A stretch of DNA of 64,000 nucleotides, taken from positions 186,001 through 250,000 of the IMG/VR virus record IMGVR_UViG_3300042923_000569. The stretch is one strand, 5' to 3'. Below, piece after piece: positions 1-64,000 of the stretch (the stretch's first letter is position 1; each line of letters begins with the position of its first letter). The translations under genes and the position numbers were made by a program. The notes under the pieces were generated by a model that was not told the origin of the DNA, made no database searches, and saw only the letters and a program-made list of their open reading frames with translations.

Positions 1-258
1 ATAAGAATAAACGTACTTGTTACCAGCGACTACGGTATTAGTACTCGCATGAATATTAGTATTTCCTTGTGAAATACGATCAAAGAAACGTTCACGCTTC
101 ATAGGTTTGAAAAAACCAGTATGGTTTTTACAATAATTTCGATAGTAACGTTCAAGTATATCATAAGCTTCTACGTGAATTAGTCGGATGATTTCACGAT
201 AAGAGCCAAAGTGTTTTAGAATATCTTGAGATTGTTCTTCTGTTAGTTTGAATTCCAT
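1..258 (-). CDS. hypothetical protein, runs off the window edge
   Basis: ATG at 258 (MEFKLTEEQSQ...), frame open to base 1, overlaps end of upstream gene. Confidence 0.55.
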   Translation of the reverse strand, partial: MEFKLTEEQSQDILKHFGSYREIIRLIHVEAYDILERYYRNYCKNHTGFFKPMKRERFFDRISQGNTNIHASTNTVVAGNKYVYSY

Positions 259-791
259 TTAATAGCCCTGTTATATAAAAGATCTATTTGTTCTAACCAT
301 TTAATATCAGATTCATCAAACTCAAATGGCTTTGATGCATAGTTAATCAAAGTACTGTACTTGGTATGAAGTTCATAATTAAAAATGAAATAATCTGTAA
401 GTATTGCAGCTTCTTCAAGCATATCCAGTTCACTTTCAGTGAATCCGGGAACACCATAACTGGTAAAGATAGTATCAAATATCTTAGAATGAAATGTATG
501 TCTGAAAACTTTAAATGGTTTATTGAAAAAAGTTTTATCAAATAATGATGGATAGTTATGATTAAAATCTGTAAATCTTACACCCGACCAAGATAAATGT
601 TTACAGAATTTTTCAAAATCACAGGGTTTCCAAGTAAATAAACTAATTTTAAAATTATCAATATAATCATAGTACTTTGATAAAATTAGAAGATGTACTT
701 TTTCACTAATAGCGTACTGATAATCTGCAATAAGTGAGAACTTACTTATCAGTTCATTAGTTTCTGCTGGTGTATACGGACGTAGTTTCAT
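243..791 (-). CDS. hypothetical protein
   Basis: 182-aa ORF with AAGGA RBS. Confidence 0.75.
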   Translation of the reverse strand: MKLRPYTPAETNELISKFSLIADYQYAISEKVHLLILSKYYDYIDNFKISLFTWKPCDFEKFCKHLSWSGVRFTDFNHNYPSLFDKTFFNKPFKVFRHTFHSKIFDTIFTSYGVPGFTESELDMLEEAAILTDYFIFNYELHTKYSTLINYASKPFEFDESDIKWLEQIDLLYNRAIKWNSN

Positions 792-806
792 ATTTTCCTT
801 AAAAAT

Positions 807-828
807 AAAGCCGCAATTAAGCGGCTTT
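807..828. terminator. intrinsic terminator
   Basis: AAAGCCGC-AATTAA-GCGGCTTT hairpin after the 834..1280 stop. Confidence 0.7.
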
Positions 829-833
829 AATAA

Positions 834-1280
834 TTACTTCGCAATGTAGTTGTATTTGCTTAGATCGTTACTGTCAAGGATGCCGCAATCATATCCGTAC
901 TGTAAAATAATATCAAAACCTTCATCAACTTTACGCACAACATCTGCATAACGTTTGATATCAGAAGAATTGTCTTCTACTGATTTGATTAGCATATTAA
1001 GTACTGGTGCCATATGAGGTGCATGTAACTTCTGAAAGCGAGGTCGGCGTGTCGCTGCAAGAATATCATTCCATGAAGGAACAAAAGTCTCACCGCGAGT
1101 AGGAATATTCGCAAGAGTTATAGGAAAACTGCGATTATTACGCTTCATGAAATCTTCTTGTGCCGTGCGATAACCTCGACGGAACAATGGATGCATCTGC
1201 TTTAGTTGTTCATTTGAAAGTACTTCATTCTTCTTTTCCTGGAAGAATTCATATCCAAGATTATAATGGTTGGTGCTCAT
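834..1280 (-). CDS. hypothetical protein
   Basis: 148-aa ORF in packed operon. Confidence 0.75.
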   Translation of the reverse strand: MSTNHYNLGYEFFQEKKNEVLSNEQLKQMHPLFRRGYRTAQEDFMKRNNRSFPITLANIPTRGETFVPSWNDILAATRRPRFQKLHAPHMAPVLNMLIKSVEDNSSDIKRYADVVRKVDEGFDIILQYGYDCGILDSNDLSKYNYIAK

Positions 1281-1285
1281 CTATC

Positions 1286-1573
1286 TCAATCCTTTAGTAC
1301 TGCAACTTTCGTATTGAAAGCTCCTTTAGTATTACGTAATTCTATTGCATGTTCGAAAAGATAATCAGAATCAATATTCTTCGCCACAAGAAACTGACAA
1401 ACTAAATCTAGAATATCAGCCATTGCGTCTAGTACTGGTTCTGCTTCATCTGCATCTTTAATGCTAAGTGCAGTACTGGAAATTTGTTCCAATGCAACAC
1501 TCATAAACTCTGAAGTACTTATTGACTCGGAGTTGTTGGGAACATCATTTCCCCGAACTAAAGTTTTATTCAT
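1286..1573 (-). CDS. MazG-like / phosphoribosyl-ATP pyrophosphohydrolase-like protein, divergent
   Basis: NKTLVR start, DAMADILDLV and R..KGAF end resemble the small all-alpha NTP pyrophosphohydrolases; acidic EE motif looks degenerate. Confidence 0.45.
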   Translation of the reverse strand: MNKTLVRGNDVPNNSESISTSEFMSVALEQISSTALSIKDADEAEPVLDAMADILDLVCQFLVAKNIDSDYLFEHAIELRNTKGAFNTKVAVLKD

Positions 1574-1583
1574 AATTTATATT

Positions 1584-2267
1584 TTAAACCCAATCGAAAG
1601 AACCATCACGGCGTTTAACTTTGTACTGACCTAGTTCATTACGTTCACCCACAAGAATTCCATCAACGAAACCTTTAGTACCGTAGTTTAGAGATTCTTC
1701 TGCGTTCAACCACAAATCACGGTCAACATCTACTAAGAACTGTTTGTATGGTACACCAACAGCTTCAGCGATTTGTGAAGTTAAAAGTTCATTCAAACGG
1801 TCAGAGTGTGCTAGTGCAATTTTCTGATCAGTAATTAGACCTTTAGTACCTGATGATACTTGGTGTGCCATAATGAATGAATCTGCACCCATCAAACGCA
1901 TACCTGGAGTACCCATTACTGATTGAGTATAGCAACCCATACTTGCAGCATAACCCATTACAATAGTTTTAATAGGTGAACGACAGTTTTTAACTACATC
2001 TTTAATTCCAAGACCAGCATGAACTGAACCACCTGGGGAACTAATGAAAAGTGTAATTGGTTTGTCATTACGTGAATCAAGATACTGAAGTTGCATTTTG
2101 ATTACGTGAGCCATCTGATCATTAAAATCAGAATCGATAAAAATAAGGCGGTCTTGCATCATACGTGATGCTAGATCATAAGAACGTTCACTATCACCGG
2201 AACGCTCAAGTACGTATGGAATGGTTAGAGAAGTAGGGGTCATATCTTGAGTAGTTTTATCAAACAT
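1584..2267 (-). CDS. clpP: ATP-dependent Clp protease proteolytic subunit
   Basis: ISSPGGSV, YAASMG (catalytic Ser), MAHQ (His), DRDLWL (Asp). Confidence 0.92.
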   Translation of the reverse strand: MFDKTTQDMTPTSLTIPYVLERSGDSERSYDLASRMMQDRLIFIDSDFNDQMAHVIKMQLQYLDSRNDKPITLFISSPGGSVHAGLGIKDVVKNCRSPIKTIVMGYAASMGCYTQSVMGTPGMRLMGADSFIMAHQVSSGTKGLITDQKIALAHSDRLNELLTSQIAEAVGVPYKQFLVDVDRDLWLNAEESLNYGTKGFVDGILVGERNELGQYKVKRRDGSFDWV

Positions 2268-2276
2268 CTTAAATCC

Positions 2277-2708
2277 TTATTTTGAAATATCGCCAGAAAT
2301 GGTGCTACAATTGCCACCAATAATTTTAGATTGTACATCACCTGATACTGTAGTTACGTTTCCGGCTACATCATCACACTTCACATCTCCTGATGTTGTG
2401 GAAATATTACCATGAACATTTTCACATGCTACGTCACCGGAGATTGTTTTAATTCCATTCGTTACGTTGGCACAAGTAATTGTACCTGCACCCAACTCAA
2501 TTGATTCAACGTCACCATTGATTTCAATATTAATGTTTACGTCATCACCAAATGCTGGCACACCATCAACCATTACAACAGTACCGCCAGATGAGCTTTT
2601 CTTGATAACAAGATCCTGTCCAGTGATGTTTTTACCATTAACAATGATTTGTGTGTTTTGTTTTGTCACCATTTGCATAAGACGCATCATTGAATCATTA
2701 CTTGCCAT
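2277..2708 (-). CDS. beta-helix repeat protein (DUF4097-like)
   Basis: repeated T(I/T/V)SGD(V/I) units in the C-terminal half. Confidence 0.55.
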   Translation of the reverse strand: MASNDSMMRLMQMVTKQNTQIIVNGKNITGQDLVIKKSSSGGTVVMVDGVPAFGDDVNINIEINGDVESIELGAGTITCANVTNGIKTISGDVACENVHGNISTTSGDVKCDDVAGNVTTVSGDVQSKIIGGNCSTISGDISK

Positions 2709-2709
2709 G

Positions 2710-3504
2710 TTACACCTCTACGGTCAAAGTACTGTTAAAGTTTTTATTCTCAGGAGTCCCATTACTAAGCATATATCCATGTGGATTACATAGTACTTGT
2801 GTATTACCAATCATGTAATCATGAGAGGAATGAACATGTCCATGAATCCAAAGGTCTACGCCTAAACTTTCAATGAAACCTTCCATGTTAGAACAATAAC
2901 AGCCGTTCAGATTATCGTCCTTAAAATACGGGTCAACACTACCAAAGCTTGGAGCGTGGTGCGTCATTACCACCGTTTTTAAATTATCGCATACTTCTCG
3001 TTGATTGTCAAGACATTTCTGCAAAAATGTTTTAGTTTTATAATGCAGAAATTCAAGATCATCAGGGCTGACTTTACGCTGCCAGTACTGTTCTGGTGGT
3101 CCCGTCCTGATGTACTTGTAATCATTCATACAAAGTTGTGCTTGTAACTTCGTAATAGGATTAGAATTATCGTAGTCTGTCCAGAGCGTTCCCCCTAATA
3201 CAAGAACATCACCAAATATACGAAATTCATCATTTAGAAAATGAAAATTACCGAACTCATGTTCGAATGCTTTAAGTACTCGGTGAGTTTTGTTGAAATT
3301 TGAACCATAATATTCATGATTGCCAGTAATCATTACAACTTCATCAAACTTAGAAGTAAGTGCTGAAAGTATTTCTCTGTACTGACCTGTGCGGCGAGTT
3401 TCGTGAATATCACCAGGAATCAAAAGAATCGTATCTTTCTGATTAGGCAAATCATTAATAAAATCAGACTGGCCATGTAAGTCCGACATTACTGTAAATT
3501 TCAT
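2710..3504 (-). CDS. calcineurin-like metallophosphoesterase
   Basis: SDLH, PGDI, GNHEYY, THHAP, HGHVH motifs. Confidence 0.9.
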   Translation of the reverse strand: MKFTVMSDLHGQSDFINDLPNQKDTILLIPGDIHETRRTGQYREILSALTSKFDEVVMITGNHEYYGSNFNKTHRVLKAFEHEFGNFHFLNDEFRIFGDVLVLGGTLWTDYDNSNPITKLQAQLCMNDYKYIRTGPPEQYWQRKVSPDDLEFLHYKTKTFLQKCLDNQREVCDNLKTVVMTHHAPSFGSVDPYFKDDNLNGCYCSNMEGFIESLGVDLWIHGHVHSSHDYMIGNTQVLCNPHGYMLSNGTPENKNFNSTLTVEV

Positions 3505-3871
3505 CCATACACCTTAAGTATTCTTCAATGTCTTCACATGAATTTGCGGGTATTTTTAAACTTTTGAGATTTTTTAAAATACCAACTCCATGTAAACTAA
3601 TTCCATTATGAAATGTACATAATGAAAACTCAGTATCACCTATATTGTCGAGTATTGTACCACGCTGCCAAGTGTTGTCAACACGTTCGTATCGATTTTT
3701 TACAAAATAATAAGAATCATATCTTAAATCAACCAACGCAATCTGCGAACTATACAACATTATCTCGCGAGGAAGACGGTACGTTGATAAAAAATTCTGT
3801 GCAGTAACATTTTCAATATATGGAAGTACTAATATCGTTTTGGTATCTATGTTATTGATGTAAATTAACAT
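3464..3871 (-). CDS. hypothetical protein
   Basis: 135-aa ORF overlapping both neighbours. Confidence 0.65.
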   Translation of the reverse strand: MLIYINNIDTKTILVLPYIENVTAQNFLSTYRLPREIMLYSSQIALVDLRYDSYYFVKNRYERVDNTWQRGTILDNIGDTEFSLCTFHNGISLHGVGILKNLKSLKIPANSCEDIEEYLRCMDEIYSNVGLTWPV

Positions 3872-5283
3872 TCCAACTTCGCTAATTTTTCACGCAACAC
3901 ATGTACCGCAGATTCTTTAATCTCAAGAATTCGTTCGTATGTATCAGCAGTATTTTTATCAAAACGGAATTCAACAAATACGGGTAAGAAGATACTCATT
4001 TGACCAGTACGTTTATCTTTAGTCAATGAAGTACTTTCAACAGTGGCAATAGCACCATCAATTTCACTCCATCGTTCCATCATTGTCATTGGGGTCCATT
4101 CTACATCTTTTTCTTTAAATCCAGTACCGCATCCTACAACAATAATACCATCAGCAGATTCAAGAATTAACGATCCAATTCCACCAGCACGCTTACCTTC
4201 ACCTTCGTTATAACCAATAATACGAAGATCGAACTGCATTTTTAATTTTAGTTTTAACTGCTTAGGAGAAGTGTGTGATTTCCAAATACCAGATTCACAT
4301 TTAAGAATAGATCCTTCTTCACCTTGTTCAATCATTTCAGTGTTAAAATCAAACGCCTGACCAATATCAACACATTTGCGATATTCAACCATTCGAACGA
4401 ATTCAGACTCTAAAGTACTGATTGCTGCTTCTAGAATTTCCCGGCGTTCTTTACGTTCAACTTCCCATAAACCATTCTGGAATGCATCAAATGGTAGAAC
4501 ATCCCACAAAACAAAAACTACACGCATTGCTTCCTGTGTACTAATACTATCTTTTCCTGCTTTCTGAATAATACCGTTACCAGTTTCGCGATTTAGAATT
4601 TTACCATCATTGTCGATAACAAGACATTCGCCGTTGAATACAACACCACTGGAAAAACGATCATCATTTGCCTGGACATTCTTAGCAAGCTGAACCATAT
4701 CAGCATCTTTCATTCCTAAGAAGTCGTAAACTTTACCATTCCTTGAAGTACAAAGTAATGAATCATTCACTACTGCACTGTTTAAGTACTGTCCATCCAT
4801 TTTAACTTCAGCTACTGCGTAACCATGAGTTTTGAATGAAGTAATATTTTGGACGGTTTTTTCATTTACCAAAGAACAACGCATATAAGGCTCGTCTTTA
4901 ATAAACCCTTTACCATATACGTCATTTGCATTCTTTTCCTGAACACCACAATCGAGATTCTTTAAAACAACTTTACGAAGTACTTCAGCATCTTCTTCTG
5001 ATACAGAACCTAATAGTTCAGCAAGATATTGACGACCCGCATTACCCGTTAATTTACGAGTATATAAAACGTCAAGTGCATCAAGACCTTCTGTAAGAGT
5101 TAGTGACTTATCAGTTTCGATTGCTTCTGGTAATTTTTTAATACCACTTACAATAGAAGGCTCAAGTGCTAACTGAATTGCACGCTTAAGATCGATGTTA
5201 TTAATATTTTCGGTGAGAATATCTTTCTTTGCGTTAGTACTTGCAGTGTTTTTAATCTTTAAAATAATATCTAAAACTGACAT
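3865..5283 (-). CDS. ATP-dependent DNA ligase (T4 gp30-like)
   Basis: EVKMDG adenylation motif, NGECL, EEGSILK, C-terminal FLPVFVEFRFDK. Confidence 0.92.
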   Translation of the reverse strand: MSVLDIILKIKNTASTNAKKDILTENINNIDLKRAIQLALEPSIVSGIKKLPEAIETDKSLTLTEGLDALDVLYTRKLTGNAGRQYLAELLGSVSEEDAEVLRKVVLKNLDCGVQEKNANDVYGKGFIKDEPYMRCSLVNEKTVQNITSFKTHGYAVAEVKMDGQYLNSAVVNDSLLCTSRNGKVYDFLGMKDADMVQLAKNVQANDDRFSSGVVFNGECLVIDNDGKILNRETGNGIIQKAGKDSISTQEAMRVVFVLWDVLPFDAFQNGLWEVERKERREILEAAISTLESEFVRMVEYRKCVDIGQAFDFNTEMIEQGEEGSILKCESGIWKSHTSPKQLKLKLKMQFDLRIIGYNEGEGKRAGGIGSLILESADGIIVVGCGTGFKEKDVEWTPMTMMERWSEIDGAIATVESTSLTKDKRTGQMSIFLPVFVEFRFDKNTADTYERILEIKESAVHVLREKLAKLEC

Positions 5284-5306
5284 TCAAATTCCTTTAAAAC
5301 GGGTCA

Positions 5307-6545
5307 TCAGCCCCGTAGAGTATAATATCCAACTTCAATTGTTTCAGGTAACGCCATTGTACTTAGACGAGATTTGCCACGACTGTACCCGTAGCTGTAG
5401 GTGTCAAATGGGCTGTTATAACCAATTAATGTTCTACAACCATCGTAATCAACATGCGTAACTGGCACATTTGTAACAGCATCATACCCTAAAATAGGGT
5501 AAATTGCAAGTGCTTCTGGTTCATAATCGCTGCTGTAATTTCGTACAGAAAAATATTCTTTTTGAGAATTACGAGCAGTTGTATGAGTACATAAGTATCC
5601 AAATATTTGATTGTCACCAATTTTATAAACTTTATTAATATTAACACAATTAACATCATCTAATGGAACTTCAATATATTCCATCTTTAAATCTTCTGCC
5701 TTGAAAGGCTTTAGATTAACACAAAAAGCACTTACATAGTGAGGAACATAATTGTCGTAGTACGTTTCATTAGAAACAGTTTCATGAATAGTTTTAATTT
5801 GTTCATTCATTTCATGAACTACTTTATCACGATCAATTCCATCTACATGACCAGTTACCGTGAATCCGTCAAACAATTTAGAAACTGCATAGTACCGTCC
5901 ATCTTTCATATCTTTGAGAATGAAACGTAAAGTACTTTTCTCATTAAGTTCACATACATTATTTTTATTATTACTAATAACGTGCATCTTACCACAGAAT
6001 ACATAATTCCATGTTAGAGTTGGGCGGTAGTTATTCGAGAACTCATAAACCATTTGAACAGTATCACCAACTTCAAGCTCTTTAGTTTTCTCTGCTTCAG
6101 CTTTCTTATGTTCTTCTTGTTCAATTAGACCAGAAAAAAGTTTAGTTTTCTGATTTACCAATTTCTTATTATGTGTGAAGAATAGTGGATCTTGGAACTC
6201 ACCTTCAACAATAGTGTTTGTTTCTAACAAATCACAAAGGTTGTCTGAAGTAATTTCAAACTCAAAACCATCGGGATGCATGATTCGCCATACCACGTTA
6301 GACGTACTGTAACGGCTCACATTCGTTACCATTCGGAATCCAGTACGTGGCTCATTACTTACGTAAATCGGCTCCATAACGGGAACTGTGCTGGTTCTAT
6401 AGGGGGTAGCCCATTGATCAGCTTTCTTCTTTGAGTTCTCAAATGCTTTAGTATGTTCTTTGTCAGCAACTACCATCCATCCTAAAACTTCTTCAGATGA
6501 ACGGTATACACGTGCTACATAAAACTTTCCCGGTACTGCTACCAT
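5307..6545 (-). CDS. conserved phage hypothetical protein
   Basis: 412-aa ORF with RBS; NEPRTGF...HPDGFEFEIT segment. Confidence 0.75.
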   Translation of the reverse strand: MVAVPGKFYVARVYRSSEEVLGWMVVADKEHTKAFENSKKKADQWATPYRTSTVPVMEPIYVSNEPRTGFRMVTNVSRYSTSNVVWRIMHPDGFEFEITSDNLCDLLETNTIVEGEFQDPLFFTHNKKLVNQKTKLFSGLIEQEEHKKAEAEKTKELEVGDTVQMVYEFSNNYRPTLTWNYVFCGKMHVISNNKNNVCELNEKSTLRFILKDMKDGRYYAVSKLFDGFTVTGHVDGIDRDKVVHEMNEQIKTIHETVSNETYYDNYVPHYVSAFCVNLKPFKAEDLKMEYIEVPLDDVNCVNINKVYKIGDNQIFGYLCTHTTARNSQKEYFSVRNYSSDYEPEALAIYPILGYDAVTNVPVTHVDYDGCRTLIGYNSPFDTYSYGYSRGKSRLSTMALPETIEVGYYTLRG

Positions 6546-6555
6546 GAAATTATCC

Positions 6556-7026
6556 TTATTTTGCTAGTGGTAGATATGCAATTGCTTCAAATACACCGAA
6601 TGCAAACTTGCCATAAATGTCATAAATTTCTAACATTAGTGCTTCACGTTCTGGAGTATCAGGCTTTATGGAACGAATTAGACCCATATACTCAATCGCA
6701 TCTTCTGGCATAATAATGCTGATACTAGTTAGTGCATTGTTAATACCAGGTTCAAAGAATGGAGCAAATGGAAGATAAACGTCAGGGTTATGTTTAGCCC
6801 ACACTTCCATATTTTCTAGTAATGTTACTAGATTATCATGCATACCACCTTGTAGAACAATTGTGGTTTTATGATACTTAGCCCAATCAAAAATTACACA
6901 CGCCTTATCTGAGGTTGCGGAATTTGTCATTGGATATTTTACAAATAGTTCAGCAGTACTGTGTTGTGTTTGAATTCCTGCATGAATTCCAGCAGTGTAC
7001 ATATTAGTGATACTATAAAGACGCAT
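6556..7026 (-). CDS. peptidyl-tRNA hydrolase 2-like protein
   Basis: GIQTQH...W...KTTIVL...FFEPGIN.ALTSI pattern resembles the Pth2 fold. Confidence 0.5.
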   Translation of the reverse strand: MRLYSITNMYTAGIHAGIQTQHSTAELFVKYPMTNSATSDKACVIFDWAKYHKTTIVLQGGMHDNLVTLLENMEVWAKHNPDVYLPFAPFFEPGINNALTSISIIMPEDAIEYMGLIRSIKPDTPEREALMLEIYDIYGKFAFGVFEAIAYLPLAK

Positions 7027-7805
7027 TATGATTCCTTGATTGTATATCCATACTCACTACCCCATTCATCTGGAACAATAGTATAGAACTTCATTAAATG
7101 TGTTTCATCATTCATGGTAGCTATCGTGAACTGACCACTTCTGAATTGGGTATCTAGCCAAACCCTATTACCAAATACTAACGGTTCTGTTACGCCAGTA
7201 TGACCATGTATTACATAATCAACATTACTTACAACCGCCTCTAACTTTTCTTTTTGTGGAACTTGGTTATCATATACTGCATATTGAATCGCATCTCGAT
7301 CCCAAATAAGTTGATAACGATATTCGGCACTATCTTCAGCCCATTGCTTGATTATTTCCCAATCACTAACATTAGAATAATGTGGAATTCCTGCATGTGC
7401 AATTCCTAGTTTATAACCCCTGTGATTCACTTCAATTAGATAAGGTACGTCATCTAGTAGTTTACAGAAATGAGTAATACCGGGCTGGCCGATTTCATCA
7501 AGAGTTTCTTGACCACCATTATGTAACCAATTCAAATTCCACTCACGACTAGTTTGTGCACGAATCATCATATTTTCATGATTACCTAAAACCATATAAC
7601 GATTTTCTTTGGTAAGGAATTCGAATAACATCTTTGCATTATTCTTCCCACGATCAACCAAATCACCAACGCTGATTAATACATCATCATCAGTGATTCC
7701 TAGTTCTTTTAGTGTTTTTTCAAATAGTTCATAGTTTCCGTGAACATCACCAATTACAAATACACGTTTGTCATCTGGAACATCAATAATTTTTACGAAA
7801 CTCAT
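7026..7805 (-). CDS. Ser/Thr protein phosphatase (lambda-phosphatase/PrpA family)
   Basis: GDVHG, GDLVDRG, GNHE, HAG, HGHT. Confidence 0.92.
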   Translation of the reverse strand: MSFVKIIDVPDDKRVFVIGDVHGNYELFEKTLKELGITDDDVLISVGDLVDRGKNNAKMLFEFLTKENRYMVLGNHENMMIRAQTSREWNLNWLHNGGQETLDEIGQPGITHFCKLLDDVPYLIEVNHRGYKLGIAHAGIPHYSNVSDWEIIKQWAEDSAEYRYQLIWDRDAIQYAVYDNQVPQKEKLEAVVSNVDYVIHGHTGVTEPLVFGNRVWLDTQFRSGQFTIATMNDETHLMKFYTIVPDEWGSEYGYTIKES

Positions 7806-7828
7806 TTCTTACATTCTCCAGATTAATC

Positions 7829-8146
7829 TTATTCTATGAATTCTTCTTCTATTTCTTTATCTTTAACCAGTTCATCTTCTTCTTTCTTATAACCGATAGG
7901 TAACAGATTCTTAGTCCTGAAGAATGCAAATTCATTATAATTAGGTAATGCACAACCCCACCAATCATCATATGGAGTGTTCATATCTCCATAGCTAAAG
8001 ATACAGATCCTATTTTTAATTGGATCATAGTACTCGGTAGCACCAGTTTCAAGTTTATAAACAACTTCAACAGTAGTGCCATTAAATTCAGGCAATTCTA
8101 CTAAATTGATTAGTACAGAAAGTACTCCAGGAGCTATTTCACCCAT
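7829..8146 (-). CDS. hypothetical protein
   Basis: 105-aa ORF. Confidence 0.7.
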   Translation of the reverse strand: MGEIAPGVLSVLINLVELPEFNGTTVEVVYKLETGATEYYDPIKNRICIFSYGDMNTPYDDWWGCALPNYNEFAFFRTKNLLPIGYKKEEDELVKDKEIEEEFIE

Positions 8147-9059
8147 GTTCCACCTCGTGTGCTTTCAATAAATGTTGATTAGCTTTAAATCGTTTAATAT
8201 AATCGTCTTCACCAAATTTACGATACATTGAAACTACAGTATTGAAGTTTTCCCATGCATATTCACGAAACCATCCAGAAGTAATACTACTACAAACTTT
8301 TACTAGTGCAGTTATAAAACTCTGACGTGGATCAATCTCAAAGTTATTAGGAATCTGTGAACGCTCAAGAGCTAATACACAGGTTTCTTCGTAAACACCT
8401 AATAGCTTAATATAATCACTCTGTGCAAAGAATTTTTCTTTGCTTGTCATTACATCAGCACCTTCTACAATATAATTCATATATGCAGGTTTATCGGTGA
8501 TTTTAATTGCTTCGTGAATAGTATCATGATCGTAGACATAATCCACGCCATCACCACTAAAGAAGCTTGCTTTGTTCTGGTCAAGTACTGGATGCTTGTA
8601 GTTATACGTTTCTTTTTCACGCAATTTGAAGATTTCGTATAGTACTGGATCATCCATATTCGCACCTAATTTACGCATTTGCATAATATCACGAAGTGTC
8701 TTTAAGAAATGTGGAGAATTACGCAAGTAACGATGAGACATTTTAATTGCATAAAGTACATTTAAACCAGCAGTAACTACTTTATTATCAGAATTACAGT
8801 AGTTAATTAACTGCTCAGTACTGTTGTTATCATGACCTAGATAAATCTCAACATTATCGTAACCATATGCATTTTTAACATGCACATAATCTGACGTATC
8901 TTTGATAATTTCCATATCTGGAAATTGTACCGACCATGTATTAAGAACAATGGTGTCATATTCGTCATAGGTCATCATAACATCTAAATCAGATTCATGA
9001 TTAACAGGTCTTGCTGGTTTAGCATATTCTTTATATGCAGTACTACCAATAATTAACAT
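8139..9059 (-). CDS. putative nucleotidyltransferase-fold protein
   Basis: N-terminal IIGS...SDLDV (GS, DxD); YDHDTIH. Confidence 0.5.
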   Translation of the reverse strand: MLIIGSTAYKEYAKPARPVNHESDLDVMMTYDEYDTIVLNTWSVQFPDMEIIKDTSDYVHVKNAYGYDNVEIYLGHDNNSTEQLINYCNSDNKVVTAGLNVLYAIKMSHRYLRNSPHFLKTLRDIMQMRKLGANMDDPVLYEIFKLREKETYNYKHPVLDQNKASFFSGDGVDYVYDHDTIHEAIKITDKPAYMNYIVEGADVMTSKEKFFAQSDYIKLLGVYEETCVLALERSQIPNNFEIDPRQSFITALVKVCSSITSGWFREYAWENFNTVVSMYRKFGEDDYIKRFKANQHLLKAHEVEHG

Positions 9060-9712
9060 TAGTAATCCTCGTCGTAATCATTACCATCATATGAGTGGTT
9101 GATTGAAATATAATTAATAACATCTTCTAGAGATTTAGTTACATATACATCACGACGGCGGTGCCACGAAATAATAGAAACAATCCATTCTTCACGATCA
9201 GTATCGAAGAACAATGAATACGAACCATATTCAGATAGAGTATATTCAAATATTCCAAATACTTTAATATTAGGGCGTGTATCATCGATACCTTCAATAG
9301 TCTTCATATGTGGAAGTACTTTATTAATAATATCGATAGTCTGTTGGTTAGTACGTTTATCGGTATACAACATTACCTTTAATCCTTGCTGCTGGATAGA
9401 TGGGTAATATCCACTAGGCCATAGACCTTGATCCTGCCAAAACTTCTCTTTAGCTTTAAAGTGTTCCATACCTTTAGTGTCGCCATCATTTTCTAGATAA
9501 AAGGCGATACGCTGGTCATCAGTCATTTCTGGAGATTCGATTTCTTCCCGTTCAATACATGAAAGTTTATTTTGTAGTGCTTTGATTTCATTGTAGAGAA
9601 AACTAACCTTCTCTTTCAATGGTTCCATTTGATCAAAAACTGCTTCACGTTCTTTCGTTAGTTCTTCAATTTTCATCTTTAATGCTTCTTTAAACATAAT
9701 ATACCCTCTCAA
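9059..9712 (-). CDS. hypothetical protein, N-terminal coiled coil
   Basis: ORF with AATTGAGAG leader; true start probably 9697. Confidence 0.7.
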   Translation of the reverse strand: MRGYIMFKEALKMKIEELTKEREAVFDQMEPLKEKVSFLYNEIKALQNKLSCIEREEIESPEMTDDQRIAFYLENDGDTKGMEHFKAKEKFWQDQGLWPSGYYPSIQQQGLKVMLYTDKRTNQQTIDIINKVLPHMKTIEGIDDTRPNIKVFGIFEYTLSEYGSYSLFFDTDREEWIVSIISWHRRRDVYVTKSLEDVINYISINHSYDGNDYDEDY

Positions 9713-9741
9713 TTAAAATGGGGAATATAATTCCCCTTCTA

Positions 9742-9987
9742 TTAACAAAAATCAGAACTACTCATCCACTTGCCACTTTTTCCGTAACAATCTGCGTAAT
9801 AATCATCTAGATAAAGATAATTTTCTTCATCATCTGGATTACACATTTTGATGATTTCAGAACCCGGATAGAAAGTTTGATCTAGTACTTCAAAGGGTTT
9901 TCCAGTTTCATTGGAAAGTGCTTTACCTTCTTGAATTAGAGCTTCAATTTCTTTTTCAATCTGTTTAATGGTACGTACTTTAGACAT
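9742..9987 (-). CDS. hypothetical protein (WxSSSxxC family)
   Basis: start moved to MSKVRT after AAGGAG RBS; ends GKWMSSSDFC. Confidence 0.7.
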   Translation of the reverse strand: MSKVRTIKQIEKEIEALIQEGKALSNETGKPFEVLDQTFYPGSEIIKMCNPDDEENYLYLDDYYADCYGKSGKWMSSSDFC

Positions 9988-9997
9988 TTTATTTTCC

Positions 9998-10243
9998 TTA
10001 ACAAGTCTGACTTGACGAAACCCAGCCGCCTTGTTCAGCATCTAGATAATATTCATCAACTAACCATTCACCATCTTCACTCTGAAGGTACTGTGGTGGG
10101 TAATAGGTACAACCTGCACCATAAGCAATATCAAGTGAAAATTCCAAACCATGTTCATCTGCAATTTGTACTGCATCCGCAACTGCTTGATCGATTTTTG
10201 CAACTGCTGCATCTAACAGTTGTTTTGCTTCTTGTTCAGTCAT
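9998..10243 (-). CDS. hypothetical protein (WxSSSxxC family)
   Basis: ends GGWVSSSQTC; paralogue of neighbour. Confidence 0.75.
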   Translation of the reverse strand: MTEQEAKQLLDAAVAKIDQAVADAVQIADEHGLEFSLDIAYGAGCTYYPPQYLQSEDGEWLVDEYYLDAEQGGWVSSSQTC

Positions 10244-10244
10244 A

Positions 10245-10478
10245 TTAATAATCCTCGCGTTTCCAAGAGTCGTCGTACCAGGTAGACAACATTTCTTTTA
10301 CTTGTTCAATTTCTTCGTCAGTTGTATCATCACTGAAAGCAGTCTGGTATTCACATACTGGACAGTACCATTCCATTCCTTCATACAACTTAGATTTCAC
10401 TACTTCAATTGTGTCATTGACGAATAGCTCAACGTAGCTATCACCAGATTCACTTTTAATATGCATTGCAATAATCAC
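10245..10478 (-). CDS. hypothetical protein
   Basis: 77-aa acidic ORF in packed array. Confidence 0.65.
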   Translation of the reverse strand: MIIAMHIKSESGDSYVELFVNDTIEVVKSKLYEGMEWYCPVCEYQTAFSDDTTDEEIEQVKEMLSTWYDDSWKREDY

Positions 10479-10741
10479 ACAATCACCAATTTTAGCTTTT
10501 TAGTTAGTACTGCTTCTTCTTCACCATCAACAAAAACTTCAATAGTAGAAGTACTTAGCCATAGACCTAAGTCAATATTTTTACCTTCGTACTGCTTAAT
10601 AAAATCTTCACCAAATACATCAGCACGAAGTTTTACGTTATAGAAATAAAGGTCAGACACACCATGTTCGTCCCAATTTTCCCAAGATTCGATTAGTGAA
10701 AATTCAACACCAGAATCATCTTTTTCTGTTTTAATAGTCAT
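10475..10741 (-). CDS. hypothetical protein
   Basis: 88-aa ORF in packed array. Confidence 0.7.
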   Translation of the reverse strand: MTIKTEKDDSGVEFSLIESWENWDEHGVSDLYFYNVKLRADVFGEDFIKQYEGKNIDLGLWLSTSTIEVFVDGEEEAVLTKKLKLVIV

Positions 10742-10742
10742 A

Positions 10743-11114
10743 TTAATATTTCCTAATTACCTCAATCTTTGGATCATCATAACGACGACCACGATATTGA
10801 GAAGTTTCTTGATCTTCGTTCCATCGTTTTTCACAACATTTACATTCAATCACAAACCAGTAAGAATCCTGAGAACGATCATAGTTACCAGTATCAGACT
10901 TAGATTCAATGGTAATGTATTCATGAGTGCATTCTTCTTGAAAACTTAATTGTGCATCTAATGCTTTGGCTAGATTTTCTTGGAGCTTAAGAAACTCCTT
11001 TCGCTTCTCTGCAAATTCTGCACCAAGCTTATCAGCAGCCGTTTGATATTCCATAACGGCTTTTTTGGAACTGAATTCTGTACCGTCAGCAGCTACATAA
11101 ATTTTTTGTGTCAT
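10743..11114 (-). CDS. hypothetical protein, possible Zn-binding
   Basis: CTH...ECKCCEK. Confidence 0.7.
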   Translation of the reverse strand: MTQKIYVAADGTEFSSKKAVMEYQTAADKLGAEFAEKRKEFLKLQENLAKALDAQLSFQEECTHEYITIESKSDTGNYDRSQDSYWFVIECKCCEKRWNEDQETSQYRGRRYDDPKIEVIRKY

Positions 11115-11377
11115 TTCCTTTTCCTTTTTAAGAATTCTTCTTTAATTAACATAGGAATTGTTATAGGCCAAAATAAACCCAAAATAGCCATTATAGCCAT
11201 TCCAAAAACATTGCCCCAATCACGCCAGATGGTAATTCCAATAATGAATGTTAGAAAAATTCCTGCCAAATATATCATTGATATAGTACCTAGAATTTCC
11301 ATCATAATGAAAAGACTTCCATGATTAAAACTATAGGCCAGCATATTCCAGCCATAAGAGAAATAAGAGTTCCACAA
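11111..11377 (-). CDS. small membrane protein
   Basis: two hydrophobic helices, FWP motif; start probably further downstream. Confidence 0.6.
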   Translation of the reverse strand: MWNSYFSYGWNMLAYSFNHGSLFIMMEILGTISMIYLAGIFLTFIIGITIWRDWGNVFGMAIMAILGLFWPITIPMLIKEEFLKRKRK

Positions 11378-11487
11378 ATCATATTGGATATACCCACTGA
11401 ATCTAAAGTAAGTTCAACAAATGTATATGAAAATGCAATGATTCCACACAAAATATAAATGAATATAAAAATTGTTAGTACTGTCAT
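11302..11487 (-). CDS. small membrane protein
   Basis: hydrophobic, CWP motif. Confidence 0.55.
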   Translation of the reverse strand: MTVLTIFIFIYILCGIIAFSYTFVELTLDSVGISNMICGTLISLMAGICWPIVLIMEVFSL

Positions 11488-11720
11488 TTGTTTTCGCCTG
11501 TAATTTTTTCTTTAATTTTTACAAACCAGTATACAGGCCATAGAGCTGCAATCATAAATGCAAAACCCATCATTAATAATCCAAATACAAGTACTAGTGG
11601 ATGATCATCGTCACCGTTAATTCCCATTTCAGTAATAATATCACCGAATGTAACTACTGCCATTATTACATAGAAAATACAGAAAATTCCAATCCAAGAT
11701 AAAATTTCCATTATTCCCAT
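11484..11720 (-). CDS. small membrane protein
   Basis: two helices, LWP motif. Confidence 0.65.
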   Translation of the reverse strand: MGIMEILSWIGIFCIFYVIMAVVTFGDIITEMGINGDDDHPLVLVFGLLMMGFAFMIAALWPVYWFVKIKEKITGENK

Positions 11721-12058
11721 CCTAAATGATAACGCCAGCCTTGTGAACCGAAAGAGTCATCAAGGTCACCAGCATTAAGAACATCGATCATAAATTCGAT
11801 TTCACCAGATACCATATCACCATCAACTGGAGTTCCAGCGGCAATAGCGTCTAGTACTTCAGGCGTTAACGAAGAATAGTTTACAAATAGGTCTTCTTCT
11901 TCTGCACCTTCATAATCGTGATAATCATTATCGTACTGTACTGTTAAATCATAAATGGTTCGCAAATCACGAATAAAAGAATCACGGTCTTCTACATTTC
12001 TGAAGACGCCATTAATTTCAATTTCGTGTTGAAGACTACCGAAGTTACGTTCACTCAT
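11711..12058 (-). CDS. hypothetical acidic protein
   Basis: 115-aa ORF. Confidence 0.7.
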   Translation of the reverse strand: MSERNFGSLQHEIEINGVFRNVEDRDSFIRDLRTIYDLTVQYDNDYHDYEGAEEEDLFVNYSSLTPEVLDAIAAGTPVDGDMVSGEIEFMIDVLNAGDLDDSFGSQGWRYHLGWE

Positions 12059-12318
12059 AGATATTTGTCCATCAAAAAGTCGAATAATTCTTTACTATTT
12101 TTACCAACATACCAGTCAACTAGTTCGTTTTCTTCGTCTTCATCTTCTGGGTGTTCGAAAATTTCAACATGGAAATGTCCCTTAAAATCAACACCAATAC
12201 CGAAGATAAGTTCACCACAAGTATTTTCTTCAATATCCTCTATCATAGAACAGATATAGTCGAATTGTTCTGATTCATTGGCATTAGTTGGAAATTTATA
12301 TTCAGTTGTGTTTTTCAT
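12055..12318 (-). CDS. hypothetical acidic protein
   Basis: 87-aa ORF. Confidence 0.7.
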   Translation of the reverse strand: MKNTTEYKFPTNANESEQFDYICSMIEDIEENTCGELIFGIGVDFKGHFHVEIFEHPEDEDEENELVDWYVGKNSKELFDFLMDKYL

Positions 12319-12477
12319 TACTCTTTCCTAATACTAGTAAAATGATAATAACAAGAAATGGAGAAATGATAAAACTGATAATAGCCCATAGTAAAAATGA
12401 ACGATTATTCTTTTCTGTAATACAGAACATCACGTAGTAAGTGATTAGTAGGATAATTACGTAAATTGCAGTTGCCA

Positions 12478-12741
12478 TTATTCTTTACCTACTGAAACAT
12501 GATGTAGTACTGCTACAGTTTTAAATTCTTCTTCAGAATTGCCATTCAGATCAACAATCTTAACTTTAAGACCGTCAAGTGAATTATTTGCGTGGTACTT
12601 TTCCATTAGTGCTACATCATGGGTATCCGAAACAATATCAACTGCTTCACCAGTACGTTCAGCAATGAACTTAGCAACTTCAACTGCTAGGGTTGTTTTA
12701 CCTGAATGTACTGTATCTGACGTAATATTAACTGTAATCAT
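12478..12741 (-). CDS. small protein with P-loop-like motif
   Basis: HSGKTT near the N terminus. Confidence 0.6.
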   Translation of the reverse strand: MITVNITSDTVHSGKTTLAVEVAKFIAERTGEAVDIVSDTHDVALMEKYHANNSLDGLKVKIVDLNGNSEEEFKTVAVLHHVSVGKE

Positions 12742-12944
12742 TAATTATCCTCTAAATCTTGAATTTTTATACCTTCGCTTAAAATTTGTTTGCGTGGGTA
12801 TTTGTGTTGATAATACTTTAGACCATCATCGTGATCACGAAATGCACCTAGATTAGTACGACACATTTCATAAACTGCACCATCTGAATCGTGGTCTACG
12901 ATATCAGATTGTTCATAATAAAAAAGATAAACTAGCATATACAC
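12741..12944 (-). CDS. hypothetical protein
   Basis: AATTGAGAGG leader. Confidence 0.6.
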   Translation of the reverse strand: MYMLVYLFYYEQSDIVDHDSDGAVYEMCRTNLGAFRDHDDGLKYYQHKYPRKQILSEGIKIQDLEDN

Positions 12945-12980
12945 CTCTCAATTAAAATGGGGTACTTAGTACCCCTAGTA

Positions 12981-13196
12981 TTACTCAGCAGGATTTCCAG
13001 CCGAAGTAATATAACTTACTTTAATAACATACTCTGGTGATGGATATTCACGCTCTAAATCAGCACGAATACCACCAGAAACAGACGTCTTACCTACCCA
13101 ATGAGAATCAGTATGGGTAACAATATCATGAAGACTGTAAGAACGGTTTTCTTCATTGTTACTTTTATAAATGCTATATACTACATGAATTGCCAT
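12981..13196 (-). CDS. hypothetical protein
   Basis: 71-aa ORF with AAGGA RBS. Confidence 0.65.
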   Translation of the reverse strand: MAIHVVYSIYKSNNEENRSYSLHDIVTHTDSHWVGKTSVSGGIRADLEREYPSPEYVIKVSYITSAGNPAE

Positions 13197-13205
13197 TTTG
13201 TTTCC

Positions 13206-14144
13206 TTAGAAATCGCCCGGATTGACTTGATAGACTTTTAGACCCAATAGCTTACGCCACATGTCAACAACTTTGGTGCGATCATCAAATACTTTAACTA
13301 CTTTATATTCAGTACTTACATGATTCATAAACAACTCATACTTAACAATATCATCAGGGCGGTTATCATCCGCAGCACGCATGTAGATATGGTCATAAGG
13401 AACACCGTATTTCTGCAACCACTTCTCAGTATCTTCTTTGCAAGTTTCATGGCGACCACTCATGATGATTACCTTACGACCAAGATAGTTCTTTTCTGCC
13501 ATAACAGAAAAGATAACTTCAGGATCTGGATCATCAAGTAGTACTTTGTTTTCTTCATATGGACCACGTTTACCTTCCATATGAGCAAGAGTACCGTCAA
13601 TATCTACAATGATTGCTTCTTCCAAGCCAGAATCATAAGTGAATTTTGGTAAGACACTGTACAAGTACTTTTCTGCCATACCATCAATAACTTCTTCAGG
13701 TACGGACTTTTCCCGCATTAAGTTACGTTCTTTACACTGCTTAACATAATCTTTAATAGCGAAGAATTCATGTACGAAAGTTTTATCCTTCTTAAATTCA
13801 GTAAAGAAGTTTTGTTCTTTATAAGTGTAATTGTGTTCGCGTGCAAATTCTTTCCACTTATTACGTACTGCCGGATTTAAGTTGGTATCACCAACGATAA
13901 TGTTCCAGTTATTCAAAGCTGCATGTTTAGCTGCACTGTACTGAGCGTCTTGCACGTACTGTTCATTGTCTTTGCGGAACTTATAGTTTTGGTGTGATCC
14001 AGCCATAGTCTGGCGAATGTCGTCTAAGTTTACGATTACCGTTTTAGAACGAGCACTTTTTACATGTTCTTTCGCCCAGGTCGTTTTACCGCAACCTGGT
14101 GGTCCTACTGTTACTGTCAATACTGGCATGTTTTCCAATTCCAA
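13206..14144 (-). CDS. pseT: polynucleotide 5'-kinase / 3'-phosphatase (T4 PseT-like)
   Basis: GPPGCGKTT Walker A; HAD motifs DIDGT, SGR, FDDR. Confidence 0.92.
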   Translation of the reverse strand: MELENMPVLTVTVGPPGCGKTTWAKEHVKSARSKTVIVNLDDIRQTMAGSHQNYKFRKDNEQYVQDAQYSAAKHAALNNWNIIVGDTNLNPAVRNKWKEFAREHNYTYKEQNFFTEFKKDKTFVHEFFAIKDYVKQCKERNLMREKSVPEEVIDGMAEKYLYSVLPKFTYDSGLEEAIIVDIDGTLAHMEGKRGPYEENKVLLDDPDPEVIFSVMAEKNYLGRKVIIMSGRHETCKEDTEKWLQKYGVPYDHIYMRAADDNRPDDIVKYELFMNHVSTEYKVVKVFDDRTKVVDMWRKLLGLKVYQVNPGDF

Positions 14145-14340
14145 ATTTGTCAGAGAAATTTCTTAGTACTCGTTCTGATACACGAATACTCGCAGTGTCA
14201 TTCCTGGAGCTATATTTTAAAGGTGTCCATGATAGACCATTTGCATCTAAAAACTTTAATGCACGAAAATAATCTTTAAGTGTATTAAATTTAATTACAG
14301 TCATGTCCTGTTCAATGCTATGGCTTATTTCAACTTTCAT
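14086..14340 (-). CDS. hypothetical protein
   Basis: 84-aa ORF with GGAG RBS. Confidence 0.6.
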   Translation of the reverse strand: MKVEISHSIEQDMTVIKFNTLKDYFRALKFLDANGLSWTPLKYSSRNDTASIRVSERVLRNFSDKFGIGKHASIDSNSRTTRLR

Positions 14341-14349
14341 GGAATTCTC

Positions 14350-14580
14350 CTAAATGATTATGTACTTGTCACAGTATTTCATCGTTAGATTGAAGAATGC
14401 TCCTTCATCGAAATAAAATTCTTCATCAACGATAAAAGCTATGTCACCAATATTTTTTACGTATCCAAGCATCTCATTTTTTTCAACGATGCTTAAAGTT
14501 TTAGCTGGAATAACAGAAAATTCATGTTCTTTATATAAGACTTTGACTGTTTGTATTGTTTCCAATTTACTCACGTGCAA
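14350..14580 (-). CDS. hypothetical protein
   Basis: 76-aa ORF. Confidence 0.55.
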   Translation of the reverse strand: MHVSKLETIQTVKVLYKEHEFSVIPAKTLSIVEKNEMLGYVKNIGDIAFIVDEEFYFDEGAFFNLTMKYCDKYIII

Positions 14581-14806
14581 ATCTTCCTATATCATAAATT
14601 TTAGGTTTTTTGTTTTTGGGCTTACGTTCCTTCTTATACATAGTACTGCTAACACCAAAAGTATTTTTAAGACGCTTTGCAGACTTAACCACACCATTCC
14701 TTGAGCGGTCACTTTGCACAGCGTCTATCTCTTGTAGTATTCTTCTATGTTCTTCAGGAGTTCTTACGTCGCCCTTTTTTACTTTGTACTTAGGTTTAGC
14801 CATCAC
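14567..14806 (-). CDS. small basic protein
   Basis: Lys/Arg-rich, AAGGAG RBS. Confidence 0.65.
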   Translation of the reverse strand: MMAKPKYKVKKGDVRTPEEHRRILQEIDAVQSDRSRNGVVKSAKRLKNTFGVSSTMYKKERKPKNKKPKIYDIGRFARE

Positions 14807-14833
14807 TACTCCTTGTTAGGCTATGTTACGAAC

Positions 14834-15994
14834 TTAAACTTCAAACTCCTTAAGAACGTCTTTCATGTACTTTAACATGATAGCTTTATAATCTACGGGC
14901 TTAGAATTATAAAGTGAGAACGCAATACCAGGCATTCCAAGTTCGTTAGGTAATACCTTCTGTACTTGAATTGCATAATCTTTTCGTTCTAAATTTTTAT
15001 TTTCATTGTAAAATGATTCAGATTCACTTACTAGCTTATTATAGCAGGAAAATACAAGCTGTTCCATTTTTTCGATCTTTTTCATTGCGTACAAATCTGT
15101 ACTAAACATCTGCTTAAGATCATCTGATGCACCGGTAATCACTGCACCATATAAACGAGAATCAACATTAATGCTGTCCTTTGTAAAGTGTAGAGCACTA
15201 TACCAATCAGTCTTAACCTTACAAATACGACCATCTTTTAGAATGATAATATAACCTTCAATGTCATGCATTTCACGTACTGCATCAATGCTTTCAATTA
15301 AAGTCTCTTTCATTGGGAAAGTACTATCAATATCACCGTGTTTAGCCGACACAGAACGCTTGTACAAGCCCGGAAATGCATCTTTAAGGCGTTCACCCAC
15401 TAACATTTCACCGGTCTGACGATGGCGTACATTAAGCACAGTAAGGCCATCTTCCTGATACGGAAGAACAATACGGTACTCAGGTGAGGTATATTCTAAA
15501 TTTACAGTGAATCCTAGAATTTCTGCCTGATAGATTTCTTCGTAGAATTCTTTATCCTTGTGTAGCATTGCAGTACTGTTAATAGCATGGTCAGAATATA
15601 ATGATGCCTGGGACTTAGTACGTACTTTATAATCTGCATCCATGAAGGTACTGATAATAGAGCCGTCAAGTTTATCCATTACTACTGCAATCTCAGAACT
15701 TAAAGTACTTTTATCAAACATAGTGAATGGGTTTTCATATGCATTGAAAAACTTCATTGGTGGTCTAGAAACCAAACGAATAAAAGAACCTTTATCATTA
15801 CCTTGAGGATCTACTTCAAACATTGAACCACGGCATTCTAAAGCATTAGGCTCTAGAAAGTCAGTATAGCTTGCAAGACGATATGAGAAAATACGGAATG
15901 TGCCACCGCCAGCAGAAGTGAAGTCTTTCCATGAGAAAGCATCGTTCTTTGCGGTTAAAGCCATCAGATCGTTAAAAATAGTTTCAGTGCTCAT
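14834..15994 (-). CDS. rnlA: RNA ligase 1 (T4 gp63-like)
   Basis: ALECRG, PMKFFN, KLDGS adenylation motif, EGY, KVKTDWY. Confidence 0.9.
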   Translation of the reverse strand: MSTETIFNDLMALTAKNDAFSWKDFTSAGGGTFRIFSYRLASYTDFLEPNALECRGSMFEVDPQGNDKGSFIRLVSRPPMKFFNAYENPFTMFDKSTLSSEIAVVMDKLDGSIISTFMDADYKVRTKSQASLYSDHAINSTAMLHKDKEFYEEIYQAEILGFTVNLEYTSPEYRIVLPYQEDGLTVLNVRHRQTGEMLVGERLKDAFPGLYKRSVSAKHGDIDSTFPMKETLIESIDAVREMHDIEGYIIILKDGRICKVKTDWYSALHFTKDSINVDSRLYGAVITGASDDLKQMFSTDLYAMKKIEKMEQLVFSCYNKLVSESESFYNENKNLERKDYAIQVQKVLPNELGMPGIAFSLYNSKPVDYKAIMLKYMKDVLKEFEV

Positions 15995-16003
15995 TTTAAA
16001 CCC

Positions 16004-16318
16004 TTATTTGGTTTCGTAATCATCATTTACAAATGAATCTAAATCATAATATAAATTATCTGCACTAATTTGTGCCAGTAGTTCAGTACTTTCTTTGATT
16101 TGATTAATATTACCGTCAGAATCTACAAGAAAAATATTATCAGCATCACACTTAATTTCTTGGCGATTTTCACCATAAATCTTAATGCTGCGTCTAAGTG
16201 TATATTCTTTCTGTCCAGTTTTCTTCGTAACAATTGTTCCATCTTCTAAATCAGAAGCCTGGATAATAACCTTAAAGACACTTGGCATTGTTTTAAAATG
16301 TATCATTCTTATATCCAA
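16004..16318 (-). CDS. hypothetical protein
   Basis: ~100-aa ORF. Confidence 0.65.
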   Translation of the reverse strand: MDIRMIHFKTMPSVFKVIIQASDLEDGTIVTKKTGQKEYTLRRSIKIYGENRQEIKCDADNIFLVDSDGNINQIKESTELLAQISADNLYYDLDSFVNDDYETK

Positions 16319-16341
16319 AAAAAGCCCCGATTAGACGGGGC
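16317..16341 (-). terminator. intrinsic terminator
   Basis: GCCCCG-loop-CGGGGC followed by a T run on the minus strand. Confidence 0.65.
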
Positions 16342-16348
16342 ATAATAA

Positions 16349-17089
16349 TTAATACAATTCAACCATTCCCATCAAGACAGAATCATCTGGACGTGAATAT
16401 TGTTGTTTCGCAATTTTGAAATAAAATGAATCGGCGTTTTCTAAACAGTATCGCTTCTTCAAACATCTCGTATATGTTTGGTTATTAGGATGAACCCATT
16501 CGTAAATCTGAATTCCTTCATCATTATAACCAATTATTGATGTACGGTTTCCTTCATGACGGTTAAAGTTTTTACTCCTTTCAGTAAAGTACTTTACCTC
16601 GACGACTTCTGGCTCGTCATAAACATAAGGCATTTCAGTTAAACGAAAATAATAATAAGTCTCATCTTCAGAATATCCTAATAGAACTGTTTCAGTACTG
16701 CTAATACCATAGTGCTGTAAGCTCTTTGACTCATTATCTTTTATATCTGCAAGTACCTCTCTTAGTACTTGTACCGGTTCTCCATTAGGATCAGAAACTC
16801 CAGCAACCCTACGTTCAATAATAGGGTCAGTATATCTACGTTCTTCCTGAACTACACCGTTCATATATAGACCAACGAAATCATCCTTATATGTTTTTAC
16901 TGAGTACTGAGTACTGTTTAAAGTACTATATACATCAGCCAACATATTAGCCTGTCCACACTGTACACCATCAACAGCTCCAGCAGTTGCGTATTCTGCC
17001 ATTACTGATGTTAAGGTTTGAAAGTTGGACATGTTTAGTTCGTTAGCCATTTCTGTTGCAAATTTAATACGATCAATCATCGCACACAC
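16349..17089 (-). CDS. hypothetical protein
   Basis: 246-aa ORF with AAGGAG RBS. Confidence 0.75.
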   Translation of the reverse strand: MCAMIDRIKFATEMANELNMSNFQTLTSVMAEYATAGAVDGVQCGQANMLADVYSTLNSTQYSVKTYKDDFVGLYMNGVVQEERRYTDPIIERRVAGVSDPNGEPVQVLREVLADIKDNESKSLQHYGISSTETVLLGYSEDETYYYFRLTEMPYVYDEPEVVEVKYFTERSKNFNRHEGNRTSIIGYNDEGIQIYEWVHPNNQTYTRCLKKRYCLENADSFYFKIAKQQYSRPDDSVLMGMVELY

Positions 17090-17152
17090 TCCTTGTGTTT
17101 AAAATCTGCTGTCTCTCCCTTAAAAAAATCCCCGAATTAACGGGGAAAGATA

Positions 17153-18247
17153 TTAATCTAATTCTTTAATAGCAAGTAGTTTAATATTACCTGAAATTGT
17201 AAGTCCTTGATGAGTCATATCAAATTTACAATCATCTTCAACTTCAATAACTGCTGCATAATAGGCATTACTAGTTCTATAGTAGTAAGCTGATGGAACG
17301 TCATCAATACTTGGATAAACAGTAACATCTTTTCTGAAGTAACTAGATTGATCTAACGTAAATGTTTGTTCGTGATTATTGTTATCAACATATACACCAT
17401 TAATCTTACGAATGTACTTAAAGAAAATACGCTGATTAGCATATGGATTTCCTAGTACTGTAAAGAATAACATTTCAATCGTTGGGTTGGTAGCAGTTGG
17501 CTTATCCAGATATTCATGTACTGTTTCGATCATAGAAAAAGCATCTTCCATTGTAAAAGGTACTGAATGGTCGAAGAATTCTGATACATCAATACCATAG
17601 AAACCACTTAGCTGATCTTCCAATTCTTCCCATGAAGTAATGTTCAGATCACTAATAGCCATTCCGATCTTGAACATTTCTTTCTTAGAAATCTTATAAC
17701 CACGCTCTAAGTATTTTGAAACACGTAGGGAACTCATGATAGGATAACGAGTACCTTTATTAAAAGTTAGTCTACGTTCTGCAATGTCAGTTACAAACTT
17801 ATCGTGCAAAACGAATTGCGAAGTACTGAAATCATATGCAGCCATATTGATATGGAAATCATAACTTTTAAATATATCAGTCACATCTTGAAAGAAATCA
17901 AAATGGATTAATTGAAGTACTAAATCGTTATGAGTGAAGGTTATACTTCTGGAAGTGTGATTTTGACAGGTAAATTCAAAAGTACTCATATCCAAAAAAT
18001 CTTCTTCAGACAATGGGAAAGGATCTTCCCCGTCTTCCAAATCACCCTCACTGTTATAAGCATTACGAATGAAGGTGATAATATCTTTTTTGGATCTGAA
18101 ATAAATGTCATAGTCATTTACTTCTGCACCAGAAAAGATTGATGTAATTGCACCACCAGCAATAATTGCGTTTGTAGTGGTAAGCATACTAATTGCATCT
18201 TCTCCTAGATTGCGAAGAAGTGTGTTTTTGTGTCGTCCTAGATTCAT
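17153..18247 (-). CDS. Pol-beta superfamily nucleotidyltransferase (CCA/poly(A)-polymerase head-like)
   Basis: IAGGAITS...NDYDIYF, YDFHIN, RVSKYLERGY. Confidence 0.7.
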   Translation of the reverse strand: MNLGRHKNTLLRNLGEDAISMLTTTNAIIAGGAITSIFSGAEVNDYDIYFRSKKDIITFIRNAYNSEGDLEDGEDPFPLSEEDFLDMSTFEFTCQNHTSRSITFTHNDLVLQLIHFDFFQDVTDIFKSYDFHINMAAYDFSTSQFVLHDKFVTDIAERRLTFNKGTRYPIMSSLRVSKYLERGYKISKKEMFKIGMAISDLNITSWEELEDQLSGFYGIDVSEFFDHSVPFTMEDAFSMIETVHEYLDKPTATNPTIEMLFFTVLGNPYANQRIFFKYIRKINGVYVDNNNHEQTFTLDQSSYFRKDVTVYPSIDDVPSAYYYRTSNAYYAAVIEVEDDCKFDMTHQGLTISGNIKLLAIKELD

Positions 18248-18435
18248 TTACTAAGTTCTTTCCATTGTTTAATTATGTCATATATAAAAAATCCTGTTCC
18301 TAGTGAACTAATACTAATAGATACACCAGCAAGTATATGAGCTATTTCTAGCTCACCAGTACTTGTATATAGAAACCACGTACAAGCCCATAACAAGATT
18401 AAAGATAGGGCTTGTACAACTAAAACCGTCTTCAT
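18244..18435 (-). CDS. small membrane protein
   Basis: two hydrophobic segments. Confidence 0.6.
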   Translation of the reverse strand: MKTVLVVQALSLILLWACTWFLYTSTGELEIAHILAGVSISISSLGTGFFIYDIIKQWKELSK

Positions 18436-19295
18436 TATTGAGCCACAGCCTTACCATAATCAGGTGCATATTCTTGAACAATCTGCACAAATTTACGGAT
18501 GGTACGGACTTCAGTTAGAAGCATGAATTTTAGTACTTCGTATACTTCACGTTGATTGAAGTTGTTTTTGGCATCCTTCATCATATCTAGGAAGTACATT
18601 TCAACTTCATCACAATACTCAACAAGCTTAGCTGGTTTAAATACACCAACAGCAGTACTGAGATTATGAATACGGTCAATTAGTTTTACAACTGAACAGA
18701 CTTCACAATTAGAAACCTGTTGGAAATATCCATAATATTGTTCACTACCCTGATCCTTAAATTTAGATAGAATACGGCTGTACTTAACAACATCAGGGAA
18801 CATTTCGTGCAATTCATTTTCCCATTCAGGATAATCTTCAATGGTATCATGAATGATAATACCCATATACACATCGTAAGGCTTAAGAAGAGAGCTATGT
18901 AAACTAAGTGCCAAGCTCAACATTTCAAGTTGATGTGAAAATTCTGGATTACCATCTTTACGTTCATTGCAATGTACTTGCTCTGCAAAAGTGATTGCAC
19001 GACGAACATCAAAGTACTTTGGTTCTGCCAAAGTAAGACCTTCGATAATACCAAGTACTTTAGTGCGTAGTTTGTTATATTCTGTCTTTTCCATACGATC
19101 TACCTCTTCGTCGGTTTGATTCAACATATAAGCTGGCATTGGTTTTCCGTTATAAATCACATACTCACCAGTTTCTAGCTTACGTTGTGCAATGTTCGCA
19201 GATGCCTTTTTAAGACGACGATGAAGCCGGTCGCTTAACTCATCTGCTGTTAGAATTTTATCGTCCACGTTTACCTTTGATACGTTCTTCGCCAC
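18435..19295 (-). CDS. HD-domain (p)ppGpp hydrolase, RelA/SpoT/Mesh1-like
   Basis: H...RKDGNP...H, IIHDTIED, VKLIDRIHNL. Confidence 0.8.
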   Translation of the reverse strand: MAKNVSKVNVDDKILTADELSDRLHRRLKKASANIAQRKLETGEYVIYNGKPMPAYMLNQTDEEVDRMEKTEYNKLRTKVLGIIEGLTLAEPKYFDVRRAITFAEQVHCNERKDGNPEFSHQLEMLSLALSLHSSLLKPYDVYMGIIIHDTIEDYPEWENELHEMFPDVVKYSRILSKFKDQGSEQYYGYFQQVSNCEVCSVVKLIDRIHNLSTAVGVFKPAKLVEYCDEVEMYFLDMMKDAKNNFNQREVYEVLKFMLLTEVRTIRKFVQIVQEYAPDYGKAVAQ

Positions 19296-19464
19296 GTTTA
19301 ACCAAATCAGTAATGAGTACTTTTAACTCATTAGCAGCTTCGGTAATACTTGATAGATGATCTTTAAAGGTCATTTGTTCAAGTTCTTTTCGTGTTTTCT
19401 TACGCGAATTAGTTTTTTTCTTTTTCATAAGCTCACAACATGTCATTAACATTAAGTACTTCAA
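19258..19464 (-). CDS. small basic protein
   Basis: ORF filling the gap; start probably MKKKK. Confidence 0.5.
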   Translation of the reverse strand: MKYLMLMTCCELMKKKKTNSRKKTRKELEQMTFKDHLSSITEAANELKVLITDLVKRGEERIKGKRGR

Positions 19465-20023
19465 CTAGTGGATTGCTGAAGTCTTTAAATACGTCCATTT
19501 CACATTCTTCCACTACTAATGCAAACTTCATCATTGCATCAAAATCAGGTGGAACGTCACCCCATTCAACACCTAGCAGATTGCGAATTTTCTCAATAGC
19601 TTCAGTGAATTGTTCTGGATCGATAAAGTCCATGATCAATGAACAAATGGCTCCACGCGAATCACCAAAAGTACAATTCAACTGCCGTCCACCTTCAACC
19701 CGAACCCAAATATCAGTACTAAGTTTAGTTTTAATGTGGTCGTAAATGTCACGAACTAAAGTGTGGTTACGTTCGATAATCAACCGGCGTGATTCTAAAC
19801 ATTCAAGAATATATGATACATCCGCATCGATTTCATAGTCGCCCATGTCGTCAATAGCATATTGCACACCATCATGATAGATGCTGTACATATAATCCCC
19901 ATCCTTCCAGTTACCACGTACTGTCCGTGGGACGATTCCCATACGTAAGTACTTTGTATACGTATTAGTCATGACACTCGTCATTCTTCTTTTCCTTTTT
20001 AAATTTAGTCTAGATGCTATCAA
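19433..20023 (-). CDS. hypothetical protein
   Basis: ~185-aa ORF. Confidence 0.7.
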   Translation of the reverse strand: MIASRLNLKRKRRMTSVMTNTYTKYLRMGIVPRTVRGNWKDGDYMYSIYHDGVQYAIDDMGDYEIDADVSYILECLESRRLIIERNHTLVRDIYDHIKTKLSTDIWVRVEGGRQLNCTFGDSRGAICSLIMDFIDPEQFTEAIEKIRNLLGVEWGDVPPDFDAMMKFALVVEECEMDVFKDFSNPLVEVLNVNDML

Positions 20024-20318
20024 CCTTCTCTTGTATTGTCAAGAGAAATAGCTGAATTTCTTCGATTTTTATTTCGTTTGTGCATAAAAACGCCATTAAT
20101 TCAGGAAGTACATAAAACAACTTAGCGAACGAACTAATTTCAGATTGATTAAACGAGAATCCCATTGGTATAACACTGGAATTCCATACACCTTCGATTC
20201 TGTGCGATACTACTGCCATTATCACCCGATCACCGTACTCAACCGAAACATGCCGATAACCTGTCTGCTCATTCTCTTCCCAAAACATGTGGCTCGTTTT
20301 AAAAACCATACTTCTCAC
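20010..20318 (-). CDS. hypothetical protein
   Basis: ~100-aa ORF. Confidence 0.65.
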   Translation of the reverse strand: MRSMVFKTSHMFWEENEQTGYRHVSVEYGDRVIMAVVSHRIEGVWNSSVIPMGFSFNQSEISSFAKLFYVLPELMAFLCTNEIKIEEIQLFLLTIQEKVDSI

Positions 20319-20844
20319 CTAGTAGTTGTTTTAAGAGTTCAAAGTACGTCCTGTTCTTTGCGTGAGAACCCGGTGGCATCAAGCTACTGAATTCAGCAAA
20401 GTCATTACGTAAGATAGTATCACGAACGTTAGTACTTGAATAGGGATTATTTTCTCTAGGACCGGCACTAACTGTTTGAACTGTATCGAAATTGTACAAT
20501 TCTCCGTTATATTTGTGAAGCAGATCACCAAATTTACCAGACCTGTCGGACCCGCATAGCATGACAATATTACTATAAAGTGGATCTAATTCTTCCAAAA
20601 CACCAAATAACGTACTCGCATGATGTGGTTGAAAATACTTCATAATCCAGGGATAGTACTCTTCAATCATATCAATTTTAAAGTCATACGGTAATTGCTC
20701 TGAGTTAGTTACGTACAACTTAATTTCAGAATTTGGAATCGTTTGTTGTAGTATAAGTGCTTGTTGAAACATTTTTCCATGTCCCATATGAACCGGACTA
20801 AACTTACCATACATCATAATACATGTCTTTGGTGCAATGTTCAT
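20299..20844 (-). CDS. cytidylyltransferase-like (HIGH-motif) nucleotidyltransferase
   Basis: GKFSPVHMGH, CGSDR, SSTNVR. Confidence 0.75.
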   Translation of the reverse strand: MNIAPKTCIMMYGKFSPVHMGHGKMFQQALILQQTIPNSEIKLYVTNSEQLPYDFKIDMIEEYYPWIMKYFQPHHASTLFGVLEELDPLYSNIVMLCGSDRSGKFGDLLHKYNGELYNFDTVQTVSAGPRENNPYSSTNVRDTILRNDFAEFSSLMPPGSHAKNRTYFELLKQLLGEKYGF

Positions 20845-20849
20845 TGTTA

Positions 20850-21398
20850 TTACTCTAAGTCAATCCAAGGTTGCACTACAAAACCTATACTATGTAGTAC
20901 TTCTAGTTTCTCTTTAGTAATATTGTTATCATAGATAACTAACATACTTGGAAATGGTGCACCTGATTTTTTATGAGAACCATCTTCTCTCCATGAAGGA
21001 AGACTACGGTTATCAAACTTCAGACGACCTTTAACAAAACAAATAGCTTCCGCTGAACCTTGAATATAATTGTGAAAGTATCTTGTATCGGTTCTTGCTG
21101 GTGGCAATGCAACAATAGTAGTTCCATTTACACGGTGTTCTTCATCAAACTTTTTAAACCATTTACTGATTTCTCTTCCGTAAGGAGGATTACACCAGAC
21201 AGTTTCACCTTCCCATGAATGTGCAAGACCATCCGTTTCAGGTGTATAGTACTTCTCACATTTAGCAGTTTCATCCATTGCAGCAGGATCTAAAGTAAAG
21301 TTCCATACTGCGTTCAACCTCTGATAAAAATCATCAGGAGTATCCCACGTATTTGATGCTGAACTAAAATGAACTGATTTATTATTTTCTTCTTCCAT
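20850..21398 (-). CDS. phage DNA N6-adenine methyltransferase (T1/HP1 Dam-like family)
   Basis: WDTP, FTLDPAA, DGL..SW, WCNPPY, PARTDT, GRLKF, APFPS. Confidence 0.9.
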   Translation of the reverse strand: MEEENNKSVHFSSASNTWDTPDDFYQRLNAVWNFTLDPAAMDETAKCEKYYTPETDGLAHSWEGETVWCNPPYGREISKWFKKFDEEHRVNGTTIVALPPARTDTRYFHNYIQGSAEAICFVKGRLKFDNRSLPSWREDGSHKKSGAPFPSMLVIYDNNITKEKLEVLHSIGFVVQPWIDLE

Positions 21399-21410
21399 GA
21401 AGTTTCCTTT

Positions 21411-21935
21411 TTAAATTAATTGACAGTACTTCGTAATCTCGTCAAATTCAGAACTATATCGATCTGATTCAAAACAGAACCTGAAGTAATGACCGTACCT
21501 AGCCATTAAGTTAAACATTTCATCTTCCTGAAAGACGTAAAACTTAAATTCACTAGGTTCTTCTTTATAGCCAATAAAATTGATAATTTCATTTGTCACA
21601 TCTTTTCCATCGTAGTAGTACGTTCTGGATTCAAGATTTCCATTGATATCATATCTTTTATATTCACCATAGAGTTTGTTATTATGTTCAAAGTACTGAG
21701 AGCTGACTCGATTATTATTGTACCGGTTTTCTACATGTCCATAGTATTCAACTTTCTGAATGAGAGGTATTTTGGTGGGGCGATATGTTATAGTTGCAAG
21801 TACATTGTTCTGTTTGAACTCCGTAACTTTGCTTATTTTATTGTGGTCTATCTGAACACGATAGCCGATGAACTCATTCAAATCTACGGAATCTTTTACG
21901 ATTCCTGTTTTCTTACACTTGTACACGATTTTCAT
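21411..21935 (-). CDS. hypothetical protein with MORN-like segment
   Basis: GEYKRYDINGNLESRTYYYDG. Confidence 0.65.
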   Translation of the reverse strand: MKIVYKCKKTGIVKDSVDLNEFIGYRVQIDHNKISKVTEFKQNNVLATITYRPTKIPLIQKVEYYGHVENRYNNNRVSSQYFEHNNKLYGEYKRYDINGNLESRTYYYDGKDVTNEIINFIGYKEEPSEFKFYVFQEDEMFNLMARYGHYFRFCFESDRYSSEFDEITKYCQLI

Positions 21936-21944
21936 TTACATCTC

Positions 21945-22615
21945 ACGAATAGGAATCAGGATTATTTCTGATTCATTGATACAAGGAACATCCTACGGAC
22001 GTTCCAGTAAATCTCTTAACAGACTTCACTTACGTTACGTTCTGTAGAGATTTACATTTCTAACTTAAAAGGATTAATACGTTTAGTACTTTATACTGAC
22101 GAGATTTGTTGATGCAATTTCATCCCCCCAAAAGGAGGGAAGAATAAAGGTCTGACGATGATAGTCTTAGCTTTTCATGTCACGAATTTCAAATTGAGCG
22201 GAAGCGGGTTGTCCTGTTTCTCCCTATCGCGGTTCTATACAACGGTCGTAGTCTTACTACACTGATTCTAATAGCTACATGAACAGCTTTAGAATTGTCA
22301 AATTCAAGACGGATCTATATTGTACAAATCCAATCGCCAAATTTAACTCCCTTATACATTAGGTAGGTGCGATCCTATATGTCTATCTAGGCATGAACTT
22401 ATGTAGTACTGTCATGCTTTATACAGCCGCATTGCCGTGAGTGGTACAAACTATGCCAACATCTAACGGGTTTCTTTTGCTGTTCGTACTGAATGAACTA
22501 CTCATCTGGTGTTTACTTTTCAACATCATCAGGTCTTCAACTATCCTTGTTGTACAAGGTCATTCAGAGTTTTTCTCAATTAAAAAAGGACAACACCCAA
22601 AGTGCTGTCCTAGTA
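21945..22615. other. long hairpin-rich non-coding region (structured RNA or origin candidate)
   Basis: ~680 bp with no credible ORF in an otherwise packed genome; at least 8 inverted repeats. Confidence 0.5.
22582..22611 (-). terminator. intrinsic terminator
   Basis: AGGACAGCAC-TTTGG-GTGTTGTCCT then T run on the minus strand. Confidence 0.6.
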
Positions 22616-22633
22616 CTATTATACCACAAAAAA

Positions 22634-23455
22634 TTAAAACGTTTCATTTGTTAGCTGCATGATTTTAACACACAACTGCCGCATAAATTCAAAATTATTG
22701 TAGTTATATTCTTTCGTTGCATATACATCTTCATCATCATAACGGTAGAAATCAAAACACTTTTTAATATGGTCAACCGATACAGCAGTTTTGTGTATAA
22801 AATTTCGAGAATTATGTGGCACAAAATAAGTACTGAGATATGACATGATAGATGATTCATTCGAACTCAATTCAAACTCACACAATTTAAAAACAGATTC
22901 ATTGAACATAAAAGCTTTTTCATACTTTATATAAGGAATTAGTTCGTCGATAATATCCTGACGAAAAGCTTCTGGTACTTTAAACTCAAATACATCACTA
23001 TCATTTGTTGGGTGAGAAAAATCGAAAAACTCTTGACTTGATGGATTATTAGGTGCGTAATAAAATCCATTAGTACTCCAACCGCTGCTGGCATCACCGG
23101 TCATTGATGCATTAGATGCTCTCTGTGCCGTATTACCAAACCCAACTTCTTTAGATTCTAGATTATAAGTACAATAATTGTACTCAGTAACTCCTAATAA
23201 TTCCAACTGAAAAGTTATTTCATCTGGAATATTAACTGGGATTATTCTAGTACAATCATTAGTATTGGAGATGAATACATTGTTGCAACCAAACTTTGAA
23301 CTTAAGTTATGAACTATTGAGTAAAAAGATGTACTTATCTCTAATGGCTTTCGGAACGTACTGTGTGGGTTTGCTGGTGTCCCCATTCCACTTGCAGAAC
23401 CTATACTACCAGAACGATTGACATCGTGAAAAGTTATAAAAAAATTAACAAACAT
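22634..23455 (-). CDS. hypothetical protein
   Basis: 273-aa ORF; PDEITFQL resembles the FQ-family motif. Confidence 0.7.
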   Translation of the reverse strand: MFVNFFITFHDVNRSGSIGSASGMGTPANPHSTFRKPLEISTSFYSIVHNLSSKFGCNNVFISNTNDCTRIIPVNIPDEITFQLELLGVTEYNYCTYNLESKEVGFGNTAQRASNASMTGDASSGWSTNGFYYAPNNPSSQEFFDFSHPTNDSDVFEFKVPEAFRQDIIDELIPYIKYEKAFMFNESVFKLCEFELSSNESSIMSYLSTYFVPHNSRNFIHKTAVSVDHIKKCFDFYRYDDEDVYATKEYNYNNFEFMRQLCVKIMQLTNETF

Positions 23456-24229
23456 TTAATATATCCTATTATTTCTATCTCGCAAACTTACATTACCATC
23501 CATATCTAAACTAGATACAAAACTTGAAGAATCTACAAGAACACCTTCAGTTTCCATTACCTTTTTAAGAATAGCATGTCGTCTAACAGCAGTTTCATAT
23601 GAGTCTGGAATACGGGTGTCTTCGAATTTGCTTAGTGCAGGAATAATAATTGGATAGTCGAACGAATCTTTAATCTTTACTGCACGTTCCATTTTTTGGA
23701 TATTAGTTTCTCCAAATGACCTTTTGAATTTATTTCGATTGGCATTAATAAAACCACTAGGAGTAGAATCAGCTACAACTTGGATTGATTCATTATTACC
23801 GAAAAGTACATAACTATGTTTGGTCCAGAATGGTTGTACTTGTACATCGTATATCATTGAAGTCACTGCTTCATAGATAGGTTCAATTTCTACACACGGA
23901 ATATAATCACTATCAATTGCATACTTAAAATCATATGTCAATTCTCCGGTGCTGGATAAGTAACCAGTACTAGGAAGTATTAATGACATATCATTGATAA
24001 AGTTTATGATGTATTCAACCTCAGCCAGTTTAAATTCCTGACTGTACTGAACAAATAATGGATGTATTTTATCCAAGTATAATTGCTTGAATTTATCGTT
24101 ACAGTAATGATCGTTAAAGATATCCTCATAAAATAGCAGTCCTATAAGTTTAGGATCTATTTCATTTGCAGTACTGACAATATTGTCTTCCCAATCTTTT
24201 TGTAGTTTTTTAAGACTTTGTATTGACAT
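23456..24229 (-). CDS. hypothetical protein
   Basis: 257-aa ORF. Confidence 0.75.
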   Translation of the reverse strand: MSIQSLKKLQKDWEDNIVSTANEIDPKLIGLLFYEDIFNDHYCNDKFKQLYLDKIHPLFVQYSQEFKLAEVEYIINFINDMSLILPSTGYLSSTGELTYDFKYAIDSDYIPCVEIEPIYEAVTSMIYDVQVQPFWTKHSYVLFGNNESIQVVADSTPSGFINANRNKFKRSFGETNIQKMERAVKIKDSFDYPIIIPALSKFEDTRIPDSYETAVRRHAILKKVMETEGVLVDSSSFVSSLDMDGNVSLRDRNNRIY

Positions 24230-24579
24230 TAACTATCCTTTTCAATCCTTGCACGTGCTTTTACAATACTTGTATTAAGGAAAAATAATGATACAAAAGG
24301 CCAGAATACTAATGTACCTAATGAATATGCAAAAGTTCTTATAGAACTGAAGAATAAAATTTCGTACCAGTCATCATAATCACTCCATTCATAAAAATCA
24401 AGACCTAAGTACGTTTTTATTTTAGTTGGGGTTACATATTTTGCAGTATAAAGTTGTCGGAAATACGTGAAACATGACTTTAGGTGCATTAGTACTATGT
24501 ACATAAAGCCTAAAAGTCCAAAAGAAAAATAACCAATTATTAATATGGTGCTCATATTTTTGTCCAAAAAAAAGGGCAA
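24229..24579 (-). CDS. membrane protein
   Basis: two TM segments, FWP motif; start probably 24555. Confidence 0.65.
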   Translation of the reverse strand: MPFFLDKNMSTILIIGYFSFGLLGFMYIVLMHLKSCFTYFRQLYTAKYVTPTKIKTYLGLDFYEWSDYDDWYEILFFSSIRTFAYSLGTLVFWPFVSLFFLNTSIVKARARIEKDS

Positions 24580-24595
24580 TTAAGCCCTTTATAGT

Positions 24596-24835
24596 TTAGT
24601 GATAACGTGAACCGGTATAAACCTGCTCAGTAATATCAAAGTCTAGATAATGAAATGATTGTTCAAATCCTTCAATCATAATAAATGCTGAACCGCCTTT
24701 AATGCACGTCAATGGAATACCAGGTTCAATGATATTTTTATAAACCGAACTTTCTTTTAAAGTGATTACATCACCAGTGAATGCACCACGCCAATATTTT
24801 TCACTTCTTAGTTCATGACTTACTGCGTCAGACAT
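24596..24835 (-). CDS. hypothetical protein
   Basis: 79-aa ORF with RBS. Confidence 0.65.
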   Translation of the reverse strand: MSDAVSHELRSEKYWRGAFTGDVITLKESSVYKNIIEPGIPLTCIKGGSAFIMIEGFEQSFHYLDFDITEQVYTGSRYH

Positions 24836-24847
24836 ATAAATTCCTTA

Positions 24848-25195
24848 TTAGTGATTAGTACTGTAAGCGTAAGCTGGACGTAATAGTTCCTGTGGGTTAA
24901 TCTCCGGTACAAGTACGGTAACTTTTACCTGATAATCTTCTCCAGAAACTGGATGTGTAAGTGTTTCGTAGTGAATGGATTCAATGAAGGTTTCATAGTC
25001 TTCCTGAGAACGGGTCACTACTGAAGCAGCAAATTTCTTACGACTTTCAGTTTTCATTGTTATGCTGATGATTTCAACTTCTTCGTTATATTCATCAACA
25101 CTGTTTTCGTCATATGAATCTTCATGAAGTACTTTCTGTACTACTGGTTCATCATGACCATCGAACATATTAAATTTGTCATTTCCTTTTGACAT
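24848..25195 (-). CDS. hypothetical acidic protein
   Basis: 115-aa ORF with RBS. Confidence 0.7.
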   Translation of the reverse strand: MSKGNDKFNMFDGHDEPVVQKVLHEDSYDENSVDEYNEEVEIISITMKTESRKKFAASVVTRSQEDYETFIESIHYETLTHPVSGEDYQVKVTVLVPEINPQELLRPAYAYSTNH

Positions 25196-25218
25196 AATTT
25201 CTTCCTTAGTATAAAAAT

Positions 25219-25620
25219 TTATTGTTGAGACGCAACAAACTCAGTAATGGTTTGTTTAAAAAGCTCAATTTGTTTTTCGACGGTTTTACGTTCTACGATT
25301 TCTGGAACTTCTTCTTTAAGTTGTTCACATGCAGCGATCAAGAATTCATAATCAGAATCACAATTTTGATATGCAGAAGTTAACGCTTCCCAATCTTTGG
25401 AAATCGAATCATCAGAACTTACACGGTACTTAGGCCATAGCGAACCATAATCTTTAACGGACTTACCATTCAATACACGAATTGCATTGAAAATCTGCCC
25501 GATAGTAAAATGTTTAGTATTTTGTAAATCTTCAATGCAGCACAACATGTCAGTACCATCTTTACTGATTAGTAGTACTCCTGTAATTGCTTTTAGATAA
25601 CCAGAATGTGTATTACTCAT
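25219..25620 (-). CDS. hypothetical protein
   Basis: 133-aa ORF with GAGAGG RBS. Confidence 0.7.
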   Translation of the reverse strand: MSNTHSGYLKAITGVLLISKDGTDMLCCIEDLQNTKHFTIGQIFNAIRVLNGKSVKDYGSLWPKYRVSSDDSISKDWEALTSAYQNCDSDYEFLIAACEQLKEEVPEIVERKTVEKQIELFKQTITEFVASQQ

Positions 25621-25666
25621 TGTTTTTAAACCCTCTCTTTAGGTGCGTATATTATACCACAAAGTT

Positions 25667-25987
25667 CTATAGTGTTTCATTTTCTTCTGGAACTTCTAGG
25701 ACTTTATGCCATTCATTAAAGTCCATAAGCATAAGAAAGAAATTGTCTTCATCTTCATCATCCATGTACTGTACTAATGCATACAGAAACTTATCAGCTT
25801 CTTCTTTAACAAAAAATTTTGAAGCAGTTTTAATCCTGTCCAATGCCATTTTGTATGGGACATTTCTCTCTACATGAATAATAGAATCATCAAAAAACTG
25901 AACTTTATCCGCAGACCAAGGCCAGCCACGTTTCCCTAGCCAAATAAAAACTGGTACGTCATCTTTAAACTTCAACTTCCGTTTCAT
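25667..25987 (-). CDS. hypothetical protein
   Basis: 106-aa ORF. Confidence 0.7.
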   Translation of the reverse strand: MKRKLKFKDDVPVFIWLGKRGWPWSADKVQFFDDSIIHVERNVPYKMALDRIKTASKFFVKEEADKFLYALVQYMDDEDEDNFFLMLMDFNEWHKVLEVPEENETL

Positions 25988-26855
25988 TCTCTTTCATCTC
26001 TATCTGTGCTAACATGTCTCTGAACATACTTTTATTACCGACTTCTGTTTCTGAACAGTACTGTACGCTTTTCTTTAGAACATATAAACCTTGTTGATAG
26101 CATTGGAATAGTTCATTAGTTGGAAGCATCAAATCAATATGAAAACAATTTATTTCGTTGTAAAGATTTATTATCGATGCATCTTTTAAGTTAGGAAGTA
26201 CTATCGGATTTCGAAGATAACCATTTCTTTTGCTATCACCAGTAGAACACCAGAAAGTAACTCTCTTATGTTTATAATTTAATTGCACAGTACTACCGTC
26301 ACCAAAAAATAATAGACTGCAAGTACAAACACCTTTTGAGTTATAGTACTCTCTTATATTGACGCCATTAGGCATTAACATGAAAAATTCAGTAGTGCCA
26401 TTTCGATTAATCTTTTTAGTGTATCTATGATTTTCAAAGTACATAGTATATTCCTGACGCTGAATATCCATCCGTAATTTTCTAGTATCACTGAATTCAT
26501 ATCTCTTAGTACTTAATGTTTTAGTACCATCTTTCTTTATCTTGTAGCTGAATCCAACATTATCAAGATCTATTCTTTCTAAAAAACGCTCACTTATATA
26601 GTGTAATCTGTAAATTCCATCAACCTCTTTAATTGAAAATTCATAATTTTCATTTGGTTCTAACTTTCTAGAGCTATGACAATAAGATTGGGCTTTATAA
26701 TGGATATCATTAATTCGATAGTGCTGCTGAGAACCAGTTCTTCCAACAAAAAAATGTACTCGGTTTTCATCAGTTCCGATTACAAGTGGACTGTTATATC
26801 TGTACTTTGCATATTCTATCGCTTCATGTACTGAGTACTGTTTTAAATCAAACAT
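25965..26855 (-). CDS. hypothetical protein
   Basis: 296-aa ORF. Confidence 0.75.
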   Translation of the reverse strand: MFDLKQYSVHEAIEYAKYRYNSPLVIGTDENRVHFFVGRTGSQQHYRINDIHYKAQSYCHSSRKLEPNENYEFSIKEVDGIYRLHYISERFLERIDLDNVGFSYKIKKDGTKTLSTKRYEFSDTRKLRMDIQRQEYTMYFENHRYTKKINRNGTTEFFMLMPNGVNIREYYNSKGVCTCSLLFFGDGSTVQLNYKHKRVTFWCSTGDSKRNGYLRNPIVLPNLKDASIINLYNEINCFHIDLMLPTNELFQCYQQGLYVLKKSVQYCSETEVGNKSMFRDMLAQIEMKENETEVEV

Positions 26856-27037
26856 TATTTCTTTCCATAAACGTCAAAGGACGCATCATAGCGTCCTTTG
26901 TATTTCCCATTACCTTTTTTCATTTCTTTCTTTTGATCAACAAACGTTTTTGGTTTGTTAAAAGTCTCCATATGCTTTGCAACAGGATTCTCAACAATTG
27001 GTGTAAGTTTTTTTACACCCTTTTTAGACTTTGCCAT
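26855..27037 (-). CDS. small basic protein
   Basis: NPVAKH...NKPK.F.D.KK, a common small phage protein pattern. Confidence 0.65.
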   Translation of the reverse strand: MAKSKKGVKKLTPIVENPVAKHMETFNKPKTFVDQKKEMKKGNGKYKGRYDASFDVYGKK

Positions 27038-27040
27038 CTG

Positions 27041-27517
27041 TTACTCCAGTTGAGGGTTTTTTAATGTTAAACTTTCTATATCGTCGGAGGTTATCATAAC
27101 ATGCGGTTCACCTTCTGTAAAGAGAAAATCATGATAACTTTCACTTACAGTAAAATGATCCATAACAAAACCTTTGGACAGAAACATTAAAATATGTTTG
27201 TCATCTGGCTTGGTGTAGGTATTACGTAACTTCTCTACTTCGGATTGTGGGGTACTTCCTGGGTTGTTTCTCATGACACACTGATTGAAAGTAGTGTTCA
27301 TTGTCATTGGCGTAGCCATAATCCATTTCTCAGTACTGTTAACAGTTACTGCAAAACAATTACAATTAGGATTATTGAAAAATTCGTACATAGTTGTACT
27401 ACAAAGGAATAGACATTGTACAATATCCTTGATAGAAAACATTAACCCATGTACCTCAAATGCATCTTTAGTGATCACATCTTCAATCGGCCCATTATCT
27501 TTATGAATAATATTCAT
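27041..27517 (-). CDS. hypothetical protein
   Basis: 158-aa ORF with AAGGAG RBS. Confidence 0.7.
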   Translation of the reverse strand: MNIIHKDNGPIEDVITKDAFEVHGLMFSIKDIVQCLFLCSTTMYEFFNNPNCNCFAVTVNSTEKWIMATPMTMNTTFNQCVMRNNPGSTPQSEVEKLRNTYTKPDDKHILMFLSKGFVMDHFTVSESYHDFLFTEGEPHVMITSDDIESLTLKNPQLE

Positions 27518-27592
27518 GTGTTCACTCCTTGAACTCTTTTAATGCACGTTCCAGTGCTCTAAAAGTATTTATACTCATCCTTGAGTACATGT

Positions 27593-28036
27593 TTAGGCCG
27601 CAGCAATTTTCCGCAAGAATTCACTATGAACTCTACGGCACATTTCTATAGTACTTTGCATTGTACTGTAATCAAATTCAACCGGTAATCCAAACACGGA
27701 ACCGTTGTTGTCAAACACTTCAGGAAGTTCTTCTAACGTAAAAGTACCTTCAAATAGGTTAGTACTCAGTTCAGAACCAGCTTGAACAAAAAAGAACTCA
27801 GGACTATATCGTATTACAAGATTCTTCTTGTCAATAGCAATATTACATAAATCCTGTAAGTTCTGTGTTCGTACTTTTAACTTGAATACATTCTTTCGTA
27901 CTTCCTGTACATCAAGTGAGTATCCGTCACCGATGTAGTAGTTATTTCTTGGGGCTAAGTCTAACCCGTTAATGTTACTTAAAATATCCTGAATAATAAA
28001 ATTTATAGGATCAATATTATCAATTATACTAAGCAT
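27593..28036 (-). CDS. hypothetical protein
   Basis: 147-aa ORF. Confidence 0.7.
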   Translation of the reverse strand: MLSIIDNIDPINFIIQDILSNINGLDLAPRNNYYIGDGYSLDVQEVRKNVFKLKVRTQNLQDLCNIAIDKKNLVIRYSPEFFFVQAGSELSTNLFEGTFTLEELPEVFDNNGSVFGLPVEFDYSTMQSTIEMCRRVHSEFLRKIAAA

Positions 28037-28583
28037 TACTCAAACCCATTTCATCTAGTAATTTATCAATTGCTTTGATATGATGTTCCTCCAAATCTCC
28101 CATAGAAACTTGCAAAGAAACAATTTCTAAATCTTTTATTTCATTTAGTAACTTACATGATTCCTCGTAAAAGAATTCTTCAGGTAAATCGTATCGTGTT
28201 AAGTTCTGAAAATACATAGCTTCATCGTGAACAAAAGGATACTCAATCCTTAACTCATCAAAGTATGCTACTTGGCACGTCTTATTTAATGGACTATAAT
28301 TTATCCATCTTGGATTAACTGAGTTACCGGAATTAATTTCCTGATAGTGCAACATACCAGCACAGTTAGTACTTTTAAAACTTTCCGACCTGTCCGTGCA
28401 AATCCTGACAGAAACATTGTGATCTTTTACAATTACAATTTCTACATCATCGCATTTAGATACAATCTTGTGACTATGATTATTCTCTTGAAAGTACTTG
28501 TCAAGCTTAATAAGAGAATCAATAATAAACTTACCTGAATCTAGGAGTTCTTTATATTCTTCACGCGTTAAATTAATTTTCAT
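28029..28583 (-). CDS. FQ-motif paralogue family protein
   Basis: YPFVHDEAMYFQNLT. Confidence 0.7.
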   Translation of the reverse strand: MKINLTREEYKELLDSGKFIIDSLIKLDKYFQENNHSHKIVSKCDDVEIVIVKDHNVSVRICTDRSESFKSTNCAGMLHYQEINSGNSVNPRWINYSPLNKTCQVAYFDELRIEYPFVHDEAMYFQNLTRYDLPEEFFYEESCKLLNEIKDLEIVSLQVSMGDLEEHHIKAIDKLLDEMGLSNA

Positions 28584-29026
28584 TCTAATATTTCCAAATC
28601 ATAACGGTACTGGTCAGCATGAATACCACGTAAGTAATCTTCTGCTACATCCATATGCATTTTAGTACAATCCAAAATCTTAATCTTTGATGTTTCAAAG
28701 AAACAGTACGAAGGTACTACATCTGGTTCATACTCATTGATGTAACGTATGTAATCATAATCAACTTCATCGTTGAGTAGTTGGTAATATAATTTCTTCC
28801 AGCCAGAATCAGAACCCTGATCTTTTGCTTCATATTCTTCGCCTAATTCAATTAAGCAACGATGAATATAGATACTATCTAATGTTAAATCTCGAAGATG
28901 CCTTCGATCTTGTTTGAGTTTAAGTAAAGCACAATCAACGGCACTCATCATTCCACCCAAGTGTAATCCACCAAATGGAACATAAAACTCTTCAATTTTA
29001 ACAGTACTGGCATGAAATACAATCAT
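28580..29026 (-). CDS. hypothetical protein
   Basis: VFHAS...GLHLG...RYINEYE; weak resemblance to ADP-ribosyltransferase-fold phage proteins. Confidence 0.65.
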   Translation of the reverse strand: MIVFHASTVKIEEFYVPFGGLHLGGMMSAVDCALLKLKQDRRHLRDLTLDSIYIHRCLIELGEEYEAKDQGSDSGWKKLYYQLLNDEVDYDYIRYINEYEPDVVPSYCFFETSKIKILDCTKMHMDVAEDYLRGIHADQYRYDLEILE

Positions 29027-29610
29027 ATGATAATGAACCCGTCTAGTACATCTAAGTTAAATGTGGATAAATCGGAAACTTCAATAATAATTTCATTATC
29101 ATTTATTCGTTTGTAAAATTCAAAACAGAAATCAATCTCTTTTTGGAACTGTTCATATTCTACAATATTCTGTACAGTCATTTGCTGGAAAAACCATTCT
29201 TCAGGTCGTTCTAATAAAATATCTTCAACATCAGCATATAAATCAACTAATACCCGATTAGTTTTATAATCAATACTATCACCAACAACAATAGAAAACT
29301 CCCACCCGCCTTTGTAACAAAAATAATCATTGCACACAATGCTGTCATAAAATTCAATATTGTAGTCTTCGGTTCTACGTATGGAAAACATTGCTCCCTC
29401 GTCAGGTGCTGCATCTGATTCATATACATAAAACCCGTCACCCCTCATACAAACATCTAAACCTAAACCTTTGTAATTGTAAAACATGAAGTTATAGTAC
29501 TGTCCATTTTCAATGGATTCTTTGTACTTTTCTTCCATCATCTTATAAAGATTATAAACGTACATCAATTTATTAATTGTATTAGTATTATAGAAATCAT
29601 ATCTGTTCAT
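29023..29610 (-). CDS. FQ-motif paralogue family protein
   Basis: PEEWFFQQMTVQN. Confidence 0.7.
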   Translation of the reverse strand: MNRYDFYNTNTINKLMYVYNLYKMMEEKYKESIENGQYYNFMFYNYKGLGLDVCMRGDGFYVYESDAAPDEGAMFSIRRTEDYNIEFYDSIVCNDYFCYKGGWEFSIVVGDSIDYKTNRVLVDLYADVEDILLERPEEWFFQQMTVQNIVEYEQFQKEIDFCFEFYKRINDNEIIIEVSDLSTFNLDVLDGFIII

Positions 29611-30116
29611 TACAAAGAACCTAAGTGTGTCTCTTTAAGACGGTTAATGTGTGTACGTATTGCATTCAGAGTAAGTGGACTTATCATTCTATGAATATAC
29701 CCATTGAAACCTTTGGTATAAAGAATACAACAAATATAGTACTCATACAGTTCTTTATCTGTCATAACAGTACTTAACTGAAAGTCCAAGTCTTCTTTAA
29801 ACTCTGATACATTAATAAGTTCTCTGCTAACGTATCGATTACACTTTTTATCAATACCATTAAAAAACCAAAACGTATCATACAAATCTGTTAAACCTGG
29901 ATTAAACATTAAAAAAGTTTCAAAAATATCGGTTCTTGAATCTCTTATCCTGATAGTACTTTTATTAAAAAAATATTTGTTCTTTAGTGTATTATAATTA
30001 TTTGTATAAAGTCCAGAAGACTTGGTAAGTACATCAAGTAATTCGGTATGAATATCTTTTATATCCATAATCTTCTGAACGTAGAACTCAGCACGTTCGA
30101 ATATTCTTAAACTCAT
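29610..30116 (-). CDS. FQ-motif paralogue family protein
   Basis: EDLDFQLSTVMT. Confidence 0.7.
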   Translation of the reverse strand: MSLRIFERAEFYVQKIMDIKDIHTELLDVLTKSSGLYTNNYNTLKNKYFFNKSTIRIRDSRTDIFETFLMFNPGLTDLYDTFWFFNGIDKKCNRYVSRELINVSEFKEDLDFQLSTVMTDKELYEYYICCILYTKGFNGYIHRMISPLTLNAIRTHINRLKETHLGSL

Positions 30117-30724
30117 AATTTCTTCAAACTCCGAAAAGTACCAATTACTAATTTCATACCATCAGTTATTGATTTAACAAGCTTAGGATCTGAGATAAGA
30201 TTTTGTATAGGTTCTTCACACTCAGATTCTTTAGCACTGTTTAAATGAATCCCCGTCAGATAATCAGTACTGTAATAGCTCATTACCTTATCATAGAATG
30301 TTTCTGGTGCTAAATCCAGAACAGACAAATACTGAAAGTACTGTTCTTCCTGGATAGGATAGTTCATCTGATGATCATATTTTTCAGCACCAGCAGAACC
30401 CACCAAACTAATAACTGACGAAGATGCTCTCCGACCACATTCAATCTGAATGTTCAAATCATCAGTATAAACAATCGTATTTTCAGTAATGTAATCGTAA
30501 TATAAGTAAATCATATACACAAATGAATCATTAATCAGTTTGAATGAGACTGAATCAGGAAACACGCTAAACCGAAATTCTACTCCACTCTTGGTTCCAC
30601 CAAAGTTATAAGGTTTATCTGGAATGAAATTTTTATCGTTAATTGCAATACGAAGACCTTCCAACTCAGTAATTACTTCCGAAAAACTTTCGGTAATATC
30701 CTGTACTAACTCTAACCGTAACAT
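30113..30724 (-). CDS. FQ-motif paralogue family protein
   Basis: YPIQEEQYFQYLS. Confidence 0.7.
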   Translation of the reverse strand: MLRLELVQDITESFSEVITELEGLRIAINDKNFIPDKPYNFGGTKSGVEFRFSVFPDSVSFKLINDSFVYMIYLYYDYITENTIVYTDDLNIQIECGRRASSSVISLVGSAGAEKYDHQMNYPIQEEQYFQYLSVLDLAPETFYDKVMSYYSTDYLTGIHLNSAKESECEEPIQNLISDPKLVKSITDGMKLVIGTFRSLKKL

Positions 30725-30857
30725 CTTCGCCCCGTCGCCGCGTGCCGCCCATTATATCTTGATAACTATAATGAGAAGCGGAAATTTTTTTTGGTCATTT
30801 TTTAACCTGCCTTTTTTAAGGCAACACTTATTTATGCAAACCAAAAGAGGCCATTTT

Positions 30858-31478
30858 TCAATAGCCTTGTGTCTTAAAGCGTTTAATCTCTTCTGTCATT
30901 AAACCTTTTGTCGCATCCATAACGTATTGTACCACATTATCTAAACTTGTTTCATTTAATAGCGGATTCGATAAATGCATCTGCGTATGAAACGCCTGAA
31001 ACATTGGACAACTTTCAATAACGTACTGACTCGTGTACATAAACCTATCAATCAAATCCTCTGAAGGTAATTCCATTTGTGTTAAACGCTGAAAGTACTC
31101 AGCCTCGTCTAAAGGATATTTTAACGTAACATTTTCACGTTTCCACAAACTCACTATTTTCACTAAATTTATTTCATCGGTCAAACCACCCGTAACACTC
31201 AAAATACCTGGTTCGAAAAACCTAATCTCTGATGACTTCTCAGTACTACCATGATACAACCAAACTGAATGAAATAATGGTAACTTCTCTCCGTCTTCCC
31301 GAATGCTATGAACGTCAAATGTCATTCTGTCATGCACGAATCGTACCAACCTTATATATACATGGTCAGTACTATATTCCAAATCATCCTGTACACCTGG
31401 AGTAAAAGTACCAACAAGCTTCTGTACTTCAGCTAAAGCCTGATAGAACTCTAAAAACTTTATCCTGTTGTCTGACAT
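30858..31478 (-). CDS. FQ-motif paralogue family protein
   Basis: YPLDEAEYFQRLT. Confidence 0.7.
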   Translation of the reverse strand: MSDNRIKFLEFYQALAEVQKLVGTFTPGVQDDLEYSTDHVYIRLVRFVHDRMTFDVHSIREDGEKLPLFHSVWLYHGSTEKSSEIRFFEPGILSVTGGLTDEINLVKIVSLWKRENVTLKYPLDEAEYFQRLTQMELPSEDLIDRFMYTSQYVIESCPMFQAFHTQMHLSNPLLNETSLDNVVQYVMDATKGLMTEEIKRFKTQGY

Positions 31479-32023
31479 AATAATTCCTTTAGTACGTGTA
31501 TTAGGTGCCGTAAATCGTCTTCACTGAGAATATCGTATACATTGAAATTAATCTGTACTCTAGGATGCTCAGGACTGTAGTTACGGTACAAGTGTTCAAG
31601 TATCATAGCATTGACTTCATTCTGTGTGTACTTTGTTAGTAGCTGGAACTCCATCGATTCTAATTCATCGTGACTTAATCGTTCATCAGGAGAGTAAGGT
31701 AAAGATGGAAAACTATTCCTTGCCATATATAATTGTGCTGAACTTTCTCTTACTATATCCCTAAAGGTATTGTATCGTGTCTGTATCGTAAAATTATAGT
31801 CATCCCTCAAAGTACTATTAAGCGGTGCACTAAAGTCCTGTAAAGAAATAAACTCAGTGTAAGTAATCACATACAATGCAGTACTTGCACTATAACTGAA
31901 AAGCCTATAAGTCTTGTCAGACTTGTCAGATGGGAGTATCCTTATCTCATCATTAACTACTTTCTCATGGAAATGTAAGTCTTTAAGTAAACATACCAAT
32001 TCCGCTAGGAGTACAATTTTCAT
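31460..32023 (-). CDS. FQ-motif paralogue family protein
   Basis: ESMEFQLLTKYT. Confidence 0.7.
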   Translation of the reverse strand: MKIVLLAELVCLLKDLHFHEKVVNDEIRILPSDKSDKTYRLFSYSASTALYVITYTEFISLQDFSAPLNSTLRDDYNFTIQTRYNTFRDIVRESSAQLYMARNSFPSLPYSPDERLSHDELESMEFQLLTKYTQNEVNAMILEHLYRNYSPEHPRVQINFNVYDILSEDDLRHLIHVLKELLCQTTG

Positions 32024-32595
32024 TTCATCGAACTCTTAAGATAAGGAACCAGAATATTAACTACTTCATGAGGTTCTAACATATCATGATATAGTACCAC
32101 CCCAACGCTAAGTGCATCGTAGTTGGACAGTAGCTGTTGCATAACCCTAACCTCATCATCCAAGATTTTATACTGTTCTTCAGTAAGTAAGTTCTGGACA
32201 GTCATCAACTGAAAGTACTGTTCTTCACTGAAAGGATATGGCATAAAAGTATAAGGACTTTTAGAATCTTTGGAGTTATCCTTATCGTACAGTGCGTAAT
32301 ATCTTGGGAAGTCAGGTTTCCAGTGTGCTAGACGAATACTGTTCTCTGTTATAGTACTGAAGTACTGGTCTTTGCTATTATAACTAATCTCGTAGATAGT
32401 AGTTCTACCAGTAGGTAATTCACGGTGTAATCTTAGAATCCTGTCTAAACTTACAAAAGGGTTCTCTATAAATTCTATTACATAACCGTGTTCTATTATT
32501 GTAGTATCACACTTTCTTGGGTTAGCGTTGTACATTAAAGGTACTAAAGCCGCCCACGTACCAATGAACATATCCTGTAGTTTATCGTAATCCAT
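32020..32595 (-). CDS. FQ-motif paralogue family protein
   Basis: YPFSEEQYFQLMTVQN. Confidence 0.7.
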   Translation of the reverse strand: MDYDKLQDMFIGTWAALVPLMYNANPRKCDTTIIEHGYVIEFIENPFVSLDRILRLHRELPTGRTTIYEISYNSKDQYFSTITENSIRLAHWKPDFPRYYALYDKDNSKDSKSPYTFMPYPFSEEQYFQLMTVQNLLTEEQYKILDDEVRVMQQLLSNYDALSVGVVLYHDMLEPHEVVNILVPYLKSSMK

Positions 32596-32604
32596 ATCGT
32601 GCCT

Positions 32605-33120
32605 TTATAGTAGTTCTGTTAAGTTTAAAAATCGTATAGTGCAACGTTTAAGTCGTTCAGTCTTTTGCTCTATACTGTTGTCATCTTCGTTGGTTATCGT
32701 GATGCAATCGTAGGGAAGTTTTGCTTCGGTATAGAAAGTACTGCACAGGTTGCTTAACATCGTAGGTTCATCGTGTAGTGACATTTGCTGAAATATGAAC
32801 TCATCAGTGAGTGCTATCGTGCTGTACTTATCGTACTCATAATCTACTGGTGCGATTTGACCTGGACATTTCAGTACAGTACTTCGGTTGTTAGTTTTCC
32901 ATCCTGGTTCTTGATCTCGACCAATGATAGTATAAAGATTGTTGATATTAAAAATCATATTGTTTTTCTGTTTATAAGTAAGATTTAATCCTTCAACTGG
33001 TGAAATCGACCCTTCTAATTTAAAGTGCTTAAAGTATTGCTCTAATTTAAAGAACAGTATGTTGCCCGAAACGGACATATCAATGTATGCCCGAACGTAT
33101 TCCTGTATATCACCAAACAT
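32605..33120 (-). CDS. FQ-motif paralogue family protein
   Basis: TDEFIFQQMS. Confidence 0.7.
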   Translation of the reverse strand: MFGDIQEYVRAYIDMSVSGNILFFKLEQYFKHFKLEGSISPVEGLNLTYKQKNNMIFNINNLYTIIGRDQEPGWKTNNRSTVLKCPGQIAPVDYEYDKYSTIALTDEFIFQQMSLHDEPTMLSNLCSTFYTEAKLPYDCITITNEDDNSIEQKTERLKRCTIRFLNLTELL

Positions 33121-33324
33121 GTAAAACCTTTATCCTTATACCCCATTTATGTGTCGCTAAGCGTTACTGGCCTTTAGTACTAAAAAAATAAAACCATAGT
33201 CCAATGGTTTTTATTTTAGAAATGTCAAGGGATTACCTGTGCATTTTAAAAGTCAAGAAGTTTTATTTTGAGGTAACTATTTTTTGCACCTATATAAAAG
33301 TACGCTAATCCTTCGCAGGACACG

Positions 33325-33525
33325 TTATACGCGGCGTACAGTACAGCCTGACGTACCATACTCCACCTGGTACTCTGAGCCAGTAGGTAGTCGCTCAAGG
33401 GCGTTGCGTAGCGTGGTAGTCTTCTTCACGCTGATAGGTAGCTGACGTAGTACTACATGCACTGCTTCATCAGTACTATTAACCTGAGCCACGATGGAAC
33501 CGAGGCAACCGATAACTGTAAACAT
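33325..33525 (-). CDS. small early protein
   Basis: start moved to MFTV after AAGGA RBS. Confidence 0.6.
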   Translation of the reverse strand: MFTVIGCLGSIVAQVNSTDEAVHVVLRQLPISVKKTTTLRNALERLPTGSEYQVEYGTSGCTVRRV

Positions 33526-33605
33526 AATCTTATTGTCCTTATGAATAGGGAAAGCCACCAGCATTGTGCCAGTGGCTTAGGGATTTGTCAAGTACTATTG
33601 TACTT

Positions 33606-33902
33606 TTAATTATTGTCCTGCTGCAATTCATATTTGAATGATACGAGATCATCATTCAGATAGAATGTACTGTGACCAGGTTTAACATCAGCGTGACCAT
33701 CAACTGACTGTTTGTAGTTTGACTCCAGCCATTCCATCTGGTCTTGCTGGTCTTCAGGGTCGGTAATCCCGCACGCCATCAGCACCATCATTACCGCCAG
33801 TTGTCTAGGGTTTTCAGTACCAACCAGGTTGATTCTAATGTCCAGTACGTTGAAGCCAAAACGGTTTACAGAAACATTAACGAACGGGGTAGATGTAGCC
33901 AT
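33606..33902 (-). CDS. small early protein
   Basis: start moved to MATS after GGAG RBS; C-terminal NDDLVSFKY resembles 34004 protein. Confidence 0.65.
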   Translation of the reverse strand: MATSTPFVNVSVNRFGFNVLDIRINLVGTENPRQLAVMMVLMACGITDPEDQQDQMEWLESNYKQSVDGHADVKPGHSTFYLNDDLVSFKYELQQDNN

Positions 33903-34003
33903 GATGTAAATCTCCGGGGTAATGTGAAAAGCACTATTGCCTTCCGATGAATATATAATACTACTACCTATCCGAGTACGCAAGTACTTTCTTAAAGATT
34001 ATT

Positions 34004-34249
34004 CTAAGAAATGTATTCAATACTTACTACCATATCATTGCTAATATATCCTCTGCCGTTACCTGATACGCAGGCACGATAGTTAATCTCTGCTATTGCC
34101 TGATGGTCTTCGCGTTTAGTACTGTTAGTTGCAGCCATTGTAAGATCCACCAGCACTCTCATATGCCCAGGGGTCTTATCGCGGTTCAATGTGAATTCAG
34201 TAATATCAGTGTTGCCTAATGATACAGTTACTTTAATCTGATTTGACAT
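34004..34249 (-). CDS. small early protein
   Basis: 81-aa ORF; ends NDMVVSIEY. Confidence 0.65.
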   Translation of the reverse strand: MSNQIKVTVSLGNTDITEFTLNRDKTPGHMRVLVDLTMAATNSTKREDHQAIAEINYRACVSGNGRGYISNDMVVSIEYIS

Positions 34250-34305
34250 ATCCGTGCCCCTAGAGAAAGTGGGAAGTAGTCTTACTTCCCGATGTGATTA
34301 ATATA

Positions 34306-34575
34306 CTACTTAGCGATCTTTGCTGCAAGTACTTTCAAGAATGTTTTCAATTCTTTTTCGTTAGAAGTTTCTAACAGTACATTGCCATTAATTTCATTTA
34401 CTTTGAATGAACCGTTGGCATACACTCTTACAAAGTACATTGGTTCTGCTGCATCTTCTTCATCATCGATAGACCAGAACTCTACTTCAGTAGCTTCTTC
34501 ATCATCGATTGTTTCCATGAAGTCTGCAACCTGGTTAGCACCAAACAGTTTATTCAGCAGGGTGATAATTTTCAT
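34306..34575 (-). CDS. small acidic early protein
   Basis: own promoter TTGCGT-17-TATTAT and GGAG RBS. Confidence 0.7.
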   Translation of the reverse strand: MKIITLLNKLFGANQVADFMETIDDEEATEVEFWSIDDEEDAAEPMYFVRVYANGSFKVNEINGNVLLETSNEKELKTFLKVLAAKIAK

Positions 34576-34681
34576 TTCGTTTACTCCGTTGCGTTTCCGA
34601 TGTAGTAATAATAGTACTTCTGAATGTTTAACGCAAGCCTTTTTTAAATTAAAAGTATAATTTTTTATTTGCTGTAGGGTA

Positions 34682-34758
34682 TTGACAGGCCACCAGCACT
34701 AAGGCATAATTAACACACAGACGGCGAAACGTCTTTGACCCATAGGGTGCGGAGCTAT
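34682..34758 (+). ncRNA. promoter-hairpin-CCCATAGGGTGC unit 1 (Chi in promoter spacer)
   Basis: TTGACA-17-CATAAT; AGACG-GCGAAA-CGTCT; motif at 34739-34750; no ORF downstream. Confidence 0.55.
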
Positions 34759-34795
34759 ATAAAAAATAAAAGTACTATCCAATAGATAGATCTAT

Positions 34796-34865
34796 GCACC
34801 CTATGGGCTTAGTGGCTGTATCTGCCAATGAGATAAGTATAGCAAAAAGGGCTGACCGAAGTCAA
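34796..34865 (-). ncRNA. promoter-hairpin-CCCATAGGGTGC unit 2
   Basis: TTGACT-18-TATACT; TGGC-AGATACA-GCCA; motif at 34796-34807. Confidence 0.55.
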
Positions 34866-34873
34866 CCCCTTTT
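34844..34873 (-). terminator. UUCG terminator with an embedded -35 box
   Basis: GGGGTTGAC-TTCG-GTCAGCCC-TTTTT. Confidence 0.7.
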
Positions 34874-34889
34874 ATGTAATTCTTTTTGG

Positions 34890-35060
34890 TTATGCTGGCT
34901 GGTGATCGTGACGGCCTTTAGTGTAGGCGTCCTCTAATTCTTTACGTTGCCAGGTATCGAGTGAGTTAAACAAAAGGCGGTTATCATTATCAACCGGGCG
35001 GTTGTTGGTTCCTAATTCGTACCAACGTACTTTCAACATTTCTAAATCTACTTGAACCAT
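34890..35060 (-). CDS. 56-aa protein, paralogue of 35156..35365
   Basis: MVQVDLEMLKVRWY...LFNSL...ELEDAYTKG; below the ORF-track cutoff; AAGGA RBS. Confidence 0.65.
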   Translation of the reverse strand: MVQVDLEMLKVRWYELGTNNRPVDNDNRLLFNSLDTWQRKELEDAYTKGRHDHQPA

Positions 35061-35155
35061 TTTGTACTATCCTTATGGACTCATTGTAACGATTATATAA
35101 TGTGGGTTATACTAAGTCAACCCTATTGATATTATTTTTTATTATGACTGGAATT

Positions 35156-35365
35156 TTAGAATGTCTTTACTGTTGGTAGTACTGTTGATTGCATCCACGT
35201 TTCTGATTCATCGTTGACGCCGTACAGATAGGCTTTCTTTAGTTCAGCCTGGATGTGGGATGGAAGGGAATCGAATAGTTCTTTGTCTTTCCCAATGATT
35301 GGATTTCCTGCAACTGCCTGCTTGTACCAACGGATTTTTAAAGCTTCGACTTGACTGTTTTGCAT
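35156..35365 (-). CDS. small early protein
   Basis: LKIRWY...LFDSL...ELKKAYLYG. Confidence 0.7.
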   Translation of the reverse strand: MQNSQVEALKIRWYKQAVAGNPIIGKDKELFDSLPSHIQAELKKAYLYGVNDESETWMQSTVLPTVKTF

Positions 35366-35533
35366 TGTTGGCCTACACCTTTCTTTGTTTTGTTAAGAAC
35401 ATCTTATCGGATTCCTCTTAATCTGTCAACTACCTTGACGAATTTTATTTTATGGTCTACCGTCAGGCTTAGTTGAGATATAAAAAAAGAGGTTGACAAT
35501 TGCCAACCTCTGTGAATCTAAACGTGTAATAGG

Positions 35534-35878
35534 TTAAACGCTGTATGTTTCGATCTGATGCTGCTTGATCGCATTGCGTTGTACTGCATCCAATTTATTA
35601 AACGCTGGCGATCCGTATGCAGGTTCGATCTGAGTCCAGTTTTCCAGGTTGATAGGTTGCCCGTATGCGATAGCCTGAAGCATACGCATAATGCGACGGT
35701 TCTGGATATCACGGATTTCCCGATCCGTTTTATCTTCATCTGACAACAGAGAAGATTCCAGCTTGAAGCGGCGACCATTGTAATCTTGTCCAGCGATTAC
35801 ATATTCAGTACTGTTATTTTTACCCGGCGACGTCATTACAAACAAGTTCATCTTCATGTAATTATCCTCCATAAACAA
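35534..35878 (-). CDS. hypothetical early protein
   Basis: GGAGG RBS; consensus promoter upstream. Confidence 0.7.
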   Translation of the reverse strand: MFMEDNYMKMNLFVMTSPGKNNSTEYVIAGQDYNGRRFKLESSLLSDEDKTDREIRDIQNRRIMRMLQAIAYGQPINLENWTQIEPAYGSPAFNKLDAVQRNAIKQHQIETYSV

Positions 35879-35887
35879 TATAATATG

Positions 35888-35921
35888 ATTATAGGCTAAG
35901 GGCTGACGGTTGTCAACCCTT
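35888..35921 (-). promoter_or_regulatory. consensus sigma70 promoter fused to a hairpin
   Basis: TTGACA (35911-16)-17-TATAAT (35888-93); -35 lies in the stem AGGGTTGAC/GTCAGCCCT. Confidence 0.8.
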
Positions 35922-35937
35922 TTTTTATATTTTAAAC

Positions 35938-36840
35938 TTAAAAATCGAGAAGTTCTTCAGGTTCGGCGTTTTTCAGTGCCAGCCTCTGATCTACCAGGTT
36001 CATCGCCATTTGCCAGAGTGAGCTATTCAACACGATGTTTTTATCAATGTTGGTGATAGCACGGCTGGTGCGTTTGCGTCCTGTTTCTGGATTGAAGCCT
36101 GACTGCCCGCCTTGCATCAAATGCTGTTGAACCGTATTAAAAGTACTATACAGGGAATTATCGTATTTGTCAGTACTATTTAAGCCTTTATGTGATAAAA
36201 GTGAACGCGGCTGGAATACGGCGTTTGTGAAATCACCGTTAAGCGGCATACCTTCTTTTAACACATACGCGGCAATGGCGAATGAATCACGTTCTGAAAT
36301 GTTCAGATCAATCTGTTTCATTTCTTCTTTATAACGTTCAATATCATCAAAGTCTTTTACTACAGTGTAAACACCTTCGATAACATCATCCATAACGCCT
36401 TTGCCTTTCGTGCCATTACCTTTGTGATAGATTTTAGTATTGTGTGACATATCACCCATTACTAAACCATTAGCACAAACAAAGCGAAATTGTCCCGCCA
36501 TTAACTGGTAAGCACTTGTACCATCATTGGCATTCACCAAAATGATTTCGTTTGCTTCACCTTCAACCTTACCAGGCTGACGGAAACGGATCATATGTTT
36601 AGTATAATCACGTTTGGTAGTATCGCGTACTTTTGCCTGTATCGCGTACATAGGAAAATAGTTTTCTTGTGCCAGGCGATCAACAATGTCAATCGTTGCC
36701 ACTGGTGCAAATCTTGATGACCGGCTTTCGTGCCCTTCAACTGCGAAGATTGAAGGAACCACTTCTAACAGTTCAGTACGGTTCAATGGACGGTTATCTT
36801 TAAGGGCAAAGCCGTTGATTCCTTGATACATTTTGTTCAT
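35938..36840 (-). CDS. DUF932/DUF945 family protein
   Basis: PSIFA.E.HESRS.RF, KHMIRFR, EIILVNANDGTSAYQLMAG.FRFVCANGLV. Confidence 0.85.
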   Translation of the reverse strand: MNKMYQGINGFALKDNRPLNRTELLEVVPSIFAVEGHESRSSRFAPVATIDIVDRLAQENYFPMYAIQAKVRDTTKRDYTKHMIRFRQPGKVEGEANEIILVNANDGTSAYQLMAGQFRFVCANGLVMGDMSHNTKIYHKGNGTKGKGVMDDVIEGVYTVVKDFDDIERYKEEMKQIDLNISERDSFAIAAYVLKEGMPLNGDFTNAVFQPRSLLSHKGLNSTDKYDNSLYSTFNTVQQHLMQGGQSGFNPETGRKRTSRAITNIDKNIVLNSSLWQMAMNLVDQRLALKNAEPEELLDF

Positions 36841-36910
36841 GGGATAGCCTCTAAGCATTAAGTTTTTAAATTATAATATGCTAAACTTTAATTGTCTAGC
36901 ACATTTGAGA

Positions 36911-37108
36911 TTATTTTTTATTCAGTTCAATTGATAAAGCATCAAACTCTTTCTGTTGAGTACTGGTAAGATCCACCAGCCAACTTACAGAAACCTCTAC
37001 ACGATAGCCATAATCAATCGCATAGATTGTGTTATCCAGAATCAGAGGCTGAATCGAGGGAAACTTTTCAGCTACCGCTGTATTGATGTTCAGTACTTTG
37101 CACCCCAT
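36911..37108 (-). CDS. small early protein
   Basis: own promoter cassette upstream. Confidence 0.6.
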   Translation of the reverse strand: MGCKVLNINTAVAEKFPSIQPLILDNTIYAIDYGYRVEVSVSWLVDLTSTQQKEFDALSIELNKK

Positions 37109-37230
37109 TTCTTCAACCCCTGTTCTGTTTCGATGTAGTAATAATAGTACTTTTATAAGTTAAACGCAAGTACTTTTTAAATTAAAAGTATAATTATTTG
37201 AAATTATTTTATTAGTACTGCTACAATACA

Positions 37231-37300
37231 GCACCCCAATGGGTTAGTAGCTGTATCTGCCAATGAGATAAGTATAGCAAAAAGGGCTGACCGAAGTCAA
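37231..37300 (-). ncRNA. promoter-hairpin-motif unit 3 (variant CCCATTGGGGTGC)
   Basis: TTGACT-18-TATACT; near-copy of unit 2. Confidence 0.5.
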
Positions 37301-37323
37301 CCCCTTTATTAAGAATTTTGGAT

Positions 37324-37902
37324 TTAAATGTAAGTTACTGAATGGTCAGTTTCTTCGAAATCAATATCATTTGCAATGATTGATTCCTTGACATTTTCGT
37401 CAGAAATCAGGTCATAATAACATTTGTCCAGGTCGAAGTAGTACGCATCGCCAGCGGCTTTAATGTACGCGTCAATCTCTAATTGCAATTTGTCATAAAG
37501 AGATTGCTGTTTTGGTGAAAGGTCATTTTGCCAATCACCATCCATTTCCGCTGAAGTAGTATTTGAATGGTAGTAGCGACTTGAACCACGAACCACTTTA
37601 CAAGAAATATCGTTGCCCTTGATCAGTTCATGCAACAGGCGATAATGTGACCAGTGTTTTGCTGCACGTAAAAACTTTTCAATGTCAACGTTATCAGCGG
37701 TAAAACTTGCACCATCGCCCTGGCTGCAAAAGCCGGAGTACTGAGATTCTACATCTTCAAAGCCAACGGCTTTCAGTTTATCATGATGTTCAGCGGTTAC
37801 GTGTTCGCACCAACCATCATAATCAACGTTAATATCTCTGTGCTTGTCAAGTGCTTTGGCCTGTTGCTGTGCGTTCAGTTCGTTGAATTTCATGATGTTC
37901 AT
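37324..37902 (-). CDS. conserved phage/plasmid hypothetical protein
   Basis: YSGFCSQGDGASF and YYHSNT motifs. Confidence 0.75.
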   Translation of the reverse strand: MNIMKFNELNAQQQAKALDKHRDINVDYDGWCEHVTAEHHDKLKAVGFEDVESQYSGFCSQGDGASFTADNVDIEKFLRAAKHWSHYRLLHELIKGNDISCKVVRGSSRYYHSNTTSAEMDGDWQNDLSPKQQSLYDKLQLEIDAYIKAAGDAYYFDLDKCYYDLISDENVKESIIANDIDFEETDHSVTYI

Positions 37903-38100
37903 CTCAATTAAAATGGTTAGGAACTATTCCTTAACCTTGAATACATTATACATTACTACGTTAAACTTGCAAGTACTTTCTAGTAGATAATCAGGTAAAT
38001 TATGAAGATAATTACTATCAGTACTTTTACCATTTTTTCCATCTGCATGGCTACTATATGTGCTAGGCTCTTAGTACTGTATAGTACTACATAACGTTTC

Positions 38101-38325
38101 TTAGTGGACATACCTCATTGCCCCAAATGTAAGAGGGGTATTAACAACACTAACTTTTGTGATAATAAGGTTAGGTTCAATCCCGTTAAAGTAGCGAAGT
38201 GCGAACACTGTATCGCCCATTGAATAGTCTTCACGTAAACAAATAGGTTGCAGTACTTCAGACATTTGTCTATCTTCATCTGAAGGTTCTTCAAAAATAA
38301 TCTTCTTTAAAAAGTCTTCAATCAT
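38101..38325 (-). CDS. small early protein
   Basis: AAGGA RBS. Confidence 0.6.
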   Translation of the reverse strand: MIEDFLKKIIFEEPSDEDRQMSEVLQPICLREDYSMGDTVFALRYFNGIEPNLIITKVSVVNTPLTFGAMRYVH

Positions 38326-38435
38326 TACCGTATTCCTTTATGTTGTGGTATGAAACTAATCTTAGTACAACTTATTAGTACTTGCAAGAATTATTTTAGT
38401 ACAATATATAACCTATAACTAACAAATATATCTAT

Positions 38436-38504
38436 GCACCCTATGGGTTAGTAGCGGTATCTGCCAATGAGATAAGTATAGCAAAAGGGGCTAACCTAAG
38501 TCAA
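38436..38504 (-). ncRNA. promoter-hairpin-CCCATAGGGTGC unit 4
   Basis: TTGACT-18-TATACT; motif at 38436-38447. Confidence 0.5.
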
Positions 38505-38518
38505 CCCCTTGTTTAAAA

Positions 38519-38860
38519 TTATTTGCAAGTATAGATAACTTTAGCGGGAACATACTTACCAGTACTTTCATCCGGGATCGCAGTTTCCATAGTATATTTG
38601 TTATGGATGCGGTCTGAAATGATCCGGCCTGTATCGTTTCGGTAATCGTTACCGTCTTTCCAGAATTCCAGGGCATGACCGTGACTAGTCAAAGTAACTT
38701 TTGGTTGAGTAAGTTCAATCGTTGAACCTACAGACATAGGAACATTACTTGCGACTGTGTTCCCATTAACGATCAGTGTTTGAGTACTACAGGTTAGTAC
38801 TTCAGCTTGAACGGACAGTGACAGTACTGATAAGATACCAAAGGCGATTAACTTTTTCAT
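38519..38860 (-). CDS. secreted/periplasmic protein
   Basis: MKKLIAFGILSVLSLSVQA signal peptide; one Cys pair. Confidence 0.7.
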   Translation of the reverse strand: MKKLIAFGILSVLSLSVQAEVLTCSTQTLIVNGNTVASNVPMSVGSTIELTQPKVTLTSHGHALEFWKDGNDYRNDTGRIISDRIHNKYTMETAIPDESTGKYVPAKVIYTCK

Positions 38861-38929
38861 TTTATAATCCTGTTCAGTTGATATAGTTATTATAATAAAA
38901 AAGGCTGACAAACGTCAACCTCTTTTTGA

Positions 38930-39454
38930 TTATTCTATAGTACTATTTAAAATTGCGTTCTGTATGTATTCCATAATTTCATATTGGTCTACATTGTCTT
39001 TTGATGTAATTTCTTGCATTGCACGATATGCCGCGAAGACGCCAGCTTTAAATTTAGCTGGTGGCACTGCTTTGAGAGAATTCACTATACTAGATAAGTA
39101 ACCTGGATTATTAGCAAAGATTCTCGCTAAGTCCTGGGTTAGAGCTTGTACTTTTGTTCTACTGTTATGTACTGGATCTTTCGGAGCTTCTTCTGGTTCA
39201 GCGGTAGGAGTTGAACCCGGCATAAGCCCTAATGATTTAAAGTACTTTAACTTTTCTTCAGGCTTCATTTTTGACGTATCGATACCCTGAGAAGGCATTG
39301 TGTTTAATTTGCCTTGCATTCCTGTACCCTGATTACGTTTACCTTTGCTACCTTGTCCGGCGTCGTGACTGTTTGCACTGCGTTCACTGTTCGACCACTT
39401 ATCAGAGTGTCCTGAAAGTGTTGCACCGTTTTTACTTCTGAATGTTCCAGGCAT
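38930..39454 (-). CDS. hypothetical protein
   Basis: start moved to MPGTFRS. Confidence 0.65.
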   Translation of the reverse strand: MPGTFRSKNGATLSGHSDKWSNSERSANSHDAGQGSKGKRNQGTGMQGKLNTMPSQGIDTSKMKPEEKLKYFKSLGLMPGSTPTAEPEEAPKDPVHNSRTKVQALTQDLARIFANNPGYLSSIVNSLKAVPPAKFKAGVFAAYRAMQEITSKDNVDQYEIMEYIQNAILNSTIE

Positions 39455-39511
39455 AATAAAAAATCCCCAATATGTTATAAAGTTTATTATAATCATATTT
39501 AGGGATTATGT

Positions 39512-39754
39512 CTACCGCCGTTCAACGAATTTGTTATACTGTTCATGCGTCATTAGGTTTAGTACTTCATCCCGGATCACAATGCGTTCATTGTGTGATA
39601 CGTCAAGTACTTTAAACAATCCACAACCTAACTTCCTGGCATGAATAGATCCGCTTTTGTATCCGGTCACAACCTTGATCGCTTTGTCAAGTATCTTTGT
39701 TTGTACTTTAAAGTGCAATCGAAGTTGTATATCTTGAATCATTATCCGCTTCAT
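39512..39754 (-). CDS. ParE/RelE-fold-like small protein
   Basis: ARKL...LDV....RI......LMTHEQYNK resembles stand-alone ParE-like phage proteins. Confidence 0.4.
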   Translation of the reverse strand: MKRIMIQDIQLRLHFKVQTKILDKAIKVVTGYKSGSIHARKLGCGLFKVLDVSHNERIVIRDEVLNLMTHEQYNKFVERR

Positions 39755-39798
39755 AGATACACCTTCTAAGGGGCTTGTCAAGCCCCCTACGATTGATT

Positions 39799-40263
39799 TT
39801 AAGCACTTTTCGCAATGGACTGAGCCAGACGGATAGGCACAAGTGAGCGGCGATACATGACGCGTACACGCTTATCATTAGGGGTAGTTAGTACTTGTTC
39901 ACCGATGATCCCTGCGATAATCTTACGTACTTCTTTCACTGCAACGTGAGCAACTTCTACAACTTTCTTTTCAAAGTTGTTTGCATTCAGGAAGGAAATA
40001 CGATCCTTAATTGCTGGTGCTGGTTTAGCAACATCAACAGCTTTAAGAGCGGCAGCCAGGCTTGCAGTAGTTTCTGAATGAATCTCTACTGAATGCTCTT
40101 TCGCTGGAATTGCTGGTGCAACTTCAACCGCTGCAACTACTTCAGACAGTACAGCCCAACGTTCACCGGCTGCTGCATCTTTACCAAAATCTTTGACTTT
40201 GCCGCCGTTCTCTGAAGCGAAGTTACGAGCCAGGGTGCGTGATGCGAAGAATTCAGTTCTCAT
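39799..40263 (-). CDS. hypothetical early protein
   Basis: FASRTLAR...GKVKDFG...GERW. Confidence 0.75.
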   Translation of the reverse strand: MRTEFFASRTLARNFASENGGKVKDFGKDAAAGERWAVLSEVVAAVEVAPAIPAKEHSVEIHSETTASLAAALKAVDVAKPAPAIKDRISFLNANNFEKKVVEVAHVAVKEVRKIIAGIIGEQVLTTPNDKRVRVMYRRSLVPIRLAQSIAKSA

Positions 40264-40338
40264 TTTTTCAATCTCTCTTGTGTGGTTGATGTGATAATTA
40301 TAAGTTCTTTCGGGTTTTAGTGCAAGTACTTTTTAAAT

Positions 40339-40671
40339 TTAATTTTTAATACATTCTACACTGTAATCGATTGTTGTATCATCAGTTGGTTTTACATAAA
40401 ACATCTTTTCTTCTTCCGTCTGGTATCCAGTAAGTGTCACTTTCATACCATCAAAATAAGAATCAGTTTTGATACGGTTTACTACTTCAGGCGATACTGT
40501 CAAGTTATAATTAACAGGATAGTAATCCTCTCTGGCACCACTTACTTTACAAACATAATTAGGATTAGTAAATGATTTAAATTTATTATATCCTTCTTTA
40601 AGTACTGGATGAATAACAAAACCACATACTGAGCTTACTAATACAATTGCAATCAAAGACGAAGTTTTCAT
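40339..40671 (-). CDS. membrane-anchored/secreted protein
   Basis: N-terminal hydrophobic segment. Confidence 0.65.
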   Translation of the reverse strand: MKTSSLIAIVLVSSVCGFVIHPVLKEGYNKFKSFTNPNYVCKVSGAREDYYPVNYNLTVSPEVVNRIKTDSYFDGMKVTLTGYQTEEEKMFYVKPTDDTTIDYSVECIKN

Positions 40672-40743
40672 TATTATATTCCAGTTCAGTTTATATTATA
40701 AAGTACTCTGATTATATAAAGTACTTTGACTAATATCCACTAA

Positions 40744-41190
40744 TTAAACGTAATTATATTTGCTAATATATGTTTTAACATTAGAAGATAATTCTTCCAA
40801 CATTACGCCAGCATCCTCACCTTTATAATTACAAAGTTGAACAAAGCGAATACCATTATCTAATAGATCTTCTGCGATTGAATACATAGCCTCAATTGCT
40901 GATCTATCTTCCATGTAATTACTTTCCATCATTTCCCGGCGTTCTTCTGGCGTCAGTGGGATATAAGTACCGGCAGCAATTGCCAATGATTCTGCAACAA
41001 CATCGCGGTACTCTCTGCGAATTTCCATTGTCATATGAGGATCATTCACTGACAGAGTATCACCCAAGGTAAAAGATTCTGCTGATTTGTAAACTGAAGA
41101 ATATACAGCTTCAGCTTCAGCCAGACAAGTTTCAATCCCGTAAGTACTTTCGATTGCTTGCAATGCTTCAGCCAGTTTCTTGAGTTGCAT
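40744..41190 (-). CDS. hypothetical acidic protein
   Basis: own promoter cassette upstream. Confidence 0.7.
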   Translation of the reverse strand: MQLKKLAEALQAIESTYGIETCLAEAEAVYSSVYKSAESFTLGDTLSVNDPHMTMEIRREYRDVVAESLAIAAGTYIPLTPEERREMMESNYMEDRSAIEAMYSIAEDLLDNGIRFVQLCNYKGEDAGVMLEELSSNVKTYISKYNYV

Positions 41191-41335
41191 TTTCTTATCC
41201 CCTGTACGATTCGCCGTGAACCGTTTCGATGTAGTAATAATAGTACTTCTGAATGTTTAATGCAAGTACTTTTTAAATCGAAAGTATAATTTTTGATGTA
41301 AAAAAAAAGCCTCGACAATGCGAGGCTTTTGTGGG

Positions 41336-42190
41336 TTACTTGAGACTTACAAACGGTACTGACGAACCTGGTACAAACTGAGTAGGTAACACACCGTTCC
41401 ATTTGTCAACCGCTGCAAGCTGTACAAGTTGCGGATTGTTGTTTAGTGCGTCTGCTTTCGCCTTAATCGCTGCTGCATCAGCTTCACCTTGTAGGCGAGT
41501 TGCCTGTGCGTCTGCTTTAGCTTGTGCAACTTTTGCATCGGCGGTGGCTTGTGCGTTAGTTACCTGGATCTGTGCGGTAACTTTCGATTCTTCCCACTGC
41601 TGCTGGCGTTTCGTTACGGCAATCTCTGCCTGCATACGTTCTTCAATCGACTTTTCATACGCTGGACTGAATGACAAGTTTTCGATCTGGACGCTTTCAA
41701 TTAGTACCGGATAGTTTTGCATAGCACCTTTAACCGCTAGGTTAAGATTGGTAACTAGCTTTTGACGATCCTGTACTGCTGTAATAGCATTGAATTGTCC
41801 GAAAACGTTTTCAAGTGCTTGCGGTACTTGACGATCAATAACACGTGCAACAAAGTTATCGATACTACCAAATTGGCTATACAGTTCACCAACTTTGCCC
41901 GGTGGAATAGAATACGAAACTGAAATATTCATATCTGCCGGTTGCTGGTCACGCGAATATGCCTGAGTTTTTGGATAAGATTTACTCTGACCAGAAACTT
42001 TAACTTCTACTACTGAATCAACAAATGGCTTTTTCCAGTGGAAGCCAGGATCGGCAATGCCAGTTAATTTACCATTAGTAAGAATAACGCCGCGATCTTG
42101 CTGGTCAACAGTATAGAACGAACCACCAGCAATCATCGCACCTACTAGTAGTACGAATACTACAAGACCAATACCAAAGTACTTACCCAT
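41336..42190 (-). CDS. SPFH/band 7/prohibitin family membrane protein
   Basis: N-terminal TM, YTVDQ..RGV, PGFHWK.PF, SRDQQ, coiled coil, KWNGVLP. Confidence 0.9.
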   Translation of the reverse strand: MGKYFGIGLVVFVLLVGAMIAGGSFYTVDQQDRGVILTNGKLTGIADPGFHWKKPFVDSVVEVKVSGQSKSYPKTQAYSRDQQPADMNISVSYSIPPGKVGELYSQFGSIDNFVARVIDRQVPQALENVFGQFNAITAVQDRQKLVTNLNLAVKGAMQNYPVLIESVQIENLSFSPAYEKSIEERMQAEIAVTKRQQQWEESKVTAQIQVTNAQATADAKVAQAKADAQATRLQGEADAAAIKAKADALNNNPQLVQLAAVDKWNGVLPTQFVPGSSVPFVSLK

Positions 42191-42200
42191 TGAAAACCTC

Positions 42201-42449
42201 TTAAGTTAATTTACCATTTTGATTATAAAGAAATAAAGGAATATCCTTCGAATTTAAATCTACTTTAAAACTACTATCACAATCACGTGCAAATGCAATT
42301 GCCCGATCATGAGTTAATGATTCTGCATCAGGAGTATTTGCCGCTTTATCAGCCTGAATAGTACAGCGAACATTTCCACCACAACGATCAAATAAATCGT
42401 TCTGTGTACTTCTGAATTTTTCAATTGCAGTAATTGGCTGTACTTTCAT
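42201..42449 (-). CDS. hypothetical protein
   Basis: 82-aa ORF. Confidence 0.6.
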   Translation of the reverse strand: MKVQPITAIEKFRSTQNDLFDRCGGNVRCTIQADKAANTPDAESLTHDRAIAFARDCDSSFKVDLNSKDIPLFLYNQNGKLT

Positions 42450-42451
42450 TT

Positions 42452-42688
42452 TTAATTATCCTTATACATAAGATAGATTAACAAACAAGTAAAACATTCC
42501 GCACACATGAAAATTAGAAATGTTCCAAAACCTTTTCCAAAAGTCATATATGTCATGAAATCTGAATTATGATTATACGCGATTGATTCGATTTGCCAAG
42601 TATAATCTACTGTAAAATTAGAATAGGTTAGCCCAAGTGCTAACAACAATAATGTTGCCAGTACCGCAATCCCCTTTACATATTGCAT
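42452..42688 (-). CDS. small membrane protein
   Basis: two TM segments. Confidence 0.6.
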   Translation of the reverse strand: MQYVKGIAVLATLLLLALGLTYSNFTVDYTWQIESIAYNHNSDFMTYMTFGKGFGTFLIFMCAECFTCLLIYLMYKDN

Positions 42689-42719
42689 ATTCTACCTGCT
42701 TTTGTCAGTGTGTCAACAG

Positions 42720-42998
42720 TTATTTTACTACTGCTTTCTTTGCCTGGTAACTGCGATAGACAGTTTCAGAAAGATCAACTAATATCAGGAACCCGGCAGG
42801 GAATAACCCCATAAAGGCAGTACTGAAAGAAGCAGGTAACACGAAATGAATAAACGCCTTCCAGCGATCACCACCTTCAATGTAATTGAACATTTCGTGA
42901 TTGCAGATCATCAGTACTAAACAAACGGTAATACTGAATACTACACCAAACAGATAAGAGTATCCAATCCACTTCAGGTATTTTGGTAATCGTTTCAT
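42720..42998 (-). CDS. small membrane protein
   Basis: two TM segments, basic tail. Confidence 0.65.
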   Translation of the reverse strand: MKRLPKYLKWIGYSYLFGVVFSITVCLVLMICNHEMFNYIEGGDRWKAFIHFVLPASFSTAFMGLFPAGFLILVDLSETVYRSYQAKKAVVK

Positions 42999-43110
42999 TT
43001 AAAAGTTCTCTACAAAAGTTGCCCTTTCAATGAGTGCATTCTACCAGAAATATCCTTATATGCAAGCACAATTTTAAATTAAAAATATAATGTTTATTTG
43101 CTCAACGGCA

Positions 43111-43190
43111 TTGACAGACCACCAGCAATAGGGCATAATTATCACATAGACAGCGAAATGTCTTATCCCATAGGGTGCGGAGTTGTACCT
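43111..43190 (+). ncRNA. promoter-hairpin-CCCATAGGGTGC unit 5 (Chi in spacer)
   Basis: TTGACA-17-CATAAT; AGACA-GCGAAA-TGTCT; motif at 43167-43178. Confidence 0.55.
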
Positions 43191-43249
43191 GTAATATATA
43201 AATTTAAAACAAAAATAAGTACTGGCTATTATACCAGTACTATGATATA

Positions 43250-43549
43250 CTATTTCCAGATATACTTGGTTACGCCGTAATATCCGCGATGCAGTACTAC
43301 CACATCATTACTTGTCATAACATGGCTTAGGGTAATGTCTACCAGTGTTTCGCCATTAAACAACGCCATCCAGCCATAACCAGTATCAACATATACATGA
43401 TGATCGCCATCGCTTTCAACTAATTGCCATTCAAACGGTTTACCGTTCTTATTCCACAATGCCAGATCTTCGCACGGTTCTGTTACCAGGCGATGCGGAA
43501 GATCGGACATATAATCAAAACGTTTTTCCAACTGTTCGATGATTGACAT
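43250..43549 (-). CDS. small early protein
   Basis: start moved to MSIIEQ after the AATTGAGAG leader. Confidence 0.65.
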   Translation of the reverse strand: MSIIEQLEKRFDYMSDLPHRLVTEPCEDLALWNKNGKPFEWQLVESDGDHHVYVDTGYGWMALFNGETLVDITLSHVMTSNDVVVLHRGYYGVTKYIWK

Positions 43550-43625
43550 ATGAATTCTCTCAATTAAAGTAACTACATTATAAAGTACTATCATAATAAT
43601 TACAATAGTACTTTTGATAATGTTT

Positions 43626-43832
43626 TTACGCGGCGTGATACTGCTTGCCTTTTTCTGGATGTTCGCCTGATTGTTTCCAACGACAGACTTCCTGCTCTGC
43701 TTCGTGACGTGTCGCCCAATCATTCACATAGTTGTCACAGAATCGAACAACAAAACGTTTTTTGCCTGAAATATCACCAGTGAATTCAGGAGTAATTGTA
43801 TAGCGGCGATCTTTAAAAGCCATGATAGTCAT
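43626..43832 (-). CDS. small early protein
   Basis: YTITPEFTG...RFVVRFC. Confidence 0.6.
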   Translation of the reverse strand: MTIMAFKDRRYTITPEFTGDISGKKRFVVRFCDNYVNDWATRHEAEQEVCRWKQSGEHPEKGKQYHAA

Positions 43833-43970
43833 CTCACTTAATAAGGTTAGTTAAGTATTCGAGTACATGCAACAATACAGGCTGTACTGAATCCCAATTA
43901 TAAAACATCAAAGCACAAACTACAATACCTAATAAGAATTGCATTTCGCTTTCTCCTACTCAGTAACTAC

Positions 43971-44003
43971 ATTATAAAGTACTCGCAGAATTAAGCAAGT
44001 ACT
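43971..44003 (-). promoter_or_regulatory. AGTACT-bracketed early promoter cassette (representative copy)
   Basis: TTGCTT-16-TATAAT with AGTACT at 43978 and 43998; near-copies at 45215, 46056, 46488, 46966, 47310, 48460, 48999. Confidence 0.75.
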
Positions 44004-44016
44004 TTTGATAATGTTT

Positions 44017-44256
44017 TTACTTAGAATATTCTAACAGTGCATCAGCGTCAATAAACCCGGTAACGCCATATTCAGAGAAATCAACAACAGGCGTTTGAAA
44101 CTGTGCCAGGTATGCAATCGACGTGTATTTGCCATAAGTCGCAGTGATATACTCCTGCAATTTGGCGTGAACATCAGTAGAGTTTTCGTCTTTGATAACT
44201 ACTGCGTACACATCAGGAAGGCCAACAGTCGGGGAAACTTTAACAATCTTCAACAT
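44017..44256 (-). CDS. small early protein
   Basis: AATTGAGAG leader. Confidence 0.65.
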   Translation of the reverse strand: MLKIVKVSPTVGLPDVYAVVIKDENSTDVHAKLQEYITATYGKYTSIAYLAQFQTPVVDFSEYGVTGFIDADALLEYSK

Positions 44257-44310
44257 AATGTTTTACTCTCTCAATTAAAATGATAACTTAATTATACAGT
44301 ACTATCTAAA

Positions 44311-44577
44311 TTATGCAAGCGATTTGCTATATTTTAAATGTACTTCTAATGCTTGGGACATACGATTACGCATTGCCTTTACAACCATTCGACGGCAAGA
44401 TAATTCTGTTTTATCATCCAGCTTAGATAATCCAGGCCGTTTCATTGAATACTTTTGCAGTACTCGCCAGTTGGCCCCGGTCTTGCTGTATATGCTGCAA
44501 GTGATACGATCATTCAAACAATCGAACAAAACAACTAACGTCCTGGTACTATACAACATAGAATAATTCTCAGACAT
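44311..44577 (-). CDS. small early protein
   Basis: AGGAGG RBS. Confidence 0.65.
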   Translation of the reverse strand: MSENYSMLYSTRTLVVLFDCLNDRITCSIYSKTGANWRVLQKYSMKRPGLSKLDDKTELSCRRMVVKAMRNRMSQALEVHLKYSKSLA

Positions 44578-44621
44578 TTTATAACCTCCTGTTATGGGGG
44601 ATAGTTAATCCCCCGGTGTGG

Positions 44622-44942
44622 TTAGTCGTCTGGAGTTTCTACATCATATGCGGGTTCAATTTTTTCCCCGGTGTGATCATCATAGAGATCATCATTTTCA
44701 TAATTCACTTCAACCCCGACGATATGCCATTGACTATCATCGGGATCATTAAAGTTAACTTTGTGATACTCATTGATAACAGTATCGATAGCCAGGCAAC
44801 CGCCATCAGCAGTTACAAAGTACTGGTACTTTTCATAACCGCCGGAATTGAAGCCCCAATTGATTGACGGCGTACCGTCATCCAATCTGATAGCCTGGCC
44901 GATGAATTCATTTTCGAAATTGCTTTGAGTATTCGATAACAT
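44622..44942 (-). CDS. small acidic early protein
   Basis: YFVTADGGCL...VNYE...LY pattern. Confidence 0.7.
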   Translation of the reverse strand: MLSNTQSNFENEFIGQAIRLDDGTPSINWGFNSGGYEKYQYFVTADGGCLAIDTVINEYHKVNFNDPDDSQWHIVGVEVNYENDDLYDDHTGEKIEPAYDVETPDD

Positions 44943-45250
44943 GGCTGTATTCCTATCTCGTTTAAAGTAACTACATTATAAAGTACTTGATGACATATTA
45001 CAAGTACTTTTAATGTTTACTGATCCCAATAATTCTGTAAAGATTGATATGTGATTTTATATTGATTAGCCGCTAACATTAACGCATCAGTTTCTGTTTT
45101 CCCTTCCTGTTGCATAAGATGCCAGGCATAATCACTAGCTAATTCATAATCGGATGAATCAAACGCTTCTTCTCTCATATGTTGTTCCTTTCGTTTAAAG
45201 TAACTACATTATAAAGTACTCGCGAATATATGCAAGTACTGTTAATGTTT

Positions 45251-45520
45251 TTACGCTAATAAATCTGCCAGGATGTTATCGCGTTTCATTACTTCTTTTA
45301 CATAATATCGATAATGAGTAACAGCGGCAATGTAAGTTTCAAAATCAAGGTATTCAGTTTTACCGGCGATCTGTGCTGTTACATAATAACCGATTTTAAT
45401 ATGTTCGCCGTGAAAATTAAAAGAATCTTTTTGAGTCAGTACTACAATATCCTTTTGAGTAGACAATCTAGCAACTTCAGTATCTTTTGAATCAAACTCG
45501 CAAGTATCTTTAAATGACAT
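45251..45520 (-). CDS. small early protein
   Basis: own promoter and GGAG RBS. Confidence 0.65.
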   Translation of the reverse strand: MSFKDTCEFDSKDTEVARLSTQKDIVVLTQKDSFNFHGEHIKIGYYVTAQIAGKTEYLDFETYIAAVTHYRYYVKEVMKRDNILADLLA

Positions 45521-45630
45521 TTTTCTTTCTCCGTCTCGTTTCGATATAAGTAAGTATACTCTCTTTTAGTTTATGTACAAGTACTTTTTAAATTAAAAGT
45601 ATAATTATATTTTTTAACGGGCACACTTCA

Positions 45631-45698
45631 GCACCCTAATGGGTTTGACCGTTTCGCCGGATTAAGATAAGTATACTAAAAGGGCTGACTTGCGTCAA
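45631..45698 (-). ncRNA. promoter-hairpin-motif unit 6 (variant CCCATTAGGGTGC)
   Basis: TTGACG-17-TATACT; CCG-GCGAAA-CGG. Confidence 0.5.
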
Positions 45699-45711
45699 CC
45701 CCTTTTTTCAA

Positions 45712-46011
45712 TTATTCTTCCATCTGTTGCTGATCATATACATCACCGCTAGCAATCCATAGCAGTTTAACATACAAATCAGTATCGGATTCATTTTCTA
45801 ATTCGTCATCATCCCATGCACCAGTTTCTAACAGTACTGATACAATCTTTTCGCGAGGTATCGCCTGCAATGTTTCCAGGAAGTAAGGAAGTTCTGCTTT
45901 AACAGATTCTTCACAGTCGCCTGCATGATGCATAGAATAGACCTGATCCAGATCTCTGAATGTAAACTCAATCTTACCACAAGATGACGTGTACCAGATT
46001 TGATCTTGCAT
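45712..46011 (-). CDS. small acidic early protein
   Basis: start moved to MQDQ; HAGDC, ETGAWDDDEL, LLWIA. Confidence 0.7.
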   Translation of the reverse strand: MQDQIWYTSSCGKIEFTFRDLDQVYSMHHAGDCEESVKAELPYFLETLQAIPREKIVSVLLETGAWDDDELENESDTDLYVKLLWIASGDVYDQQQMEE

Positions 46012-46094
46012 TTTGTTTTCTCTCAATTAAAAGTAAGTCAGTAACTACATTATAAAGTACTCGCAGTAATAAGCAAGTACTTTTGATAATGTTT

Positions 46095-46439
46095 TTACGA
46101 TTCGTCTGCCATACTATCCACCAGCTCATAAACCGGCTTAAGTAATGCATCAAACGCCGCATGATCACCGCTAGCAGTATTAGCGATTAAATCAATACCA
46201 TCATTGCCGTTATTATAGATAAGCAGTATAGAACCGATTTGATAAGGATCATCTTTCTTTAATACGCGGAGCCAGTCCAGTCCAGTACTGTTAAGGGCTT
46301 CTTTGATTGTGCTAACATCACTTGAACGGCGTAACACGAACTCCTCACCATCAAAAATGCTAACCTCATAGCCACCAGCAAAAACAGTACTCAAAATACA
46401 ATCAATGATTCTGTTTTCGTTTTCCAGGAGTGCAGCCAT
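46095..46439 (-). CDS. small early protein
   Basis: GYEVSIFDGEE...STGLD pattern. Confidence 0.7.
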   Translation of the reverse strand: MAALLENENRIIDCILSTVFAGGYEVSIFDGEEFVLRRSSDVSTIKEALNSTGLDWLRVLKKDDPYQIGSILLIYNNGNDGIDLIANTASGDHAAFDALLKPVYELVDSMADES

Positions 46440-46526
46440 AATATCCTCTCAATTAAAAGTAATTCGTTTGCAGTAACTACATTATAAAGTACTCGCTAGT
46501 TAATGCAAGTACTTTTGATAATGTTT

Positions 46527-46919
46527 TTACTTATTCAGATAACGATGAAAGTAATACATAGGGGAATGTTGGCGATCTTTCGCTGGCGGTACTTTGTACT
46601 TACAAAGCTCATAAACCTTTTGCATCATCTGGATATCAGACGCTGGCAATGCATAGTACTCAGTCTTTTTAACATCAATCGCGAAGTGTTGAAGTAGTAA
46701 AGCCCTGGCTGATTCAGCACTTAAGCCAGTGTGAAGAATAGCGGCTTTTTCTTCAAATGCTTTAAGCATTTGCTCGTTAGGCAAATTCTTACGTGGTAAC
46801 GCATTGATAGTTGCCTTATGGAATTTCTTACCATTGGCTAACAGCAATTCATGTACTGACATTTCTTTGCCATTGAACAAGAAACAAAAACCGTTTTCAT
46901 AACCTCTGACTTCTAACAT
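46527..46919 (-). CDS. small early protein
   Basis: AATTGAGAGG leader. Confidence 0.7.
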   Translation of the reverse strand: MLEVRGYENGFCFLFNGKEMSVHELLLANGKKFHKATINALPRKNLPNEQMLKAFEEKAAILHTGLSAESARALLLQHFAIDVKKTEYYALPASDIQMMQKVYELCKYKVPPAKDRQHSPMYYFHRYLNK

Positions 46920-46925
46920 AGTAAT

Positions 46926-47348
46926 CCTCTCAATTAAAATTAACTACTCAATAAGTTTATTATATAGTACTCGCTTGTTATTGCAAGTACTATCGAACTA
47001 CTTATTATGATTATCATTGTACAGGCGATCACATAATCGCCCATGATAAACCCGCCCATTCTTTAAACGTTTACCCAAAGGCATAAACCATTTAAGATGG
47101 AAACCAGTAAGAAAGATTATATCTTTCATTCGGAAACTTCTACAGTCCAGCCTTTATAGGCGTCGATGTAATTGATCCAGTCCTGGTCATTCCAACGGGC
47201 AGTAGTTACACCAGGAGCTTTAAACTTGTAATGTCCAGCTTTATATGCTTCCATCTTAGTCATGTATCACCTCTCAATTAAAATTAACTACTCAATAAGT
47301 TTATTATATAGTACTCGCTTGTTATTGCAAGTACTATCGAACTACTTA
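46926..47348. repeat. 79-bp perfect direct repeat of a promoter/RBS cassette (46926-47004 and 47270-47348)
   Basis: identical CCTCTCAATTAAAATT...AGTACTATCGAACTACTTA copies. Confidence 0.85.
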
Positions 47349-47747
47349 CAGATCTTTTTTACGCTTCACATCATTGCAGTTATCATAGTAAGGAATCGAT
47401 AACATATTACACAACGTGTACAGGGTACGCACACGAACATTGTCAAAATCAACAAAGTTCCCCTGTACTGCTTCGCGGAAAATAGTATAACCAGTGTATT
47501 CATACTGATTACCATGCCCAGGCATAAACTCATTGCGAACTACATCGATCCAGACCTGTTCACCTTCAGGCCGGTTATAGTGGTTAGCGTTTAACTCGTT
47601 TGCCTTTTCCACATCAACCAGGCAGGCGACATAAGTACTGTGATACGTTACGCCTAATGAATCAGTCCAGCGATTACCAGTAAGAGTAATGCCCTTGATA
47701 TCTTCCAGGGTTAAACGTGCGATTGTGATTCTAGTATCTTTGTCCAT
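47346..47747 (-). CDS. small early protein
   Basis: RW.D..G.TYHS...G.QYEYT...V.RKKDL pattern. Confidence 0.7.
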   Translation of the reverse strand: MDKDTRITIARLTLEDIKGITLTGNRWTDSLGVTYHSTYVACLVDVEKANELNANHYNRPEGEQVWIDVVRNEFMPGHGNQYEYTGYTIFREAVQGNFVDFDNVRVRTLYTLCNMLSIPYYDNCNDVKRKKDL

Positions 47748-47874
47748 CTGGTAAACCTCTCAGTTAAAATTGTGTATCTCGTTTCGATATAAAAGATTAT
47801 ACGCGATTCTAGTTTATGTGCAAGTACTTTTTAAAATGAATTTATAATTATATTTTTTTAATGGGTATAACTCT

Positions 47875-47942
47875 GTACCCTATGGGCTAAGCCATTTCTC
47901 TGGCGTATGAGTACTATAACAAAAGAGGCTAACTTTCGTCAA
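47875..47942 (-). ncRNA. promoter-hairpin-motif unit 7 (CCCATAGGGTAC)
   Basis: TTGACG-18-TATAGT; GCCA-GAGAAA-TGGC. Confidence 0.5.
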
Positions 47943-47959
47943 CCCCTTTTGATAATTAA

Positions 47960-48415
47960 TTATAGATACTTTTCAGGGATAGAATCTTGCTGAATGATTT
48001 GCTTTTCAGCCGCGAGTTCTGTTACAAACTCTTTCAGCTTTTTAAAGTACTTGTCATAACCCGCGATTACTTTATCAGCATCGCCTTTAATCTTGCGTAC
48101 TGCAATCTTGCGGCTTTCAGCGTACATATGCGGCTTTTCAGTAATGCAAGTTACCCAGGCACCGTCAAATTCAACTTCCAGATCCTGGAGTTCAACTTCT
48201 GAATCATTAAACTTGATTCCTTTGTGAATGTATGACCGGAAAGTTACTGGATCATTCATTCTGATTTTTGCGGAAACATCATTAATGTCGCCAATCAAAC
48301 CGCAGAAGATAGCAATACCGCCACCTAGTGCTAGTGGGCTGATTCGAATACTTCCATTAGGAAAGTACTTCAGAAATGATTCTGTTACTGCTGCCTGGAG
48401 TTCGTTGGCTTTCAT
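47960..48415 (-). CDS. hypothetical early protein
   Basis: start moved to MKANE. Confidence 0.7.
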   Translation of the reverse strand: MKANELQAAVTESFLKYFPNGSIRISPLALGGGIAIFCGLIGDINDVSAKIRMNDPVTFRSYIHKGIKFNDSEVELQDLEVEFDGAWVTCITEKPHMYAESRKIAVRKIKGDADKVIAGYDKYFKKLKEFVTELAAEKQIIQQDSIPEKYL

Positions 48416-48497
48416 GTTCTGTTCTCTCAATTAAAAAGTTACTATATAACTAATTATAAAGTACTCGCTAGTTAATGCAAGTACTTTTGATAATTAA

Positions 48498-48941
48498 TTA
48501 TTCAACAGTTCCCGCCAGGATCTCTCCTACGCGTACCATTTCATAACGATCAACGATTGATAAAGATAGCTTAGTATCTTTTTGGCGTACACTATACCAG
48601 GTATCACCTTCAAACACATAACGGGTAATGTTTTTGTTTGCGATAAGGAACATCAACCATGATTTAGTAGTTAGTGGCTCTGTGCCAGTTTCACCACGAT
48701 CACGCCCATAAGCTACAGTATAGCCAGGAACCTTTTTATTGAAGCTGTGACCTTCTGGACACTCGATAGATTTATCCAGTACTGACAGATCACCCAGGGC
48801 GATTAGTGCCTTTGCACGTTCTGCATCGTTGTAATGCTCAACTAACATTCTACCAGTGTGACCGATATAGCCATCATAGTTTACAGATGACCAGGTAACA
48901 TGTTCGCCGTCTTTGATTGCAATAACTGCTGGAGTACCCAT
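48498..48941 (-). CDS. conserved phage early protein
   Basis: MGT...YDGY..HTG..L..HY...LI.LGDLSVL...YGRDRGE. Confidence 0.75.
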   Translation of the reverse strand: MGTPAVIAIKDGEHVTWSSVNYDGYIGHTGRMLVEHYNDAERAKALIALGDLSVLDKSIECPEGHSFNKKVPGYTVAYGRDRGETGTEPLTTKSWLMFLIANKNITRYVFEGDTWYSVRQKDTKLSLSIVDRYEMVRVGEILAGTVE

Positions 48942-49097
48942 TTTTAAATCCTCTCAATTAAAAGTAACATCGTCTCGTTTCGATATAGGTAATTATATAG
49001 TACTGGTAATCGAAAGCAAGTACTTTTTAAAATAAAAGTATAATTAAGAATCAAAAATAAATTTGCATCTAAAGAAAAATGATGATACGATGTTTAT

Positions 49098-49192
49098 GCG
49101 GCGAAAATGTGAGGTTCGCCGCAAGTCCAACGAATGATAACGCATTGTATTACTTTATAGGATAGCTATGGGTTTGCTATCCTTTTTTTTTT
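49098..49192 (+). ncRNA. candidate ~95-nt small RNA
   Basis: TTGCAT-17-TACGAT (extended -10) promoter; 8-bp 5' hairpin; unpaired core; AGGATAGC/GCTATCCT terminator plus a long T run; no ORF. Confidence 0.6.
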
Positions 49193-49207
49193 ATTTTCGA
49201 AAAGGTA

Positions 49208-49282
49208 TTGACTCCACCAGCCAAATAACCGATAATCACATCAAGACGGCGAAACGTCCTTTCCCATAGGGTGCGGAGCTAT
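49208..49282 (+). ncRNA. promoter-hairpin-CCCATAGGGTGC unit 8 (Chi in spacer)
   Basis: TTGACT-17-GATAAT; GACG-GCGAAA-CGTC; motif at 49263-49274. Confidence 0.55.
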
Positions 49283-49319
49283 GTCTTTAAAGTACTAATT
49301 TTCTTACGGGTATTCCTCT

Positions 49320-49387
49320 GCACCCTATGGGCTACGCCTTTGTCTCGGCTTGTATGTATTATTGCATTTTTCGGGGATTGAAGTCAA
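49320..49387 (-). ncRNA. promoter-hairpin-CCCATAGGGTGC unit 9
   Basis: TTGACT-18-AATAAT; GCC-GAGACAAA-GGC; motif at 49320-49331. Confidence 0.5.
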
Positions 49388-49405
49388 CCCCCGATTTGTA
49401 AAGAT

Positions 49406-49762
49406 TTATTCTTCTTGCGTTACACATTCCAGGCGGTAAGTACTGAAATGTTTACGGAATAAATCGCAAGCCTGATCGCCGTTTTCCGCTTGCATTATAA
49501 TCGAACCTTCTCGATTATTTTTAATATCGAAATATGTTACTATCCAGCCACGCGTTTTGATTTCAGATAGTGGCAAGTGAATTGATCCACCGCTGGTTAA
49601 TTGACCTTCAGGATCTTTGTTGATTGCTTCCTGGTCGATAGTCAGTGAATAGTTTTCACCATCTACAACGTGGAACAATTCAACAATCGGATCGATGTTT
49701 CCACGTTTGTTTGCGATGCGTTCCAGTGTAGAAAGTACTCCGCGAAGTTCTGATAATCTCAT
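49406..49762 (-). CDS. small early protein
   Basis: 118-aa ORF. Confidence 0.7.
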   Translation of the reverse strand: MRLSELRGVLSTLERIANKRGNIDPIVELFHVVDGENYSLTIDQEAINKDPEGQLTSGGSIHLPLSEIKTRGWIVTYFDIKNNREGSIIMQAENGDQACDLFRKHFSTYRLECVTQEE

Positions 49763-49801
49763 TTAAAATTTACTCTCGTTTGTTGGTGTGTGGTAATAGT
49801 A

Positions 49802-50203
49802 CTATACTACTTCAGAAGTAGCAAGAATATTTTCAAAGTATTCGATTAAATCACAAAGTAACTTGTAGCGAAGTTTACCAGGTTCAGAATCCATTACGCA
49901 AAGGTTACGCTGATTCCAATGTAAGTTAACAGCCCGATTAACATCATTATCAGTTAATTGCATTTCAACCGGATAACCGCAGTGTAAACCCATTTCCACA
50001 AATACAGGCTGCAAGTATTCGTGATCGATCCCGGTAACTTCACTGTTAGGAGTGTGGGCGAATACGTGCCAGCAGATACCATGCTGTCTGGTTAGGTTGA
50101 ATGATTCACCGTTGATAGTGGTGTAAGTAACATCACGATCTAAACAGTCTTTCATTGCTGTTAGTACTTTCAGGACTAAAACTGCCTGCTCTGTACGTTT
50201 CAT
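49802..50203 (-). CDS. small early protein
   Basis: start moved to MKRTEQ; GIC...YPV...R..L pattern. Confidence 0.7.
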   Translation of the reverse strand: MKRTEQAVLVLKVLTAMKDCLDRDVTYTTINGESFNLTRQHGICWHVFAHTPNSEVTGIDHEYLQPVFVEMGLHCGYPVEMQLTDNDVNRAVNLHWNQRNLCVMDSEPGKLRYKLLCDLIEYFENILATSEVV

Positions 50204-50337
50204 TGTATTGCCTCTCAATTAAAATTTGTTTTGTTTCGATACAGGGAAGTTTACACTACTCGAAAGTTTATACAAGTACTTTTATAAAATATTTTTAAAC
50301 TCTCTGTAACGCATTCTAAGCGATTTAAAGTACTGCC

Positions 50338-50619
50338 TTACACCTTCAACGATTGAACGTTAAAAGCCCCGCTAATAGGCTTACACGCAAGATCTATAGC
50401 ATAGTTCGCTTTCTTGTGGATTATGTACATACACGAATCAAACTGATGATTATACGGCATATCATAAACCCGGCGTTGTACAAGTTCACCACTAACAACA
50501 AAGGCCAGGTAGCCGCTGAAGGTACAACTACGCGGGCCAGCACTGGTCATCGTTTTAGCAATACGGGTACGGGGATCAATCAGGGACGAAATAGGCTTAA
50601 GGTTAAGATTGTTATTCAT
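50338..50619 (-). CDS. small early protein
   Basis: start moved to MNNNL. Confidence 0.6.
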   Translation of the reverse strand: MNNNLNLKPISSLIDPRTRIAKTMTSAGPRSCTFSGYLAFVVSGELVQRRVYDMPYNHQFDSCMYIIHKKANYAIDLACKPISGAFNVQSLKV

Positions 50620-50766
50620 GGCGTTTAGTCTCAATTAAAAGGTAGAATCTAAAACGCTCTGTAATCAATTCTAAGCGTTTCTAATAGTACTTTAAGCGAA
50701 TGTATCACAGTACTATTAGAAATGCTTAGCGGGGCATATAGCCCCGCCATGCTGTATTACTTTGTA

Positions 50767-51411
50767 TTACGCGGCGGTATCTTCAGAGGCTACGCGGAAA
50801 GTTTCGATGAAAGTTTCGCGGTCCATGTTTTTAGAAGCTACCAGATCTTTGAGTTCCTGGCTCATGTTGCCTTTTTCCGGCATATCGTACTGTTTGCCAT
50901 CGACTTCAACAGTGACGCGGTTGTATGCGTTGTTGCTGCCGGTAAGTGACGCTTTGATCTTCTTACCTACACCAGCAACCGCCGCCTGAGCTACTGCCAG
51001 ATCCACGCCACCAGCTACCAGAAGTTTGAGCATTTTTTCACGTTCTTCTTTCGCTTTCTCTTCCGCTTCAGCGTTCAGACGTTCACGTTCTGCCTGAGCT
51101 TTAACGCGGGCTTCTTCGCGGGCCGCTTCAGCACGTGCGGCTTCTTCTTTCTGGTACTGTACAGCAGCCGGGATTGCTTTAGACGCTGCAACCAGAATTT
51201 TAGAAATCACGTCAGTGTCAGTTGTTTTATCAACAAAGTACTGAGCCAGGTTAGTCGCAACAGTGTTTACGTGATCAGCAATGTCTGCTTTGTGCTGAGC
51301 CAGTACTTCTTTACTGTGTGTCTTACCTTCTTCCGGTGCCGCCAGGGTAGGAGCCTGAGCGAACAGGATTGAATTCAGTGTTACTTTAGGAGCTTTAGAA
51401 GTGTTAGTCAT
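50767..51411 (-). CDS. Ala/Glu/Lys-rich coiled-coil protein with a small C-terminal domain
   Basis: 214 aa; codon use suggests high expression; first gene of the leftward early region. Confidence 0.8.
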   Translation of the reverse strand: MTNTSKAPKVTLNSILFAQAPTLAAPEEGKTHSKEVLAQHKADIADHVNTVATNLAQYFVDKTTDTDVISKILVAASKAIPAAVQYQKEEAARAEAAREEARVKAQAERERLNAEAEEKAKEEREKMLKLLVAGGVDLAVAQAAVAGVGKKIKASLTGSNNAYNRVTVEVDGKQYDMPEKGNMSQELKDLVASKNMDRETFIETFRVASEDTAA

Positions 51412-51670
51412 GATATTACCCTCGAATTTTTTAAGTTAATTTGTTTGGCCTGATTGTTTCGGCTTGATTAAAATTTAAACTACTTGTTTCTTTCAGTCAA
51501 CTACTATTTTCAACTTTCAAGAAACTTTTTTTCTTTCTATCGTCTGGAGCATTTCGCCCTTTCGATAACCAACATCTTACACCATCCTTTCTAACTAGCA
51601 AGTACTTTTTAAAAACTTTTTTTCGTTCTATCCAAAAGAGAGTTTCTATCTTCAGGACTTGCTAGCCAGG

Positions 51671-51683
51671 TTGTTAAAGAGCG
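51671..51683 (-). promoter_or_regulatory. boxA antitermination element
   Basis: CGCTCTTTAACAA on the minus strand, ~20 nt past a TTGCAG-16-TACTAT promoter. Confidence 0.65.
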
Positions 51684-51941
51684 GTGTTCCGTGTTGATGT
51701 GGTAATAGTACACTAACCATAAAACTCTGCAAGCACTTTCTTATAAAAACTTATAACTTTTTTCATTCGTCGTTTTTCTTCCTTTATACGCGTAAAGAAA
51801 CCCACAACACATAGGAAGCATTTACAGCCCTTTAAAGTACTAATCTAAGTGTTTACCAGGCGTAATCCTCCAGCCTCTTATAGTGCGTCCTATGCGTTCC
51901 TATATAGAAGAAACTATTTTCAATCTTTTTAAAGAAAATGC

Positions 51942-52012
51942 TTGCTTCTCTGATTCAGTACTGTATAATCTTTTATATCGAAGCGAAATTCGTTATCCCA
52001 TAGGGTGCGGAG
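51942..52012 (+). ncRNA. promoter-hairpin-CCCATAGGGTGC unit 10
   Basis: TTGCTT-16-TATAAT; CGAA-GCGAAA-TTCG; motif at 51997-52008. Confidence 0.55.
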
Positions 52013-52045
52013 ATCCGTCTATTGCTTTTTTACTTTTTCCTGGGT

Positions 52046-52121
52046 ATAGCTCCGCACCCTATGGGAAAGGCCATTTCGCTGGCTTGTACGTATTATTGCA
52101 TAATTCGATCAGTACTGTCAA
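52046..52121 (-). ncRNA. promoter-hairpin-CCCATAGGGTGC unit 11
   Basis: TTGACA-18-AATAAT; GCCA-GCGAAA-TGGC; motif at 52054-52065. Confidence 0.55.
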
Positions 52122-52267
52122 CAAAAAAGAAAATTAAAATAATGCTTGATCTGGCTGGTGGCTGTGATATTATTACCCCGTCAACACGAAAAGACAGCTA
52201 TTGATTCTGCCTGGTACTAACCAGACGCGGAAGGGGAACTAATGGAAAAACGCAATGAAAAAGCGTT

Positions 52268-52395
52268 TAGCCATCTAAACGTCTAGAGTGCTAGCCACCT
52301 AGATGGATAGCCATTTAGCCGTCTAAACGTCTAGACATATAACCATCCAGAAGTACAGCCATCTTTCCATCTACACTGCCAGAAGTCTATCCGTC
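52268..52395. repeat. 16 x 8-bp degenerate tandem array, consensus TAG(C/A)C(A/G)TC
   Basis: tagccatc taaacgtc tagagtgc tagccacc tagatgga tagccatt tagccgtc taaacgtc tagacata taaccatc ... tatccgtc, in unbroken phase. Confidence 0.8.
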
Positions 52396-53075
52396 TGTTG
52401 ATAGCAGATAGGGATAGTACACCCAAAATTTAAGTAAAGTACAACATCGATCTATCCATAATTCTTTGACTAGGATCATTACATCCTGAAATATACAATA
52501 CAAAAAATAATAGCACTTAGGATAGTTCCTGGTACTGTAAACATCTACAGCAGGAATTATATTAAGTGCTATCAACGTACTTCTAATGTATATTCTCAGT
52601 ACTAAAGATTCCTGAGAAAGCAGGGTGTCCAGTCAAGACAACTTCGTTACAACGTTACGAGGGGAATCTCGTATAGTACTGTTACAGTCGGGATTCACCT
52701 TCCTGGTTACTCTCTTCCGCAACATGGATATATCTTACCATATCTAATTTGCACGTCAAGTACTTTATTTTTAATTTCCCACATTCTAGTATTCCCTGGG
52801 ACTGTTGTTTTGTCCAGTGATATCACGCTTCGGTTATAAAATTTACACAACGTTCGAAGTACTTTAAATTTAAGAATATCCTGAAACTTTTTTGTACTTT
52901 TGATGATCCAGGAAAAATCTGATAGGTACTCCAAATTTTTTAGGATTCGTCTTTTTTCTAACGCACCAACCAAGTTTTTCCCATACCTCATTGTACCTTT
53001 TTTAAAAAAGGTCATTTGTACAAAATGTGCTATTTACATTCGACTTCAGGAAGAGATATAGCGGCAGGGGGTAAC

Positions 53076-53155
53076 AGTACTGTTATGATGTTCTTAGTAC
53101 TGTTACCATACTCTTAGTACTGTTATGATGTTCTTAGTACTATATCATTACTATT
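53076..53155. repeat. 4 x 20-bp tandem repeat, each unit starting with AGTACT
   Basis: AGTACT at 53076, 53096, 53116, 53136; units 1 and 3 identical. Confidence 0.85.
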
Positions 53156-53396
53156 AATTCTCTGCAATATTAAAGTACTTTAAACATAATCATAAACCTT
53201 CGTAAACGCAATATAAGCGTGTTTGAATCCTGTAGATATCGCTGTGCATATCTCCAGCAAGCAAACAGAAGCTCTCAGAGAGCGTCCTATGCGGTTATAG
53301 GGGGTATTTGGAGGGTATATTATGGTATAGTTCTTAGGTACTGAAATGTTGTATATAGGGTAAATACCTATAATATAATAATGGAGAGGGAAGATT

Positions 53397-53906
53397 ATGT
53401 TACCATTTTCAATAATGAATCACTACGGTAATGTAGTTGTACGGGATGATTATAAAAGATTTGTAGATGAGTTAACTAATGACAGTACTAATAAGTTAGT
53501 TACATACACACAGTCATACAGTCAGTTAAATGGTACTACATACAATAGGATTTACATGTACGGTACTAATTCGGTATCTGGAACTATGTGGGGAACACCT
53601 TATGGTTCTAGGATGACATGGGACAGTTCATTCAGTAGGGTAATACAGCATTGTTTTCCTACACAGTCTTTATATAATGATTTTATTGCTAGTACAAATA
53701 ATAGCAGGGTAGTATGTTTAGTACGTTCAGATATTACTACTGGAGAGAGTTATATAAGTTTAGCTAGGAATGGATATACGAGTTCTACATACGGAAGATT
53801 TAGTGGTACGACTATAGATCAGTTCATATACTATGATGAAAGTACTGCTAGGGTGATGATATATAATCCTGGTACGATGAGTACGCCAGTTTTCTATTAC
53901 AATTAA
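53397..53906 (+). CDS. MLPF-leader family protein, probably virion-associated
   Basis: MLPFSIMNHYGNVV start; Ser/Thr/Tyr-rich. Confidence 0.75.
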   Translation: MLPFSIMNHYGNVVVRDDYKRFVDELTNDSTNKLVTYTQSYSQLNGTTYNRIYMYGTNSVSGTMWGTPYGSRMTWDSSFSRVIQHCFPTQSLYNDFIASTNNSRVVCLVRSDITTGESYISLARNGYTSSTYGRFSGTTIDQFIYYDESTARVMIYNPGTMSTPVFYYN

Positions 53907-53919
53907 TGAGGGGAGAGAG

Positions 53920-55941
53920 ATGTTACCATTTCCGGTTTTAAATAATTACGGTAATAATGTTATACCGCCGCAAAAGGGTATAAAGAAGTTTTCAGTTGGT
54001 GGTGGTGGACAGACGGTTATGTTACATTATGCCAATGGTGATTTATATGCAATAGGTAATAATAGCAATGGTAAGTTAGGTACAGGAGACACTACTGCTA
54101 TAAGTGGGGCATGGAGAAGAATAATCACTGATGTTCGTTTATATACATGTTCACATACAGGTACTATAGTAATAAAGAATGATGGTACTGTATGGTACTC
54201 AGGGAATATTACTTCTATATTCACTACTGCATTAGGTTATAATTTTCCTACTACATCTGCATTTACTGAGATGACTTCTGCATTTAGTACATTTAGTATA
54301 GGGACGATTAAGTACATAGAGATGTATCAGGATTCTGGTCAGCGTTTTCATATGGTTGATGGTTCTGATCAGTTATGGGGAATAGGAAGTAATCAGTACA
54401 ATGCATTAGGTAATGGTTCGAATACTGGTAATACGAATTGGGTATCTATAATAAATGGTTCTAGTGCTAAGAGTGTTCATCATTCATTAAACGTAACTTG
54501 GATGGAGAAGACTGACGGGACTTTCTGGAGTTGTGGTACTAATTCATTTGGTACATTGGCGAGTGGTGGTTCTACTACTACTGTATACAATAATTTCACT
54601 CTTATTAATAACTTTTCTATCAAGGCAATAAGTGTAACTCAGTACAACGTAACGTTATTATTAAATGACGGAACACTTAGAATATACGGAGTAAGTTCTT
54701 CTGGACAAGCAGGTAATGGAAGTACTTCAGCGGGTAACTTAATAAATCCATATCAGCCTGCATTAAATAACGTTCGCGGGTTAGGAGACAGTACTGGTTC
54801 TTTATACAGTACACAAATAAAGGGTGTAATAACTCCTATGGGTGCTGGTACGAACACGAACACATTATTAGGTACAGGTATAGCGACTGATCCTACATTA
54901 ACATTTACGAATGCTAATACCGGTGTTATGTCTAACTTAGATTATGCGAATTTAGATTTCTTCACATACGCGAGTAACACTGCTGGATATGCGGTTATAG
55001 GTAATGAGGTATATGCAGTAGGTAATAATGCATATACATTAGGTGGTGCTCTTAGTACTTGGACATTAATGAATACGCCATTGAGTACTTTATGGACGTC
55101 GAATCCTTCTTATAGTAATGTAGTTAACATAAGTACTGCTACACCTCCGTTATCTAGGAATGGACATGCTACATGTAGTTATGGTGCTAACAAGTTCATT
55201 ATGTACGGTGGAACTAACAGTGCTAATGCGTTGTTGAGTGATATATGGATATATGATGCAAGTACTTCAACGTGGAGTCAGGTTCCTGCTGTTGCGAGTG
55301 CTGTTGCTAGGATTGGTGCAGGAATAAGTGTATTTGGTGATAAGTTATATATATTTGGTGGACAGAGTTCTACTGCTACTGGAAGTACTACAAACAGTAT
55401 GTACAGTGTAGATTTAGTTACTGGAGAGTTCACATTACTTACTACTACTAATACACCTTCAGTCAGGGCGTATGCTTCTTTATGTACAGTGGGTTCGAGT
55501 TTATACGTATGGGGTGGAGCGAGTTTAAGTACATTCCATTCATTCAATCCGAGTACTAACGCATTTGTCACATTAACATCTTCACCTATATCTAGTGTAG
55601 TAGATGCGAATATGGAGACGGATGGTATTGATTTATACATTAACACATCGAGTAGTACTGCATTTTACAAGTACGATATAAGTACTGGATTATGGGTATT
55701 ACTTGCTAATAAGCCGGTTAACAACGCATTGAAGTACGTTTATAATTCTGGTTATTTGTATGCTACAGTTGCGAGTACATCTACGATATATGCTTATAGG
55801 GTAGAAACGAACATGTGGAAAATGGTTGGTAGTACTACATTGAATACTACTAAGGGTTGTATGAGTTCTGCTGGTAAGAGTGTATATTACAGTGGTGGAT
55901 TAACTGCGGTAGACAGTAATAACTTTTACAGAATATCATAA
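53920..55941 (+). CDS. MLPF-leader protein with RCC1-like and Kelch beta-propeller repeats
   Basis: GNN..GKLG / GSNQY.ALG / GTNSFG.L repeats, then YGG/FGG/WGG Kelch blades with YD...TW. Confidence 0.8.
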   Translation: MLPFPVLNNYGNNVIPPQKGIKKFSVGGGGQTVMLHYANGDLYAIGNNSNGKLGTGDTTAISGAWRRIITDVRLYTCSHTGTIVIKNDGTVWYSGNITSIFTTALGYNFPTTSAFTEMTSAFSTFSIGTIKYIEMYQDSGQRFHMVDGSDQLWGIGSNQYNALGNGSNTGNTNWVSIINGSSAKSVHHSLNVTWMEKTDGTFWSCGTNSFGTLASGGSTTTVYNNFTLINNFSIKAISVTQYNVTLLLNDGTLRIYGVSSSGQAGNGSTSAGNLINPYQPALNNVRGLGDSTGSLYSTQIKGVITPMGAGTNTNTLLGTGIATDPTLTFTNANTGVMSNLDYANLDFFTYASNTAGYAVIGNEVYAVGNNAYTLGGALSTWTLMNTPLSTLWTSNPSYSNVVNISTATPPLSRNGHATCSYGANKFIMYGGTNSANALLSDIWIYDASTSTWSQVPAVASAVARIGAGISVFGDKLYIFGGQSSTATGSTTNSMYSVDLVTGEFTLLTTTNTPSVRAYASLCTVGSSLYVWGGASLSTFHSFNPSTNAFVTLTSSPISSVVDANMETDGIDLYINTSSSTAFYKYDISTGLWVLLANKPVNNALKYVYNSGYLYATVASTSTIYAYRVETNMWKMVGSTTLNTTKGCMSSAGKSVYYSGGLTAVDSNNFYRIS

Positions 55942-55951
55942 GGAGATTGAA

Positions 55952-57103
55952 ATGTTACCATTTCCAATTATAAGTAATTTAAGACAACAGAGTATCTATA
56001 AGATACAAAAGTTTGTTGCTGGTTCATCGCACGTAGCAATATTAGGAACGAATGGACAGTTATTCACTAGAGGTGATAATACCTATGGACAATTAGGGGA
56101 TACTTCTTATACTACCAACTATCAGGGCTGGCAATTAAGTTTATCAGACGTTGCTGGTGTATATGGTGATCGTTCACAGAATACGGTTGCCATTAAGAAA
56201 GATGGTACTGTGTGGGTATGTGGTAGATTTTGGACTGCTACACAGTTCGGTTTTACATCTACAACAGGTGCACATTCATGGACTGAAATTACTTCGTACT
56301 TACCATTCAGTACTAATACTATTAAGGATATACAGGTTGGTTATCAGATGAGTGCATTTGTGCTTAATGATGGTAGTGTATATTTTTGTGGTACGAATAC
56401 GAATGGACAATTCGGTAATAACAATACTACTAACTTAACGAGTTATACCAAATCCCTAGCAACGGATGTACAGAAGTTATATATACAGCATCCTCTTTGG
56501 CAGGGACAAAACGTTATATCATATATAGACAGTACTGGTAAGCCTTATGCCTGTGGTTATAACGGTACTAAGCAGGTATCTAGTAGTTCAACTATATCAT
56601 CGTACAGTACATTCCAGTTATTATCGAGTGCAGTATATACTAGTGCAGCGATTGCTGGTACTACTAGTTGGTACATAAGAAGTAACGGCTCTGGTGATTA
56701 TTGCGGGTCGGCCTCTGTATTACAGAATACAAACAGTGGTATATTGAATATGTATTCTGCTACAGGTAACGGTGCTACACAATTAGGAGAAATACAGTTA
56801 GCATCATTTGCAATTGTATATGGTTATAAAACTACTAATACGTTTTGGGCTAAGACTTACTATTCTGGTGGTGGGTCAGAACTACCACTAATGAATAATG
56901 TATCGAACAGGGCTAACTGGTTACAGCAAAGTACTATGCCGGTGAGTGCAGGTGTATATAGTGGAATGGCTATGGGTAATTATAATAATGGATTTATATT
57001 ATTCTTAGGTTCAGACCAGCAAGAAATATTTGGTGTTGGATTAATGAGTTCAAATAATGCAAGTACTGCATTTGAGAAGTTAAGTATTCCAGAATTTAAA
57101 TAA
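55952..57103 (+). CDS. MLPF-leader protein with RCC1-like repeats
   Basis: AGSSH...GDNTYGQLG, KKDGTVWVCG, GTNTNGQFG. Confidence 0.8.
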   Translation: MLPFPIISNLRQQSIYKIQKFVAGSSHVAILGTNGQLFTRGDNTYGQLGDTSYTTNYQGWQLSLSDVAGVYGDRSQNTVAIKKDGTVWVCGRFWTATQFGFTSTTGAHSWTEITSYLPFSTNTIKDIQVGYQMSAFVLNDGSVYFCGTNTNGQFGNNNTTNLTSYTKSLATDVQKLYIQHPLWQGQNVISYIDSTGKPYACGYNGTKQVSSSSTISSYSTFQLLSSAVYTSAAIAGTTSWYIRSNGSGDYCGSASVLQNTNSGILNMYSATGNGATQLGEIQLASFAIVYGYKTTNTFWAKTYYSGGGSELPLMNNVSNRANWLQQSTMPVSAGVYSGMAMGNYNNGFILFLGSDQQEIFGVGLMSSNNASTAFEKLSIPEFK

Positions 57104-57104
57104 C

Positions 57105-57133
57105 AAAAAACCCGCCTTGAGCGGGTTTTCTTT
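57105..57133. terminator. bidirectional terminator between convergent genes
   Basis: AAAAAACCCGC-CTTGA-GCGGGTTTT. Confidence 0.8.
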
Positions 57134-57795
57134 TATCCACCATAACTATGAGAGCTTGATGAACTATGGTAAGACGAACTAGAAGCCCTGGCAGCGTTTG
57201 TACTGACAGTACTACCGAAGCCACCCCTTGTTACAGTACTTGTCACTGCGGGCTTAGGAGAGAGTGCAGAGCGTGATACAGAGGTAGTATTCGAGTGAGC
57301 AAAGCTACCGAATGAGTTTCCTTTAGCATCGACGAACTTGTTATACATAGGTGAAGATGAACGAGTACTTGAGTACAATGCCTGGCTTGGATAGTTCGAT
57401 GAGCTTGAACTAAATCCGTGCATCAACGGGAACCACATAAAGGAGCTATGCGATCCTGACGTAGTTTGTACATTACTGGCAGTAGTACTTTGTGAGTTAC
57501 ACTGCCCTGTTCCGAACTCATCTTCACAATCTTCTTTAGACATATACTTAGGAGCGGTACTACTTGATTTAGCGAGTGCATTCTGGTAATCAAGAGCACA
57601 GCGGTTCTTTTGTTCTGGTGATTGAGCACGGTATTCACAGTCTTGTACTGTTTGATAGACTGTTACTTTTTCCTGTTCATCGCATCCTGTCAAGAACAAT
57701 GACCCGCCAGAGATAGCAAGGAACAACGCACTGTATTTCCAGAATGTATGTACTTTACGAAAACGGTTGAGGTTAATGTTCTTAGTACGTTTCAT
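57133..57795 (-). CDS. ygiB: DUF1190 family lipoprotein, YgiB-like
   Basis: MKRTKNIN...FRK, LTGC lipobox, APKY...CE.EFG..QC, WFPLM.G, TRGGFG. Confidence 0.8.
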   Translation of the reverse strand: MKRTKNINLNRFRKVHTFWKYSALFLAISGGSLFLTGCDEQEKVTVYQTVQDCEYRAQSPEQKNRCALDYQNALAKSSSTAPKYMSKEDCEDEFGTGQCNSQSTTASNVQTTSGSHSSFMWFPLMHGFSSSSSNYPSQALYSSTRSSSPMYNKFVDAKGNSFGSFAHSNTTSVSRSALSPKPAVTSTVTRGGFGSTVSTNAARASSSSYHSSSSSHSYGG

Positions 57796-57986
57796 TTCTT
57801 TTTATTCTTCCCGAAGGTTTTGTTTTTCTTTTTGCGTTTAACACTTGGGCGACCGCGATCATTGCTACTGGTATTCCAGATACTTGAACTACCGCCCATA
57901 TCCAGGATCATTTGTTGTTCTAGGGTTAGCATTATAATTGTCCTCTCAATTAAAAATCCTGTACATATTACAGTACAGGAATTATA

Positions 57987-58316
57987 TTACTTACGTTCAG
58001 CAGCGTTGAGTACTTCAGTAGCTTGAGTATATTGACCTTCTTCTTTAACTAAAGGTTCTACTGGTTCAGTACGTTCTACTTCAGCGGCGAACGATGCAGC
58101 TTTAACATCAGTTTCGATTTCGTTGATAAGTTTTTTGTACTCATCATACGCTACCAATGCAATGATTAGAGCTATAGCGATTACTGTTACGTACACATTC
58201 CCCAATAGCAGACCGAGAATAGCAAACGGAATTACTACATTTGGAGTAGATTTGATCTGACGCTTAATTTCGTTGAAAGTGCGTTTTGCTACAGTACTGA
58301 TAAATTCGTCGTTCAT
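57987..58316 (-). CDS. membrane protein
   Basis: central hydrophobic hairpin. Confidence 0.7.
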   Translation of the reverse strand: MNDEFISTVAKRTFNEIKRQIKSTPNVVIPFAILGLLLGNVYVTVIAIALIIALVAYDEYKKLINEIETDVKAASFAAEVERTEPVEPLVKEEGQYTQATEVLNAAERK

Positions 58317-58380
58317 AGTAATTCCTCGGTTAATTATGAAATAATTATAAAGTTTAAATCGGATTAAGTCAATGAATTTT

Positions 58381-58728
58381 TTACTTTTTACGTCTTAAAA
58401 AGAAGTTTCTTACACCTGATAAGATTGTTGCAAGTGCAGTGACTCCATATACAAGTATCAAGATACCGAATGAGAAGATAGAACAAGTCAAATATAAAGC
58501 CCGTATCCACTCTGAACCAGTACAAAGATAAATTACTAATGATAGTACTGCAAATAATAGAAATATTGCAATAGGTGCCATAACTTCATCATCTTTTGAA
58601 CCAAGGAATTGATTAATTTTTGGAGCAATCTTATCAAATCCAAATAACCAATCCACAAATGAAATAAGGCATATTAATAAAAAACCGAATAGATAGAGAT
58701 TAGCCATAACTATTAGTACTTCACGCAT
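58381..58728 (-). CDS. 3-TM membrane paralogue
   Basis: three helices; tail VRNFFLRRKK. Confidence 0.7.
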   Translation of the reverse strand: MREVLIVMANLYLFGFLLICLISFVDWLFGFDKIAPKINQFLGSKDDEVMAPIAIFLLFAVLSLVIYLCTGSEWIRALYLTCSIFSFGILILVYGVTALATILSGVRNFFLRRKK

Positions 58729-59078
58729 TATGATTTACCCCTTCGTTTACGGATAGAATCACGCAGACTGCAAATATAAATGACAAATGCAGGAACTACA
58801 AACAACGCCCAAAGTAAAGTGTTATAGAAGATTGACCATGCGTTGGATGTTCCTAGTATAGCATTGAATAAAGTACCAAGACCAATTAATGAACAAATAA
58901 ACACATGAAAGCCTGATACTTCGTCTAGGTCACTAACAAAAGAATCATAATAATCGGTACTGAAGAACCAGCCGATAACCAGTACTGCATAGAGTACTAC
59001 AATGATGAAGAATGATGCACTATACCAATCAGAGTTTGATTGAATCAGATTATAAACACTAGCAATTGCTTCAATCAT
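58728..59078 (-). CDS. 3-TM membrane paralogue
   Basis: tail SLRDSIRKRRG. Confidence 0.7.
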   Translation of the reverse strand: MIEAIASVYNLIQSNSDWYSASFFIIVVLYAVLVIGWFFSTDYYDSFVSDLDEVSGFHVFICSLIGLGTLFNAILGTSNAWSIFYNTLLWALFVVPAFVIYICSLRDSIRKRRGKS

Positions 59079-59443
59079 GTACGACCTCGTTTATTTGCAA
59101 AATAACTTCTTAGTGAGATTACTGAATTGAATAACCAATTCGTTAGTACTAATAGAGAAACAGCCGCAATTAGTAAGGCATTAGTACTAAGTACACCTAT
59201 GCTCATGGTATCATTATATGAATATGATGAACAGAAAAGCATAAATGAAATAATAATAACAAACATAATGAATATGCCTACTCCGATTTCATCAATATAT
59301 AAACGAACTTTGAAGTAGTAGTTGGCACAAGTTAACCAGCCGACTGAAAGTACTATAGCGGTAATTAAGTTCACGCAGTACGCAGCTATCAGTATATAAT
59401 GTAGCCAATCTGGAACAGATAGATTAGTCATGTATATTTCCAA
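59075..59443 (-). CDS. 3-TM membrane paralogue
   Basis: tail SLRSYFANKR. Confidence 0.7.
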   Translation of the reverse strand: MEIYMTNLSVPDWLHYILIAAYCVNLITAIVLSVGWLTCANYYFKVRLYIDEIGVGIFIMFVIIISFMLFCSSYSYNDTMSIGVLSTNALLIAAVSLLVLTNWLFNSVISLRSYFANKRGRT

Positions 59444-59492
59444 AGATTTGAACTCCAGTTAAGGAGTTCAATTTATAAAGTATAATTTATAG

Positions 59493-60269
59493 TTACACCA
59501 CTTCGCTGTTATTGCGAATCCAGTTCATGTAACCACGAAGTGAATCACGATTTTGAAGTTTAGGACTATTACGAATAGTCATAATTGCTTCATTCCATGT
59601 GATACGTTCTACGCCGAGTTCTTTAAGAATACGGTTACAGTAATTAGTACCGGCATCACAAGCACCAGCACGACGGAGAATATTAGGGTCGATTTTACGG
59701 TTACGTTGGGCATTCTTCCCTGTAAGGCCAAGTTTCTTTGCTTCATCCGTAGTAATAAAAACAAGATTAGTAAGGCTTGAACCTTTATTTGTCAGTACTT
59801 TCATACCTTCTTCAGTGAACATATAATCAACTAATGCAGGAATTGAATTAGTATAAAGTACTTCGTTCAATGATGAAATACTAAGAATTTGGAGAGCATC
59901 TTGTACTGGAAGTGATTGCTGGGTACTTGCAATAGCATGACCATAACGATCTTTAGCATACGTTTGTTCAAGGATATACTTCAATGCACGATATGGAAGT
60001 TGTACCATATCAAAAATATTAGTATCTGATCGGTACATATCTGTCGTGAGATCATACCATTCTTCATTAGTAAGGTTAGATACTTGAACACGATTATTTT
60101 TAACCAATGATTTAATCACTGATGAATTCATTTTGAAAAGGTTCTGTGAAATTAATTCGTCAGAAACACCTTCCAAATCGGAAACTTTAAGACCTTTCCA
60201 TTGTACAAATGGAATGAGTGCTGGATCAAGAGTAGCTAAGGTAGCATCTTCAATACAAAGTTTAATCAT
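59493..60269 (-). CDS. hypothetical protein
   Basis: 258 aa; C-terminal LRRAGAC.AG. Confidence 0.75.
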   Translation of the reverse strand: MIKLCIEDATLATLDPALIPFVQWKGLKVSDLEGVSDELISQNLFKMNSSVIKSLVKNNRVQVSNLTNEEWYDLTTDMYRSDTNIFDMVQLPYRALKYILEQTYAKDRYGHAIASTQQSLPVQDALQILSISSLNEVLYTNSIPALVDYMFTEEGMKVLTNKGSSLTNLVFITTDEAKKLGLTGKNAQRNRKIDPNILRRAGACDAGTNYCNRILKELGVERITWNEAIMTIRNSPKLQNRDSLRGYMNWIRNNSEVV

Positions 60270-60282
60270 GATAAATCAAATC

Positions 60283-60645
60283 CTAAATGTTTAAATTACG
60301 TTTATTAGCGAAGTACTTTCTTGATTTATGAAAGCCCACAAAGAGATAATTAATACAGTGCAGAAAACCAAAGATTAATGTTAATGCTCCAAGCATTGGC
60401 ATTAATAGTAAAAACACTCGTAGCCCTACACCATCGGCTGCTAGTCCGAACATAACTAGTAAAGTTGAAAGCATACCACATACACCCAAGAAAACCGTAT
60501 ATGATGCTTTAAAATTGTTAGAGATTTTTGTGTAGTAATTAGAGCTTACCCAATATCCAACGAAGTAAACTACTAAAAAGATTACAAAAATGCAAAAGGA
60601 AAACATTAAGGTACAATTAATAATATTAAAAGTTAAAGTACTCAT
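60283..60645 (-). CDS. 3-TM membrane paralogue
   Basis: tail KSRKYFANKR. Confidence 0.7.
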   Translation of the reverse strand: MSTLTFNIINCTLMFSFCIFVIFLVVYFVGYWVSSNYYTKISNNFKASYTVFLGVCGMLSTLLVMFGLAADGVGLRVFLLLMPMLGALTLIFGFLHCINYLFVGFHKSRKYFANKRNLNI

Positions 60646-60977
60646 ATCTTATTTCTCTTCTTACCAAAGTACTCTCTGGTTTTAGAAAGTAAATGAAATA
60701 GAAAACAAATACCAATCACAATCAATGCTACAAACGAACAGATACCTAATGTAGATATTCCAGCGTCAATAGCTGCTGAAAAATCTTTGAATATCCATTG
60801 TAATATAGAAAACTCAAGAGTTACTGCAAAACAAATACCCTCGACTATACAGTAAATCATTTTATGATTCGGATTGAGGTTAGTAATGTAATCAGCGTAA
60901 GTCAAGAACCCGACTAATGCTATTACTGCAATAGCTAGGTTAATAACACTGAGTACTGTAAAAATGTCATGCCACAT
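60642..60977 (-). CDS. 3-TM membrane paralogue
   Basis: tail KTREYFGKKR. Confidence 0.7.
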   Translation of the reverse strand: MWHDIFTVLSVINLAIAVIALVGFLTYADYITNLNPNHKMIYCIVEGICFAVTLEFSILQWIFKDFSAAIDAGISTLGICSFVALIVIGICFLFHLLSKTREYFGKKRNKI

Positions 60978-60978
60978 A

Positions 60979-61782
60979 TTACACCTTCTGTGAAGTTACA
61001 AACATTCGTGTAGCGTGCTGTTCCCACTTCTCAGGAAATTGCAGATACAGACCTGCTAACTGTACTGGTAGACGCAGAGAAGGTAAACGCAGATTCGCAC
61101 AATTCTTTAACATGAAGTTCAGAATATTATCTGAACCTTCTTTACTGATACCATGACCTTTCACGATATTAGTAGTACGCATGATGTTCTCAATGTGAAC
61201 CATGATACTTTCGTTGTCGTGGATCTCTAGGTCAATAAATGCACCCCTGGTCATCAGTGCGTTTACGTGTGGAGACAGTGCAGAGTTTGCCTGCGAAATC
61301 TTCACAAGATCTTTGTTAGTGATAAAGATAACCTTACCACTGAATTCAAACTGAGTTGGGATACCATTGTCAGCCAAGACACGTGAAGAACTCATGTAAG
61401 TAATGATGCGTTTATCATCAGACTCAAGAGAGGCTTTCAGCAGGTTCAGCTTGTCTTCGGTATCGAATACATCAACGTCATCCATAAGGAGAACGTCACC
61501 AAGATTACGTGCATTGTAGAGAGCCTGATACAGACCTAAGCCAGTACACTTACCATTCAGATAATGGAAGTTACAGAATCCGGTATCATGGGCTTCTTCC
61601 AGACGTTTAATGAGGTTGTATGATTTACCAATACCACTTGCACCGGTCACTGTTAACGCTTTGATGGGATTGAAGGGGTCCATGATGCACTCAACAGTGT
61701 CCATCATTGCTTCAAAATTCTCAGCGATACGCAGTTTCAGTACTTCACGGCGGCTCATCATAGTAGTTTCCTCGGTACTCAT
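60979..61782 (-). CDS. AAA-type ATPase (T4 NrdC.10-like)
   Basis: GASGIGKS Walker A, LLMDD Walker B, FEFSGKVIFITN. Confidence 0.8.
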   Translation of the reverse strand: MSTEETTMMSRREVLKLRIAENFEAMMDTVECIMDPFNPIKALTVTGASGIGKSYNLIKRLEEAHDTGFCNFHYLNGKCTGLGLYQALYNARNLGDVLLMDDVDVFDTEDKLNLLKASLESDDKRIITYMSSSRVLADNGIPTQFEFSGKVIFITNKDLVKISQANSALSPHVNALMTRGAFIDLEIHDNESIMVHIENIMRTTNIVKGHGISKEGSDNILNFMLKNCANLRLPSLRLPVQLAGLYLQFPEKWEQHATRMFVTSQKV

Positions 61783-61846
61783 CTCAATTAATATACAGAG
61801 ATTATAAGGGAAAAATCTCTGTAGGTCAAGCTTTTTTTAATCTTTA

Positions 61847-62776
61847 TTAAGCAGATACGGATGTATTCTTTGTAAAGATAGTCAGCAAACGAGTCCATAA
61901 TGAACGTTTTTCAGTTACATTAAGTACTTGAATTGTTTCTTTCTCTGGACTTGTTTCGGTACTTTGTTTTTTAAGTTCATCACGATGTTTAGAATACTCA
62001 GCCTTAACAATATGGTTAAGTTTATTACACAGAGTTTCCATATTCTTTTTACTTTTATTATTAATAATCCCATGACCTTTATTAGAAGCAATAACTTCTT
62101 TACAGATTCGGATATTAATTAATTCTTTTGCAAACTCATTAATAAATTCATCCCATGCAGTATTTGATACCTTAATTAAATCTTTGAAATTAAGTGGCAT
62201 CAATGCCGGAATGAACTGATTATGTTTATTATAATGATTAATCAGTGCCAGCTTGTAATGTCCAGGCATAGTACTGAACTGAACAGATGGAATCTTGACA
62301 CTATGTTCTTTCTTAAATCCATTCTTATTCAAGTCCAGATAAGTAAAATTACGTTTTACTTTATTAATTTCAGCATTTGGATTTAAGTTGTTCAACAAGC
62401 ACCGATCATACCAGTACTTGAACTCTGCGTATTCAGCAAAAAGATTACTACGCATAAGGTTACATTTCTCACACAGCAAGTGCAAGTTATGCAACAAATT
62501 AGAACCTTCAAGAGAGTTAAGTAAGTTATGGTCAACTGTCATACGACGACCATTACCAGCGAACATAATCATACCGTACATATCATGAAGTTTGAATACA
62601 CCTTCTGAACCACAGCAATGACATTTTAATCCATCGCGTGTAGCTATATTGATAGCACGGATAGTACACGATTTAAATGGATAGTGTTTACGCATTTGTT
62701 CTAAGTTGTTGAGAACAAACTCACCTTTAAACGTTACATTCTTTACTGATGAAATATTCATTTGATTACCGTGCAA
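61847..62776 (-). CDS. HNH endonuclease-domain protein
   Basis: RDG..CHCCG...TVDH...GSN...NL.LLCEKCN. Confidence 0.75.
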   Translation of the reverse strand: MHGNQMNISSVKNVTFKGEFVLNNLEQMRKHYPFKSCTIRAINIATRDGLKCHCCGSEGVFKLHDMYGMIMFAGNGRRMTVDHNLLNSLEGSNLLHNLHLLCEKCNLMRSNLFAEYAEFKYWYDRCLLNNLNPNAEINKVKRNFTYLDLNKNGFKKEHSVKIPSVQFSTMPGHYKLALINHYNKHNQFIPALMPLNFKDLIKVSNTAWDEFINEFAKELINIRICKEVIASNKGHGIINNKSKKNMETLCNKLNHIVKAEYSKHRDELKKQSTETSPEKETIQVLNVTEKRSLWTRLLTIFTKNTSVSA

Positions 62777-63110
62777 TTAATTCATTTTCGTAAACAACCC
62801 AGCGTGCACCGCTGAACACAATAGCTTCGGCTTTATCGATATCCGCAGTACTATGTGGAGAAGAAAGAATGCGAACACGATCACAAATCAAGCCGTTTGC
62901 ATCGTCAACATAGGTGAATGATTCATCAAAGATTTTGCGGTACTTAGCATAATCTTCGTCACTAACATCATACACGAGATCATAAGACATACTATTAATA
63001 GTTTCAACTACATATGGAATGTCTGAACCTTGCATAAAAACTTTGTCTCCCACTTTAAATTTACTTGGTGGGATGATTGCAGTTTGCAGAAGATTTTTTA
63101 ATTGGCTCAT
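62766..63110 (-). CDS. hypothetical protein
   Basis: KFKVGDKV...VYENEL, YorP-like pattern. Confidence 0.7.
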   Translation of the reverse strand: MSQLKNLLQTAIIPPSKFKVGDKVFMQGSDIPYVVETINSMSYDLVYDVSDEDYAKYRKIFDESFTYVDDANGLICDRVRILSSPHSTADIDKAEAIVFSGARWVVYENELIAR

Positions 63111-63141
63111 TTAAAATGTTCTCTCTTGATTTGATAAGGTT

Positions 63142-63177
63142 ATCATAACAAAAAGGGCTGACCGAAGTCAACCCCTT
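63142..63177 (-). promoter_or_regulatory. terminator-promoter fusion
   Basis: same GGGGTTGAC-TTCG-GTCAGCCC hairpin; TTGACT-18-TATGAT. Confidence 0.7.
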
Positions 63178-63180
63178 ATA

Positions 63181-63510
63181 TTAATAATCTTTAAATTTTG
63201 AACGAATTTTTTTGGTTTTTCCAAAGCCAAACCATACCATGAAACACAGTAATACTACTACGGAGATTCCAACATAGTTAATAATTAGTGTGCCGCATAA
63301 TGTAAATTTGCTTGGGTCATTATCCATAGTAATATCAAGAATAATACACACGATATTAACGAAAGAAAATATATATAATGTTTCTTCTATACCGTCAAAA
63401 TACTTATTAACTAACTTATGACGGTTAAAGATTCTAAGTACTAATGCACATAATGCTACCAGTACTATTAAAGCCAGAACTAATGTTGAGATAAAGTTAT
63501 AGATTAACAT
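63181..63510 (-). CDS. 3-TM membrane paralogue
   Basis: three helices; FN..KLV.K...LY shared with 63517. Confidence 0.7.
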   Translation of the reverse strand: MLIYNFISTLVLALIVLVALCALVLRIFNRHKLVNKYFDGIEETLYIFSFVNIVCIILDITMDNDPSKFTLCGTLIINYVGISVVVLLCFMVWFGFGKTKKIRSKFKDY

Positions 63511-63516
63511 ATAGCC

Positions 63517-63846
63517 TTATGTATCAATAAATGAAGAACGAAATTCTGATAATATCATACATATCAGAGCAATAACAATAATCGAACCAATTAACCCTAT
63601 GGTTGACATTAATATAACTGCTAATGCCGCATATTGATCAATTTTTGGTGGATGGTATATGTCAACTGAAAGACAAATCATAAGAAATAAGTTATATGCA
63701 CTTAAATAATACAATGAATCATCATTACCAGAAAGTTTCGCTACTAACTTTCTTTTATTAAAGAAGCATAGTATCCATAAAGAACATACATAAAATATGT
63801 ACACACCACCTACTACAGAAAAAATTGTGTTAATCCAAAAAATCAT
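63517..63846 (-). CDS. 3-TM membrane paralogue
   Basis: three helices; paralogue of 63181. Confidence 0.7.
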   Translation of the reverse strand: MIFWINTIFSVVGGVYIFYVCSLWILCFFNKRKLVAKLSGNDDSLYYLSAYNLFLMICLSVDIYHPPKIDQYAALAVILMSTIGLIGSIIVIALICMILSEFRSSFIDT

Positions 63847-64000
63847 ATTAGAATCTCTAATGAAAAGGCACAGTTAAGTGCCTTATAGTTTTAGTTAATC
63901 TTGGTACATTTTGGTGATTCACCGGTACTGAGAATATCACCTTCAGAATTTTGGGTAATGATAGTAGCACTGTTACTTTTCTTGTAAACATAAATTACAG

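What the first reader, a model, noticed from the sequence alone, without database searches (positions are those of the whole stretch)
49063..49192. Stand-alone small RNA gene with Hfq-type architecture
Seen: promoter TTGCAT-17-TACGAT with an extended -10 TG; 5' stem GCGGCGAA/TTCGCCGC; unpaired core AAGTCCAACGAATGATAACGCATTGTATTACTTT; terminator with a long U tail; no ORF; it sits directly upstream of unit 8. Inference: a base-pairing sRNA or sponge. The core ATGATAAC is complementary to the GUUAUCAU segment of enterobacterial MicA as I recall it, so an anti-sRNA role is possible, but an 8-nt match is weak.
Basis: partly seen in the sequence, partly recalled or inferred. Interest (0 to 1): 0.6.

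Follow-up and report, generated by a model that had tools for sequence, protein, structure and literature searches.

The report
Swappable small RNA gene, jumbo phage
The flagged stretch is very likely a real, independently transcribed ~90-base non-coding RNA gene of a giant bacteriophage; it belongs to an undescribed family kept at the same spot in related phages but exchanged as a block between close relatives, and its target is still unknown.

Summary
Observation confirmed. The window is part of a 358-kb Rak2/GAP32-like jumbo phage. All neighbouring protein genes lie on the - strand.

At 49063-49192 (+) there is a TTGCAT-17-TGaTACGAT promoter, an 8-bp 5' hairpin, an AU-rich core, and a terminator hairpin followed by T10. 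There is no conserved ORF. A strict promoter-plus-terminator descriptor hits only this site in the 358-kb genome, against 0 hits in 30 shuffles.

Ten syntenic loci from metagenomes and genome assemblies carry the same module, as do phages GAP32 and CBB. It always sits between an early-gene promoter and a conserved repeat unit.

- Promoter elements and the U tail are kept.
- Both stems covary: 95% paired versus 68% in shuffles, with 13 of 15 pairs changed on both sides.
- Loops and core diverge into at least 5 alleles in the window's lineage, while flanks stay 97-100% identical.
- One public run shows a 147-nt replacement joined exactly at 49045/49208.

The family is not in Rfam, and there is one copy per genome.

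The mechanism is inferred, not shown: a base-pairing RNA. Its only guaranteed target is the - strand leader it overlaps, as with lambda OOP or P22 sar. A host target through the semi-conserved AGUCCGAU and GCYUUG motifs is nearly as likely. The MicA match (8 nt) is real but is absent from three of the five alleles. No RNA-seq data exist for this phage, and Hfq binding is untested.

The parts
49063..49068 (+). -35 hexamer TTGCAT of the sRNA promoter
   Evidence: Sequence. TTGC[A/T]T is kept in all alleles of the lineage; GAP32 has TTGCGA and CBB has TTGCAC. TTGCAT is a common -35 hexamer upstream of this phage's genes.
49083..49091 (+). Extended -10 element TGaTACGAT
   Evidence: Sequence. TGnTA..AT is invariant in all 8 sequence types. 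Relative L011 has TATGAT, which is closer to consensus.
49098..49122 (+). Predicted transcript start (G at 49098, inferred from spacing) and 5' hairpin SL1, with an 8-bp stem and a 9-nt loop
   Evidence: Fold. 5 of 6 modelled pairs show changes on both sides across alleles. There are no substitutions in the stem between the window and L011.
49123..49158 (+). AU-rich core. It holds the semi-conserved motifs AGUCCAAC (49124-49131) and GCAUUG (49142-49147), a weak middle hairpin, and the MicA-complementary AUGAUAAC (49134-49141).
   Evidence: AGUCC(G/A)A(U/C) is present in alleles A, B, E and in CBB; GAP32 has AGUCUAAU. GCYUUG-like sequence is present in all types.
49159..49192 (+). Intrinsic terminator: 8-bp stem AGGAUAGC/GCUAUCCU, 9-nt loop, U tract (T10 at 49183-49192, followed by ATTTT)
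   Evidence: 7 of 8 stem pairs covary. The U tract is 7-10 nt in every allele. It is not a terminator on the - strand, where A10 precedes the hairpin and no T run follows it.
49046..49207 (.). The exchangeable cassette, meaning the whole sRNA gene. The segment is unalignable between close relatives whose flanks are 97-100% identical.
   Evidence: Alignments. Run X4 carries 147 other letters joined exactly at 49045/49208. Runs X3 and X5 carry allele A. Runs X4 and X7 have no depth over 49063-49113.
48992..49019 (-). P2, the own promoter of the downstream - strand gene 48498-48941 (TTGCTT-16-TATAAT). It is divergent from the sRNA promoter and lies back to back with it.
   Evidence: Sequence. It belongs to repeat families D3/D4/D9 of intergenic promoter cassettes.
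49208..49400 (+). 'Unit 8'. It comprises a + strand promoter TTGACT-17-GATAAT (49208-49236, with the Chi complement CCACCAGC in its spacer), a small hairpin, a long hairpin CCCATAGGGTGCGGAG / CTCTGCACCCTATGGG, and a terminal hairpin.
   Evidence: It is conserved in GAP32, CBB and BF-like phages.
49358..49387 (-). P1, a - strand promoter TTGACT-18-TGcAATAAT embedded in the terminal hairpin of unit 8. Its transcript would run leftwards through the complement of the sRNA gene towards gene 48941.
   Evidence: Promoter scan: 10 of 12 positions plus TG. No - strand terminator was found between P1 and the gene. Read-through itself is inferred, not shown.

Best explanation
This is a genuine, independently transcribed phage small RNA gene.

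- It has a sigma-70 extended -10 promoter.
- The transcript is about 85-95 nt: a protective 5' hairpin, an AU-rich core with a weak middle hairpin, and an intrinsic terminator with a long U tail.
- It is single-copy.
- It lies in the putative early (host-takeover) region of a Rak2/GAP32-like jumbo phage.
- It is transcribed against the direction of every neighbouring protein gene.

It belongs to a family that is not in Rfam. The family keeps the same cassette position in at least three lineages: between an early gene's own promoter and a conserved 'unit'. The gene is exchanged as a whole block between close relatives.

Inferred mechanism: it acts as RNA by base pairing. Its only guaranteed partner is the long - strand 5' leader that promoter P1 (49387-49358) would send through this region into gene 48498-48941. 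The most economical model is therefore a cis-antisense regulator of that read-through transcript, leading to duplex formation and then processing, decay or occlusion, as with lambda OOP or P22 sar. This model also explains how sequence can diverge freely while architecture is kept, because both partners change together.

Shown here: the sequence elements, uniqueness in the genome, positional conservation, covariation, cassette replacement, and absence of an ORF. Inferred: transcription itself, P1 read-through, pairing and its outcome.

My estimate that it is a real RNA gene is about 0.85. My estimate for the cis-antisense mechanism in particular is about 0.35-0.4.
For: - **Architecture and fold:**
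- **Uniqueness:** the only orphan promoter-plus-terminator unit among 43 intergenic strict terminators. The descriptor hits once in G000, G001, GAP32 and CBB apart from tRNA and gene ends, and 0 times in 30 shuffles.
- **Positional conservation:** ten syntenic loci from metagenomes and genome assemblies plus GAP32 and CBB carry the module at the same place.
- **Blind detection by covariance models:** a model built only from alleles B, C and E ranks the window candidate first in 6 kb with exact ends (12.2 bits, E 0.063) and finds allele D. Model R2 finds the CBB and GAP32 copies at the ends drawn by eye (E 0.078 and 0.22).
- **Covariation:** 94.8% of cells paired versus 68.1% in shuffles. 13 of 15 pairs change on both sides. 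Slid controls give 40-60%.
- **Pattern of substitutions:** window versus L011 shows 6 substitutions, none in the 32 stem positions, and one that improves the -10.
- **Co-occurrence of promoter and terminator:** units without the sRNA promoter also lack the hairpin and T run.
- **Cassette replacement:** exact boundaries at 49045/49208.
- **For the cis model:** a strong - strand promoter P1 lies upstream, and no - strand terminator lies between it and the gene. No phage trans target was found.
- **Region context:** the homologous region of CBB was proposed to be the sigma-70-driven early region (PMC5259590).
Against: - No expression data exist. None of 20 public runs that hold this DNA or part of it is an RNA run.
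- P1 read-through is inferred only.
- The promoter is a weak match to the E. coli consensus (7 of 12 positions).
- A pure cis-antisense role does not explain why single-stranded motifs (AGUCCGAU, GCYUUG) persist between genera whose stems have fully diverged. These look more like a trans seed or a protein site.
- Other units in the same genome, and BF-like phages at the syntenic site, do without the module.
- The covariation counts rest on 8 related sequences aligned to the model, which biases them towards the structure.
Confidence: 0.45

Rival explanations
1. A trans-acting, Hfq-dependent sRNA aimed at host RNA. It would be made early by host RNA polymerase and would pair through the single-stranded core (AGUCCGAU ... 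GCYUUG) with host mRNAs, or would sponge a host sRNA. The reader's anti-MicA idea is one special case. Alleles would then reflect different hosts or an arms race.
For: - Every allele has an Hfq-module-like 3' end: a U-rich stretch, a hairpin, then U7-10.
- Single-stranded motifs directly after SL1 are shared by alleles A, B and E, CBB and GAP32, although their stems differ.
- No phage target was found.
- For MicA, allele A has 8 nt and allele C has 7 nt complementary to the MicA 5' region. Local duplex energies are P 0.07 and P 0.04 against shuffles. Allele A shares AUGAUAACG with the ompA MicA site.
Against: - Alleles C and D lack AGUCC.
- Most of the core is hypervariable, which is unusual for a seed against a conserved host target.
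- The MicA match is absent in B, D and E (P 0.8-0.9). It was chosen post hoc among many sRNAs, and full-length pairing is no better than with shuffled MicA.
- The host is unknown, so no host target search was possible.
- I put the MicA case alone at about 0.05.
Confidence: 0.3
2. The act of transcription is what matters, not the RNA. In this reading, a promoter-terminator pair fires against P1 to block or collide with read-through from the upstream cassette (transcriptional interference or insulation). Its T tract may also serve as an A/T-rich upstream element for the unit promoter that follows 2-15 nt later.
For: - The orientation is convergent with P1, and the T tract directly abuts the unit -35.
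- The transcribed sequence is replaced freely.
- The region is built from promoter/terminator cassettes, like the T4-type PeSLs (PMC2839356, PMC4122927).
Against: The 5' hairpin has no role in interference, yet it is maintained by compensatory changes in every allele (5 of 6 pairs). The transcript length and three-hairpin layout are also kept. This points to selection on the RNA itself.
Confidence: 0.12
3. A protein-binding or decoy RNA, for example a mimic of a host defence RNA or a titrator of an RNA-binding protein. Hypervariable loops would track a fast-evolving host factor or a competing phage.
For: Cassette-like allelic diversity sits against near-identical flanks. The structure is conserved while the loops are variable. 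The gene lies in the early host-takeover region.
Against: - There is no similarity to any Rfam family, even at E up to 10.
- There are no tandem or CRISPR-like repeats.
- No GGA-in-loop pattern is shared by the alleles.
- Neighbouring proteins give no hint.
- The idea is purely speculative.
Confidence: 0.08
4. Not a gene. The elements would be a chance juxtaposition, a decaying remnant of a promoter and terminator, or a tiny protein gene.
For: The promoter matches the E. coli consensus poorly. There are no expression data. A 28-codon frame overlaps the region.
Against: - The descriptor gives 1 hit against 0 in shuffles.
- The module is conserved in position and architecture across genera, with covarying stems.
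- No ORF is shared by the alleles, and allele B has none of 18 codons or more.
Confidence: 0.05

Closest known systems
Phage cis-antisense RNAs with their own promoter and intrinsic terminator: lambda OOP (antisense to cII) and P22 sar (antisense to ant). Source: review PMC12197685 and my own knowledge.
   Same: A short (about 70-95 nt), stand-alone transcript from a constitutive-type sigma-70 promoter. It ends at an intrinsic terminator and is transcribed opposite to a phage message that it fully complements.
   Different: Those RNAs overlap coding or ribosome-binding sequence of a defined regulator in temperate phages. Here the overlapped RNA is only a predicted 5' leader in a presumably virulent jumbo phage. 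There is no sequence or Rfam similarity, and the gene is hypervariable and block-exchanged.
Hfq-dependent enterobacterial trans sRNAs and phage or prophage examples: DicF, and a recently reported phage sRNA that acts with Hfq (bioRxiv 10.1101/2024.10.31.621285).
   Same: A 5' stem-loop, a single-stranded AU-rich core, a U-rich stretch, and a terminator hairpin with a long U tail. Short single-stranded motifs are conserved.
   Different: No Hfq data and no target. Most of the presumed seed region is not conserved between alleles.
Prophage-encoded anti-sRNAs AgvB and AsxR of EHEC (Tree et al. 2014, PMC4104026, cited).
   Same: A phage-borne small RNA that could mimic an mRNA target site. Allele A shares AUGAUAACG with the ompA MicA site.
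   Different: Only 8 complementary nt, not conserved in the family, and nothing tested.
PeSL promoter-terminator cassettes of T4-type phages (PMC2839356, PMC4122927).
   Same: Conserved intergenic promoter and stem-loop motifs are repeated through a plastic early region. They flank segments that are swapped between close relatives with sharp boundaries.
   Different: PeSLs flank protein ORFs and are themselves the repeats. Here the swapped segment is a non-coding RNA gene on the opposite strand.
sRNAs mapped by dRNA-seq in the jumbo phage phiKZ (PMC8244752).
   Same: Non-coding transcripts in a jumbo phage.
   Different: An unrelated phage group with a different transcription system. There is no sequence relationship, and those RNAs were found experimentally.

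Membership tests
Any Rfam family (including MicA RF00078) | A covariance-model match at or near the gathering score | tested here: not met
   There were 0 matches in the window at gathering thresholds. Over 48900-49450 at E up to 10, nothing falls on 49063-49192. RF00078 has no match in the whole phage genome. There are no tRNA or tmRNA genes.
Stand-alone bacterial-type sRNA gene | Own promoter and own intrinsic terminator, outside any ORF, conserved in relatives | tested here: met
   This is sequence-level evidence only.
Stand-alone bacterial-type sRNA gene | A discrete transcript of the predicted size is made | not testable with these tools
   No RNA run holds this phage.
Hfq-dependent trans-acting sRNA | 3' Hfq module: a U-rich stretch, then a terminator hairpin, then a poly-U tail of 6 or more | tested here: met
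   All 8 sequence types have CUUUAUA, CUUCGU or UUUUGU-like stretches followed by a hairpin and U7-10.
Hfq-dependent trans-acting sRNA | A conserved single-stranded seed | tested here: inconclusive
   AGUCC(G/A)A(U/C) and GCYUUG are shared by most types, but alleles C and D lack the first motif. The rest of the core is hypervariable.
Hfq-dependent trans-acting sRNA | Binds Hfq and regulates a target in trans | not testable with these tools
   The host is unknown. No phage target was found: exact complements are no more frequent than in shuffles, and the four-genome comparative test gave P 0.69.
Cis-antisense RNA (OOP / sar type) | Transcribed opposite to, and overlapping, a sense transcript | tested here: inconclusive
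   A strong - strand promoter P1 lies 160 nt beyond the terminator, and there is no - strand terminator before gene 48941. The sense transcript itself is not shown.
Anti-sRNA / sponge of MicA | Extended complementarity to the MicA seed, conserved in the family | tested here: not met
   8 nt in allele A, 7 nt in C, and 5 nt (chance level) in B, D and E. Full-length pairing is no better than with shuffled MicA.
PeSL-like mobile regulatory cassette | Repeated promoter and stem-loop motifs flanking segments exchanged between close relatives | tested here: met
   Repeat families D1-D14. Sharp replacement boundaries. This concerns how the locus evolves, not what the RNA does.

The most novel reading that the evidence does not exclude
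The locus is a hypervariable, block-exchangeable specificity cassette. Each allele of the sRNA would recognise a different partner: either its own antisense leader, giving allele-specific control that matters when related jumbo phages co-infect (compare the P1/P7 c4 immunity RNAs), or a fast-evolving host RNA or defence component. The alleles would then be the visible trace of an RNA-level arms race in the early region of Rak2-like jumbo phages.
Probability: 0.15. Interest if true: 0.75.

Novelty: new member of a known kind. Interest (0 to 1): 0.5.

Why it matters
Regulatory RNAs of virulent jumbo phages are almost unexplored. The Rak2/GAP32/CBB group has none described, and the CBB genome paper lists promoters and terminators but no sRNA.

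This locus offers a concrete, easily testable candidate.
- One copy per genome.
- Defined ends.
- At least seven natural sequence types with covarying stems. These amount to a ready-made mutational series for asking what the RNA pairs with.

If it controls read-through into early genes, it would show antisense insulation as a design principle of these cassette-built early regions. If it targets the host, it would be an early host-takeover RNA.

It also corrects annotation. In phage CBB, the hypothetical ORFs CBB_7 and CBB_8 overlap the homologous RNA module and unit.

Tried and rejected
- **Rfam and tRNA scans:** Rfam at gathering thresholds and at E up to 10 gave nothing on the candidate, and ARAGORN found nothing.
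- **blastn against phages:** neither the near nor the distant mode hit 49063-49192. Only the downstream unit matched.
- **Exact-pattern scan of IMG/VR:** only one relative turned up.
- **RNA evidence:** no RNA run holds the phage, so expression could not be examined. Read laying was used on 1,501 bases of DNA contigs only.
- **Paralogues:** model R2 finds one copy in G000 and one in G001. The weak hits in G000, G001 and pEa_SNUABM_44 that I inspected are 3' ends of genes with their terminators and lack promoters; the weak hits elsewhere in GAP32 and CBB were not inspected individually.
- **Trans targets in the phage:**
  - Exact complements of 10 nt or more numbered 66, against 62 in shuffles. 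The longest was 13 nt, against 12-15 in shuffles.
  - A CopraRNA-like comparison of translation-start regions of orthologous genes in four genomes gave a best score no better than null (P 0.69).
  - Adjacent genes are not enriched.
- **MicA:** full-length duplex of -26.6 kcal/mol against a mean of -28.6 for shuffled MicA.
- **Small protein:** no shared ORF.
- **Neighbouring proteins:** there are no significant Pfam matches (one weak TetR_C hit, E 0.007, below Pfam's cut-off) and no PADLOC matches. The only PHROG matches are to families of unknown function.
- **CRISPR-repeat mimic or ToxI-like antitoxin:** no repeats and no conserved hairpin sequence.
- **Failed scripts:** two timed out and were rewritten.

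Full report
**Context**

The window is bases 186001-250000 of a 357,873-bp virus record with direct terminal repeats. Distant blastn and tblastn place it among the Rak2-like jumbo phages. The hits are GAP32 and CBB (Mimasvirus) and BF-like Erwinia, Serratia and Yersinia phages (Eneladusvirus).

My crude gene call gives 467 of 515 genes on the - strand. Around the finding every protein gene is on the - strand: 48498-48941, 49406-49762, 49802-50218 and others. None has a known function. The intergenic DNA is built from repeated promoter and stem-loop cassettes. For phage CBB the homologous region was proposed to be the sigma-70-driven early, host-takeover region (PMC5259590).

**The observation**

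- TTGCAT (49063-49068), a 17-nt spacer ending in TGa, and TACGAT (49086-49091).
- GCGGCGAA / TTCGCCGC (49098-49122).
- A 36-nt AU-rich core (49123-49158).
- AGGATAGC / GCTATCCT (49159-49183) and T10 (49183-49192).

The 95-nt RNA folds as predicted: -27.6 kcal/mol, z = -2.8. The promoter matches the E. coli consensus at only 7 of 12 positions and was not listed by the generic scan. However, it has the TG extension, and its -35 hexamer is one of the three most common upstream of this phage's own genes.

Among 43 intergenic strict terminators in the genome, only this one points against its upstream gene and also has an extended -10 promoter at sRNA distance. A combined descriptor hits this site alone in the genome and gave 0 hits in 30 shuffled genomes.

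**Relatives**

Through homologues of the adjacent 147-aa protein I fetched syntenic loci. Ten of them carry a long upstream intergenic region: L002, L005, L006, L008, L009, L011, L017, L018 and L019, plus the window itself. All ten have a promoter, short transcript and terminator module at the same place, between the gene's own promoter P2 and 'unit 8'.

The sequences fall into five types:
- A: window, L005, L011.
- B: L006.
- C: L002, L009, L017.
- D: L008.
- E: L018, L019.

Between types A, B, C and E, the flanks are 97-100% identical while the module is barely alignable. The exceptions are the -35 (TTGC[A/T]T), the TGnTA..AT -10 and the U tract. Public DNA runs show the same thing. X3 and X5 carry allele A. 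X4 has 147 other letters joined exactly at 49045/49208. X4 and X7 have no depth over 49063-49113.

Two phages of another genus also have the module in the analogous cassette.
- GAP32 (L033:345-462, - strand) has TTGCGA-17-TGtTATAGT, a 6-bp 5' hairpin, a core UAGUCUAAUAUAUGCCUUUG..., and a terminator plus U7.
- CBB (L034:345-459) has TTGCAC-17-TGaTATAGT, a hairpin, a core ..AAGUCCGAUAUAUGCCUUUG.., and a terminator plus U7.

The BF-like phage pEa_SNUABM_44 lacks the module at the syntenic site. There the unit promoter follows P2 directly, and there is no hairpin and T run. The same holds for three other units in the window. Promoter and terminator are therefore present together or absent together.

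**Homology and structure tests**

A covariance model built only from B, C and E (A4, R1) found D (E 0.03 to 0.0045). With filters off, it ranked the window candidate first in 6 kb with exact ends at 49098-49193 (12.2 bits, E 0.063).

R2, built from the resulting alignment, finds one copy in G000 (50 bits) and one in G001. It also picks out the CBB and GAP32 copies as the best hits in their loci (E 0.078 and 0.22).

On the clean eight-sequence alignment A8:
- 94.8% of cells pair, against 68.1% in shuffles and 40-60% when partners are slid.
- 13 of 15 pairs show changes on both sides.
- RNAalifold independently predicts the 5' hairpin and the terminator, with 12 of 14 pairs compensated.

Two caveats apply: the set is only eight related sequences, and the alignment was fitted to the model.

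Within allele A, the window and L011 differ at six positions: two in the promoter spacer, one in the -10 (towards consensus), one just before the start, one in the core and one in the terminator loop. None falls in the 32 stem positions. No ORF is shared by the alleles on either strand.

**What it is**

The evidence supports a real RNA gene. The maintained 5' hairpin argues that the RNA itself is under selection, not merely the act of transcription. The family is absent from Rfam, and I found no description of it.

**How it may work**

*Cis-antisense.* Unit 8 ends in a hairpin that carries a strong - strand promoter P1 (TTGACT-18-TGcAATAAT, 49387-49358). No - strand terminator lies between P1 and gene 48941. 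The sRNA's own terminator is unidirectional. A P1 transcript would therefore contain the exact complement of the sRNA in its roughly 360-nt leader. This gives a guaranteed target, and it explains free divergence with preserved architecture. The closest analogues are lambda OOP and P22 sar (PMC12197685).

*Trans.* Two features resemble Hfq-dependent sRNAs:
- The 3' end.
- Two single-stranded motifs, AGUCC(G/A)A(U/C) directly after the 5' hairpin and GCYUUG, which persist in types whose stems have fully diverged.

I found no phage target.
- Exact complements are no more frequent or longer than for shuffles.
- A comparative test over orthologous translation-start regions of G000, G001, GAP32 and CBB, each with its own allele, gave a best score at P 0.69.
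- Adjacent genes are not enriched.

Host targets could not be searched, because the host is unknown.

*MicA.* Using E. coli MicA from the RefSeq annotation, the 8-nt complement is real. It coincides with part of the ompA MicA site. However:
- Full-length pairing is no better than with shuffled MicA.
- Local pairing is only nominally unusual for alleles A and C (P 0.07 and 0.04).
- Alleles B, D and E have nothing.

I rate this specific idea at about 5%.

**Evolution of the locus**

The sharp boundaries lie just after the conserved AAAAGTATAAT element and just before the unit's TTGAC. Both of these belong to repeat families. This fits recombination between repeated regulatory motifs, as described for the PeSL cassettes of T4-type phages (PMC2839356, PMC4122927).

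**Verdict**

The reading as a stand-alone sRNA gene is supported. 'Hfq-type' remains a plausible description of the 3' end but is untested. The MicA link is not supported.

This is a new member, and a new small family, of a known kind: the phage-encoded sRNA. Its unusual feature is that it is exchanged as a cassette. Function remains inferred.

Noticed in passing
window 34679-34885, 43107-43205 (truncated), 47858-47955 (3' part only), 49208-49400, 51937-52130; also L033, L034, L004: The 'units' are convergent-promoter cassettes. On the + strand they run: a near-consensus promoter (TTGACA-17-CATAAT), a small hairpin GACGGCGAAACGTC, a 16-25-bp long hairpin CCCATAGGGTGCGGAG...CTCCGCACCCTATGGG, and a terminal hairpin. 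That terminal hairpin itself carries a - strand promoter, TTGACT-18-TGnTATACT or TGnAATAAT. The units are conserved across GAP32, CBB and BF-like phages. They could encode a second, roughly 150-nt antisense RNA family.
   Followed up: partly
window 4181, 18153, 33555, 34147, 34690, 36973, 42123, 43119, 46118, 46372, 49214, 51008 (CCACCAGC); 21097, 39057, 52154 (GCTGGTGG): The Chi octamer is about 13-fold over-represented in the phage: 14 plus 19 copies against about 2.5 expected. 12 of the 19 CCACCAGC copies cluster in this window. Several lie in the spacer of the + strand unit promoters, which may reflect RecBCD protection of the early region.
   Followed up: partly
whole genome G000; densest at window about 14000-54000: AGTACT occurs 991 times against about 121 expected from base composition, in coding and intergenic DNA alike. 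It is part of most intergenic repeat families (for example AAAAAGTACTTGC at - strand promoters). It could be a recognition site for a phage or host factor, or for a DNA modification.
   Followed up: partly
window 53076-53155: Tandem 20-nt repeats, each starting with AGTACTGTTA (family D16). They may be an array of binding sites.
   Followed up: no
window 46926-47004 and 47270-47348: Two 100% identical 79-nt copies lie 344 nt apart (family D13). They flank a small - strand ORF, which suggests a recent cassette duplication.
   Followed up: no
L034 193-517 (CBB record 3793-4117): The annotated hypothetical ORFs CBB_7 (sRNA strand) and CBB_8 (opposite strand) overlap the homologous sRNA module and unit. 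They have no counterpart in other alleles, so they are probably not genes.
   Followed up: partly
window 49183-49213; L033 about 340-351; L034 about 340-351: The sRNA terminator's T tract ends only 2-15 nt before the -35 of the unit promoter. It may therefore double as an A/T-rich upstream element for that promoter.
   Followed up: no
window 49098-49128 versus 49244-49260: The sRNA's start (GCGGCGAAA... then AGUCC) resembles the unit's first hairpin (GACGGCGAAACGUCC). The module may have arisen by duplication of the unit's promoter-proximal part. This rests on inspection only.
   Followed up: no
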